Below, piece after piece: positions 1 to 64,000 of a stretch of 64,000 bases of DNA; position 1 is the first letter of the stretch, and each line of letters starts with the position of its first letter. Origin of the DNA: Lytechinus pictus (Eukaryota); contig NC_087251.1 of NCBI RefSeq assembly GCF_037042905.1, positions 992,001 to 1,056,000 on the forward strand. The letters run 5' to 3'. Below the pieces are notes generated by a model, which had not been told where the DNA came from, ran no database searches, and worked only from the letters and a program-made list of their open reading frames with translations. A program made the translations under genes and the position numbers.

Positions 1-1089
1 ATGACTATCTTCCTATTCCTCTTGCTAAGCGCGAGATGAAACACAAGGGACAATTTAATTATCAAATTAATATCATATTCATTAATGCCTAATGAGGGCG
101 CGAAATCTGATGATATTATGGCATAAAACTGGAAATTTCACTTTTGTAATTATGAATAGGATGCATCAGTTAATATATTTTTAACCATTAATGCGAGCGC
201 AAATCGCGAGCTAAAATTTTTGATAAACTGTCATGAAAAGGGGATTTTAAGTAGTTTGTTGTATAATCAATATTGAAACATACATAACTCGCCAATAAAA
301 ATGCCAGCGTGCAGCGCTAGCTGATACGTCTTGACAATCAGACCTGAAAAAGGATATTTTGAAGACTTTATGGAATACACAAAAATAATAAGTACCTGAT
401 AAATCAAAATTTGCGAGCACGCAGCGCAAGCAGCAATGTTGATAAAATTATTCAGACCATAAAACTGACATTTTTACAGAGCACTTTTTAAAAACCTAAT
501 GTGTAAATCACACAAAATAATGAAAGTTCGATTTCCGAGATGAAATATGTTTTGTATATTGACTTCCAAACTTGATATTTGAGCTCCATATTGAACAAGA
601 TACGTAAATCACCTAACAGGCAATGCGAACGCGAAGCGCGAGCGAAAATTTTATATGGTGGCACGAAAGATTCTTTTTATTTTCCAAGTCTTCCCCTCGT
701 CTTATTTTATGCACTCGTTGTCCTTCTCTTTTTTTCTCCTCTCTTTCTCTCCTTTTTTTCCTTTTTCCTTCTTCCCTTCTTCCCTTTTTTTTTCTTTTTT
801 TTTGCTCCGCCAATAGGGGGGAGGGGGGGCCCTCGGCCCCCTGGATCCGCCTATGGGGACAAGGGGCGGGAAAATTTGACAAGCAAAAAAAAGGTTATCA
901 TCCCAAAAGTACGGTCATCTCGTCCCAACTCGTCCCAAAATACATGTTTTATTTCGATTTAGAATGATGTATTTCTTACCATCATAAAAGACCAAAAATA
1001 GTAGGGGGGACATTTGATATTGTGTCCCCCCTACTATTTTGAGTAGGGGGGACACGTCCCCCCTGTCCCCCCTGGGATTTCCGCCCATG
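1..1089. repeat. Cluster of degenerate non-autonomous repeat fragments (GCGAGCGCGAAGCGCGAGC-motif family and MITE termini)
   Basis: Recurrent gcgagcg/gcgcgagc motifs, also seen on the other strand at about 27850-28480. MITE-like ends cccctggatccgcctatg (about 855) and cctgggatttccgcccatg (1089). Confidence 0.5.
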
Positions 1090-1402
1090 TCTCTTTAACT
1101 TGTTTTATATGCCACATCAATTCCATTCCTTCAATAGCAGGGGTCAAGCTTTTCATAGGCAGGTTTCCTTGATGTTGTAGAAAGGTTGGATTTTTTAATG
1201 AAAACATTGTTGAATATTGTTTCTTTAGGTCTTTATCTCCACATGGCTAATCATTTCCAAAGTGATACTGGAGATAAGTTCTAATATTCTTCTGATTGAT
1301 GGTTGTTTATTGGTCTTAAAGCCAGTATTTTTAGCAGATGTTGTTCAAATTTCTTTCAGAGTTTATATTCTCTTAGTTTCCCTTACCTTGTATTGAATGA
1401 TA

Positions 1403-1613
1403 CACAGTGAAAACGCTGTTTAAGATTTTATACGGCGCTGTTTACTGTATGGACCTTGCAGTGTTTGTTTAACCGTTTAAACAATCATATTTAATTTATT
1501 GAAAATTAGATATTGAAAATTAAACTTTAAACACTTGTTTAAACTGTTTGAACAATTGCTGTAGGGTTCGTATGGTGGACAGCGTTGTATATATATATAT
1601 ATTTTTTACTGTG
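1403..1613. mobile_element. MITE with CAC...GTG termini and TA target-site duplication (TSD), copy 1
   Basis: TA|CACAGTGAAAA...TTTTTACTGTG|TA; homologous to 2065-2261. Confidence 0.8.
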
Positions 1614-2064
1614 TACTACACCAGCCACATTGCCTAGCAAATAGTTTTTCCCAGATGTTATGATTTACTTTAAAATGAGGTGGTACAGAAGATTGATGAT
1701 ATGGAGTTTTCTTCCCCCTTCTGGAAATTCTCTCACATCATATATCATCAAAATGATACTGAAATCTACTATGAAACCTAATTTTACCATGTTATCATGT
1801 TGATTTAAAAACGACTTAGAGATTGAATCAAAGTTTTCATTTTACACTGCTAACGAGCCTCGACCTTCTTAGGCATAACATACTGAGTTGTATTTCATAT
1901 AATTTTTAGTATCATAAAAATGGTGCATTTTGTATTTATAATCTATTATCTGCATTTACCACAGAGAGCTGCTATCGTCATTTCATTACATTTTAATGAT
2001 CGTCTGAGGGATCATTTGATTTTTCCAGTGTTTTTAAAAATTGAATATAATGCATGATGTATTA

Positions 2065-2261
2065 CACAGTAAAAACGCTGTTTAAGATTTTGTGCGGCGC
2101 TGTTTCCTATGTGAGCCTTGCAGTGTTTGTTTAACTTTTTAAACAATCATGTTTAATTTCATGAAGATCAGATATTGAAAATTGACTTTGTAAACACTTG
2201 TTGAGCGATTGCTGTGTGGTTCATATGGTGAACAGCGTTGTATAATTTTTTTTTTAATGTG
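2065..2261. mobile_element. Same MITE family, copy 2
   Basis: TA|CACAGTAAAAACGCTG...TTTTTAATGTG|TA; aligns along its length with 1403-1613. Confidence 0.8.
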
Positions 2262-2325
2262 TAGGCCCACTCAGTGCGTCAATCATACCTGGAACATCCA
2301 AGCATTTTCTATCCCTTTAAAATCA

Positions 2326-5300
2326 TTTTTTTCTTGCTCATAAAACAAGGGGTGCTGGTTTGCTCATGCTCTTGTGTGGTTCGGTTCCTTGCCGTATTTA
2401 TGTTGCATCGTACGGTCATAGCTATGACAGGTTTATAGGTACGGCACCCGTTTATTTCGCTATTGATTGCTTTGCACGCATGGCAACGAAATCACTATGT
2501 GATTATGATTTGAATTCTTCACAATCACGAGCATCGCGTTTTTTTTTCACATTTGATTGTTGCCTAAATTGTAGGGTTAGAATGATGCACTTAGTTATAA
2601 TCTGTAGAAGGTCTTTGCAGACTTTATGCTAAGCATGCATGCTCAAATTCTATTAAGTTCATCTTTCATTATTTGAATGAATGTTAAACATCTTGATTCT
2701 TGAGGACTTTCTCAACCGGGATGTATATTTCTTTTTGGTTTCTGAACCATGGTGACCATCATTCCAAAAGGTCATGATATGTCATCGGTTTGTTTAGGAT
2801 CCCGTTCGGATCTATTTTTAGTTTCTTTTTATATGTTAATTGGGGGTAGCTGGCCAATGCCTAATGTATTGTTTATTGCCGCCAATCAAGCACATTTGCC
2901 GTTTTTTCTTGTTTTTTGCCTTTTTGTGTGATTGTTCATGTGTTACTGTGTGTCCTGTTTTGTCTTGTTTTTTGTGTAACTGTTCTTCACATTCTATTCC
3001 ACTTTTATTTCCTTAACTATGGCTGCTAACACCAATGCTCCATTTCACTACTTGGATAATGATGAATTATACGACGCTTTTCAGTCTGATCTAGATACCA
3101 ATTTCAATGAAAATTCAAATAAAGCTTTTCACAATTTAGTTGCCCAGTCCATGAACTCCCAAAACAATAATCTTGATTCTGTCTCCGATCCAAATGATAG
3201 TACCTATCAGCATGCACCTTCCTATTATTTTTCAGAAAGTCAAGTTGCAAGTAAACATTTAAACAACAGTAAAGATGATTTTTTAATGTTACATTGCAAT
3301 ATTCGCAGTGCCAATAAAAATGTTGATGCTTTGCATTCCCTTCTACTTAATTCGAAACTCAACTGTTCAGTTATAGGTTTGTCAGAAACCTGGTTTACTT
3401 CTGAAACTGATTTAACATTTTTTTCACTTCCTGGTTATAATTTGATTACGAATAATAGGACAGAAAAAACAGGTGGCGGTATATGTTTGTATATTTCTGA
3501 ACAGTACGAGTATAGGCTGAGGCCAGAATTGAACCGCATGAATAACTCTATAGAAAGTTTATTTATTGAAGTAGTTATTCCAAGTGATAAAAACATTGTA
3601 ATTGGGGTTATTTACAGACCTCCAAACTATCTTCGTGATGACTTTTTGAACAATTTCAATGAATTACTAAATCACCCCATCATGCTTCATAAAAACTGCT
3701 TTTTACTAGGGGATTTTAATGCAGACCTCTTAAAATATGATTCAGATGCATTCATACAAAAATTCATGGATTCATTTCTTACTGCGGGTTTTTTACCAGC
3801 AATTACTAAACCTACCAGAATTTCTACCAACTCGGCCAGTCTTATTGATAATGTCTTTACAAATGTACGACTTGCGCTGTCATCTGGCATAATTCTTTCC
3901 GATCTATCTGACCATTTTCCAATATTCCTCCATTTCCAACTCAATAATGGTTTCTCGGCAAACTCGGCTTCTTTTCACATACAACGTGATTTTTCTGAAA
4001 ACAATATAGAACATTTTATGCAAGAGCTAGAAAACACAGACTGGTCTGGAATCTACACTATAGAAAATGCAAATGATGCCTTTGAATCATTCATGAGCAT
4101 AACATCTTCTAAGATGGATCACTGTTTTCCTTTAATCCGAAAAAAAAAATCTAACAACAAAAAGATTCCAAGGTCCCCATGGGTCTCCAAGGGTATTTTA
4201 CGATCCATTAATAGAAAGAATAATCTTTATTTAAAATCAATTGTTAAACCATGTGATAAAAACAAGAAAAAGTACAAAGATTACAAGAACATTCTTACTG
4301 GTATACTTAGGAAAAGTAAAAAAAAGTATTTTTGTAATCAGTTTCAATTATTCAAAAATGATATACAAAATACCTGGAAAATAATTTAGAATGGTTTGCA
4401 TGGTAATTAAAAAAAATCTATTGTTTCAAAAATAAATGTTGATGGCGAAATTATAGAAAATCCACTTACTTTGGCCAACACTTTCAATGATTATTTTTCC
4501 AGCATAGGCCCAAATCTTGCCAGACTCATTCCAGACTCTCCTAACCACTTTACTGATTTTCTTCATGACCCCAACCCAAATTCAATATATTTTTCTCCTA
4601 CAGATGAGGCAGAAATTGCGGATATAATTCATGGCTTAAAAAATAAGCAAAGCTCGGGGCATGATGGCATCAATAACATTTTGTTAAAAAAGAATTGTAA
4701 TACCATTGCTAAACCCTTGGCATATATCTATAATTTATGTATGTCTACTGGGATTGTTCCTTCATCGCTGAAACTAGCTCGAGTTATACCTGTATTTAAA
4801 AAAGGTGACAGTACTGCGTTAGGTAATTATCGACCCATATCACTGCTGACCTGTTTGTCTAAAGTACTTGAAAAATTGATATTTGTTCGTACGACGAAAT
4901 TCTTTAATTTGCATGATTCATTTTATCCCTTGCAATTTGGTTTTCGTGAAAATCATAATACTACACATGCATTATTAACAATAGTTGATAAGATTGCCAG
5001 CGGAATCGACAAGTTCCAACATACTGTTGGGGTGTTCCTGGACTTCTCCAAGGCTTTTGATACCATTAATCATGACATTTTATTACACAAACTTAATTAC
5101 TATGGAGTCAGGGGAATAGCCTTGGAGTGGTTCAGGAACTACCTAGACAATAGAAAACAATTTGTCTCTTTCGAAAACTTTAACTCCGAAACAAAACTTG
5201 TTACTTGTGGGGTTCCGCAAGGCTCTATTTTGGGTCCCCTACTTTTTCTTATATACATAAATGATTTTCGTAAGTCCTCCAATAATTTATCATTTATTCT

Positions 5301-6770
5301 GTTTGCTGACGATTCTAATATTTTTTTCTCCCATAAGGATCCACGCCATTTGCTTGCCACCATTAATCACGAACTAGTACATGTATCTGAATGGATCAAA
5401 GCTAATAAACTATCCCTTAATCTCCAAAAAACAAATTATATGCTCTTTAGTAATATCATAGATGAACTTCCAGGTAATATAATTTTTGAAAATACTAATT
5501 TACAAAGAGTTGGCAGTACTAAATTTCTTGGGGTAACCATTGATAATAATCTTTCCTGGAAAGAGCACGTTGATCACATTTGTAAAATTATTTCGAGAAA
5601 TATTGGTATCATAAACAAAGTAAAATTTTTCTTTCCCACTCATATACTATTTAATTTGTATTCAACTTTGATCCTGCCTCATTTAAACTACGGTATAACA
5701 GCATGGGGGAATTGTGCTGACTGCCTCCTGAACAGAATTTTACTTTTACAGAAAAAGGCTATTCGTATTATTTGTCATGCAGATTTTCGTTCACACACTG
5801 ACGAACTTTTCTATAAATATAATATTTTGAAGATTGGTGACTTGTATCGATACAATCTCGGAAAACTCATGTATAGTTTAGATAAAAATGAACTTCCAAA
5901 TATTTTTTATTCCATGTTTACAAAAAATGTCGATATTCATCATTATCCTACTAGGTCCGCCGGGCTCTTTCATCCACCAAGAGCGAAAACCATCCTTTTA
6001 AATAAAACATTTATTTTTACAGGTATCAAACTTTGGAACTCCCTTATAGAATCATTACGTAACAAGCCAACACATTTAAGTTTCAGTCGAGGGTTAAAGA
6101 AAATTCTTATCCTTGGGTATAAACCCCAGAACTTAAACATTTCTGTATAAGCAGCTACCACCTCTTGTTCTTCTTCCCTTCTTATTTTCTTCCTTCTTCT
6201 CTTTCCCCCTCCCTCTCACATTTCTTTTTTTCTCTCTCTCTCTTCCTATCACCTTAATGTCTAGTTCTATTGCTTTTCTTATTTTCCTGCTTGTCTATGT
6301 TTTGTAGTTTGTTTTGTTTTGTTTCTTTTCCTTTTTTTTCTGTCTTGTCCTGTTTTGTTTTTGTTTGTGTGCCTTTTTTGTTTTTGTCTTTGTTTTGCTT
6401 TTAGTATCTGTCCTGTCTTGTCCAAGTGATTGTCTGTTCACACACTCCTGAACTCATGTATTTTTTTTTATACAGCAGGGGTATATATGATATAATATTT
6501 TTTGTTAATTGTAACATAGTAGGCTTAAAAAGCTTGACCCCACTAGTATTCTTTTTCATTGTACAAACCTTTTTAATTTACGATTTGAATTTTATTGATC
6601 AAAGATATACTTTAATCAACTATTTATTGCAGGGAACCCATACTAACAAGCTTTGCTTTCCAGTGGGTTCCCTTTTTTCATTTCTGTATATTATACTTTT
6701 GTGTTTTGCTATACATTGTAACTTTTGTTAAATTTTGGAATGAAAAAGAATAAATGCAATGCAATCAATC
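2326..6770 (+). mobile_element. 5'-truncated LINE of the L2/Crack (CR1 group) type
   Basis: APE+RT ORF2, T-rich upstream spacer, 3' UTR stem-loop GGGAACCCA...TGGGTTCCC (6632-6672), AATAAA at 6748 followed by a (CAAT)n-like tail. The 5' boundary is approximate. Confidence 0.85.
3019..6150 (+). pseudogene. LINE ORF2 (apurinic-like endonuclease + reverse transcriptase) with two in-frame stops
   Basis: APE motifs LSETW, GGG, IYRPP, GDFN, IDN, SDH; RT motifs YRPISLL, QFGFR, DFSKAFD, GVPQGSILGP, FADD, KFLG. ORFs 3019-4389 and 4471-6150 share a frame; stops are TAG 4387-4389 and TAA 4408-4410. Confidence 0.93.
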
Positions 6771-6901
6771 AATCATCATTATCATTACCACCATTATCAT
6801 CATCATCATGAACACCTTTGTCATGGTAATCATTTATTTTCACAATTTTATGATCAGGTTTGTCAAGGAGTTCATTTCTAAATATTTCTTTTTACAAAGA
6901 G

Positions 6902-8250
6902 GGGCAAGTCCAAGAAAAGGTCACCCTAGAAGGCAAAATTTCATCTTTGATTTAAGAAGTTATCTTTGGTGGGGTACGAAAGCCCAAATGTTGAATTCTA
7001 AAATTTCATTAAGAAAAATTTGATAATATGCATATTTATGCTAATTTGGGGCACCTAATTTGCATAATTGGTAAAATGGGCGTTACGTATGGGACAATTA
7101 TAAAAACTCATAGAAAATGAAAACAAAACTTCTGAGATTTAGTCATAGGTGGGACATGGACCCCCTATCATCTTATTACTTTTGGGGGAAAAAGTGGTGT
7201 CATCTAATTAATTATGCAAATTAGGTCTTGTCCAAGGATGGAATGTCCCATACGTAACATTTTGAGGATGTTTTTTTCTGTTATTTCTCATAATACAATA
7301 CTTGTATTGTTGCATCTCTGGGAAGTTCTAATTTATCAAGTATGAAAATGTTATACCACAAAAAGTTTCAAAAATAGAGTTTTTTTTTAATTAAAAGTTA
7401 ATTAAAAAATTGTTACGTATGGGACAACATGTTGCGTATGGGACATTTACACACAATGTCAATGGGGAGATTTGTGTACAAAGTGAATGGAGAAAAACAA
7501 AGTTCAAGAGTGCTCTAAAAAGTGATTATTTACCTTTTCTTTAGTTTTTAAAGACTGATTTGTTATGAATACTGATAAATGAAAACAATAGAAGCGAAAA
7601 AATTGTGAAAATAGAAAAATATGAAAAAAAACAAAAACAATAGAAATACATAAGAAATTCATGAAACCATGAAAACAAGAAATTTTTTTTTGTTGTAATG
7701 GCTAATTTCCCTTTCAGTCATATCAAATATGTCTCAATAGAACATTTTAAAAGAAAGAGACTCGTTTGTTATTTCCATATTTTAAATTATTTCAATTTTT
7801 TGAATTATGGGGAAAATTATGTACGTACTCTATGGGGACAAAATGTCCCATACGTAACATGTCATTAATTTGTTTAATTAGAGTCTGTAATTAGAGGGAT
7901 TTGGCTTATGACATGAAACTTACCTTAGATATACTAGAGTATTGTGACTTCTATCACACAAAGTTACAAGTTGTCAAATGAAATACTTTCAGAGAATTCT
8001 CAAAGTTCTTGAAAAAAATGTTTTTAAAATGGTCTTTTTTCTGCGTCCCATATGTAACGGCACATCTTTTCTCCCTAAAAGGTCAAGGTCAAGGTCATGT
8101 ATCACCATTTTTTGCATGATTATTCTTCTCCTAGATGTCTACCATCATTAGGGTATTCAATCTAATCAAAGTCATTTAACACTATTTTTCAGGTCATTAA
8201 AGCCTCTGAAATGTCCCATACGTAACGCGCGCGAATTCTTGGACTTGCCC
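6902..8250. mobile_element. Non-autonomous DNA transposon, Sola2-like (GGG termini, 4-bp TSD)
   Basis: 15-bp terminal inverted repeat (TIR) GGGCAAGTCCAAGAA/TTCTTGGACTTGCCC flanked by AGAG on both sides. About 7 internal copies of GTTACGTATGGGACA in both orientations. The superfamily is inferred from termini and TSD only. Confidence 0.8.
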
Positions 8251-8319
8251 AGAGACCACCTAATTCCTCCTTATGAGACATAAAAATTCTAGTAATTATA
8301 ATCATTATTGCCATCTTTA

Positions 8320-8875
8320 AGGGGAATCCAACCCAAACAAAAACTTGTTTTTAGAGGAAAAAGGAAAATCAAACAATGAGAAAGTTATGAATTTTCAAAA
8401 GCTGTGAATATTGGTAATCACTATAACCATGGAGACTTCAAATTGGCCGCATACGTGATGTCATAGTGATGTAAGGCAAGGACTACTTTTCAATTACTCC
8501 AATACATAAATTGGCTAAAATTACATTTTTTTCAAAAGTTTTTCTTCAAATTATATTTTCTTTCATGAGGACATAAAACAATATACTACCTGGGCTATAT
8601 TTAGATTACTGCCCCAGGGGAATGGGTACTTAAGAGAAAACCACAAATCACTGATAATAAAGTACATGGCCTATGGGAAAGTTGTCCTTGCCCCTAGTCA
8701 TAATATTCTTACCCAGTTGCCAATTTGAAATCTACATAGTCTTAGGGATCTTAATTTTAAAACAGCCATAACTTTCTTATTGCTTGTCCGATTGCTTTCA
8801 AACTTTCACAATTCTGTTTTAATTATTTTTCATCCTTTCAAACACATGATTTTATGACCAAGGCTGAATTCCCCT
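8320..8875 (+). mobile_element. Kolobok-like MITE (AGGGGAATCC family), copy 1
   Basis: AGGGGAAT...ATTCCCCT termini at TTAA-like sites; homologous to 59713-60307. Confidence 0.8.
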
Positions 8876-9382
8876 TTAATCACTATATTGCCATCATGAA
8901 CTTCTTCAGCTCTATAAGTTCAGGCCACAATTGGGTCAGAACTTCAGACAAGTTTTATTGCGCATTTTTGAGGCTACTATATTCGCTATAAGCAAATGGC
9001 ACAATTTTTTTATTTCCTGTAAATGAAATCTGTCTAATATGGAGACATTGTTGTGTATTATGATGTAAGTTTACACATATATGATAAGAAGGCAGAAAGG
9101 AGTTATGCAAGGAATAAATGTAATGATGATTATTAAAAGATAAATCGCTGATGTGGTTTACGGTACACCATGTGGAGTGTTATAGAAACAGTGGATAGAA
9201 GAAGAGAAGAAATGGATAGGCGAGAAAGTGGAGATTTGAGAGTAGAGTATTCTTTCTTGAAAGTAGTCCTGAAAAGGACTGTAAACCAGGAAAGATTGAT
9301 GAGTTGAGAACAGCTTGAGTAGTAGAGCTAATGAGGAGATGCTGGCTTGAGTCGGTGAGTAGAGATGATGAGTAGTAGAGAG

Positions 9383-9423
9383 ACTCGACGTTTCGGACAG
9401 CTTGACTGTCCGTCTTCAGGAGT
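9383..9423 (-). ncRNA. Minimal type I hammerhead ribozyme in the 3' pseudo-LTR
   Basis: ACUC-CUGAAGA-C-GGACAG(UCAAG)CUGUCC-GAAAC-GUC^GAGU: hammerhead core, 6-bp stem II, 4-bp stem I, palindromic ACGU stem III. Predicted cleavage between 9387 and 9386. Confidence 0.85.
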
Positions 9424-9642
9424 GAGTGTTCGTTCGGCGTGCGGCGGTACTTGTGGCGTGCGTGTGGACGTGGGGGAAAGCGCTGGGCCGGCGGTCGCGG
9501 CGGGCTGACGTCGTAGGTGGCGCTCTGTGCGTGGGTCGGCGGTTTTGGCGGGAAACGAGTTAGCGTGGTATGCGGACGCGGTGTGTAGACGGCGGGGTGA
9601 GTTCCGGCGGCGTGTGTGTGTGTCGGCGGCGTGGTAGGTACA

Positions 9643-11430
9643 TCAGTGGTGGCGTTCTGTGCGTGTTGGTCGGCGGACTCGTCGGGTAGGCTTCGGCGGG
9701 AGTGAGTGGGTGGCCTGGTGTACGGATGAGGTGTTGGGTCGTCGGCGGAGGTTGTAGCGAAGTGTCGGTGGCGGTGGTGTGTGCGTCGGCGAAGTTGCTG
9801 GTTTGGTTGGAGATGCAATCAGACTGCTGTGTTGGGTAGGAGGGCTTGGTGGGGTGACGGTGGACGGCGGGTTGGTTGTGGATTGGTTGGAAGTTGGGTG
9901 GTGACGTAGGATTGGGTGCCAGATGCTGTTGATGTGGAGGCCAGGGTCAGGTTGTGTTGATGTATCTCAATGGCTTCTCTGACCCTTCTGGTATTCCAGT
10001 GCCGGATGTTGGTGATTAGGTGGCTCTTGTCCCAGTCTATGCGGTGATTTTCCTGTTGTGCGTGTTTGACGATGGCAGATCGGTCCCAGTCGCTGCGTCG
10101 GTGGTGGGTCTTGTGTTCCTTGAGTCTGGTGTCGAAGTCTCGGCCGGTTTCTCCAATGTAGACTTTGCCACAGTCGCAGGGGATCTTGTAGACGCCTGGT
10201 TGCTTGTTAGATGGGTGCTTGTCCTTGTGAGAGTGCAGGATGGAGTGTAGCTTGCGAGAGGATTGGTGTCTGACGAGGATGTTGGCAGAGTGAAGGATGC
10301 GTTGTAGTCGGTGTGAAGTCTTGCCGATGTAGGGAAGTACTATGGTGGCGATAGGCTTGGTTTCGGATGGGTTTCCGGTGCTGTTGGTGCTGGGTTGGTG
10401 GCTGGACGGTTGAGTGTTGATCCTTCTCCTGGGGTAATGGTTGATGGTGGTGAGTGCATTGGTCACGTGCTTGAGTTCCTGCTGTAAGTGTGTCTTGTCG
10501 CTGAGTTGGTGGGCTCGTCTGATGAGAGTGTCGGCGACTGATTGGTGGACGGATGGGTGGTGGTGTGAGCGGGAATTGAGGTAGCGGTCTGTGTGGGTGG
10601 GTTTTCGGTACACCTGGTGAGATGGGAATCCAGATGGTGTCTTGGTAATGAGAACGTCTAGAAAAGGAATTGAGTTGTCGCGTTGGGTCTCCATGGTGAA
10701 CTTGATGCTGGGGTGCTGGTGGTTGAGGTGGTTGAGAAACTGGTGAAGGTCGGGTGTGCTGTGCGGCCAGATGACAAAGGTGTCGTCGACGTAGCGGAGC
10801 CAGAGTGAAGGAGGTTTGTCCGCAGTCTTGAGTGCTTGGTGCTCAAAATGTTCCATGAAGATGTTAGCGATGATTGGTGAGAGAGGTGAACCCATGGCTG
10901 CTCCTTGTAGTTGTTTGTAGTAGTTGTTGCGCCATTTGAAGGAGTTGGAGTTGAGACAGGTGAGGAGGAGGTCGTGGATCTGGATGCGAGGTCTGGGTCG
11001 GTGATCAGGCGTTGCTTGATGATGTCACATGCTTGGTCTACAGGTACGCTGGTGAAGAGGGAGACGACATCAAAGCTGACGAGTGTGTCGGAGGGCCGGA
11101 TCTTGGTCTTGGAGACGACGTCAATGAATTGCTTAGAGTTGGTGACATGGTGCTGGGTTTGACCTACGAGTGGCTGGAGGATGTTGGCCAGATGGCGTGC
11201 TGTGTTGTAGCAGGGTGACCCGCGGGTGGAGATGATAGGACGAAGAGGAGTGTTAGGCTTGTGTATCTTGGGTTGTCCGAATAGGATTGGTGACTTGGCT
11301 GAAGAAGATCTGAGTTGGAAGTAGAGTGCCTTGGGTAGTGCGTCGGATCGGTGTAGGGTCAGCAGTTGTTGGTTGATTTTCCTTTCGTTGGCCGGAGTTG
11401 GGTCTCTGTTTGGAGTTTGGAGTAGGTGTC
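9643..11430 (-). pseudogene. Penelope-like RT/GIY-YIG ORF with frameshifts
   Basis: Conserved motifs continue across frame breaks near 11410, 10980 and 9950. The restored C-terminus DPGLHINSIWHPIL runs into a P/T/S-rich tail and stops at TGA 9645-9643. Confidence 0.88.
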
Positions 11431-11509
11431 CGTCTTCAGGAGTGAGTGTTCGCTCGGCGTGCGGCGGTACTTGTGGCGTGCGTGCGGACGTGGGGGAAAG
11501 CGAACACTC

Positions 11510-11550
11510 ACTCCTGAAGACGGACAGTCAAGCTGTCCGAAACGTCGAGT
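11510..11550 (+). ncRNA. Minimal type I hammerhead ribozyme in the inverted pseudo-LTR
   Basis: Same motif on the + strand; predicted GUC cleavage after C11546. Confidence 0.85.
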
Positions 11551-11939
11551 CTCTCTACTACTCATCATCTCTACTCGCCGACTCAAGCCAGCATCTCCTC
11601 ATTAGCTCTACTACTCAAGCTGTTCTCAACTCATCAATCTTTCCTGGTTTACAGTCCTTTTCAGGACTACTTTCAAGAAAGAATACTCTACTCTCAAATC
11701 TCCACTTTCTCGCCTATCCATTTCTTCTCTTCTTCTATCCACTGTTTCGATAACACTCCACATGGTGTACCGTAAACCACATCAGCGATTGTACATGCCA
11801 CCATGCAAACCTTCAAACAACATCTAAAAGATAAATGTTGCAATGATCAGATTTTCCATGTACAGTATAAGTGCATTAATACCTACATACATGTAACCTT
11901 GACAGATAAATCACTGTGTGTACATTACATGTGCCGATG

Positions 11940-12283
11940 TACGTTGCATTTACAAGGGCAGACACGATTACCATGTTTACATGCTATCCCGGCTCGCGGA
12001 TTATCCTGCGCCGTGTTTACATGCTGCCCCAGCTTGCGGGGCAAAAACAAAGATCAGTGGATAAAATTTACGTCAAGAAATGCGCACTAATAGCCGGTGG
12101 CAAACTTGACTTCGTGTTCACACAGAGAAAAATTGCCGTGTATGCACCGGCTCGCAGGTCTGATTCTACGTGTACAAATTTGGCAGAGCAAAATTGCTGT
12201 GTCTGACCCGTGAGCCGGGGCAAGTTACATGCATAAAAAAAAGGCGATTCTACACCGCGAGCCAGTGCAGCGTGTAAACCGGT
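11940..12283. mobile_element. Possible degenerate Harbinger-type MITE
   Basis: Repeated TTTACATGC/GTGTAAAC motifs in an inverted arrangement; ends are fuzzy. Confidence 0.35.
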
Positions 12284-13058
12284 AAATGTTGATATGCATA
12301 CCAAATGAAATGTAGATTACTGTACAGCAACAAAATATACGTGAATGAAAGAAATACAAACAAACGTTTGCCTCACTTAGGTTGATGTAGTATAAATTGA
12401 GTGCATAACATAGGAAGTTGAGAAGGTTGATGCAAGATTGATTAATCTATATTGATACTGAATTACTGATGGTGCTTAATAAAGATTTATAAATGTTAGA
12501 CATGTTACTACATGAAAAAGTTACTTGCGTTACAAAGAATGCAAATCAGTAAATGGTGAATAAGTCTTGACTTATCAAAGTTGAATGATGATCATGAAGG
12601 ATAACAAATAGAATGTTAGAAGTTGAATCACAAAGATTAAAGACATGGGTTTATGGTTTCAGATAAATTATGAAGTATATATAATATAATACATAAAAAT
12701 ACAGGACAATGAAAGCATGATATTATAATGGAAGTGTACAAGAGGTTAAGACAAAGGGTTATAATTAGACAATAAATCAAATGCTTACTATACATACACA
12801 TTTGTGAACAGTTGATTTATGCATTGTTTGATCTGTTCATACTTTCATTTGTACACAGTTAACGGTATTCTGGAGCATATGGAGCATTTGGAAGTATTGG
12901 AGATTGGAAACTCAAACAACCAATTTGCTTAGATGATTCAGCTACAATTATTATCTATTGTTATCATTATCACCACAATAATTTTTTTGCTGTAAAGTCA
13001 TCACCATAGTTCTACTTCCCAACTAGGGATATCAATTCAAATAAACAAGCACATGTAC

Positions 13059-13162
13059 CTTCAAGGATCAATGAAGGAGTTGGATTCACTGAGGCAGAGT
13101 CCATTTTCTACCATTGTCATCAACAATTCATTCCAGCAAGCAAATCCACGAGTCTTTGTAAT
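13059..13162 (-). other. Candidate exon of an unidentified minus-strand transcript
   Basis: Acceptor TTGATTTCAG| and donor GAAG|GTACAT. Contains AAAATGG (ATG at 13104) opening MDSASVNPTPSLILE, phase 1. Confidence 0.4.
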
Positions 13163-13306
13163 CTGAAATCAATTGACAAATCATCATAATCAGTTCATTT
13201 ATTACAATACATGCCAATATTAATAATCAACACGACAGCAGACAACAAGAATGTTTAACTTAACAGAATTATTAAGCACTGGTCAGAAAATTGGGATTGT
13301 CCCAGT

Positions 13307-14857
13307 TAGGCCTGACTTGAAACGGATATTTCAATATTCGGATACCCGACACTGAAAACCGGACGGCGGACGGGTATCCGAAATTTTACCCTGAAATATA
13401 AAAAATAATATCCATTTGCACTTATTTGAGTTATATTTAAGATATTCAGTTATATTTGAGTTTTTAACCTATCTGATGATGGCGAGAGTCAGTGTGCGCT
13501 AGCTAAAATATTTCTGAAAACCACGAAATTACGAGAAGCTGAATATTTTGGGTTGAATCTGTTTTGCAATCGGATTTGACTAATGTGAGTTAGCGTGAGG
13601 CTACGGCTACAAATGTAGATCGTATGACTGTGTAAGCTATTAGTAAATGACTATTATTTGAGTTATACAAGTCGGGCCTAGTTACGATCCCATTTAATGG
13701 TTGCGAGAGTATGTGTGTTTATTTTTTAGTTCCGATCGAATGAAATAAGATGCAATGAATTTGACCGAGGCGAGTGTAAGTGCGAGTCTACTATTACTAA
13801 AAGTCTAAAACCAGACAGGCCTACATCATTCAGCTCACGCACGTGCTGTCCTGTCTGGACGTGTCTAGAGTGAATCGTCCGATATATATTTGGTCACATT
13901 ACACTTGCTACACCTTCAAAAGGGATCATACTTGGAATATTTTCATTTTCATGTCGGGTTTCTCCCCATTCCCCAAATTATAGCCAAGCTTCTCATTTCT
14001 CAACTTCTGAAACATAATCACACTTCTAACAAAGATTCAAGACAAGATTTAATCACAGTAACAGTAACTAATCACTACCAGTAAGTTTTACTGCAAAACA
14101 CGTCGATTCACAACCGACCACATACTCGGCGGGCGCACATCATAAACCTTTCTGGCACGATACCGCCTTTTAAGTATTGTTGTTTACGTGATGATGGCTA
14201 TCAAAATTTATAGTGGATATGCCATTTAAACTGAAATAAAGGAAAATGTGTGTTTTGTAATTTATATTAAATATAATCATCTTCATTGGTAACCAAATTT
14301 GCTGTGAGAAAAAGTTGAATTCATTTTGCATTTGATGAATAAATTACAGGAAACAACATCACACACCCGAGTAACCCTGTCAACATTTATTTGACGCTTA
14401 AATGGTTTCAAATTATCTTCATTCTTCACTCGCATTGAAAGTCGAGGTAAGAAAATATACGATGAGTTACGCATTTGAAATCATCAAAACATAAGACGGG
14501 AAAGAAAAACGATCTTAAGCGACACCATAGTAAAATCGCCATCGTTGTCAGAACGGAACTTTACTCCATTTACGGGCGGTCATGCTCCAAAACTGATATA
14601 AGGTCATGTTTCAAAACTGATATAAAAACAATGGTTTTCGGCGGGAATATATTACCGAAGAAGATTAATTGATATTGGTGATTATATTGGCGACTAAAAC
14701 TTATAAATTTTGTTGGTGAGTCTTACTAAATTTAATGAGTTTTTGTGACAGGAAAGTGGTGAATCAGTGTCCACGGATACCCGAACCCGAAAAATGAAAA
14801 CCGTTATCCGTCCACGCAGGCGGAAACCGTTCAGATATCCGTTTGGTGGCAGCACTA
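13307..14857. mobile_element. Non-autonomous hAT (Ac-like) transposon
   Basis: TAG...CTA termini, perfect 8-bp TSD GTCCCAGT (13299-13306 and 14858-14865), subterminal AAACGG/CGGATACCCG motifs at both ends. Confidence 0.88.
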
Positions 14858-15166
14858 GTCCCAGTGTACAGGGACTGTCTCATTTTTCAAAGATTTCTCC
14901 ACACAAGAAATCTAGGAAAGGTCATTCACCTGTCAAGTGCTGACACCAATCAAGTGCGCTAGTCAATGTAAACATATCAGGTTTCATAACAAAATTATTG
15001 GAAGACGGCAAGTCGTGAAAAATAGACAGTGAACTGGGGGGATTGAGGTCACTTAATCTATTTTTAGCACTCTCAATCCCGTAATTGCTGTCTATATCCC
15101 GCAGGTGTAAGTGAAAAAAAAATTGTCCCCATAAACAAGGACAATCTCAATTCATCAAGACATTAC

Positions 15167-15415
15167 CTATTATCGGATGTACTGGAAAAATGCAGAGGTC
15201 TGCAATCGAGTTTCCAGGTCAATCTCTCATCCAAATTCTATTGATCTTCCTCCTCAAAGTTTGCTAGAACAGTGTCAGTGCCCAGTGTGCATGAAGGACA
15301 TGATTTAAAACTTCTTATCCTACACGTATCATTCCCAAGGATGACAGTACCACTCTGCATTCCAGAATTTATCGAGCCTGGCTTTGAAGGAGTTTACAGA
15401 TGGAGCAGAGACAAC
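15167..15415 (-). mobile_element. CR1 LINE 3'-end fragment
   Basis: Minus strand reads VVSAPSVNSFKARLDKFW, a typical CR1 ORF2 C-terminus, followed by a 3' UTR. Confidence 0.75.
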
Positions 15416-15469
15416 TTAATTAGGTAGTGAGATCCTTGTATCTTGGTGCCATACAGCATTCCCGTATTC

Positions 15470-16396
15470 AAGGATTGGCCGTACAAGACCCTTTCCCCCG
15501 TCTTCTCAAAATATATAGTCCGGCCTACCCTTATCCGGAACTCTCTGTTATCCGGACGTACACTTGCCGAGATTTTTTTTTCCAGTTCAATCTCGTACGT
15601 GGGGAAATGAGACTTCAATCTAAACTCAATCCTATATGCAAACTCACTTTGATTACATATATTTTCCAATATAGTCTATCTACAACATTATTATTTTTCA
15701 TGAAAATATCTCACCCAAATCACCTAAAGAACTTAAAAGACAGGATAATTTTCCAGTAAATCAGAGCGCAGCGCAAACATTTCATCACGTTCTCTTTTTA
15801 TTTCCCAGGGAAAAAACAACACATGTCTCGCTAGCTAGCGCTAGGCCTCAATACGGACAGTGCCATCTATCGTGTTTGAGCCTACAGTCAGTATAACAAT
15901 GGCTGACATTGCGAAGCTGCAATACCAGCCGCGATGATCTAATTATAAAACTTAGTTTCGAGTCATTCTCTTTCTTTCGAGGTATGCTCGATGTAGGCCT
16001 ATACCTCAATCATTTTAGCAGGTAAATTATCCAAGAGTCTTGGCCATTAATCGATTTCATTTCCGTAAAAATACTGCCTATAATTTGCACTGACACTGCA
16101 GTGAATACTGTCTGTACGCCCACTACAATAGATTACGTGTAGCTACAGCCGTTGGGGAGGCAGCTGCATGTATTTGATATTGGGTCTCCCAGATCCGGAT
16201 AAATCCCTTATCCGGATTGGTGCTGGTCCCAACGTGTCCGGATAAGATGAATGTTTGGTTAAAAATGAAATCAATATTGTATCTATGACTTCTTTGTACT
16301 TCCCCCTTCGTGAATTCATTTATCGGGATACCAGGTTCCGAACGTCGCAACACTGGCGGATTCCGAAACAAAAAATGTTGACATGACTCAGGCCTG
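15470..16396. mobile_element. Degenerate hAT-like non-autonomous element
   Basis: TATCCGGA motif clusters near both ends and a CAGGCCTGAG-type right terminus. No left TIR or TSD found. Confidence 0.4.
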
Positions 16397-16496
16397 TAAT
16401 GATTTGTCTTGGTTAATAAGGATATCCTTGCAGCACATCTACTGCTTATTGCAGTGTTAGGCCTAGGCTTGGGTAGGGGTCTACTAGTACTACATG

Positions 16497-16620
16497 TACC
16501 TCAGGTGATGGTTCGTGTAGGCTCCACTACACTTTACTACCCCTACACATAGTGGAGTGTAGCGGAAATGAAGTGTACTGTAGTGGAGCCTACACAAACC
16601 ATCACCTAAGGCTGAGGTAT
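16497..16620. mobile_element. Small hairpin MITE
   Basis: AGGTGATGGTTCGTGTAGGCTCCACTACA pairs with TGTAGTGGAGCCTACACAAACCATCACCT. Confidence 0.65.
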
Positions 16621-17074
16621 ATAAGGCAATGCGTCTCTAACTTGCACCATTTGTGTTCCATTGCCCAAATTGAATGTTACTGTAGCACACGTATTGGTAT
16701 AAAAATTGTCATCACTCTGAAAATATTCACTGTACATGTATCCATTCAAAAGTATACTTTTTCTGAAAGGAAATTCATGAGGATTAAAAAAATGGCATTA
16801 AAATGAGGTAGGGTGAACTGCTCACATTTTATGAGTGAAAACGTTTAAGTTTTTAAGACCCCCAATATACTTTATTTCAGACATCCATTTTTTTTTTCTT
16901 TTTGCCCACACCATTATTTACTTACCAGATTTGTATTGCTCATGAAATTCCCTTTCAAATGTTATATAACTTCAGGGGATTCAATAATTTTTTATTGAGG
17001 TTAATTTGATATGCAAATTCATGTTAATTTCAAATATCCAAAACCGACATCTTTCATCAGTGTTTTCCTTTGAA

Positions 17075-17641
17075 AGGACAAGTCCACCCCAACAAAAACT
17101 TGAATTGAATAAAAAGATAAAAATTCAACAAGCATAACACTGAAAATTTCATCAAACTCAGATGTAAAATAAGAAAGTTATGGCATTTTAAAGTTTCGCT
17201 TCATTTCACAAAACAGTTATATGCACATCTCAGTCAGGATGCAAATGAGGAACTCACCATTTCTTTTGTATTTAATTATATGAAATATTTTTATTTTCTC
17301 GTCATTGTTATGTGAAATGTTCCTCCCTGAACACGTGGAATTCCATTATTTTAACATTTTGTGCTTCAGGCAAGGAGGTCCTAATCGTCAAATTCGTAAA
17401 AATTGAAATATTGTATAATTCAAACAATAAAAAACAAAAGAAATAGTGAGTGACATCATCGACTCTCTCATTTGGATGTAACTGGCTCGTTCATATAACT
17501 ATTTTGTTAAAAATAAGCGAAACTTTGAAATGTCATAACTTTCTTATTTCACATCCGATTTTGATGAAATTTTCAGCATTGTGCTTGTCTGATTTTTCTC
17601 TATTGATTCAAATCAACATTTTTCTGAGCTGGACTTTACCT
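17075..17641 (+). mobile_element. Kolobok-like MITE (AGGACAAGTCCACCCC family), copy 1
   Basis: AGG...CCT termini at a TTAA-like site; homologous to the copies at 29029, 43306, 45605 and 58791. Confidence 0.85.
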
Positions 17642-18306
17642 TTAAATATCTAATAAATCATATATAATTATTAATTGTATGTGTATAGTGGTGTATTATT
17701 ATACATGCCAAAGGTCTGGCCCCTTGAAAACTTAAGATAGACGCTACAAATGTTAACTAGTAATTTAACAATCACATAAAGTCAAATGTATAGTGAGTGA
17801 TTGTATTACCGACCGGCATTGTATTACCGAACGCGCGCATCGTACGCGTCAGAAAATAATTTCATACGATCAAAAATTTGCACCATCCTTCCAAAGGGAA
17901 CTTGAATAAAAAGATGATGAAAAATGGCCAAAAACACATTTTCAAAGTTTTAATATTCTAAAAATAATAAAATATGGTCAAAATAGCTCATCAGTGATTT
18001 TGTTGTTTTCTCAACTTTTCCCACACGTTCGGTAATACGATACCTTTTCCAAGTGACCAAAATATTTCACATCCGAAGAGGGGTCCGATTGGAAGCTAAT
18101 ATTGTAAAATGCTAAAAATATGGCCTGCAAAATAAATTGCCAGTGCCTGAATTCAGGCCTTTGGATTTGCCTAAAAACTGGCATCCCTGTCCCTAATACA
18201 GATTAAATTCGGCTTTCAAATGACACCAATTTCATAACTCTGGCGTATCGAAGAGTTAGGCTTAGGGGTGACATGATTGAAACATATATATAAACACTTT
18301 AATAAT

Positions 18307-18727
18307 CAGTAGAGGCGCACAGCCAATATTGGAGACTGTCTCTAATGTGGGAGATTATCTCCAATATCAGAGACTTTTGTAAAGAATTTGGGTATCCAAT
18401 TTCAGAGACAGTCTCCAGTTTTGGAGACCACTTTCCTTTGTTTACATTTGCTGCAAATAAAAATGTGATAAGCAGATTCCTCATGAAAAATTACCCCTTT
18501 TAACCGTCTACTTTAAAAATTCACCGTCTACTTTTGTTTTGATAAGGATTTTTGTTGTCAATCACACACAAAACAAATGGGCTTCTGACCTCAGTGAGAC
18601 AAAATTTTGGGTGGAAAAAAATCATGCTTTTGTTGGTGTTGTTTTTGTCCTTTTGCAAAGCAAGTCTCCAATGTGGGAGATTGTCTCCCCTATTGGAGTC
18701 TCCCATATTGGCCGTGCGCCTGTACTG
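18307..18727. mobile_element. MITE inserted in the CR1 relic
   Basis: TIR of about 31 bp, CAGTA(G/C)AGGCGCAC(A/G)GCCAATAT.GGAGACT, flanked by ATAAT on both sides. Confidence 0.8.
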
Positions 18728-18955
18728 ATAATTATGATCTATGTACAAAACTTAATTTAGAAGAAAAATATAGTGAACATACCAGAGGTCACAGTAAAAA
18801 ATTGTTCATACCAAGGACAAAGACCCAGAAATATAGGAATTCTTTTTATGTTAGAATACGTAAGACATCATGGACATGGAATAGCCTAAATAATGTCTTA
18901 ATGAAGTTGTCACTGCCCCAAGACCAAGTGTGCAGTTTTGAAGCTGCCCTGGATA

Positions 18956-20016
18956 GTAACCCAGGGAGCGCCCGGCGGGAGCCCAGGGGCTTACCGTGTA
19001 TTTTACCATACTCACGGGACTAGGGTGATTTATGGTCTAAATATTTCTCCAAATGAATTGTGAAAACAGAAATTATGCACTTACCACGATTATATGGATG
19101 AAGGTCTAACGAGTGGCAGTTTCCTGACATCTGGGCACAGACTGGAACCTCAAAAAACGAAAAGTTCTCTCCTTCTACCTAGCCAGGCGGCTTCTAGAGA
19201 GTAAAAATCATTTACTAACGTAAGGTTACTCTCATACGAAGCCAGGCCTTCTATCTCATAGACCCACACAAAGGAAGCCAAAACCTGAAACTTTCACCCC
19301 CGAGATTTCTACTTTCCTTCTAAAAGATCTAGCTCTAAATCATGTACATGGGATAAAACTTCATTTCCGACATTTCTACGCTCTTGTTGTTATTTTTAAA
19401 ACAAGAATTCATCACAAAAATGAAAAAATATTGTGAAAGGACGGAAGAGACTTGCCCGATGTTTACGCCGCCATCTTGTTTCTTATTGTACTTCCCCAAC
19501 GTTACGCGACGCTTATTAAAAATAACAACAAGAGCGTAGAAATGTCGGAAATGAAGTTTTATCCCATGTACATGATTTAGAGCTAGATCTTTTAGAAGGA
19601 AAGTAGAAATCTCGGGGGTGAAAGTTTCAGGTTTTGGCTTCCTTTGTGTGGGTCTATGAGATAGAAGGCCTGGCTTCGTATGAGAGTAACCTTACGTTAG
19701 TAAGTGATTTTTACTCTCTAGCAGCCGCCTGGCTACTTCTACCCCCGTCTCGATCGGCCATTTTTGTTATGAATTGTAACAAAATGGCCGATCGAGACTG
19801 GGGTAGAAGGAGAGAAATTTTCGTCTTTTTGAGGTTCCAGTTTGTGCCCAGATGTCAGGAAACTGCCACTCGTTAGACCTTCATCCATATTATCGTGGTA
19901 AGTGCATAATTTCTGTTTTCACAATTCATTTGGAGAAATATTTAGACCATAAATCACCCTAGTCCCGTGAGTATGGTAAAATACACGGTAAGCCCCTGCC
20001 CCTGGGACTGGGTTAC
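18956..20016. mobile_element. Foldback DNA transposon with inverted arms over 400 bp
   Basis: Arms about 18984-19399 and 19516-19998, spacer about 116 bp. GTAACCCAG...CTGGGTTAC ends. Direct repeat CCTGGATA (8 bp, or CCCTGGATAG, 10 bp, depending on end placement). Confidence 0.9.
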
Positions 20017-20533
20017 CCTGGATAGATGCTGGAAAAATGAGCCAATAAAATATGACTACGAAAGCTGTTCCCGGAAGTGAGCCAGCCATCTTGAGGAGGA
20101 AAAACCTAGTAGAACTGAATACAGAGGTATTAATAGGGTCATTCCATGGGGTTGGGGCAAAAATTGTGACATCAGGGTCAAAAAATAGAAATGTAATAAA
20201 TGAAAAGTTTTTTTCCTTATATGTTTCATGGGACAATTCTTCAACTAAATCCACTTACAGGCATTTCATACCACCCTGCATATTTGAGTAAATTGCGAAA
20301 CAAGATTTGACAAAATACCACCGTTACACGGACATCATTTATCATCCTTACTTAGACTATACTCTCCCACTGTCAAAATAAAAGGGTTGATCTCAATTCC
20401 TCTTAATAAATATTTTGCTAACAACATTTTTAGTCACTTTATTCCACATTTTCCAACATGGCATATATATTTTGAAAGATTTAGCATCAATAAATGGAAC
20501 TTGATGCTCTGTGTGTATACCAGTGCCATGTTC

Positions 20534-21315
20534 TGTGTCGTTCTTTTTTCTCACCAGTCAAGAAAATTCAATTTATGATGGCATGTAGAACTAAATAGTT
20601 GACAGAAGTCATGCCTTAACAGAATGGAATATTCTTTTTGGAAAAACTCAACTACTCTCTCTGGCCTAACCTTCTATTTTTGGTGTTACCACCATTACAT
20701 GGACATCATGTCTCTGTAACAGAGGTATAATTTGAAGCATTGTAAGTTAAGGTCCATTAATGGTCATCACATACCAAATTACACTTTCTGCCTTAAATTA
20801 TTTGCACAAGATCAATTGATTATATTAGAAAAAAAAAACATTTAGCATGTCAAATTCTTTGTAAATAAAAGAAATTTAAATTAGAGTTTAAACAAAGAAA
20901 AATGTACAAAATTATTGACAAATTATGTGTCGTTCTTTTTTCTCACCAGTCAAGAAAATTCAATTTATGATGGCATGTAGAACTAAATAGTTGAGAGAAG
21001 TCATGCCTCAACAGAATGGAATATTCTCTTTGGAAAAACTCAACTACTCTCTCTGGCCTAACCTTCTATTTTTGTTTGGTGTTACCACCGTTACATGGAC
21101 ATCATGTCTCTGTAACAGAGGTATAATTTGAAGCATTGTAAGTTAAGATCCATTAATGGTCATTACATACCAAATTACCCTTTCTGCCTTAGAATATTTG
21201 CACAAGTTCAATTGATTATACTAGAAGATAAACATTTTGCATGTCAAATTCTTTGCAAGTAAAAGCACTTTAAATTCGAGTTTAAACAAGGAAAAATGTA
21301 CAAAATCATTGACAT
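20534..21315 (+). repeat. Tandem duplication of a unit of about 392 bp inside the Sola2-like element
   Basis: TGTGTCGTTCTTTTTTCTCACCAGTC starts at 20534 and again at 20926, followed by aligned sequence. Confidence 0.9.
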
Positions 21316-23404
21316 TATATTTAAAATCATACTAATCCTCAAGGTTCCACTTCCGTCTGTCTCTGGAAACATTTATGTTTCTGTCTAAAGGGGAAAAAAC
21401 GAAACAGTGCTATCTTACGATCTCCAAATCTTTTATTACTTTGAAATATCTCCTTCAAGATATTACTTTCAAATGTACACTGTAGATACCTCTGTTACAT
21501 GGACATCATGTCGTTGTAATGGTCCTATTGAATAGCATTACTTGAATATTTGACATATTTTTCTAGTATCAACACACTAAATGCAAGTTAACTCATCTTA
21601 CTCAAGTGTACAAATACAACATCTACAAGCAAGCTTCTGTAATTCATATCAATGAACAGGTAAAATGTTTTTTTTATTCATACACAATTATACAATTTTT
21701 TGATACCTTTGATACAATATTCTGGTGAAAAATATGTAGGAAAAAGGTACTAGTTTAGTTCTTCTAAGCTATGGTTTTTCAAGACAAAACAAGACAAAGT
21801 TGGCATGGAAGACATGGACAACGCATTTATACCTTACACATATAAACTTGTTCAATTTGTTAACTCTAATTTGTTTTACCTCAGTTACATGGACATCATG
21901 TCCTCAAAATGGTAGTGTAGAAGTGACATTAATTAAAATATAATCATGTCATCACTGGAACTTTATTAGTCTAGATAAAACATTAAGTTCCAACATGCGA
22001 AAAGGACAATTGTAAAGTACTTAGTGGACAAATTTAATTTAAAAAACTCACCACCTTTATATCTTCTGTTTTTTTAACAGAGTTGTAAGCGAGAAAGTAA
22101 AATGTACTAAGCTATTCTAATGTTCAAAAATAAAACTGCAAGAACTCTTTGGTAAACTTCTTACTGGCAAATGCAAAAAAAATGTATTACACTGTACACT
22201 AAACCTGACTATTAAAATTAACATGCAATATTTCTCTCTGCATTCAGGTTACAAGTTTATGAACTTCAAGAAGACTGGTGACCCAATAAGAAATTTCAGT
22301 TTGGAAGAGGATTCTGTCAATGTCACAAAGTGGATGGAGGTAGAATTGTGCCTCGCCATCAGGCCAGGAGTACAGGTCACCAGATTGACACTTCATGTAC
22401 TGAAGATATACATTTTCACCTTGAACAGAGGCTACCTGTAGTTGAGAAAAATAGTATTTGGAAGTTTTACTACATTTTTTAAGCAATAAGCAAATATTTT
22501 TTTATATTATATCAAATCATTTACTTATTTATGTCTTGACATTTTCTCATTAAAGGGGGTGGATTACTAGGGACAATGAATCTGATCTGTTCTTGCAAAA
22601 TACACAGGAACCTTCACTTTGTATTTTTTCATAGCAAATAGAATTCATCATTTTATAGTTCATAAATTAAATATAAAGTTACGTTTTATAGAAGGTTTTT
22701 GTATTTGTGTTGTTGTGTTCTACTTTGTTTTCACAATACAATTACTTGCCCATTACCTTTTCATAAATTATCTGTACTTCAATTTCATTTCTCAATGGAT
22801 TAATTTAATCTAATTTTATTCTGCATTCTAATCAAGGGTGGTTATCTAGACAATTCCATTTAGTTTTTTATGACCATCCTATTTAATTTTCATCGCTGAA
22901 GTTTAATTGTTCAAGCAATTACATAATATATGTTTTATTGGAATTAAATGAATTAATGGAATTCAAATCTGCAATTTACCTTCTGATACAGCAAATAAAC
23001 TCTTGTGAAACAAACTTGATTGTGTCACATTTTCTTTTGTTCACTTGTACATGTTTTAAAAATCTCATTATATTGCAATAAAAAAAAATCACATTAAAAA
23101 CAATCACACAGGCTTTTGCTTTCTGATAAAACGAACCCCCCCCCCCTCTCCTTACAATTGAATATATAGAAATCAAAATACAAAATATTGAAAAAATATT
23201 GAGAGAAAAAAAGAATGTGCTGAAAAGTATAACATTCAACAAGATGAAAAGTTTTGGGAAGGTTAGGCCTACAGCCAAGAATTACTAGTAATTGGATGAT
23301 GGCCATGCTTCATCATACACAAAGTACATGTACTATGTGTAGGGGGTAGTAACAGAAAAATTATTTTGCCCCCCCCCCTTCTTTCGGATTGGGATCAGCT
23401 GACA

Positions 23405-23450
<46 letters not shown>

Positions 23451-24295
23451 GGGGCTGCCACTGGTTCTAAACTCTCATTTTTTGGAGGAAATTCAAATTT
23501 GATCATCAGGTCTTTGATACCCATATTACGTAGAATCAGTAGGAGCCAATTTAAACAAGGCGAGATTTTGTACCAAATCTGAGATGTCAGCATGATCATC
23601 GGTGATAGAGCAGTTTTGAGTATCCATTGGCCTATTGAAATAACATATTTCGGTGTTTAAAAAAATAAACTAAATTGCGATTGAATCATGTCAGCTCACA
23701 TTCAAAACATGTTTGCACGGAATCACAGTAATAAAAACATTATTTCTTTGGGGCCGTTTAGCAAATCTGGAACAAACACGGCGATGTCTCAATCACATAT
23801 TTCACTTACACGAAAAGATACATGTGGGACTGTAGTAAAAGATTATGGAAAATTAGCGAGATTTTTCAAACTTAAAAACACTTTCTGCATGATAATATAG
23901 TTTCACATTTTTAAGATAAGGTTTAACTGATTTAAAAATACGAGTATCAGGATAAATCTCCGTACTTACGTCGCTTTGAAAGGGAAAACATTGTGGAGAT
24001 CCAATCCACCGTTACACGGACATTGCGGGAAGATTCCCAATTGCAATGCTGCAAAACACCCGATATCATAGCCGTTCGTGTGCACGTGGATTTCGGCTAA
24101 CATCCCGTCCGTCTGATACAACGACGGTCTCTTCTCCGGTCTCTCCTTTTTACATACGCGATGAAATGTGATCCACCGTTACAAATTTGGCCCGGACATC
24201 GCCCAAAACATTGGCGACCCTCGATTAATTTACATGACATTATCATTAACATTGGTTTTCAAAGCTAATCTTTTGATGAAAAGTTGCTTACTGCC

Positions 24296-25135
24296 TAGAC
24301 CAAAAGCTTCAGTCTCTGTATTTTGGTTGTTCCGCTGAACTACGTTGGCTCCACTCACCATACATAGACTGAAGGGGATGGGGCCCCGTACCTACAGCCA
24401 ACGTATAGTGAACTAGCGTTTTATAGATCGCGATTTAAAACTGTTTTTTAAGCAAAATTGAAAGTTTCATGGTTTCCATTATCAGGGAAATATAAATAAC
24501 TTAAGTAATTGCATACCTTGGGCCGGAGTTATTGAAAAAAATCCTCTGGATGATTGAGAAATCTGTCATCTAAGACATTTTCACCTGACCTGACGGTTTT
24601 TCTTGCAAGTTGCCATCTTGAATGACGTCATTATCGTTATTAACTTAATGTCTCGAATCGATATATCGCGATTATAACTAGTACTAGTACTAGTATAACT
24701 AGTATCGTTTATCTTCGGTTTCGTTCGCATATGGAGCAGATCGTATAATATCGAAAGCAATATCGATATCACATTCGTGATTGTTGACGTTCGTTTGTAA
24801 ATATTTTATAGTTTGGCTGCCATTTTGACCATTTTTATCGTGTTCAACCCAATTAAACATCGGTAAAGTATATTTTTCATGCCTTTTTCATCTATATCGT
24901 TTTAAGTATTTTCATAATGGAATATCAAATATTAAAAGTTTGTTTGTTATACATCCTTAGATTGTAAATTCGATGTGTAAAATTACATCAAACTTTGGAC
25001 TGTGAATTGACAAAAGGGAGGGAATGAGAACACATGCGAGCCCACACGTACACCCTACCGTCGGTAAATGGGGATTACAGTAAAATGTCAGAAATTGTTG
25101 AATAAATCCCCAGAAACGACGGTTATTCCTGTCTA
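24296..25135. mobile_element. Nested 840-bp element with 9-bp TSD (possibly MULE-like) carrying promoter-like sequence
   Basis: CTTACTGCC|TAGAC...GTCTA|CTTACTGCC. Both ends are repeated, joined together, at 25751-25885. Confidence 0.7.
24517..24868. promoter_or_regulatory. Candidate bidirectional promoter with outward-facing splice donors
   Basis: CpG-rich. CRE TGACGTCA (24623-24630), YY1-like GCCATCTTG (24612) and GCCATTTTG (about 24819), TATCGATA, (ACTAGT)n. Donors AAG|GTATGC (- strand, 24517) and TCG|GTAAAG (+ strand, about 24862). Confidence 0.45.
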
Positions 25136-25750
25136 CTTACTGCCTGCCCTTTATTTCTGACACATAACTTTGGAAAGAATGATTTCTGACTTTTAGTTAT
25201 TTACCACTTTACCGCCGTTACAGAAAAAAATAAACGCGGACATCGCATGTAACGGTGGTATGCGGTGTTGTAGGAATGATTTATGATATGAAGCCTCTTT
25301 TCATTTGCTATCCCATTACTGTTTTGTTATTAAACAAATGTTGCTATATCAATCATGGCCATTTGAATTTGACTAAGTTTATCTTTTAATTAGATATCTT
25401 CAACTGAAAATGACCATTTTGGATGTCACACTTGGTACCCCAAAAAAGAGTCTGGACATCATCATTTAAAGTCTCACCATCAAAAATACTTGAGCCTTGA
25501 GGTTCAACATTTTTATTTCTGCATCAAGTAATTGCTTACATAACTGCCTTCCAACCAAACCACATTGCTGATTGCAACATCCAAACGCCAAACACATTTT
25601 CAGGATAAAGCCAACAATTCATAGGGAACACAAAAAAGTGCTGTTGCCCCAACCCCGTGGAATGACCCAATAACAATACATGCCTACCATTGAACATTCA
25701 TTCACTGATTCAGAAACTTGGCCTAGCCCTAGGTTCATGTAGGTTAGAGT

Positions 25751-25885
25751 TAGACCAAGTCCAAGGGCAGGCAAAAGCTTCAGTCTCTGTAGTATTTTGG
25801 TTGTTCCGCTGAACTGCGTTGGCTCATGGGGATTATGTCAGAAATTGTTGAATAAATCCCCAGAAACGAAGGTTATTCCTGTCTA
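25751..25885. repeat. Internally deleted copy of the 24296-25135 element
   Basis: 25772-25825 matches 24301-24351 and 25826-25885 matches 25068-25135. Confidence 0.85.
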
Positions 25886-28800
25886 TCCCTATGTATACTA
25901 TACTTAGTATAACATTATATCTCGAGATATATTGTTATGAAATTGGTATCATTTGAAAGCCTAATATTTTGCTTACATGCTATTCCAATACATCAAACAC
26001 GGAATCGTGACAAGACATTATTCTCTTGTGTCAATTAGAAAATGCACAAGCGGGTCATGGAGATTGCCTCCAGAGTTGAGTGAGTGGTGTGTGGCCGTCT
26101 GAGTGACTGCGAGATTGAGCGAGCGAAGACACGTTTTCCGAAATAAACTTAGACATTCAAATCGTCAATACAACAACACTTTTAAGTATAAATAATTATG
26201 ATGAAAATTCATTCACATCGTGCATTTACAATTCTTATATTACGAGAATAAAAGCAAGAATTGGATTCAAGAAATTACCTCATTTGAAAGCAAACTTGCC
26301 GCAAAAAAAGAGAGCGAAATGTAGTGCGCCACCTTGTGGTCTATTAGTAAAGTGTCTAATGGTTTGGGTTTTTACAACATCAACAACATCATATAGCCTT
26401 ACAAAACACTTTCTTTAGTGTATCAATCAACACAAAATATCTATATATGAGATCATTTTCAAATTTTGTAATGAAAGAGGAGGAGACTTTAAGGAAGCTG
26501 GGCGCTCCCCCCCCCCCTAAAAAGGAAGAATATATTACATGAATGTATACCAAATTGAGAGGAAAAAAATACATAAAAACATAATGTGGGACAAGAGAAG
26601 ATTTTCAAAGGAGATTTAATATGCAAAAGGCAAAGGTACTGGGAAAGGAAAAAAATGTACAAAAGGGTACAGAGAGGAGATGAGACAGAATTAAAAAACA
26701 CACACACAAAGGAACAACCGTAAAACACAGAAAACTGAGGAAAGAAAATAGTTCCGTGAAGGGGGCATTCTAATGTTGATAGAAAGGAAAGGAGTGAGAA
26801 AGAGAAAGAGAAACAAATAATTAGAGACAATAAAGTGGGCGAAGGAATAGAGAAATAGAGAACTAAATAGGGCCAGCCAGGAAAAAAAAAAGAGGGAATA
26901 GACTACGGTGTTATAATTTATAAGAAAATGAAAGATCATGACATTGTATATTACATATAAAATATTTTCAACGTAATTCAAAATAATCCTCAGTAAAAGA
27001 AATTTCAACTTGCGTTAACAAACAGAGACACAGATGGAGAAAGCCCGGAGAAAGTTACATCAATATGCATGATGGGATGAAGCGAATTCCATAAATTAGA
27101 ACCAGTATTCAGAGCAAAAGCGGTTCTTACACGTGGTATGATATGAAGTGCAGTTGCCTACCTTGTATTGTATCTGTGAACTTGATTGTTTTTTTTTCTA
27201 AGCATTTGCACTAAAATTAATGCTTTCGGGAATGTACCACTTTCCATAATGAGTAAGCCTAACTGTATTAAGAGATAGATATATATTTTAACTTTAATAA
27301 TTCATTTATAGAACAAAATGTGAGCAAATGTGATGTGATATTACATTGAAAACAATTCTTATCACCCTTTTTGAGTGACAATGCTTTTTAAATGAGTTTT
27401 TAGTGACTTACCCAAGGCCAACACTCCATAATGAAGGTAAGGCAAAATCAGAGTAGAAAATAAAATAAGCAAATTTCTTGTGGGATAAAACGACTTAACT
27501 TATAAAAATTACACCAGCATTTTTGGACAAAACTTTGCAAACATTATTACATTGGTAATCCAATTTAAATCCTCATCAATGTTTAAACCAAGAAACTTTG
27601 GAAATTACTCTTTCATTATTAGAATTATCAAAACAAAAAATGTCCCGGTAAAGCATATAATTTGTCCTTTGAAGGTGCGAAGACAATATTATTTGTTTGC
27701 ATGTATCAACAAAACAAAAAGAGCGAGAAAGGAAGAAAAACGTATAGTGGGAAAGAACAAATTATTGTTCATGTTATATTATTATGTACATTTTTTCATA
27801 ACTTTATGAAACATAATTTGCTTAGGGCCTATATGTCTTCATTGTTCGTGGTGCTCGCATTATCTGTTTAACGAGATGTATAATCCTGTTGTACTAAAAC
27901 TCCCCGTTTTCAAGTTAATATTATACACCAAATATATTTCCTGGCACTTCGAGTTATTGTGGTTTTATGTAGTGACATATGCTTCTTTTTCTTGACTACT
28001 TAAAGTGATTGCCACATTATAAGGTCTTAATATAAAACATTTCCTAACATGTCTGAATTTCTTAAGTTTTCAGCTGGCGCTTCGCTCGCACTATTTGATT
28101 AGTGAGATGAGTATGTTAATCGTGATTAAAATGACTACAAGTGCTTCATGTGTTTAGATGTAATGCTTACAAAATCAGCAAGCAGTTGGCACTTGCATTA
28201 GATGACTGGTGAGATATGTATACTCTTAATAGATTCCTAAAATATATAGTCTTAAAATTTCCCTGTTTGGGGTCAATATATACAAAATTTTCAGCTCGCG
28301 CTTCGCGCTCGCATTGTTTAGCGAGACAGGTATGTATCATGATTACAAATAATTGCTTATAATGTCCCTTTTTAGGTCTGAATATAAAAAATTTCAGCTC
28401 GCGCTTCCGCTCACATTTTAGCGAGACAGGTACGTATCACGATTACAAAAATTTGCTTATAATGTCCCTTTATAGGTCTGACAAGAAGAAAGAGACAAAT
28501 TAAAAATATGAACAAGAGGTTTCACAATTATTCCAGGAATGACAGCTAATTAACTAATTTTTTATACCATCAAAACGGGGGCTTGTATTATTTATAAACG
28601 AACTCACAAGTTTATTCATATTGTTGGCGTTTAGAAAAGACTATCCTATTCGGTTCATGCATAAAATCAAGAAAGTCTATCCCGTACATCTTGGTATAGT
28701 GTTCTGACAATTAAATGTTTCGAGTGCGAAGCGCGAACATAATCATAAAGAAAATACTTATATATAAATATGATAACTAAACATCACTGAGAGCGTAGGA

Positions 28801-29028
28801 AATGGGTCCCATGCACTCGATGTAGATTTTTTTGAAGTTATTTCTTGAATTTACTCAATACGTACGTCAATACAATATCACAATTTTTCTTTTCGAGTAC
28901 ACTGTAAAAAATTATTTGAAATTACTCAAAATTGAGGCAAAATAAATTTTTAATTTTGTTCAAGTATTTATAAGTTTGGCAGTTTTAAATAAAATTTATT
29001 TATTTTCTTTACATCCATTTTTACTTAA

Positions 29029-29632
29029 AGGACAAGTCCACCCCCAACAAAAGTTGATTCGAATAAAAAGAAAAAATCCAAAAAGCATAACACTGAAAAT
29101 TTCATCAAAATCGGATGTAAAATAAGAAAGTTATGACATTTTAAAGTTTTGCTTAATTTCACAAAACAGTAATATTCACATCCTTGTCGGTATGCAAATG
29201 AGGAGACTGATGACATCACTCACTCACTATTTCTTTTTGTTTTTTATTATATGAAATGTGAAATATTCAAATTTTCCACCTGCTGTCCTGTGACAAACGA
29301 TTAATTCCTCCCTAAACTTGTGGAATTAGCATTGTTTAATACTATATGGTTCAATCAAGTTGGTCCTTATTGTCAAATCTGTAAAAAATAAAATATTGTA
29401 TAATTCAAACAATAAAAAAACAAAAGAAATAGAGAGTGAGGGACATCATCGACTGTGTCATTTGCATGTCACTGAGTTGTGCATATCACTGTTTTGTGAA
29501 AAATAAGCGAATCTTTAAAATGTCATAGCTTTCTTATTTTACATCCGATTTTGATAAAATTTTCAGCATAATGCTTGTTTGATTTTTTTCTATTTATTCA
29601 AATCAACATTTTTTCTGGGAAGGACTTGACCT
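29029..29632 (+). mobile_element. Kolobok-like MITE (AGGACAAGTCC family), copy 2
   Basis: TTAA|AGGACAAGTCCACCCC...GGACTTGACCT. Confidence 0.85.
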
Positions 29633-29695
29633 TAAAGTATAAGTAACAACAACTTGATTCAATTAAGTAAAACAATCACTGAGATATGATTTAAA

Positions 29696-30654
29696 AACAA
29701 GTGGAATGCCTCTGGCCGTCTCACCTGCATCACGCGATTCAATATAGCAGCAGTGCTGATTTTGAAAACTTCTATAACTCGCACAAGATGTTCAGTGATA
29801 CTTGGTTACTCGTATTTCCACGTTTTATGAATTAGACCAATACACTTATAGAGATATGATGGCAATTCAACAAATACCCCCAACGTGGCCAAAGTTCTTT
29901 GACCTTACATGACCTTTGACCTTGATCATGTGACCTGAAACTCGCACAGGATGTTCAGTGATACTTGATTACTCTTATGTCCAAGTTTTATGAACTAGAC
30001 CAACACACTTTCAAATTTATGGCTGTAATTCAACAAATACCCCAATTTGGCCAAAGTTCATTGACCCTAAATGACCTTTGACCTTGATCATGTGACCTGA
30101 AACTTGCACAGGTTGTTCAGTAATACTTGATTACTATTATGTCCAAGTTTCATGAATCAGATCCATAAACTTTCAAAGTTATGATGGTAATTCAACAGAT
30201 ACCCCCAATTCGGCCAAAGTTCATTGACCCTAAATGACCTTTGACCTTGGTCATGTGTCGTGAAACTCATGCAGGATGTTCGGTGATACTTGATTAACCT
30301 TATGTATAAGTTTCATGAACTAGGTCCATATATTTTCTAATTTATGATGACATTTCAAAAACTTAACCTTAGGTTAAGATTTTGATGTTGATTCCCCCAA
30401 CATGGTCTAAGTTCATTGACCCTAAATGACCTTTGACCTTGGTCATGTGACATGAAACTCAGGCACGATGTTCAGTAATACTTGATTAACCTTATGGCCA
30501 AGTTTCATGAACTAGGTCCATATACTTTCTAAGTTATGCTGTCATTTCAAAAACTTAACCTCAGGTTAAGATTTGGTGTTGACGCCGCCGCCGCCGTCGC
30601 CGTCGGAAAAGCGGCGCCTATAGTCTCACTCTGCTATGCAGGTGAGACAAAAAA
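29696..30654 (-). mobile_element. Helentron-associated (HINE/DINE/pearl-like) element with tandem core repeats of about 162 bp
   Basis: Subterminal inverted repeat GTCTCACCTGCAT/ATGCAGGTGAGAC, CTTGTT 3' end on the minus strand, (GCC)n microsatellite, about 5 core units starting near 29777, 29939, 30100, 30264 and 30456. Confidence 0.8.
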
Positions 30655-31099
30655 TTGGGGGAGTGGACTTTCGTGATTCGAAAGACCGCTCCCCCATCGT
30701 CCCACTTTCAGTGGCATCATTTTCATCTGAGATATAAAAGTTTTATCCAAATATTAGACCGGTTCATTCTCACATATAAAACAGTGAGAATAATATTAAT
30801 ATTTTCCGATACTTAAATAGAAATTTGAAATTTTCTGATGGAGCGACTATTTAATGTTGCTCTCTCTTTGATTCAACAGAAGAATAAAATATTTTGCACA
30901 CCCTAATCCAAAACAATGTCAAACACAAATAGATATGACAGTTATTTAAAAATGTTGACATTTACTTGCTCTTAATGAATATTCAAGTATTATTTAAATA
31001 AGGCGTTAATTGAACAATGTAAGTACATTCAACATGATGATTTTATAAGTAATAATTGGAGTTAGATTTACTTAATCGAAGCAGGCTAGCAATAAGGCC

Positions 31100-31260
31100 T
31101 AAGGCAATAAGGTCTAATGCGCCTGGCTATACATGGAAAGTCCGGGGTTCGATCCCCGGCCGCTGCACCTATGCCCGTGAGCAAGTCGATTAAATCAAAA
31201 TGCTCTTTTATCCTGCTTTCAAATAAATGGAAATGCTATATGCATTATTGGTAACTAAGT
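31100..31260 (+). mobile_element. tRNA-derived SINE fragment
   Basis: B-box GGTTCGATCCC followed by CACCTATGCCCGTGAGCAAG, a SINE2-like core. No full cloverleaf. Confidence 0.6.
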
Positions 31261-32722
31261 GTGCACTTGTTTAATATATATATATATAGTGTGATGATAA
31301 GTTTACTTCTACCAATCGCTGTTGAGTTGTGAATATTAAACATAATGAAATGAGGCGAGGCCAACTCAACAGATGACGCAGGACACCATTATTTGCTTTA
31401 GCTTTCGCCTTTTAATTGAGACTTCGTCAGAAGCGTCTGAAAATATAAGGAGATACAACATCCAAGTTTGTTTTGAACATCAATGAATTATCACCAAGTT
31501 GAATATATTCCATAATGACAAATTAATGAATGAACAGATAAATAAATTAATGAATAATAAATAATTAATTCAATTAAAATAATAATGATATATTCGTGAA
31601 TTTTCGTAAATGTATATTGAAGCCAAATAAATCAAGTAAATTAAAAGACAAGTTAAATCTACTGAACAAATGAATAAAATACAATTACAAATACGGTAAT
31701 ACTAATTCTGAGATTTTTTTCCAGCGTAACATAATACAAACAAAATATAGGGCCTACATTATAGTGGTTTCATTCATTTGATTTGATAAAAAGGTATCTG
31801 TAAGAATATATACATATGTAAATATCGTTAATTATAATGATATGATTATAACTCTCAAATATACTAAATAGTCATCAATATACATGTACATATCATGTAC
31901 TTTATAGCAAGTTTTGAAAACTAAGTGATGTCGTTTTTTTTCCGTAGATTACTAGTCAAGATTTATAAATTGAATCGAAAGCGTGCATGTTTCATATGAA
32001 TAGATCGAGATGCTATATTTTACCCCTTTCCTTTTATTTCTTTTTCTCTTTTTGTTCTTGGTCATAAACTGACTTTGAAAACTGTTGGTTTCAGTAATCA
32101 AAATTGAAAAATGACATTTTGATTACATTCCGTCATCATAAATAGCTAAGTTACTTTTCTAACTAATCAAATAATTATAGTGCGAAGTTTGAACTGCCCT
32201 TTTTGGACATACAGACGATAAGAACTTGGCATTTTAGGCACTTTTTGAAAAGAAGGCATACATTACTGAACAGTTATGAGCCGATGGCGACGCACGAGCT
32301 AAAATTTTTGATATAGTGACATGCAAAATTCATTCAAGGACTATTTCTATGAATTCCCCAAGCCGGTTACATATCTCACTAATTAAATGTGAGCGCGAGG
32401 TGTGAAGATCCGAAATTTTAATATTCAGACCTGAAAAAGAACGTTTTAACTTTAAGAATTTATGAAAATTATTAGGCGGATAAGCATCAGAATACACGAC
32501 TTCGATAATATCTTTGGGGACATGGCTTATTATGTCCCCCACCCTTATTATTTTTTGTCTGACACCCATGCCTGAAACTCCCCTATTGATTTCTTTATAC
32601 CCCCCCCCCAAAAAAAAAAAAATGCATGATTACGATGTCAGCTCGCTATTTTTCTTTTTTCTTCCGACTTATAGTTATAGCGTACGAGCTACCGTACTAG
32701 CAATTCGGAAGAAAGCGGTAAA

Positions 32723-32787
32723 ATGAGTTCTGAAAATATTTCATTTTATGCACGTTTGAAGCAAACACAAGAGCTGCAGCATAAAAG
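32723..32787 (+). CDS. KIZ: KIZ coding exon 1
   Basis: MSSENISFYARLKQTQELQHK, donor AG|GTGAG, phase 2. Confidence 0.8.
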
Positions 32788-35700
32788 GTGAGAATAAAAA
32801 GAAATTTAAACGCTGTATTAAGTTTTATTCATCATGCCCTTGAAATGAAATCACTAAAGTTATATAGGGTCTACAAATACAATTTACAACAGTAGCTGCG
32901 CCGGTACTAAAAAAAGGCGTGACCGTACGGTACCGCCCGCCCGGAGGAGCGGCGGCAGGCGAGTTCGAACTTGCGCTCTCTATTCCGAGCAGCGTTCTCG
33001 CCAGGATTTTTCTTACGCGTGTCGGAAACCCGCCGATTCGGCGATGGCCAAATTTGCACGTGATGTTTTGATTTTCACATGCGCTGCGCTTTGATCCGAT
33101 CCAAAGTCAAGTTTCATTGCCAATCCGCGAAGTTCAATAGATGATGTACGGTAATGCTGTTTTAATCGGCGGCGGACACCAACCTAAAAAACTGATATCG
33201 GCGAAAATATTGGAATGTTAAGTTGTTATTTATCTCAAAATTTAGGGGCATATTTTGTCTGGATATGTTTAAAACTGTTTTGAGGTGTTAATGCATTAAA
33301 ATATATTTCATATACCTTTCGTTATGGACTCCCGTTCTCCGAGAAGAAATATAAATCACGCATTATTTGTAAATTTCTTACAACGGCGGAAAATAAAATA
33401 AAACAAAATAGAAGTCACAAACATCTCAGATTAATGAGCGATCGATTTGGGAATGTTTTAAAATTGTTTTTGAGGTCCTAACGTGTTGAAATATATTTAT
33501 ATACCTTTCGCTATGAACTCTCTAAGAAATGATGCACTATTCTGACAACGGCAGGAAGGATTATAAAACAATAGAAGTCACAAACATCTCAGATTAATGA
33601 ACGATCTATCAGGACATTTTTAACATTGTTTTGAGGTGTTCTACCTGATGGCCTCCTGTCAACGACAAGGCTGTTTGCCGATGATTGTGTCATTTACACT
33701 TCTGGCACAAATTCTAATGACTTTCAAATCCTCCAAGACGATCTGTCAAAACTAGAAGAGTGGCAGAATAAATGGGCCATGTCCTTCAATCCAGCCAAAT
33801 GTGTCATCATGAAAATACCATCCAAGGCAGTACAGATTCCAACAGAAAGAGATTACACCTTCTGTGGCCAAAAACTACAAGAAGTGTCTACATGCTCTTA
33901 CCTTGGTGTTGAAATGGATAACAGGATGCGCTGGGACGCCCAGATCAACAAAGTCTGCTCCAAAGCTTCCAGAGTACTCGGTTTCCTGAGAAGGAACTTT
34001 TGGTCTGCTCCCAAGGAAATAAAACAACTTTCCTACCAAACGTTGGTGAGACCAATCCTGGAATACGCCTCCCCTGCATGGGATCCCCATTACAAGAAGG
34101 ATACCCAGAAAATAGAAGCCATTCAGAGAAAGGCAGCTCGTTTCTGTATGGGGAACTACAGACAAACCAGTAGCGTCACAACCATGTTACGGGCCTTAGA
34201 ATGGGACTCATTGGAAGACAGACGGAAATACAGTAGACTGAGCCTAATGTTCCAAATAATCAAAGGTCTTGTTGCCATCAACCCCCCAAAAACGTCATCC
34301 AGCAAACCACCCGGCAGACTAGAGGAAATAGTATCAAGCTCCAGCGTCTACTAGTCAAAAGGGATGTTCATAGATACAGCTTCTTCCCTCGAACTACCAA
34401 AGATTGGAACGAGTTAAACATGGACACAACATTGATAAACTCATTAGACTCTTTCAAATCCAAACTCAATCAAAAACCTAGCAAGTGACCTGCTTACTTG
34501 GTGATTTCACACACATCAATAAAGTTGGCGGAGTACAGCAAGTCTGCATATGCCGACTTAACCCAAGACAAGACAAGACAAGTGTTAATGAGTTAAAATA
34601 TATTTGATATACCTTTCGTTGCGGACTTCCGTTCTCCGAGAAGAAATATAAATCACGCATTATTCTTAAATTTCTTACAACGGCGGAAAAGAAAATAAAA
34701 CAAAATAGAAGTCACAAACATCTCAGATTAATGAGCGATTGATTTGGGAATGTTTTAAAATTGTTTTTGAGGTCCTAACGAGTTGAAATATATATATATA
34801 CCTTTCGCTATGAACTCTCTAAGAAATATTAATGACGCACTATTCTGACAACGGCGGGAAGGATTATCATGATTATAAAACAGAATAGAAGTCACAAACA
34901 TCTCAGATTAATGAACGATCTATCAGGACATTTTTAACATTGTTTTGAGGTGTTAATGAGTTAAAATATATTTGATATACCTTTCGTTGCGGACTTCCGT
35001 TCTCCGAGAAGAAATATAAATCACGCATTATTCTTAAATTTCTTACAACGGCGGAAAAGAAAATAAAACAAAATAGAAGTCACAAACAACTCAGATTAAT
35101 GAACGATCGATTTGGGAATGTTTTAAAATTGTTTTTGAGGTCCTAACGAGTTGAAATATATTTATATACCTTTCGCTATGAACTCTATAAGAAATATTAA
35201 TGATGCACTATTCTGACAACGGCGGGAAGGATTATAAAACAGAATAGAAGTCACAAACATCTCGGATTAATTAACGATCTAACAGGACATTATTAACATT
35301 GTTTTGAGGTGTTAATGAGTTAAAATATATTTGATATACCTTTCGTTACGGACTCCCGTTCTCCGAGAAGAAATGTAAATCACCCATTATTATTAAATTT
35401 CTTACAGCGGCGTAAAAGAAATTAAAACAAAATAGAAGTCACAAACAACTCAGATTAATGAACGATCGATTTGGGAATGTTTTAAAATTGTTTTTGAGGT
35501 CCTAACGAGTTGAAATATATTTATATACCTTTCGCTATGAACTCTCTAAGAAATATTAATGATGCACTATTCTGACAACGGCGGGAAGGATTATAAAACA
35601 GAATAGAAGTCACAAACATCTCGGATTAATTAACGATCTATCAGGACATTTTTAACATTGTTTTGAGGTGTTAATGAGTTAAAATATATTTGATATACCT

Positions 35701-38700
35701 TTCGTTGCGGACTTCCGTTCTCCGAGAAGAAATATAAATCACGCATTATTCTTAAATTTCTTACAACGGCGAAAAGAAAATAAGGCAAAATAGAAGTCAC
35801 AAACATTTCAGATTAATGAACGATCAATCTGGGAATGTTTTAATATTGTTTTTGAGGTCCTAACGAGTTAAAATACATTTATATACCTTTCGCTATATGA
35901 ACTCTCTAAGAAATATAAATGACACATTCTGACAACAGCGGAAATGTAAATAAAATAGAACAGAATTCACAAACATATCACTAAACAGATCACTTGGATT
36001 GTGAAGCGTCTCGGCTTGATAGGGAGGTATAAACCGGGATATAAATGATAGTCTTTAATAAAATTGTTGAAGATTCATAATATATTTGTAAAGAGTTTTG
36101 ATGTGATATCGACATGATTTATGATATAAAATCATTCTTCGAAAACCAAAATGAAGCTTACAGCCAAAGCAAGTGATACCTCCTTCGACATAAGGTACAT
36201 TACGTAATACCTTGAGTGACCCAGCTGGGCCAAGTCTGTCATCAAGACACTCGACAACAAATTGAGATAATCTGTCGAGATTTGCTGAACCATTAAATCA
36301 GGTAAACATGAGATAAAAATCATTTCTCTTGGGACTCATTTGGGCAGCCACTGAGGTGATTTTAAAACATGAGCCACGCGAGCAATTGCCTTGGGTGGTG
36401 ATGGACATTTCATCGATTTCTTTTTTAATCAGCAACTTTACAAATAAAAAATAATAACATTCTAATAACTTTTTAAATCTTTGATGGATTTTCCTCAAAC
36501 TTTCACCAATATTTATCATTATTTTTTTCTCCTATCTTCACAATAAACTTTTTGTCAGGGTGAACTGCCCCTTTAATGTTTGGTCACTTGAAAATGACAC
36601 CTACGTATCATGAACGTGTTTTCAGTTGGGAAAATTTTGAAATATACAAAACCACTTATCGTTTATTTCTACCATGTTTATTTTTTAAAGAAAATTGAGA
36701 CTTCGAAAACGTGTTTTTGACCATTTTCATCATTTTGCAATTCAAATTTCCTTTAGAAAGATGTTGCAAAGTCTTAGGGATATTTAATGATCTGTACGAT
36801 GCAGGATCTAGGGGCGGGGGAGTTTTTTTTGTATGGTAGTTTTTATTTGACAACTTCAGTTCATATACAAAATAAAAAAAAATATTAAAATACATATAAG
36901 AAATAGAAGTTTGATGTCTTTACAAATTGATAAATACCTTGACAACTCATAAATTTAACACCATTTTCCCCCCTTAAGTGTTACAATAAAACACAATGTC
37001 AGACATCTTCCAATACATAATTATAAATAACATTGATGATAATAATATGCATTAAGAATAAAAACTTCTACAATTAATTCAACATATAGATTTTTTTTTC
37101 CAGTGTCAAACATCAACATAAAAAAGAGATTTTCCAAATACACATTGGCATGACATATCGATTAGAAATACCTAAAAATATATTTTTAGATATTTCTAAT
37201 CGATGTGTCGATCATGCGGTCTCATGCCACCACCCCCCCCCCCCCCGCCCCTAGATTATTAATCAACAGAAGAAACTGTATACACATGTATGTGAAAAAC
37301 AATACAAGAAATTATAGTCTGTTTTAGATGAAAGAATGAAAAATAAACGTTAAAAACAAGCAATTAGCCGTCAAACAAAGAACATTAACTTTACATCTCG
37401 CTCCCGCGCCCGGGATCTCGTTTTTCTCCTTTGACAAAATCATGCACACACGTGTCGCTCTAAGCCCCATTTCCAGCAAACTAGCCAACACTTATTGTGA
37501 GTAACTTGTGACATGACAGCAGATCAGAATGACATGAGAAATTGAGAATGAATGTTAAGAATATTAGAAAGTAATTAGCGGGAAAATTATGAGGAACAAT
37601 TCATTTTATGATAAAAAGTTCTTGAAAACTATCGGAAAACGGTATCATGTAAAAATGAAAGGCTACGTCGGACCCGGGTCGCACCGCGGACAATTCAGTT
37701 CTAACATACATCGTAGCATGCATGTCCGGCTCAGCTAGGCGCGCTGGCAACGCTAGTGTGGCTGCTCAGGCTGCCTTGGCTGGCTAGCCGGCTGGAAGTG
37801 GAAATGCGCCAGTTTCTATGCATGGATATTTTCCGGTCATCAAAAATAAGATCGTAGTTTGTTGCCGAAATGATTCTGAAAGTAAACATCCTTTATTTTT
37901 GAGGATTGATGATGAATGATGCAACAATTATTTCCGATGACTTTTCCCCACTTTTTATTATTATTTTTTTGCCTGTGTCGCTCGCGTTTTGCACGTGATG
38001 CATATAGAGCTTGTGGACTTTACGTGTGTCGCATGCGACGCGTGTGTTCTACACTGGCTAGAACGTTGATTTCCGTGCTGTACTGTCAAAGACAGTACAA
38101 GATTACTTCAAGCGCTATGCAGATACAGTACACATGGCGCCCCTCCAATTCTCTACACCTTCAAGCATTTCATTGATACTAAATCTAACTGAAAGCATTT
38201 TATTTTTAATTATGCCCACTGTTTTCTTTAAATTCTAAAATTTATTTTAGTAATAAATATTAATTACCGGTACATTATTAAACACACAAAGTATTTTATG
38301 TAGGTCTACAGAGAATATTCAGTAATATTATTTCCAATGTTTTTTTTCTTGGTTGTAAAAAAACATCGCCAGAGAATAAAAAATGACAGTTAACGTTTTT
38401 GTGTTTTTAGTTGGACATTTGTTAGGTATATTTGGCATGTTTAAATTACTGAAACTACCTTGGGTAAATGAACAAATAAATAAATAAATAAATATATGAA
38501 TCATACTTTGATTATTAAAGTGCACAATATACACATTTTCTTTTTTTTTTATGCAGGGAGAATAAAAGACTGGATCTTCAGAAGCGCTTTGAGAATTATA
38601 TGATGTCTGATCAAAATCTGTAAGTTACTTTTTTTGTTTTAACAACATATCCATAGCCATATTTTTAAAAGTGTGAAAAAGATAATTAGTGGTATAAGGT

Positions 38701-41700
38701 GAAAATTAATGATTGTTTTATGGTTTACGCATGAAATATACAAAAATGAAAATAAGCAATATTAATACCTGCATTTTCAATTTGTAAAAAAGATGTTGAT
38801 TGAAAATATAGAATACATTTTATCGTGAGTGACAAATTAATATTTAGACTAAAAGGAATTGCCAAGTGAATTGTAAAGATGATTGAAAAAAAATGAAACT
38901 GATAATGTTTAAAAACCCCACGAAGTTGCTACAGTGCAGATGACCCATTGATTTTTTTTTTAATTGAAGGTCTCGCTTGAGAGCGAACAGGCTGCAGAGT
39001 TATTGGAAAAAGGTTTGTGAAGATGAGAGAAAGAGCAAAGCTAGGAATGAACAACTCCTTCGAGACTTTGAGAGAGTTGAGGCTCACATAGCAACACTTT
39101 CAAGCAGGACTGAGCGACTTCGACTCTTGAAGGTAAGCACCAATGTTGTAATGATATACTTAAAGTTTAATTATGGTTTGAGCTAATTGTTTTAAGGTCA
39201 CACCAAGGTAACATTATCATTTTTGTTATTATTGTTGTTGTTTTTATTATGCTGGCTCATTGAATAGCATTTTGACAAGAGGCTATATTTTGGAAAATGT
39301 ACTTTTTTGCCTGAAGATACAGAAAATGTTAAATAAATAAATGAATGAAGGCTATATTGTATACACTGAAGATGTCTGTGTTTCTCACTTTACAGGATCA
39401 ATATGAAAGACAAGTTGAATCTATGTTCCCTTACTGGAAAGAACAAATGGACATTAAAAGAGTAAGCAGGATGTTTAAAATATGCTTTTGATATTATGTT
39501 GATGTACATGTAATATAGGAAACTAAAAAATCTGTTCAAATTATTACACATTCAAATAGAAAAATGTAAATGTTACATGTTTGGCATCTGGTTTTAGAAT
39601 AAGGGGTTGTACTTATGATTTCATGAGCATGAAATCAGTGCTTCTGATTTTGAATTCTGGACAAAGTTACCTACTGTCTTTTATAGGATTATGAATTGGG
39701 TGATAACTTTCAAGGATTATTACAGTTTGCTTTAAAATTTATCAGTGTACAGGAAAAGCTACAACATATAGTGAAAGTAAATCCATGGCAATAAATGAAA
39801 ACCTATCAGAGAGTTTAAAAGAGACTGCATCATCTGAATAAAGGATAATGCAGTCTGATACAAAGTGTACCGGTAACCCCCAAATGTACTGGCCACCATA
39901 GCAAATGGTATGAAAAGAAATGAATATTAAATGTTTAAGCATGTAAAGACTATTTTCATTTGAAAAAGTTTGAATTCATTGCTAAATAAAATGCAATCAT
40001 TGTATATAATTACTCAGCACACAATTAAGTTTTGTGAAAGGATTTTATTTATGAAACAAGAATATTTAATACCAAGAGAGAATGCAAATCTGATAAATGA
40101 AATTATGATAATATACTGATTTCTATAGCATAAACTATGGGCATATATTCTTATGCGCTGTAAGAGCTCCTGAAATGCTTGAAAAACAAAATTTAGAAAA
40201 GGAAAGAAATTTTTTGGAAAAAATCGAATTTTCACAAACAATCATTCAAAATGATATTAATAAATGAGAATAATTTAATTTAATTAATATTATTTTCCAT
40301 TTGATAAAGCTTTAAGTACAGTGGATGGTGGGGGACTTTGTCTAATCTTTGGAATCCCCCTTTGATAGATTTCAGCTTCCCTCATTAAAAACCTTTACTA
40401 TGACAGCAGATTATGCACAAATACATAAATATTGAAAATCATAGTACTTTATTTTGACTTATTTTTTCTAGATGTCCCAAGCTCAAAAGACGAACATTGC
40501 ACCAATGTCATTTGCAACACCCAGTCAGCAATACAGGGAGCAGATGAATACCCTCAACATGTCACAAAGTATCCAACAAAATGGAACAAGCATAATCTCA
40601 ACACCCTTCCAACAGCCTGGATCATTTGATCACGTTCATCTCCAAGGTCGACCTCATTCAGACTTGCAAGTATCCACACACCCTCAACAGTATACACAGT
40701 TTGGCGCACCTAGACAAGAATCACTTTTGCACATGACATCAAGTACTCTACCTCAGTCACAAGCACCACAACCTACACAGGTATCTGATGATGGTTACGA
40801 GATGCCAATGGTACCTGGTCTTCATGGGACACCTCTGCTTCAGGAAGTACAACTACTCAACTCACATCCCAGTGGACAGCATCCCTTAGTGGAGAACAGA
40901 AATAGCATGCCCCATGGTGCAAGTCAGCAAATGACCTATGGACAAACAGAAGAATCCTCTTCCTTCACTGTCAGCTCAGAGAGTCCAAGATCACCTCAAC
41001 ATCAAGTCAGACCTGGCAATGTTGCTGGGACAGTACAACCTCTTCAAACTAGTTTTGCCAAAGATATGACAGATGCAAGTGGGAAAACCTTACCAGGAAT
41101 GGAACATCTTTCACAGAAAATGCTTCTTGTTGGAGATGCATCAGAAGAAGGACAGCAAGTAAAGTCTAAAGAAATCACCAAATCAGCTAAACAAGCCACA
41201 AATCAATTCTTCACTGAAGAAGTGGTCAGAGGTCCTTCTTTAGGAGTTGGAGAGAGGTTGTCATCGGCTCAGACGGAACCATTTTCATCCAGTGATGATT
41301 CCGATGATGAGAGTAAGGATCCAGTAGACCAGGCTCTTTATTCCCCAGAGCTTCCTCCAGAACTTCCCAAGTATGAAGAACAAGCAAGAGGTCCCGCGAT
41401 CAATAACAAGGAACAAAATCAACTACCTGATCAAGGTTTGTGCTGTAAATGGATACATTAATAGTCATGATTAAACTGAATGTTCTATGATTGAACTCCA
41501 ACAAGAATTCTATTCCTTTGACTACTAATCAATCTGGGGAGTGTTTCATGAAAGGAACACACATGCAAAGTACACACAACTGTACATGAGAAGGACCAAA
41601 ACAGATATTCTGACAAAGTTACTATAAAGATTGGCATTTATGAGGCAAAAGGCGTACTCTAGTCTGTAGAGACAGAATGCCAAAAATTGATCTGCTGATG

Positions 41701-44700
41701 AATTTAGAGAAGACAAAGGTAATGGTGTGTCATACAATCCAAGCATGTCCACAAAGAGCTGGACAGAGCTAGAGGTTAAAGAAGACTCAAATATATTGGT
41801 TCCTTGATAGCCTCTACAGAAAAGGTTGTTAGAGCTAAACATGCTTTAGCAAGATAAGTCATTTATTTGTCAAGTGCTATCTTCCAAAAAGTACATGTAA
41901 GATGCACTATCTACTCCAATTTTTAGTGAGCTGCTGTATCCAGAGCTCAGTGCATTTAACAGATCAGTCATACTGGGTATCCATTCACCTTACCTGGGTC
42001 GAGTGCAGCGCAATGTGGATGCATTTCTTGTGGAAGGAACAATTAACCACAATACCAAGGATATTGTTAGTTCACTACACTACTCTCAGATCTACCTATA
42101 TCACTTATGGGCAAGTCCATAATGTAATCAAACTTTTTATATCCGACCCCCCCCCCCCCTCTGTATTTATGTATTTTTTCCTAAATAAGCTCCATTCCCA
42201 ATACAGCCTGAAAAGTGAGGTCAGATATGTTGGCTGAAAAATTATGGAACAATGAAATAACCATTTTCTGCTCATGCATACGTGTAGATGACATGTATGA
42301 ATTTACTTATTCCTGAATCTTTATTTTGTTTACTGAAGATGGGAGAGAGATTCCTAGAGCAGTGAAGGATGAAGCTGAGGAAAGCAGTGGTAGTGAAGAA
42401 GACAGTGAGATTGATAGTGATGTCAGTCTACCGCTCAGTGAGGATAAAGACAAAAATGATGGACCGGTACCGGCTCAACGTCATTCCATTGATCCAAAGT
42501 AAGATCAATTTGTAGATTCTAGTGTTAGACTATGAAAATTACCCTACAAATTGTCAATTTTCCTTCTTTTGACTTGTACTTGGTTTGTGGCTAGAAACAT
42601 TGATGGATAGGAATGAAAATCTCTTCGTTGTCATTTAATTTCTGAAATATATTTACAAATAGGTCTATCTTGACTTATTTAGCACATACCTCCAGCTCCC
42701 AATATGTTGCTTCTTAAAGGAGAATGAAACCCTTGAAACCAGCTGAATCCATATCAAAGAGAAAAATCAAAGAAACATATTGTTGAAAGTTTGAGGAAGA
42801 TTGAATGAATAATAAGAAAGTTATGAGCATTTGAATATTGAGATCACTAATGCCATGTAAATCCTCCCATTGGCAATGCGACCAAGATCTGTGATGTCAC
42901 ACACGTACAACTCCCTCACTACTTTAGTACTTATTTCACTTATATTCTCACTTTTATAGAGTCTATCACAAGGTGAGGTGTTCTCTTTATGAGAGGACAA
43001 GAACAGAGGTTTCACAACATTATATCATTGATGAATCGTTTGTCATATGATTAGAATGAGCAAAAAGAGATGTTTTGGGGTATATTTTCAGTGTCCAAAA
43101 GGGGAGAGTTGTTCATCTGTGACATCATAGATCTTGGTCGTATTGCCAATAGGAGGATCTCCATAGCCTTAGTGATCTCGACATTCAAATGCTCATAACT
43201 CTTCTATTGCTAGTCCTATTTTACTCAAACTTTTGTTGATCCTATTCTTTGATTTTTCTGCTTTCACAAAAGCTAACTTGCTCCAAGAGTTTCATTCTCC
43301 TTTAAAGGACAAGTCCATCCCAACAAAAAGTTGATTTGAATAAAATGAGAAAAATCCAACAAGCATAACACTGAAAATTTCACAAAATCGGATGTAAAAT
43401 AAGAAAGTTATGACATTTTAAAGTTTCGCTTAATTTCACAGTTATATGCACATCCTGGCTGGTATGCAAATAACGAGACTATGATGTCATCCACTCACTA
43501 TTTCCTTTGTATTTTATTATATGAAATTTGAAATATTCTAATTTTCTCCTCATTGTCAAGTGATACAACGATTAATTCCTCCCTGAACTTAGCATTGTTT
43601 AATACTACATGGTTCAGTCAAGTTGGTCCTTATTGTCAAATCTATAAAAAATGAAATATTGTATAATTCAAACAATAAAAAACAAAAGAAATAGTGAATG
43701 ATGGACATCATCGACTGACTCACCTAGTTGTGCATATCACTGTTTTGTGAAAAATAAGCGAAACTTTAAAATGTCATAATTTTCTTATTTTACATCCGAT
43801 TTTGATGAAATTTTCAGCACTATGCTAGTTTGATTTTTCTTCATTTTTTCAAGTCAGCATTTTCCTGGGGTGGACTTGACCTTTAAATAAATCATATATG
43901 TGTTATTGTCAGAGCTCCTGAAGCCGAGAGTGTGAAACCCAACTCCATTGTCCTAACTACTGAAGGGTTCTATCTTCTGATGAAGGCAGTAGAAGCTGAA
44001 ATTGATGCCACTGATTCCCTTGAAGGCATCTATGCAACTCTGGCTTGCACTAGAACTATAAGAGATGAAATTGTGAGGTAAGTTTAAGTATAAGTCAAAG
44101 GATGTAAACCAGTATGTTATCAACGATTATGATAATAATATTCTGCTTTTATATATTGCCCTTCACATCAGAACTTTTGTGTATGTGTATTCCAACTCTG
44201 ATACACATTTTAACTTGTTCTCGATCTCACTCAATAACTGGGAATGACTGCTTGGCTTGGAGTCACTCTCCACTTAACTGCAACACATTGTACACTGTAC
44301 AAGGTTACTTAATATACTCATGGTGGCAATGTGATAAGAGAAGTATAAACCGGATGGAGATGAACAAAGGGTTGTTTATGATGGGGATAATACAGCATGA
44401 TGAGGAGAAGGAAAGGAATGTCATTGTCACTGTGGGTCAGAAAGGAGTGGTGGTCAGACTGGGAATATAGAATTTAAAGTGTTTGGAACCTCAAATTAAT
44501 AGAGATACAATTATATCACATCTCTTTAGAATGATTTTTTGATATAATTCTAATTCAATGGTCAAATTTTTTTTCTTTGTTTACTCTTTCTGTCAAGGAC
44601 GGCAAACTCAAATAGTGGATTTGATCTACTGGATCCTAGAGCAATCAGCATGGTCATACTTGAAGAGCTCCCTCTATTGGTCCAGAAACTACCAGGAGGA

Positions 44701-47700
44701 TGCTTTCTATCAGAGAGACTCCTTGTTGCCAGCAGTAGAACTATCACTGAATTATCTATCAGGTCAGAATCCCTACATTAATTATATTTTAATGTTGTTC
44801 CAAAGCTTTCTTGATTGATTTTAGCTCATTTTAGGACTTTTTAGGTGTACATTAACTTATAAGCATAGACATGATGGTATTAATTGAATTAGGCAGAGAA
44901 AGTGTGCCAGGATTCTTTGCACGAGAGATGCCACACGTCTCCAATATCATGATATTTTCTGTTCGGAATATTTCATTCTACACTATTCATGTCATCCTCT
45001 TTTTAAAAAACCTGCATAGGCCTATATGTTATTTTGTTTCCTTAACACACTTTTAGAAAAAAAAGTTTTATAAAGTTCTGTCATATCTTGTTTGAATGAT
45101 AAATGTTTTTCTTTATCCATTTATGTGGTAATATTTATTGTGATGTTAAAAGTCTTTTTAATATATATGAAATACTGAAAAACAGTTCATTTCAATTAAT
45201 TTTGTGCCTTAACTTAGGATTCTACACACCGTGATTTTTCAGGTCGTGAAAACAAATTTAAAAAAATATATTATTTTTGATAGGTCTCATATGGTCTCTT
45301 CATCCCTGAAGCTATGGGATGATATCCATCATCATATGGTGTTCTTAGTGAGGAGAGGTGTGATGGAACCAGAGGGCGTGGCCCTGAAGTTTGCTCCTCT
45401 TTTACTGACTGCTGACTCACAAGCCTCGGAAAAGGTTACAATTCTTCTCTTCATTTGTATGTTTAATGAGAAATAGATGTTCTGGGGGGTTTTCACAAAA
45501 TTACTCTTAAATTCACAGTGTGTTATACAATATGTAACTGCAGTGGTCAGGTGACATGCTCAATGAGATTATACAATAAATATCATATGCACATTGATAC
45601 TTAAAGGTCAAGTAATTGTTGATTTGAATCGATAGAGAAAATTCAAACAAACATAACGCTGCAAATTTCATCGAAATCGGATGTAAAATAAGAAAGTTAT
45701 GACATTATTAAGTTTCACTTATTTTTCACAAAACAGTTAAATGCACAACTCAGTGATATGCAAATGAGAGAGTCGATGATGTCCATCACTCACTATTTCT
45801 TTCGTTTTTTATTGTTTGAATAATACAATATTTCAATTTTTACAGATTAGACAAGAAGGACCAACTTAACTTAACCATAAACTGTTAAAACAATAGTAAT
45901 TCCACATGTTCAGGGAGGAATGAAACTTTGTTTCACTTGACAAGGAGGAGAAAATTAGAATATTTCATATAATAAAATACAAAAGAAATAGTGAGTGGGT
46001 GACGTCATCAGTCTGCCAATTTGCATACCGACCAGGATGTGCATATAACTGTTTTGTGAAATTAAGCGAAATTTAAAATGTCATAACTTTCTTATTTTAC
46101 ATCCGATTTTGATGAAATTTTCAGTGTTTTGCTTGTTGGATTTTTCTATTTTTTTTCAAATCAACGTTTTTTGGGGTGGACTTGTCCTTTAATAACCCTT
46201 TGCCAAACACCCCCAGGTTAGGAGATGATTATTGAAAGGAACTCTCTAAAAGTGATTAGGAAATGTTGACTACAATTCACCTAAGATTTGTTATTCAAAA
46301 ATATGATAAGAACAACTCTAAATATAGCCATGTTCCCTGCACTCAATAAAGCTCTTATAATATTGCAAATAAGCCCCAACGTCTCAGCTCTTTTTATTCG
46401 ACCGTCTAGACAGGACGTATTATGGTATCATGCTTGGTGTCCCTCCGTCTGTCTGTCCGTCGGTCCGTCTGTTAACTTTTCCTTGTAAACGCGATAACTT
46501 CAGTGTAACTTAACCTAGGTTCATATAATTTGGTGTGTATGATACTAGCATGGATCCCTATTGATTTTGAGGTCAAAAGGTCAAGGTCACACTGACATGT
46601 TTGAATCTTACCCTTCTGCAGTCTTTGTAAACACAATAACTTCAGTTTAACTTAACATAGGCTTATATAATTTTTGTTTCCTAGGTAATTGGTTATATAC
46701 CAGCTTGGCGTTTACCAGCAAAATGCTGTCCTGTCAAGTTCCTACGGGAGTTACCATAAACAGAAACTGAAACAAATTTGGTGTGTATGATACTAGCATG
46801 GATCCCAGGAAGACTATTGATTTTGAGGTCAAAAGGTCAAAGGTCAAGATCACAGTGACATGTTTTCATCTTACTCTTCTGCAGTCCTTGTAAACGGGAT
46901 AACTTCAGTTAAACGTAACCTAGGCTCATATAATATGATGTATATGATACTAAGCATGGATCCTAGGAAGCCTATTGATTTTGAGGTCAGAAGGTCAAAG
47001 GTGAAGTCGCCACCTTCCACTTTTCTTGCTTGACCATTAACTCCATTTTCCTTGTTACAAGTGGGCGTAGTATGTGCTCGCCTTAGCGACACTCTTGTTG
47101 ATAATAATTTGATTTGAAGACTAACCTGTTTAGTGAGATATCCATCCTAAGTAATCTGAAAAAGATATAGAAACTCACAGTAAATGCTTTCACCTGTCTC
47201 ACTATTTGGGTCTTTCCCATTCTATGGTGTTCTGAATACTAATCTGGCAATTCTTTGTAGTAGAGGAAGGTAGTGTGCTGTAACAGGTTTGCTCATAGCA
47301 AATCAAATGGAACCATTTCAGTAGCTTGTATCTTTCCAATGAAAGCAAGTTTTATGAAACCCAAGACATGGTTTCCCCACCTCAATATTGTGAAGCTGGT
47401 TTTCATGGGACATAGATGATAGGTATCTCTTTAAACTTCAAATTTCAGGCAATCAATGTCATCTCTGATATCTTGATGAAAGCCGAGGAGGAGGAAGAAG
47501 TTACATTTGGAGAGGAGTCTTCAGTGAGTGATAGTTCACATCTTAACCATACTCAACCCAGTCCTGATGTCATTAGGCATGCTCAACCAAAGGATTATCC
47601 ATCAGGTATTTCAAGGGTTTTTATCATGAGTGCCATAATTATTGACATCATCACCATGGTCATAACCATCATCATGATCATAATATGATGATGATGATCA

Positions 47701-50700
47701 TCATCATATTAAAAAAAATGTTCTGATAATGTAACCATATCTGTTTCATATTCATTGTCGGATACATTTTCTGATACCCTAGATCCTGCCATCATGAGTT
47801 ACAGAATATGATACAAGGAAAATCATGATCTTAAAAAAGTAATAAATCATTTCCAGATGATAAAATAAAGCACCTTATTCTTGCATTTACAAAGTGCTGC
47901 ACATATCACTAAACTATGTTTAGCTCTCAAAAAAAAAAAGATAATATATAATCAAGTTCTGAACATTAAATAGTTGGAAAAAAAGCCATAATCAACTGCT
48001 TTGGTCATAGATTAAATAAATATTTGGGTGTTTTTTCCCCACTTAGTCCCACCCCTTGCTCTTGGTGGAATGGAAGGAGATACTGATGATCTGGTTGATA
48101 CAGGGAGGACTAGTGGTGATAGCTTCTTTGATAACGAAGTACCTCTAAATGGTAAGCTATGTACAAATGTTGACATTCCCAAGGTATCATATTTAAATGT
48201 TAATAGATAGTCATAAATATCTTGGCTACACTGAACATTGAGATGAAAGAATCTTGACAAATGAACTATTTGTTCATAATCACAAGAATCATATTTGGAA
48301 AAAGATCAGATTTAGGCTTCTACCTGATGGGAATACTAGCAGTCCATAAAGTCACACATAACTTACAAGGAACTTCAGAAAAATACTATCCTGGCTTTTT
48401 CTTTAACTTACTACTTCTTATAATTTTGATATATGTAGAAACATCTGCATACCAGAGGATGATGATGAGCAGTCAACCTGAGATACAGAAGCAGATAACT
48501 GTAGGAAATGGGAGTGGAAACAATGATGATGAAGAGAGTGAAAGTGAGGATGAGATTGAGAGAGCTACTCGTATTAACCTTGAGTCACCATCTTCACAAC
48601 AAACCAAGTAAGAAAGACTCATTTACGCAAGATAATCTCAAACTTAAACAGGCATACCTTTAAAGGTAGTTATAAATTTATTCAGGATAAAAATAACTGT
48701 TCCAGCTTTTGTTGTAATCATAATTGCAAAACTTTAAGTTAGATGGCAATCACCTGCAATTAAGTTAAGTTGTCGTTCATATATCCGCAAAAGGAAATTC
48801 TTGTCACCACAATATACCACCATGATTGAGTATTATTCCAGTAGGCATAGTCTTTGTGTGTATTATATCTGCAGATGTCAGGTACTGTTGATTATACACT
48901 AAGATATGGTATGTACCTCTTATTCCTTTAAACAATTTTTTTTTATACTATCAACAAAGTTCATTCATCCCTATCAGAATCTCATATTTTGTGGCTAAAA
49001 AGAAAGGTTACAAAATATGGAAGTATTGAGTTGTATGCTTGTATAACAGAACATGAACTCTGTGGAAATGAGTGAGCCAATGTCATCATAAGCTCACCAG
49101 TGTTCAAATTACTTTTTATTTTTGAGGAGCCATTTTTGTCTTGCCTGCTTAGTAGAGCGAGACTATAGGCGCTGCTTTTCCGTCGACGGCAGTGGCGGCG
49201 GTGGCGATGGCAGCATCGTCAACATCAAATCTTAACAGATGCTTAAGTTTTTGAAATGTCATTATAACTTAGAAAAGTATATGGGCTTAGTTCATGAGAC
49301 TTGGATATAAGGGTGATCAAGTATTACCAAACACCCTGCCTGAGTTTCAGGTCACATGACCAAGGTCAAAGGTCATTTAGGGTCAATGAACTTAGATTAT
49401 GCTGGGGGAATTAGTTGAATTGCTATCATAACTTTGAGAGTTTATAGATCTAGTTAAAGTTGAATAAAGAAGACGATTCCAATATTGAGATATTTACATT
49501 AATAGCAACCTTACAACCCCCCAAACACTAAGAGGTGATTCGACCCCCCATTTTCTTTTTTCAAAATAGTGAATTTGAACGATTTATCCCTACCCATTTT
49601 CCCTGAGTTCGCTCCTGCAATGCCTACCAAGACGGGTGTTCTTTGACTGTGACGTCACCGGGGGTATTCGGTCCCGGTGTAGTAAACAAGGCAGTGCCGT
49701 TTTGTGTACTATGCACGTACGCCTTCATATTTACTTTTGTGTCAAAACTTCATTTTATCGCTATTGATTTTATGTGAACGATACTGAAAGGAAGTGATAA
49801 TTATTCAAAGATATATAGTCAATAATATATCCCTACATTGTTAAAACTGTTCTTCTTTGTAGCGATTTTAGACGATTTTAATGCCTTGTTTTCGTTCGGG
49901 ACTGTGTCCGTGGCGAAACAAGTCATAATGGAATAAACTGCAATTGAAGTTGTATCTGCGAGCCGGAGAACTTGCAAAGAGGAAATGATTAAAAGTATAT
50001 TTATGGCCGTACTATTATTCCAAATATGTAAATTCCCTCAGAATGATACCATAGACCCTAAAGGAATAATTTCAAGGCGAATAATATGAAATTTGATCGA
50101 GATCTTCTCACCGGTCGATAACATAGCAGACGTGTTATTATGACATATTTATCCGCGTGTGACGCGGCTCTTGCAAAAAACACAGTTGGTTGCGGAATTG
50201 CTTTGTGCCGACCGGCCGCCCGCTGCGGCTCAGCTAGCTGTCGATACCGCATACCTTTCTTGCTGTCTTCAACTCACTTGCGAATTGCGTTTGTATGTGT
50301 GACGATGACCTCTAGCGTAATCAAATATAGAAAACAACTCGGAAGGCCGAGAAGAATAGTATGTTTGATTCAAGATTGTTCTGTGGAATGAGCTATGAGT
50401 GGAAATGATCCAGAGGATATAAAAATGGAGTCATGAACTGCAGGTCGACATACCGGTACCAGACCACTACAGTACACTCAATGCCTGGGTGTTGTGTGTA
50501 TTGTATAGGCGTGTAGCGCGCGCAGAGCTGAGCTAGCCGCCGGAATTACTTTCCAGCTACTCACTTGATGGAACGTCGTGATAAAATAAATGAGAAAAAG
50601 TGAAAATATCATTCAATAACTCACTGTTTGCAATCTTACATCATGATTTAAGAGTTCATGATAGTTATTCATACTGTTTTTTATACAGGGAAAGTAAAAA

Positions 50701-53700
50701 TTTGTACATATGATTCCTATTTGTTTGATTTGAGTTGCTTTGAAAAAAATTGTAAAATCATCTTTCTCTCTCTGCATAGCATTTCTGTATTACATCTGGA
50801 CACCTCTTATACTAAATTCCCCCCGGTGACGTCACACTCAGAGTGATTTTTCTGTACATTCGTCTCTCGGGCTCTGACAGGTGGCTAATTTCATAGACTT
50901 TCAAAGCAAAATATCGAGAAGGCAGAGGATTTTTGTGATATGCTATCTGTTTGAACAACTGATATATACCGGTACTATATATTGTGTGTGGAACCCATAT
51001 TTATGGAAACTCACCCCCTTCTTAATTCAACTTTAATGAAACTTAGATATAAGAGCAATCAAGTATCAGCAAACATCCTGTTTAAGGTCACATGACCAGG
51101 GTCAATGAACTTTGGCTATGTTGGAGTTATTTGCTGAATTGTCGTCATAACTTTGAAAGTTTTAGATCTAGTTCATGAAACTTTGACATTAGAGTAATCA
51201 AGTATCATTGAACATCCTGCTTGAGATTCAGGTCACATGACCAAGGTCAAAGGTCATTAAGGGTCAATGAACATAGTATTTTATTATCATATGAATTGTG
51301 GCATTTTTTGTGTAAATTACTATTCAATATTTGTCTTTCAAAGTCAGCACTGCTGCTACATGTATATTGAATGGCGTAATGCAGGCGAGACTGCCAGAGG
51401 CATTCCACTTGTTCATTTTACTAGAGCCATTTTCAGTTTTAAGAGCCATTCTTTTTATCATGATTCAACGCATGGTTTAGCATCACAGTTTTTCCTGCTT
51501 TATTCTTCATTGTTATTAATTATTAAATGATTGTTTGTATCTCATGTATTGAATTAACTGGACGTTTTTTTACAATTTTTTCTATCAAATTGATTAGGAT
51601 GAAGTATTTCAAATTTGAACAGAATTTGAACTTAGAGAAATCCTTTTCATAATTTTTAATTTCTTATTTGATAAAAACTCACTTGAAAATTATTTTATGA
51701 AATATTGAATGCGTCGCAGACAGTGACAGCTAACGTCAACATGTCAATACTCGGGCACTGAAAATCCCAATTTCGCCCTTCAAATTGCAGGATCTGCGCC
51801 ATATTTCCAGAGCACCCGGTGGCTTAGTTCAGATTTAAAAAGTGGGATTGCCAAAAAATATGCCAAAATGAAAAATCCAAGTTGAGGAATTTATTTTCTA
51901 GCAAATTTAGGATGGTATCTTAAAAAAGCAATAAGAAAGCAAATAGTTACGATGAGACAGGTGCCGCACAGTGTTTTGAAAAATAGTACCTGGGGATATT
52001 GGAGTTTCAGTGAACTGAATACACATTTTCTGAAGCTCTGTGCCAATGATTCTAAAAAGTCCACTCAGTAAAATGTCAGAATGCGATGATGCATGGAAGT
52101 AAAAACTGAAGCTGCGCTGGCCTGGCTGTCTGGCTACTATGCAGTCGGTCTGTACTTGGCAGTTTTAGGCAGTAGTGAGAGAGATCCCAAAGCACGCGAG
52201 AGCGATATCGCTTGTCGCTCCCATCTATTTTCAATGCTGAAGCTCACTTTTTTGTTTATTTTTATTAAAATGTAAAATATTTCGTATTTTCTACATCAGT
52301 ATAAATGTTTCCTTTGTACCACATTAAGGTAACTTAAAATGATGAAGAGCCATTATCTGTTTTATATTCTTTGACATCTTTGAGCCTTAGACATCAACGA
52401 TTCACATATTTTTATACAGCTTACGTGGTGCGTGTGTTTTTTTTACATGACGCAAAGCAAAACTTCAATATTATTTTTTAAATAGTGTCATTCTGATTTT
52501 TTTGTTAATAGTATCATTCTGATTTTTTTCTGAGATATTCAAATGCTATATCTGTTACAGAACATGTATGCCTATTATTATTTTGTTGAAAAAGCTATAT
52601 GACACCATACAGATTTTGTTACTTATAATCATCATCATAACCGTCAACTTCTTTAATTTTATTATGTACCTCTAAATATTTGACAGGAAGAAGAGGAATG
52701 TACTTTCATCTCTTGGTGGGAGTCTTGGTAGGAGCTTAGGAAGTGATGATGAGGAACAAGAGAGACGACCTCTTCCATCAGATAGAACAGATGAAGTGTC
52801 ATCACCAGATAAGAGTGATGTAACCAGTTCACTATCTCCTACTCCTAGAGGTGGTGGTGGCTACGTCCCATCAGCCATGGAACACAGGTCAGTTCTGTAC
52901 TTCAAAATTTGTTTAATCCGATGGAGATTGAGCAAGCATATATGCTGGCTTCAGTCCATCAAAAATGTGTGTTATAGCATAATCAGCCAATCTTCAATGG
53001 GTTGAGTTTATGGATGTAGATAAACACATGGTTGTCAAGGTCATATTGCATAAATTATTTTATTAAGGTAACATTGGTTTCATTAGTAAAAATGATTTAT
53101 TTTTCTTTAAAAATTAGTGTCATGATATTCACCATCAATGATGATTGTAACATGATTGCTTTGCATTTCAAAAGGAGCCTGGCCTATTCATCTCCTATTG
53201 AAAAGCAGTTATTCCTTTCAATGATTCTTAACAAATGATAGTATTCTCCTTCGGCCAATTGCATGAAGAATGTCAATTAAATTATTTTGGAAAACATACA
53301 AGTCTAAAGATGCAGGATTCTCTTTGGTTTAATTCTTTGCTAGATAGACAAATGGCATAATTTATACTGTTCAACTGCTAAGAGGTTGTATAAGTTGAGT
53401 TTGTACACTTACTTAGCTGAGAATCTGCAACCTGTCGCACACAGTTTTGAAAATTTTGTGAGGCATGTGAATCACATCAGCCATACAAGTTCAGTGTTGC
53501 TTTAGCAAACACTAATTGTTCATGATTTGTCACTCTGTGTATTACTAATGATTGTGGTTTATTTTCCCTTAAGAAAATAATCATTTTGAATATGTAGAAA
53601 GCAATCAAATCTTTTCATAGCTCTTTTGTAACTTAAAATAATCATTAACTTAACCTATTTATGAGTGTACAGAAAGAATCTGTTTTATTGAAATGATTGT

Positions 53701-53954
53701 CACTTTTCAACCCACAGTAGTTTTAAAAACATGATTGTTACAGAAATGTAATTTTTAAACGTAGATAAGTAATATAATTGTATTGTTTTTGTTTGTATCA
53801 AAGCATGAAGTCGACAGGGCGAACAGACACCATGAATAGATCTGCAGCTTTCTGGGGTAATGAATCTGACCTTGATGATGAATCAGAGATGAGCGTTCCC
53901 ATGGGAACAGGAAAAGTAGATGAGGAAAAAGATGACTTTGATTTCTATGACTAG
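32723..53954 (+). CDS. KIZ: Kizuna centrosomal protein (Plk1 substrate 1), 14 coding exons, 914 aa
   Basis: join(32723-32787,38557-38619,38970-39132,39396-39461,40472-41435,42339-42498,43913-44077,44598-44762,45284-45434,47449-47605,48047-48151,48439-48607,52687-52887,53804-53954) = 2745 nt, all GT-AG and phase-consistent. N-terminal coiled coil ENKRLDLQKRFENY...ARNEQLLRDFERVEAH, the ETSAYQ motif and the C-terminal AFWG...DFYD* match vertebrate KIZ as recalled. Confidence 0.9.
33215..35990 (+). repeat. Tandem satellite array, dimer of about 359 bp made of about 170 + 189 bp subunits
   Basis: AATAGAAGTCACAAAC recurs near 33405, 33570, 34701, 34881, 35070, 35240, 35429, 35599 and 35787. Confidence 0.92.
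33641..34581 (+). mobile_element. 5'-truncated CR1/L2-group LINE inserted in the satellite
   Basis: RLFADDCVIY...MSFNPAKC...YQTLVRPILEYASPAWDP...YSFFPRT, with a frameshift near 34285. (CAAGA)n tail; GTGTT duplicated at both ends. Confidence 0.9.
38557..38619 (+). CDS. KIZ: KIZ coding exon 2
   Basis: Poly-T acceptor GCAG|, ENKRLDLQKRFENYMMSDQN, |GTAAG. Confidence 0.9.
38970..39132 (+). CDS. KIZ: KIZ coding exon 3
   Basis: SRLRANRLQSYWKKVCEDERKSKARNEQLLRDFERVEAHIATLSSRTERLRLLK, |GTAAG. Confidence 0.92.
39396..39461 (+). CDS. KIZ: KIZ coding exon 4
   Basis: TACAG|, DQYERQVESMFPYWKEQMDIKR, |GTAAG. Confidence 0.88.
40472..41435 (+). CDS. KIZ: KIZ coding exon 5 (Q/S/P-rich, 964 nt)
   Basis: TTTCTAG| acceptor, long open frame, phase-1 donor |GTTTG matching exon 6. 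Confidence 0.85.
41910..42050 (-). mobile_element. SINE2 (Deu/Nin-like core) fragment
   Basis: Minus strand reads GCTGCACTCGACCCAGGTAAGGTGAATGGATACC, resembling a deuterostome SINE core. Confidence 0.55.
42339..42498 (+). CDS. KIZ: KIZ coding exon 6
   Basis: Acidic, serine-rich frame with AG/GT boundaries, phases 1 to 2. Confidence 0.82.
42718..43301. mobile_element. Kolobok-like MITE (AGGAGAATGAAAC family)
   Basis: TTAA|AGGAGAATGAAAC...GTTTCATTCTCCT|TTAA. Confidence 0.85.
43306..43882 (+). mobile_element. Kolobok-like MITE (AGGACAAGTCC family), copy 3
   Basis: Shares TTAA 43302-43305 with the preceding element; TTAA at 43883-43886. Confidence 0.88.
43913..44077 (+). CDS. KIZ: KIZ coding exon 7
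   Basis: LTTEGFYLLMKAVEAEI, |GTAAG. Confidence 0.85.
44598..44762 (+). CDS. KIZ: KIZ coding exon 8
   Basis: TANSNSGFDLLDPRAISMVILEELP...GGCFLSE, phase 2 at both ends. Confidence 0.85.
45284..45434 (+). CDS. KIZ: KIZ coding exon 9
   Basis: SLKLWDDIHHHMVFLVRRGVMEPEGVALKFAPLL, phases 2 to 0. Confidence 0.85.
45605..46188 (-). mobile_element. Kolobok-like MITE (AGGACAAGTCC family), copy 4
   Basis: TTAA on both sides; reverse orientation relative to copy 3. Confidence 0.85.
46391..47099 (+). mobile_element. DINE/HINE-like element
   Basis: T-rich start, (GTCY)n microsatellite at about 46445-46472, internal tandem units containing GGTCAAAGGTCAAG, 3' GCTCGCCTTAGCGACACTCTTGTT. Confidence 0.75.
47449..47605 (+). 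CDS. KIZ: KIZ coding exon 10
   Basis: TTTCAG|, AINVISDILMKAEEEEE..., |GTATT. Confidence 0.82.
48047..48151 (+). CDS. KIZ: KIZ coding exon 11
   Basis: PPLALGG...DSFFDNEVPLN, |GTAAG. Confidence 0.82.
48439..48607 (+). CDS. KIZ: KIZ coding exon 12
   Basis: ETSAYQRMM motif completed across the junction, |GTAAG. Confidence 0.85.
49133..51413 (+). mobile_element. HINE-like element (same family as 29696-30654) interrupted by a Kolobok-like insertion
   Basis: 5' TTTTTGTCTTGCCTGC...GAGACTATAGGCGCTGCTTTTCC; 3' GCAGGCGAGACTGCCAGAGGCATTCCACTTGTT. Confidence 0.8.
49458..51032. mobile_element. 1.6-kb Kolobok-like non-autonomous element
   Basis: TTAA|AGTTGAATAAAGAAG...CTTCTTAATTCAACT|TTAA. Subterminal inverted repeat TGTGACGTCACCGGGGG (about 49648) / CCCCCGGTGACGTCACA (about 50820). 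Confidence 0.85.
52687..52887 (+). CDS. KIZ: KIZ coding exon 13
   Basis: TGACAG|, KKRNVLSSLGGS...GGYVPSAMEH, |GTCAG. Confidence 0.82.
53804..53954 (+). CDS. KIZ: KIZ terminal coding exon 14
   Basis: SAAFWGNESDLDDE...DDFDFYD*, matching the conserved KIZ C-terminus. Confidence 0.88.
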
Positions 53955-54387
53955 AAATCTTTATCAAACTTGGATATATTGATGAAACCTGTGTATGAGG
54001 TAGTAGTATTATCACATCAATCTAAAACTTAGGCTGGGAAAGCCAGTTGACAAGTGCACCGTTTGGATCAAACAGATTGGTCAATCCATCAAGGATTTGA
54101 AGATCAGGGCAGCATAGAAGAACTCCTGTGGTTTTTGAAATCCCTAAATCACTGAATCTTCCAACTCATAAATTTTGCAGTGACTCCGAAGATTGAACAA
54201 TACCAAAAGAGAAAGGATTACCAATTGACAAGTTCTGTGAACATCGGACATCTTCAATAAAATAGCCCAACAAATTATTAGCCAATGATCAAAATTGATT
54301 AGAGATGAATATGTAAGATAAAATGCTGGTAATGTTGATAAGTCAATGACAATGAGTGATGAAGATTGTGATGATTTGAATCGCACA

Positions 54388-54602
54388 GGGTGATTCCAAG
54401 TTTGGTGTTGGTGTTAGGCCAATATTTTATATCAACACAGCACCAAAATCAAAACAAGACAGTCTTTGGACAAGTCTTATGAGGTGTTGAACTATCAATA
54501 ATGTGATATGGAGTATTTATAAATTCAGATTAGATGTTTGAGCTTTGGAAGACATTGCTACATGTACCAACACCAGAACCATCACTGAACTTGAAATCAC
54601 CC
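54388..54602. mobile_element. Degenerate Harbinger-like MITE in the presumptive KIZ 3' UTR
   Basis: GGGTGATTCCAAGTT...AACTTGAAATCACCC, the same TIR family as 55764-56437. Confidence 0.65.
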
Positions 54603-55763
54603 AATGTAAAACATAGTTGATAATCCTGTCTCAAGTAGGAGATACATTCAATGATCACATACATTAATTATCACATGGTTCTGTTAAATTTCTTTCCTCA
54701 ATTGGACTGAAAGTGACAGAAAACCGTCAAAGGAAAAATATGCCCCCATCTTCTGAATAGACTGGGAAAACCCCTTAAAAGTTTAGTGATATGGTGATTG
54801 TGAATCATTACATTATGGTATGCATTTTGAAATGCTGTACTATTTTCAATGAATCCATTCAGAGATTAAAAAACAGTACTGACATTGGAGTTGTTTTTGT
54901 TTCGTTTCTTGCATATTCTAATATTTATTCTGTAGTAAAGAAATTAAGAATATATTCTCTACCTCTCAAATCAAATTTATAAAATTGCCAAATGAAGTGA
55001 ACATTTAATGTGTAATTTTGATCAAGGCCTTTAAATTTTTGTTTAAAATGTATGAAAGGAAATGGTTCAAAACTTGTAATCTTAACAGTCATAAATTAGA
55101 TTATTCCCAATAAGACATGTTTCATCTGATATGTGTCACTTTGCATTCATACAAAAGTTTTGTAGTACTTTTTTTTTTTGGGGGGGGGGGGCTTGTCATT
55201 TTTTTTGCCAACCATATGCCCTTAACTTTTTAGTGATGAGTTTTCTTTTTGGCTTGTCAAATATTGGGACAAAAGCGCCCCCTTCATGAAAATCTTGGAG
55301 CTGAACATAGGTTACAGTACTAATTTTGATAAAGCACCTCAAAGCTTTTCAGTACTGCAATATTTTATAAACCTGCACAAATAAAACTCTTGCTGTCATA
55401 TGATTTGTTTATCTTGTCAATATTTGTTTGATTCCATTCTATCACACAATGTATTCATCTACAATAATCATTATATCAGCAAATATATGCCCAGATTTGT
55501 ATTTCAATAGTTCCAATAATTCACTGTTACAAAGCATTAACCCTGTGTAAAATGAAGCTGATTATATCTTCTGACATGTAATCCATTGACTTTGACTTAC
55601 ATATATTGATCATCTCATATGTAAACTTCATGTATTTTTAATGCACCAGTGAACATCAAATTTCCTGGGATAATACAGTATTAATTTATGAGCAATGTAA
55701 ACAAAAAAGTTCATCTTTATTTCAACTTTTGCTAAGTGATCAAAACGTTGTGCAATAATCTAT

Positions 55764-56437
55764 GGGTGATTTCAAGTTCGGTGTTCGGGGTTGGTGTTGG
55801 TGTTGAGAGCGTAAAAAGGCCGCTGAACCGAGCTCCAACACCGAGCTGATTTCAGAGGAATGATACCGATTGGGTTATCGATAACACATGACGTCACGCC
55901 TCTGCGCTGCGCTGCTAAATCATCTCAACTTCACGCGAGAAGTCTCGACGACGAAAATGAAATCGGAGAGAAATGCATTAAATTCTCATCGTACAGAATA
56001 CCAATGTTTTAATTAATTCAAGAATTCGAAAGAGTAAACATTATTCTTCATCAAAATATATACAGCTCAAATGATTTGTACTCATCTTAACTGTAAAAGC
56101 TAATTTTACGGGGATGTTTCATCGTGTTCGCCGCCCGTTCACGAGCTTGAGATTGCCAACACCAACACAAACACCGAACTTGAAATCATGATTTTCCCAA
56201 TCCCTGGGGGTTGGTGTTGGTGAATGGGGAAATTGCACGTAGATCATCAACACCAGCCGCAGTGCTGGGTTCAGCAGACGACATTCAACACCAGCATTCA
56301 ACACGAACTGCCGGAAATATGTCATATTTTCCGAGGTCAATCCCAACACCAGCCTGATTTCAAGTACGGTGTTGTGGCTGGTGTTGGTGTTGTCACAACA
56401 CCAACACCAGATTTCAACACCGTACTTGAAATCACCC
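55764..56437. mobile_element. PIF/Harbinger-like MITE
   Basis: TAT|GGGTGATTTCAAGT...ACTTGAAATCACCC|TAT (3-bp TSD); internal GGTGTT/AACACC arrays. Confidence 0.85.
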
Positions 56438-58790
56438 TATGTCTACTTCACAATTTGTAATTAGGACTCACTAGTAACTGTGTGTTTTTTTCAAGTACAT
56501 TTAAGCATATGACTTTATAGATCATGTATTATTTATAACACTAATGTTGCCATACCAAAGAAAGACAGTCACAGAAATTTCTTTGAAAAGATGGATCAAT
56601 ATCAGAGATTACCAATCTTTCCTTTCCAAGAGATATATTACATGTTATAATTTCTCTCATAGGAGCTTATTAGTTTCATGTGTGTCTTCATATTTATTGG
56701 TATGGTGCATTTAGATTGAATCTCTGGAGTAAGTGTTGAATCAAAATCATTTGCAAAAAAAAAGGGATTTGGGGGATGCCATTTGAATGAAAGAATGACA
56801 CAACAAGAACAAGTAGCAGGTCTCCATTTCAAAGATAACCACAGCCTTGAGCCTAATAATCAAATGTTTAATCTCTGTAATGCCTTATTTCTTTATTTTA
56901 TGAATTAAGATGTAGACAAGTGTGTGGATACAAGTCTTAAATTTCATGAGTTGTAAATCAAGTGTATATAATATTGAAAGTTGAATGCTGTTTTTTGGTT
57001 TGTACTATTAAGAGGTAATACTCTAAATATTTATGAAAACATATGGAATTATTTATTTTTCATATATCTATTTTCTAGTTTTATGATACCTTCAATAAAT
57101 TCTTGAGTTTGTATAGAATTCTTTCCCAAACTGATTATTCAATATTTTCTCTAATGTCCCTTTTTCACAAAAATTGAAAAGGTATGAATTAAAATCCAAA
57201 CGTTTAGACAGAAAACATCAGGTGGTAGAATCAGTCAGATCACTGATGATTTTAGTCCAAACATCATGGGATATCAAGTGGTAAATTAGATCATAATTTT
57301 ACATTTCTTTGTCAAAAAGTGTGATATATATATATTTCATCTTGTATTTATTGTTTGACTACTGGTATCACACAATACATTGGTAATTCGGTATTAAGAG
57401 ATCTTATATAAAATGGTATAATAATGCCTGGAACTGTTTCATAAGATTTGAGTGGTACATAAGGTGCCTGAGAGACAGAGATAGAGGGGGAATTCTTCAA
57501 TCTTATGAATTCTAATTGTGTTAGTCATTGTGGTGTGTTTCTATTAGTTATTTATTGTTGTTGCTTGGGCAAAGATCCATAACAACTGGAAAAGCCAATG
57601 TTTGCATGACATGTATAAATCCAGAAAAATTGGAATTCACACATTCTGTAAAAAAAATATTGTATTTGAGGCACAATCAAATGATAGTAGATAATATAGT
57701 TTGACATAGAGAAATAGAGAGAAAGGAAGAGAGAGTGGAGGAGGAGGACAGAGGGAGAGAGAAAGAGATTTTACAATAATGACTTCTAGAGGTGGTGGAG
57801 ATGTGTTATTTTCTTTAAAAACTTTATTTTAATTTTTTGCTTGGCTTATGATTAACAACTGAACTACCGGTATGTTTAAATTGCATGAGTACAATACAGC
57901 TAAATTCAGTTAATTCAGTCAAGTATACAATGTTTGTATGAGAAATCAAAGTATAAAAAAGGTATGAAAAATGGATGTGAAAATAAAAATTAAGAAATCA
58001 CTATTAAAGGACCATGCAGAAATGTCGAAATAGCTTATCTTCCTATAAAGCATAGAAACCTGTCTACAAATTTAGTTCATGTTACATAATTGGCAAGACA
58101 TACGTATGTATCAATGCACGAGTTACCAAAAACCACCAGAAAAGAACAAACTTATGGGTTATACTGTATATGCACAAAAATGTGTAAAGAACAAAAGTAA
58201 AAATTCATGCAAATTCTGATTAAAATTAAATCAGAGGAAGAGGGTCATAAAAGCGTCTACTCAAAGTGAAATCTCTTTTCCCATCCATTGTTGCTAGTAT
58301 CATCTTGAAACTGGTGATAATTAGACAAATATCAAAATATGCAACATCTTTAATTGCATTGTATAAAAAGACAAATTGGCAACTAAGGTTCCCTTATTTC
58401 TTTATATTTGTAAACTGAACGCATATATCAGAAGGCCAAAATGTAATAAGAGTATGAACAATATTCAAACTGTTGGGTGCGTTTTTAAGTAGATGTATTT
58501 CAATATTAGATATAATATCTGAATAAATAATTTAGCTTGCATGATTGGTCACAGGGTTTGCAAATGGTATTTGGTCGATGATTACTTTAAGTTTCAAAAC
58601 TCTTTATACTGGTAGTTTTTTTCTGATCTATTCTTGAAATTTCCAAGATCAGCTGCTCTAATTCAAATACGTACAGTTTCGTACACAAAAAGCTCTGTGA
58701 CTCATGAGACAGCACAAACTTAAGAGCCATTAAAACAATTCCATTGCTTACTTGAAAAAAAAAACATACTATCTACAGATGATTCATTAA

Positions 58791-59375
58791 AGGTCAAGTC
58801 CACCCCAGAAAATTGCTGATTTGAATTGACAGAGAAAAATCAAACAAACTGCTGCAAATTTCATCGAAATCGGATGTAAAATAAGAAATAAGACTTTTTT
58901 AAGTTTCTCTTATTTTTCACAAAACAGTTAAATGCACAATTCAGCGATATGCAAATGAGAGAGTCGATGATGTCCATCACTCACTTTTTCTTTTGTTTTT
59001 TATTGTTTGAAAAATACAATATTTCAATTTTTACAGATTTGACAATAAGGACCAACTTAACCATAAACTGTTAAAATGATGGTAATTCCACATGTTCAGG
59101 GAGAAATAAAATTTCTTTTCACTTGATAAGGAGGAGAAAATTAGAATATTTCATATAATAAAATACAAAAGAAATAGTGAGTGGGTGACGTCATCAGTCT
59201 GCCAATTTGCATACCGACCAGGATGTGCATATTACTGTTTTGTGAAATTAAGCAAAACTTTAAAATGTCATAAGTTTCTTATTTTACATCCGATTTTGAT
59301 GAAATTTTCAGTGTTTTGCTTGTTGGATTTTCTCCTTTTTTTCAAATCAACGTTTTGTTGGAGTGGACTTGTCCT
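58791..59375 (-). mobile_element. Kolobok-like MITE (AGGACAAGTCC family), copy 5
   Basis: TTAA|AGGTCAAGTCCACCCC...GTGGACTTGTCCT|TTAA. Confidence 0.88.
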
Positions 59376-59712
59376 TTAATTATATTTGTCCAATGTACAT
59401 TATGCAGTATTTAACTACATCGACTGTATGACTTCATTCCATTTTTAAAGAAATATGTCACCATTAAAAAATCGACTTTAATGTGAACACTCAAAATTTA
59501 CAGCAAAAGGTGATGATTTTGAAAATTACAACAAATATATTGAGACAAATGCTCTATCAAGGCAGAACAAGAAATTCATATAACAGAATATGCTTCATCA
59601 ACCTGCATGTCAATGTAATAGATGCAGAACTATCATAAACATTATAAAATGAAATATTTACACTTAATACAGAATATTGGGGTTTCGTTTCATGCACCCA
59701 GATATGAATTAA

Positions 59713-60307
59713 AGGGGAATCCAACCCAAATAAAAACTTGTTTTTATAAGGAAAAGAAAAATCAGACAAGTTGATAGGTGAAAGTTTGAACAATATTGGA
59801 CAAACAACAAGAAAGTTATGAATTTTTAAAAGTTGTAAATATTGGTAATCACTATACCCATGGAGACTTCAAATTGGCCGCATATGTGATGTCATAGTGA
59901 TGTAAGGCAAGGACTACTCTTCCATGTACTCCAGTACATATTATGGCTAAAATGTCATTTCCCCCAAAAGTTTTATTTCAAATTATATTTTTCTTCCATG
60001 AGGACATAAAATAATATACTACCTGGGTTATATTTAGATTACTGCCCCAGGGGAATGGGCACTTAGGAGAAAACCACAAATCCCTGATAATAAAGTACAT
60101 GGCCTATGGGAAAGTTGTCCTTGCCCCTTGTCATAATTTACTTACCCAGTTGCCAATTTGAAATCTACATGGTATTAGTGATCTCAATTTTAAAGCAGCT
60201 ATAACTTTCTTATTGCTTGTCCGATTTCTTTCAAACTTTCACCATTCTGTTTAATTTATTTTTCTCCGTCCCAACACATCATTTTATGGCCAAGGCTGGA
60301 TTCCCCT
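59713..60307 (+). mobile_element. Kolobok-like MITE (AGGGGAATCC family), copy 2, 20 bp past the RDH stop codon
   Basis: TTAA|AGGGGAATCCAACCC...GGATTCCCCT; homologous to 8320-8875. Confidence 0.85.
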
Positions 60308-60327
60308 TCAATGTCTTCAACATAATA

Positions 60328-61323
60328 TCACTCAGATGAAAGTCCTGTCAGCCTTTCGCTGACCTCCCAAAGTTTAGTAGCAACAGCATCATCAGCTGGT
60401 CCTCTAACCTCTGGGTAAGGTTCTTCTTTGCAGTTGCCATAATATTTCCCAGATGCTTCCTTGAGCTCCTCAGCAACAGCACAGTAAATGGTAGTCTGAG
60501 CTCCGTACCGGGGAGATTTCATGAAGAGCCATCGGAGAGGGAATGTAGCAGCCCAGAAAGCTTTAGAATATCCAAGATAACGTGAAAGTTCTGTGTTGAT
60601 GACACCTGGATGTAAGGTGTAAGAGGTGACGCCTTGGCCACTGAGTCGTCTGCTCAGCTCCTTCCCAAACAGGACGTTGGCAAGCTTACTATCAGCATAA
60701 GACTTGGTCTTGTTGTATTCTTTTTTGTCTGGATTAAGCTTTGAAAAATCAAGATGCCCTCTCTTATGGAGAGCAGAAGACACGATGATCACACGAGATG
60801 GTGAAGAAGCCTTTAGGACATTTAAAAGTCTGTTGGTCAGAAGGAAGTGTCCAAGATGGTTGACTCCAAATTGCATTTCAAAGCCATCTTCTGTCTTCAT
60901 ATATGGAGTGTAAAACACACCTGCATTGTTGACAAGGATATCGAGTCTGCCAATTTTGTTACAGAATTCATCACAAAAAGCATTCACTGACTTCAGTGAT
61001 GCCAAATCCAACTTCATCACAACTAGTTCCCCTGCATTAGTATAATGTCTGATGTGTTCAACTGCTCTTTGACCCTTTGCAATATCACGGCAAGCAAGGA
61101 TTACTCTCGCTTCACGGCGAGCAAAATCAAGGGCAGTCTCCTTCCCTATTCCCGTATTTGCACCCGTTACAATGGCCGTCTTTCCTGTCAGCTTGGTAGC
61201 ACTTCTATATGCAGCACCCCTGAACTTCAGTTTGGTAAATATTACCAAACTAGCACCAAGAACAAGTCCTGCACAGACCATATCCCCTGGAGCTCTCCAT
61301 TCTGATTTTCTTTCCAATTCCAT
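60328..61323 (-). CDS. Retinol dehydrogenase 11-14-like short-chain dehydrogenase/reductase, 331 aa, single coding exon
   Basis: N-terminal hydrophobic anchor, TGANTGIG Rossmann motif, LACRD, NNAG, TEDGFEMQFGVNHLGHFLLT, catalytic YADSK, HPG. First ATG at 61323; the paralogue cannot be fixed by eye. Confidence 0.93.
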   Translation of the reverse strand: MELERKSEWRAPGDMVCAGLVLGASLVIFTKLKFRGAAYRSATKLTGKTAIVTGANTGIGKETALDFARREARVILACRDIAKGQRAVEHIRHYTNAGELVVMKLDLASLKSVNAFCDEFCNKIGRLDILVNNAGVFYTPYMKTEDGFEMQFGVNHLGHFLLTNRLLNVLKASSPSRVIIVSSALHKRGHLDFSKLNPDKKEYNKTKSYADSKLANVLFGKELSRRLSGQGVTSYTLHPGVINTELSRYLGYSKAFWAATFPLRWLFMKSPRYGAQTTIYCAVAEELKEASGKYYGNCKEEPYPEVRGPADDAVATKLWEVSERLTGLSSE

Positions 61324-61900
61324 GTTGCAAATCAAAATCTGGCACTGCCGGCTGGTTTTGATCAATCTACAGTAACATTATCCCTCTTCAGACAATTCCA
61401 AATCATTGGATCTAAATCTCTTACAAATACACTGTCTCGTTATATGATGATGTAACTCAATAATTGTTCAGGATAAAGACTCTTGTCAACAACTGTCAAC
61501 TGAGACTGGCAAGATCAAGATCCAACTAGCAGACTACACAAATCTTCAATGAGTCCTCTTTAGGAAAATGGTCTTTATCTAGAAATTAGGGTTTATTATT
61601 CTATTTTCATTTCTTTAATTTATCTTTTATATTAAATCAAGAAGTAATGAAAATTAAATTTTTTTGATTTAATTTTGTTTTTGCTTTTTTAAGATCAAAT
61701 TTGAATCCGGACTTCTATTTTGCGATTATCCATGAAGACCATGATGAACCTCAAAAGTTCTAGTAAAAAGAAACTACCTTCGAAAGGGCTACTCGCATGA
61801 TCAAATTCTTAGTCGTCTCGATTCGCTTAAATTTCGAGTTGATTTCGGATTTATCCAATGAGACGATCCGTTACATCTACTTTTCATTGGAGATGCTTAC

Positions 61901-62046
61901 ACGTACACGAAACTTCCGTGGCAAGATCTGCTGCAATTAATTTTATAATTAATAATTTCTTTTTTTTTCTCCAACAACCAAGTTACAAGGGATCCATTAA
62001 TGAATGCTGATGCTAGGTTTAGATCTTGTTATTTCTGATTCTCGAT
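61901..62046. promoter_or_regulatory. Candidate compact bidirectional promoter / first-exon region
   Basis: Minus-strand donor CGT|GTAAGC at 61901 with a likely acceptor TTTCTAG| at 61578 upstream of the RDH ATG. ETS-like CGGAAGT near 61912-61918. Plus-strand ATG at 62047. Confidence 0.5.
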
Positions 62047-62203
62047 ATGGCTCAAAACTACGGGAGTCAAATCATAGACATCGACGCTTTTGATATTTCG
62101 ATGGATGTTGACGTCGGGAGAGGCAACCGGTATGGAAAGGCATCGCCGACAGCTGGGGCGTCCGGCCAACGCGGAGGTGGACATGTCCTCGGACATGATG
62201 TTG
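62047..62203 (+). CDS. Probable first coding exon of an unidentified gene continuing beyond the window
   Basis: MAQNYGSQIIDIDAFDISMDVDVGRGNRYGKASPTAGASGQRGGGHVLGHDV, ending at a strong donor TTG|GTGAGT; CpG-rich. Confidence 0.6.
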
Positions 62204-62493
62204 GTGAGTAGATTTACCGATACTGGCGATAGTGCATATATGCAGCTGCAGTGCAGTGCGGCGCAATGATAAGATCGTAGTCGTAGACGTAGTTTGTCTG
62301 TTGCCGAAATGACTCTGAAACATCCTATACTTTTGAGGATTGATGATGAATGATGCAACAAATTAGGCTTACCTTTAGAATCCAATGTCATGAATCGATT
62401 ACAAAAATCTCTAGATTTTAAAACGAGAAAACAACGGATACGACGTACCGGTACTCGTTAACTTTTTTAGAAATTACGTTTTTGAGATAAAAG

Positions 62494-62755
62494 CGGATAC
62501 ATGGATTCTAAGATACGTGGATACACATGGATACGAGGATACGTGGATACTGGGATACGTGGATACTACTACCGTCCTGATAAATGGATACATGGATACG
62601 AAGATACGCGGATACGTGGATACTACTACCGTACTGATAACTGGATACATGGATACGAGGATACGTGGATACGCGGATACGTGGATACTACTACCGTACT
62701 GATAACTGGATACATGGATACGAAGATACGCGGATACGTGGATACGAGGATACGG
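62494..62755 (+). repeat. GGATAC-based minisatellite with higher-order units of about 56-72 bp
   Basis: Repeated GGATACGT/GGATACAT/GGATACGA; GGATACTACTACCGT occurs three times. Confidence 0.9.
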
Positions 62756-63519
62756 GCAGCTGGGATAATGTTTGTGGATACGGGGGAGGGGGTACAGGGG
62801 AGTATCCAGCTTTCGCCAAAGGGGGGGGGGGGTGGAAGGAGGGAGAGTCGTGGGGGTATGTTATACAGGGGAGGATCCATGCACCTTTCGCGAAAAGGGG
62901 GAAAAGAAGGGAGAATCAGAAAATATTTTCATCCACATTTCAGTCGGTCGATCTGTCGTTAACTAAAAGTAGAATTTTGTTGGTTTATATTAATATTCTT
63001 TTCTTGGTTTAACATGGCCCAGTGCAGTACGTGTCTCAGTCATCTTATTAAAAAAAAATCATTTTCAAGACAATACAGGCATATAGCTCATTTTTTTGTC
63101 CTTGTTTAAACACTTTTCCTTTTCCTTTACGTTTTTTTCTCCTTTCTTTTCTTCTTTTTTTTTAAATATATTTTTCTTTTCTCTTTTATATTCTTCCTTT
63201 CTTGTCCATTCTATTTTTGTTTCTTTTTTAATTAAAAGAAAAATTGTACAGGCCTACCTATTTTTTTTTAAATCAAATTCTTGTGATTTTCGCAGTAAAT
63301 TATAAGACAGAAAACTGGACTTTTGGTTCGTATAATTAAAATAATATATACATGTATATACCCTTCTTTTTAGAATTGTAGAGCAATATTTTTGCTGTTT
63401 TTTTCTCTATAAATCTAGAGATTATGATGAATATGACATGGATTCTGAATGTTTAGGAGGATAAATATGAAGCGATTCGTATAATATAGGCATAGCTCAT
63501 TTTCTGTCCTTGTTTGAAC

Positions 63520-63883
63520 CCCGCGGGGGGGGGGGCACTTACATTGACGAGTGGATACCATGCGCGACCAAAAAAAAACACGTAAAAAGGATGTCTTTTT
63601 CACGATAGGGCACGTTATGTACGTAACGTGATAAGGGTGTCAAAAACACAAAAATAATGAAAAAAGGGTATCTATTTCGCTAGGAAAATTACGTGTTTAG
63701 GGTCGAATTCGCGGGGATGATAAAACAAAATTAAAATGTTTTATAAAGGATGTCCTTTTTGCCCCAACACTTCGTATTTAGAGTCACGATTTGCGCGAGG
63801 TGTAGAAGGTGGGGTCGTACTAAACCAAATAAGGTAAAGCCGACGACCGAAGGACCCGTAACAATAAAACATTCCTGTACTTG
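63520..63883 (+). mobile_element. Truncated CCC-G(n)-terminus non-autonomous element inside a local duplication
   Basis: Begins CCCGCGGGGGGGGGGGCACT and interrupts the second copy of the sequence starting at 63077. Confidence 0.5.
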
Positions 63884-64000
63884 TTTTCCTTTACGTTGTT
63901 TTTCTCCTTTCTTTTCTTCTTTTTTTTTTAAATATATTTTTCTTTTCTCTTTTATATTCTTCCTTTCTTGTCCATTCTATTTTTGTTTCTTTTTTAATTA

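Follow-up and report, generated by a model that had tools for sequence, protein, structure and literature searches.

A broken Penelope-like element with facing hammerhead ribozymes and a conserved histone-type stem-loop in Lytechinus pictus

Introduction

In its published typical layout, a Penelope-like element (PLE) consists of an inverted copy of the pseudo-LTR (pLTR), a partial pLTR, an open reading frame (ORF) and a pLTR (Craig 2021, PMC8557442; Arkhipova 2013, PMC3846280). Pairs of minimal hammerhead ribozymes (min-HHRs) on opposite strands have been described; their monomers are inactive and their dimers weak, and the hammerheads of PLEs are held to act as dimers (Cervera 2014, PMC4209133). 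For the Anolis element, both target strands are nicked and extended, two start sites of reverse transcription flank the tail, and uncut RNA is the main substrate (Frangieh 2024, PMC11167929). In transgenic flies, siRNAs match the inverted Penelope arms. Hammerheads also occur in pLTR-sized pieces in non-LTR retrozymes (Cervera and De la Pena 2020, PMC7229834; Li et al. 2026, preprint 10.64898/2026.07.22.740005), and the role of the hammerheads of PLEs is still open in the literature (Craig 2021, PMC8557442; Frangieh 2024, PMC11167929).

Here we describe positions 9146-11824 of a 64,000-nt stretch of Lytechinus pictus DNA (the window), which are occupied by a broken PLE of the Penelope/Poseidon type. 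Our analysis establishes its anatomy, target duplication, tail and broken ORF, as well as the conservation of its hammerhead and of a hairpin. Earlier papers already describe opposite-strand hammerheads with their extra base and palindromic stem III, as well as siRNAs derived from inverted arms, and inverted arms recur in relatives; the inverted ribozymes flagged in an initial annotation are therefore ordinary, and since the copy is also dead, they matter little. The new point is a conserved stem-loop of the histone-mRNA type downstream of a PLE hammerhead; if the host stem-loop binding protein (SLBP) binds it, a retroelement has borrowed the histone-mRNA pathway. As a whole, the explanation developed below is probably correct: a broken Penelope/Poseidon-type element in the published inverted layout, with silent by-product hammerheads and a hairpin that is a candidate SLBP site serving the active family.

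Results and Discussion

Anatomy and insertion record

The features of the locus, in window coordinates, are as follows.

9134-9145: left copy of the target-site duplication (TSD), 12 bp, with a final 3 nt that the pLTR end matches as well
9146-9482, minus strand: 3' pLTR without tail
9265-9280, minus strand: histone-mRNA-type stem-loop in the 3' pLTR copy, mirror of 11653-11668
9383-9423, minus strand: minimal type I hammerhead, sense to the ORF, predicted cut 9387|9386
9643-11426, minus strand: broken ORF, reverse transcriptase (RT) then GIY-YIG with C-x-C inside the core
11427-11502, minus strand: partial direct pLTR of 76 nt, in which a third hammerhead is represented by its 5' half, 11443-11427
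11499-11502: inversion joint, 4 nt common to the direct and inverted copies
11499-11787, plus strand: inverted pLTR copy, beginning 11 nt upstream of the hammerhead
11510-11550, plus strand: minimal type I hammerhead in the inverted copy, predicted cut 11546|11547
11653-11668, plus strand: histone-mRNA-type stem-loop, 6 bp, UUUC loop, G at stem position 2
11674-11682, plus strand: purine-rich HDE-like nonamer, 5 nt after the stem, not common to relatives
11759-11778, plus strand: conserved box just upstream of the tail, common to loci L039 and L082
11788-11824, plus strand: one-sided PLE tail, 34-37 nt, with start codon 11803 and the first ORF codons
11825-11836: TSD, right copy, 12 bp

The inverted repeats 9143-9432 and 11501-11790 are 290 nt long with 2 mismatches, and each carries the same hammerhead motif, in agreement with the terminal repeats of about 290 bp that the initial annotation had described. 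Its assignment of the unit to the PLEs also stands, but the right end it gave, 11790, does not; the true end is 11824. In reads and contigs of the family, the sequence past the pLTR end starts with 30 letters identical to 11791-11820 (296 reads in X24 and, with a weaker consensus, 44 contigs in X1, compared by eye). Position 11803 is the start codon of the PLE family, and the first eight codons match the N-terminus of protein P0124. The element is bounded by the 12-bp direct repeat, and the same search at 1,798 random pairs of window positions gave none of at least 12 bp. The 12-mer itself occurs once more in the window, at 61618. The tail DNA pattern had no match in metagenome contigs, and pattern scans of viral contigs had none either.

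The pLTRs, the inverted 5' copy, the one-sided tail and the TSD that mark endonuclease-bearing (EN+) PLEs are thus all present. The partial direct pLTR is fused to the RT ORF, probably at a 5-nt microhomology, and forms a perfect 28-bp hairpin with 11499-11526. Compared with the Penelope/Poseidon elements of Craig 2021 (PMC8557442, fig. 2) and Pen2a_Av and Pen2 of Arkhipova 2013 (PMC3846280), the locus shows the same inverted copy beside a partial direct pLTR, the same short joint overlap, TSD and microhomology deletions, and the same one-sided tail of 30-40 nt that includes the first codons. It differs in that its upstream direct pLTR is cut inside the hammerhead and its pLTR contains the histone-type stem-loop. 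The TSD, the one-sided tail, the 4-nt joint and the uncut ribozyme at both ends make the locus a clean insertion record. A reading of the terminal inverted repeats as a DNA transposon or DIRS element was rejected, since only PLE domains were found.

The ORF and its placement

On the minus strand, RVT_1 (E 8.5e-8) and GIY-YIG (E 3.7e-5) follow one another in the single-ORF order of RT and C-terminal GIY-YIG, broken yet collinear. The ORF is broken at four places; approximately 277 N-terminal codons are missing, and the frame is interrupted by 2 extra nt near 11411 and by the loss of about 22 nt near 10983 and of about 10 nt near 9950. Both cysteines of the CCHH motif stand between GIY and YIG (GVYKIPCDCGKVYIGET), and the downstream histidines are invariant in alignment A1. 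The RT-EN linker contains no cysteine, and the CX2-5CxxC zinc finger of Neptune and Nematis is absent; the passage from RT to GIY-YIG, the two core cysteines and the linker free of a zinc finger are the same in the Penelope/Poseidon elements cited above. The DKG motif N-terminal to the RT core, invariant in 19 aligned relatives, is lost in the window copy. In an RT tree of 36 rows that covers this clade alone, the window copy groups with Lytechinus and Strongylocentrotus copies (97/94), inside a set of 22 rows that come mostly from echinoderms (97/95).

Poseidon_Ac of Anolis carolinensis (Frangieh 2024, PMC11167929) has the same architecture, a tail bounded by two RT start sites and an AT-rich target, and the Anolis protein P0150 (presumed Poseidon_Ac) is 43% identical over 84% of the query. 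The Anolis ORF starts in stem II, whereas the start codon in the window lies 256 nt after the cut site. Because the window copy is dead, nothing at the locus need be under selection.

Hammerhead ribozymes

The plus-strand hammerhead at 11510-11550 is composed of stem I (ACUC/GAGU), CUGAAGA, an extra C, stem II with its loop (GGACAG-UCAAG-CUGUCC) and GAAA-C-G-UC, and the minus-strand motif read from 9423 to 9383 is identical to it. The motif analysis bears out the core, the extra C, the palindromic stem III and the hammerhead on each strand that had been read from the sequence. The CUGANGA, GAAA and UH core elements, stems I and II and the G10.1-C11.1 pair of type I min-HHRs are present, as are an extra base between positions 9 and 10.1 and a palindromic 15.2-16.2. 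In comparison with the published min-HHRs (PMC4209133), the 4-bp stem I, the 6-7-bp stem II, the extra base 9/10.1, G10.1-C11.1, the palindromic 15.2-16.2 and the occurrence of two motifs on opposite strands are the same, and the ribozyme itself shows no difference; the published opposite-strand spacing is 100-700 bp, against about 2.1 kb in the window.

When the 340-nt pLTR was dinucleotide-shuffled 20,000 times, a loose hammerhead pattern arose 8 times; over 200 shuffles of the window it had a mean of 0.03 matches each. One other weak match to it lies in the window, at 31430 on the minus strand. The Rfam hammerhead families gave no match in the window at E 10 or at the gathering score, probably because stem III is missing. 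The core is conserved in related loci; its conservation was one of two points on which the initial annotation had let its reading depend. In all, 26 hammerheads were found in 24 of 80 related loci, and all 26 have the extra base, which the descriptor did not demand (null 0.05 per set). The hammerhead stems covary in a 12-row alignment, a partly circular result in that 10 of the relatives were chosen by a pairing descriptor.

Among the sequencing runs, no RNA match was listed, and the best share was 0.29. Reads from 4 of the 24 listed runs were mapped on 8700-11426 and left the flank 8882-9063 almost without cover; among the 40 variants listed of 267, none lies in the pLTR. Read ends do not pile up anywhere, including the cut site, in an RNA library that is apparently unstranded, was 25% read and is probably from another species.

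Inverted arms in relatives and a possible route of insertion

The initial annotation had taken direct pLTR copies as usual and their inversion as special, whereas the inverted layout is the typical one in Craig 2021 (PMC8557442, fig. 2) and in Pen2a_Av of Arkhipova 2013 (PMC3846280). The count of direct against inverted copies that it had proposed, made here over the related loci with room rather than genome-wide, points the same way: inverted arms are present in 8 of 24 such loci (5 of 16 sequence clusters) and direct arms in none of the 24. Direct repeats flank 5 of the 80 loci; all of them begin at the first base of a contig and may represent collapsed tandems, and they were left out of this count. 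Among 12 inverted loci, three have a TSD of 12-13 bp together with a one-sided offset of 30-34 nt; in the other nine, and in L082, a TSD was searched for and not found. Locus L002 has a hammerhead on both strands.

The insertion record agrees with the chemistry demonstrated for the Anolis element, which uses two start sites and both strands, and on that model we infer a twin-nick route for this copy. The endonuclease would nick both target strands 12 nt apart, and each nick would prime reverse transcription, through 2-3 nt of homology, at one of two internal start sites flanking the tail. The first cDNA would comprise the pLTR, the ORF and part of the upstream pLTR, and the second the tail and the pLTR to just past the hammerhead; the two would then join at the 4-nt overlap. 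Since the ribozyme is whole across the cut site in both copies, the template RNA would have been uncut. A deletion at a microhomology would have taken out about 1.1 kb, reaching from stem II of the upstream ribozyme to a point within the RT, and with it the only dimer partner in cis. For such joints, self-priming on an antisense template has been put forward as an alternative (Arkhipova 2013, PMC3846280).

Predicted folding and the meaning of the inverted layout

The panhandle that the initial annotation had expected of read-through RNA is supported by prediction, with 289 (plus strand) and 288 (minus strand) pairs in the minimum-energy folds. Read-through from either side would thus give a dsRNA panhandle, a possible source of siRNAs, in which the ribozyme is predicted to be buried and each hammerhead masked by its own antisense. 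At each of the four transcript lengths tested, the ribozyme core of the plus strand is trapped by the local 28-bp hairpin with a probability of 1.0. If transcription began within the element, the RNA would contain a single monomer, which is predicted not to cut unaided. The two facing hammerheads are likely a by-product of insertion and are predicted to stay silent.

Three other readings of the layout have to be weighed against this one. It is very improbable that the inversion serves as a functional design by which the ribozymes of opposite-strand RNAs pair and cut each other in trans. The identical motifs and palindromic stem III allow an intermolecular dimer to be drawn, in keeping with the dimeric action ascribed to PLE hammerheads; bidirectional pLTR transcription has been argued (Arkhipova 2013, PMC3846280), and short RNAs starting just upstream of each ribozyme would be free of antisense. 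However, the folding does not support the cleavage through opposite-strand pairing that the initial annotation had suggested: two folded monomers (-28.8 kcal/mol) are favoured over the active dimer (-22.5 kcal/mol) by about 6 kcal/mol, the duplex of ribozyme and antisense (-83.7 kcal/mol) is about 55-60 kcal/mol better, and stem I has a probability of only about 0-0.01 in its natural context. Opposite-strand read-through RNAs are moreover fully complementary, the copy is dead, and its layout is an ordinary insertion product. Somewhat less improbable, yet still unlikely, is that the inverted copy acts mainly as a host silencing trigger, its panhandle dsRNA yielding siRNAs against an abundant family. 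This would accord with the panhandle predicted on both strands, the fly siRNAs, the antisense small RNAs covering rotifer Penelopes (Arkhipova 2013, PMC3846280) and the abundance of pLTR sequence in the RNA of a related species. On the other hand, no host gene was found near the element among the 41 longer ORFs scanned of 107, so no read-through is known; the locus is not represented in the runs mapped, and silencing would be a consequence rather than a selected function. Least credible of all is an assembly artefact. Short-read assemblies are troubled by such structures (Craig 2021, PMC8557442), and no read or contig seen spans the locus, but there are 2 differences between the arms, only one side bears the tail, the 12-bp TSD closes the unit and relatives have the same plan.

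A histone-type stem-loop behind the hammerhead

The hairpin at 11653-11668 lies 106 nt after the hammerhead cut site. It was obtained by chance in 1-3 of 100,000 pLTR shuffles. In eight aligned copies it is fully paired throughout (48 of 48 cells), and all rows have the 6-bp stem, the UUUC loop and G at stem position 2. The G2-C pair, the closing U-A and the loop are fixed, while pairs 1, 3 and 4 covary; compensatory, two-sided changes occur at three of the six pairs, a level reached in 2 of 500 shuffles. The pair counts do not represent independent events: the pattern through which five of the eight rows were recovered already prescribes part of the stem, a single assembly supplied six rows, and L090 and L091 are near-identical. 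In small contigs of another animal (G001), the hairpin follows four of five hammerhead sites that were found independently of it (background 0.005 per 200 nt), and locus L082, found through the box, has it as well. It follows none of 26 hammerheads in distant relatives. Of 11 hairpin-pattern matches in G001, four imperfect ones were dropped, and L089, whose perfect hairpin is accompanied by neither ribozyme nor box nor recognisable histone ORF, did not enter the alignment. Two box-pattern matches, L081 and L083 (of three in genome contigs), had neither hairpin nor ribozyme and were dropped as chance.

In comparison with the histone 3' stem-loop (Rfam RF00032), which is bound by SLBP and processed by the U7 snRNP, the hairpin has the same 6-bp stem, UUUC loop, G2-C, pyrimidine-purine pairs 3-5 and closing U-A, and stem position 2 G is the only base-specific SLBP contact. 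It differs in lying in a retroelement repeat and not behind a histone ORF, in its flanks, and in a downstream element that is absent or too close. The first pair is A-U rather than G-C in six of eight copies; L084 and L087 have the canonical G-C. The Histone3 score is 15.9, below the gathering cut-off of 34, and the profile gave no match on L039 and L082 at E 5. Two 5' adenines, said to be needed for full SLBP affinity, flank the stem in none of the eight copies, and the 3' adenine in five. The HDE-like nonamer, which we take to be the sea-urchin HDE, was seen 5 nt after the stem in the window only, and not in the L039 or G001 modules; in human genes the HDE lies 8-13 nt after the stem. As the downstream element lacks conservation, a family-wide role in U7-type 3' processing was rejected. 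Among animal mRNAs, an end formed by this hairpin is held to be unique to histone messages. No report of a histone-type hairpin in PLEs was found in the literature covered (mostly open-access main texts), and the word "histone" is absent from the main text of Craig 2021 (PMC8557442).

These likenesses make the hairpin a plausible, though tentative, SLBP binding site serving the active PLE family. Since the base read by SLBP is kept and the variation is only compensatory, the hairpin would open to PLE RNA, in eggs and embryos, the protection or translation available to histone mRNAs, with no U7 cleavage involved. More speculatively still, and at best a minority expectation, an echinoderm-centred PLE branch may carry a module of hammerhead, histone stem-loop and priming box and recruit host SLBP so that its RNA, the uncapped 3' cleavage product included, is protected or translated in eggs and cleavage-stage embryos, where histone messages dominate; if so, a retrotransposon rides the histone-mRNA pathway and PLE hammerheads are given a testable job. 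There is a nearly even chance that the hairpin is instead a binding or packaging signal of the RT-endonuclease or a generic stabilising hairpin, perhaps a captured histone 3' end no longer using SLBP. It is separated by 45-135 nt from the downstream box and tail, the region where the Anolis protein binds and initiates reverse transcription; this position would suit such a function, as would the misfit of its flanks and HDE to the histone consensus and its position in the 5' UTR of the ORF unit rather than at a known RNA end. Against this, the fixed and covarying positions follow the Rfam histone model, two copies have the canonical first pair, and the distant PLEs do without the hairpin.

Abundance of pLTR pieces

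As in non-LTR retrozymes (PMC7229834; 10.64898/2026.07.22.740005), hammerhead-bearing pieces of pLTR size far outnumber full elements. The locus itself differs from such retrozymes in that it retains an ORF remnant, its ribozyme is of the minimal kind and no tandem array of hammerhead units is present. In one DNA run, the pLTR is covered approximately 20-340-fold more deeply than the element body.

Structure and boundaries of the element

The Penelope-like element (PLE) carries inverted repeats of 290 nt with 2 mismatches (9143-9432 against 11501-11790), in agreement with the terminal inverted repeats of about 290 bp in the initial annotation, and the reverse transcriptase (RT) and GIY-YIG endonuclease domains lie between them on the minus strand. 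The extent 9143..11790 proposed there holds for the limits of the repeats and fails at the right end. In the RNA run X24, from a related species, family reads continue past the end of the pseudo-LTR (pLTR), and the next 30 letters equal window 11791-11820 (296 reads, compared by eye). From 11803 onward the window encodes MQTFKQHL, with which the L. pictus protein P0124 begins; the match ends after codon 8, and a 12-bp repeat starts where the window departs from P0124. When 1,798 random position pairs were searched in this way, none reached 12 bp, though this 12-mer is found again at 61618. Because the right flank continues family sequence and the repeat bounds both sides, the element spans 9146-11824, or 2,679 bp, with a tail of 34-37 nt on one side only.

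9134-9145 and 11825-11836: the 12-bp repeat
9146-9482, minus strand: 3' pLTR, predicted hammerhead cut site after 9387
11427-11502: partial direct pLTR, 76 nt, 2 mismatches to 9407-9482, sharing 4 nt with the inverted copy
11499-11787, plus strand: inverted pLTR copy, predicted hammerhead cut site after 11546
11653-11668, plus strand: histone-mRNA-type hairpin, 16 nt
11759-11778, plus strand: box just before the tail

The ORF is dead, with about 277 N-terminal codons missing and frame breaks near 11411, 10983 and 9950. Two translated frames of relatives point to 5-nt microhomology at the 11427 junction, and a loose end in 2 contigs suggests the same at 10983; microhomology deletions have been reported (Arkhipova 2013, PMC3846280). 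The best protein matches are Lytechinus copies (92-96% identity), and in a 36-row tree the window copy falls within them, which points to a sea urchin near Lytechinus as the likely host. At both 9433 and 9465 the family agrees with the upstream direct copy, which places the derived changes in the 3' pLTR.

Hammerhead motifs and predicted RNA folding

An identical type I hammerhead is found in each inverted repeat (stem I of 4 bp, CUGAAGA, one extra C, stem II of 6-7 bp, GAAA-C-G-UC), and the core with an extra C noticed earlier on each strand is thus confirmed. A third ribozyme, in the partial pLTR, is interrupted within stem II. With a loose descriptor, matches arose in 8 of 20,000 pLTR shuffles and 0.03 times per shuffled window; elsewhere in the window this descriptor gave one weak match, at 31430. 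The hammerhead model search suggested in the initial annotation, run with Rfam, returned no match to the element. The extra base, palindrome, long helix II and short helix I have already been listed for hammerheads, as have dual motifs on opposite strands, with monomers inactive and dimers weak (Cervera 2014, PMC4209133).

Read-through RNA had been proposed to form a long dsRNA panhandle, or to cleave by pairing with RNA of the opposite strand. The former is predicted and the latter is not: in whole-element minimum-energy folds, 289 (plus) and 288 (minus) arm bases are paired, ribozyme included, and the folding energies are -22.5 kcal/mol for the active dimer, -28.8 for two monomers and -83.7 for ribozyme plus antisense. 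On the plus strand, a 28-bp local hairpin is predicted to trap the ribozyme core throughout growth of the RNA (probability 1.0); in the ribozyme folded in isolation, the extra C pairs with G12 (probability 0.98). Small interfering RNAs matching inverted Penelope regions have already been reported (PMC3681739). A scan of 41 ORFs revealed no host gene close to the element.

Inverted arrangement and proposed origin

For comparison, a set of 80 loci was retained out of 499 related ones from metagenomes. Hammerheads number 26 in 24 of these loci (0.05 in shuffled sets), all 26 with the extra base, and an inverted arm is present in 12 of the 80; one locus, L002, carries one ribozyme per strand. Room on both sides is available at 24 loci; the arms are inverted at 8 of them (5 of 16 sequence clusters) and direct at none, a contrast that overstates the inversion bias because direct repeats collapse in short-read contigs. 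A target-site duplication (TSD) of 12-13 bp with a one-sided 30-34-nt offset accompanies 3 of the 12 inverted loci. An inverted 5'-truncated copy next to the upstream pLTR, with a tail of 30-40 bp, is described as the typical arrangement (Craig 2021, PMC8557442), and Pen2a_Av has two direct pLTRs and one inverted, a joint overlap, a tail including the first codons, and a TSD (Arkhipova 2013, PMC3846280). Inverted pLTRs with opposite-strand hammerheads are therefore real but ordinary.

Work on a Poseidon protein showed nicking and extension of both target strands, synthesis starting from two internal RNA sites, one at each boundary of the tail, and the use of uncut RNA (Frangieh 2024, PMC11167929). 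By such a route, two nicks 12 nt apart would each prime at one start site via 2-3 nt of homology, and the two cDNAs would be joined at the 4-nt overlap; we infer that this would explain how the TSD, the tail on one side only and the inversion came about. The literature offers a different route, self-priming on an antisense template (Arkhipova 2013, PMC3846280). The inverted copy ends 11 nt upstream of the ribozyme in the window and 2 nt upstream in L039, a metagenome locus, and read depth drops about 25- to 80-fold at this end. Both observations fit a transcription start right before the ribozyme and an uncut template; diverged upstream sequence would look the same. L039 also has an initiator-like motif coinciding with the hammerhead's first base, preceded at about 28 nt by a TATA box (5445-5530), differing core mutations in its two pLTR copies, and a tRNA-like piece (3065-3132).

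Conservation of the histone-type hairpin

The Rfam Histone3 match at 11648-11694 is weak (15.9 bits against a cut-off of 34), and the hairpin is predicted to form in context with pair probabilities of 0.83-1.0; by chance it arose in 1 of 100,000 shuffles. Among the 80 loci it occurs only in L039, which clusters by its protein with a copy from a starfish (Patiria); there both pLTRs have it, with pair 4 swapped, and the box before the tail is common to L039 and the window. A search with the box alone gave three matches, of which one, L082, is PLE-like, and it has the hairpin, the first pair being the canonical G-C. In G001, the assembly holding L082, a hairpin-pattern search gave 11 matches; 7 have perfect stems, all on small animal-like contigs, and 6 of these adjoin a ribozyme remnant, the box or both. 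When ribozymes were sought first in 257 kb of the small G001 contigs, the hairpin stood 10-14 nt past the cut site at 4 of 5 distinct sites, the fifth having a one-base variant, and it follows none of the 26 ribozymes of the distant loci.

In eight aligned copies, five of them found with a pattern fixing part of the stem and six from one assembly, 48 of 48 cells are paired, and pairs 1, 3 and 4 have changed on both sides. Only 2 of 500 shuffles scored as high, in a test that ignores kinship among rows, and slid controls were at most 52% paired; the first three rows alone were not significant (45 of 500). Stem G2, the loop and the closing U-A are invariant. Hammerhead, hairpin and box together form a real, conserved module.

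Further arrangements were seen. L089 (about 1475-1535, plus) has tandem histone-type hairpins behind a short repeat, one imperfect and one canonical with ACCAC and a purine-rich run downstream; no histone ORF was recognised within 1.5 kb upstream. In L090/L107 (about 6837-6902), two pLTR ends are joined head-to-head within hammerhead stem II, each followed by hairpin, then box. The 14 small G001 contigs (C1-C14; 39% GC, with PLE pieces) lie inside a bacterial genome assembly and are apparently animal DNA binned in by mistake.

Possible role of the hairpin

Stem G2 is reported as the sole base-specific contact of SLBP, the stem-loop binding protein (PMC10388802). Unlike the histone signal, pLTR hairpins mostly lack the flanking adenines. 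A nonamer resembling the histone downstream element is found only in the window copy, 5 nt from the stem, whereas human genes have 8-13 nt with a fixed-distance rule; U7 cleavage is therefore unlikely as a family role, and the cut would also fall upstream of the priming sites. Our preferred reading, offered as possible rather than probable, is putative SLBP binding for RNA stability or translation. It is at least as likely that the hairpin serves the element's own protein as a signal, or that it is of a generic kind. In the passages and main texts covered, we found no report of a Penelope pLTR with a histone stem-loop or of a retrotransposon histone stem-loop with SLBP, and the word "histone" never appears in the main texts of Craig 2021 (PMC8557442) and a 2026 retrozyme preprint. 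Echinoderm pLTRs with the hairpin may already stand in supplementary alignments (Cervera 2014, Craig 2021, Lunse 2017) or in Repbase/Dfam.

Copy abundance and other features

Read depth over the pLTR segment 9146-9427 exceeds that of the ORF body about 20-340-fold in the DNA run X1 and at least 30-fold in X24, which shows that many solo or non-autonomous copies exist and that pLTR sequence is present in a related species' RNA. At several contig joints 90-160 nt are skipped, and the sequence resumes at 9379-9383, the ribozyme 3' edge. Left of the insertion, an old inverted-repeat element (8370-8790), likely a MITE, has arms about 80% alike and is very deep in all four runs. A LINE-type element (2980-6150, plus) has an AP-endonuclease ORF (469 aa) and, after a short break, an RT ORF (579 aa). 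An RT fragment (RVT_1; 33635-34354, plus) adjoins a 359-bp tandem array of about 4 copies (34582-35976), with a 163/192-bp array further upstream (29776-30582), and an uninterrupted 349-aa ORF at 60328-61377 (minus) encodes a short-chain dehydrogenase (adh_short, E 1e-29).
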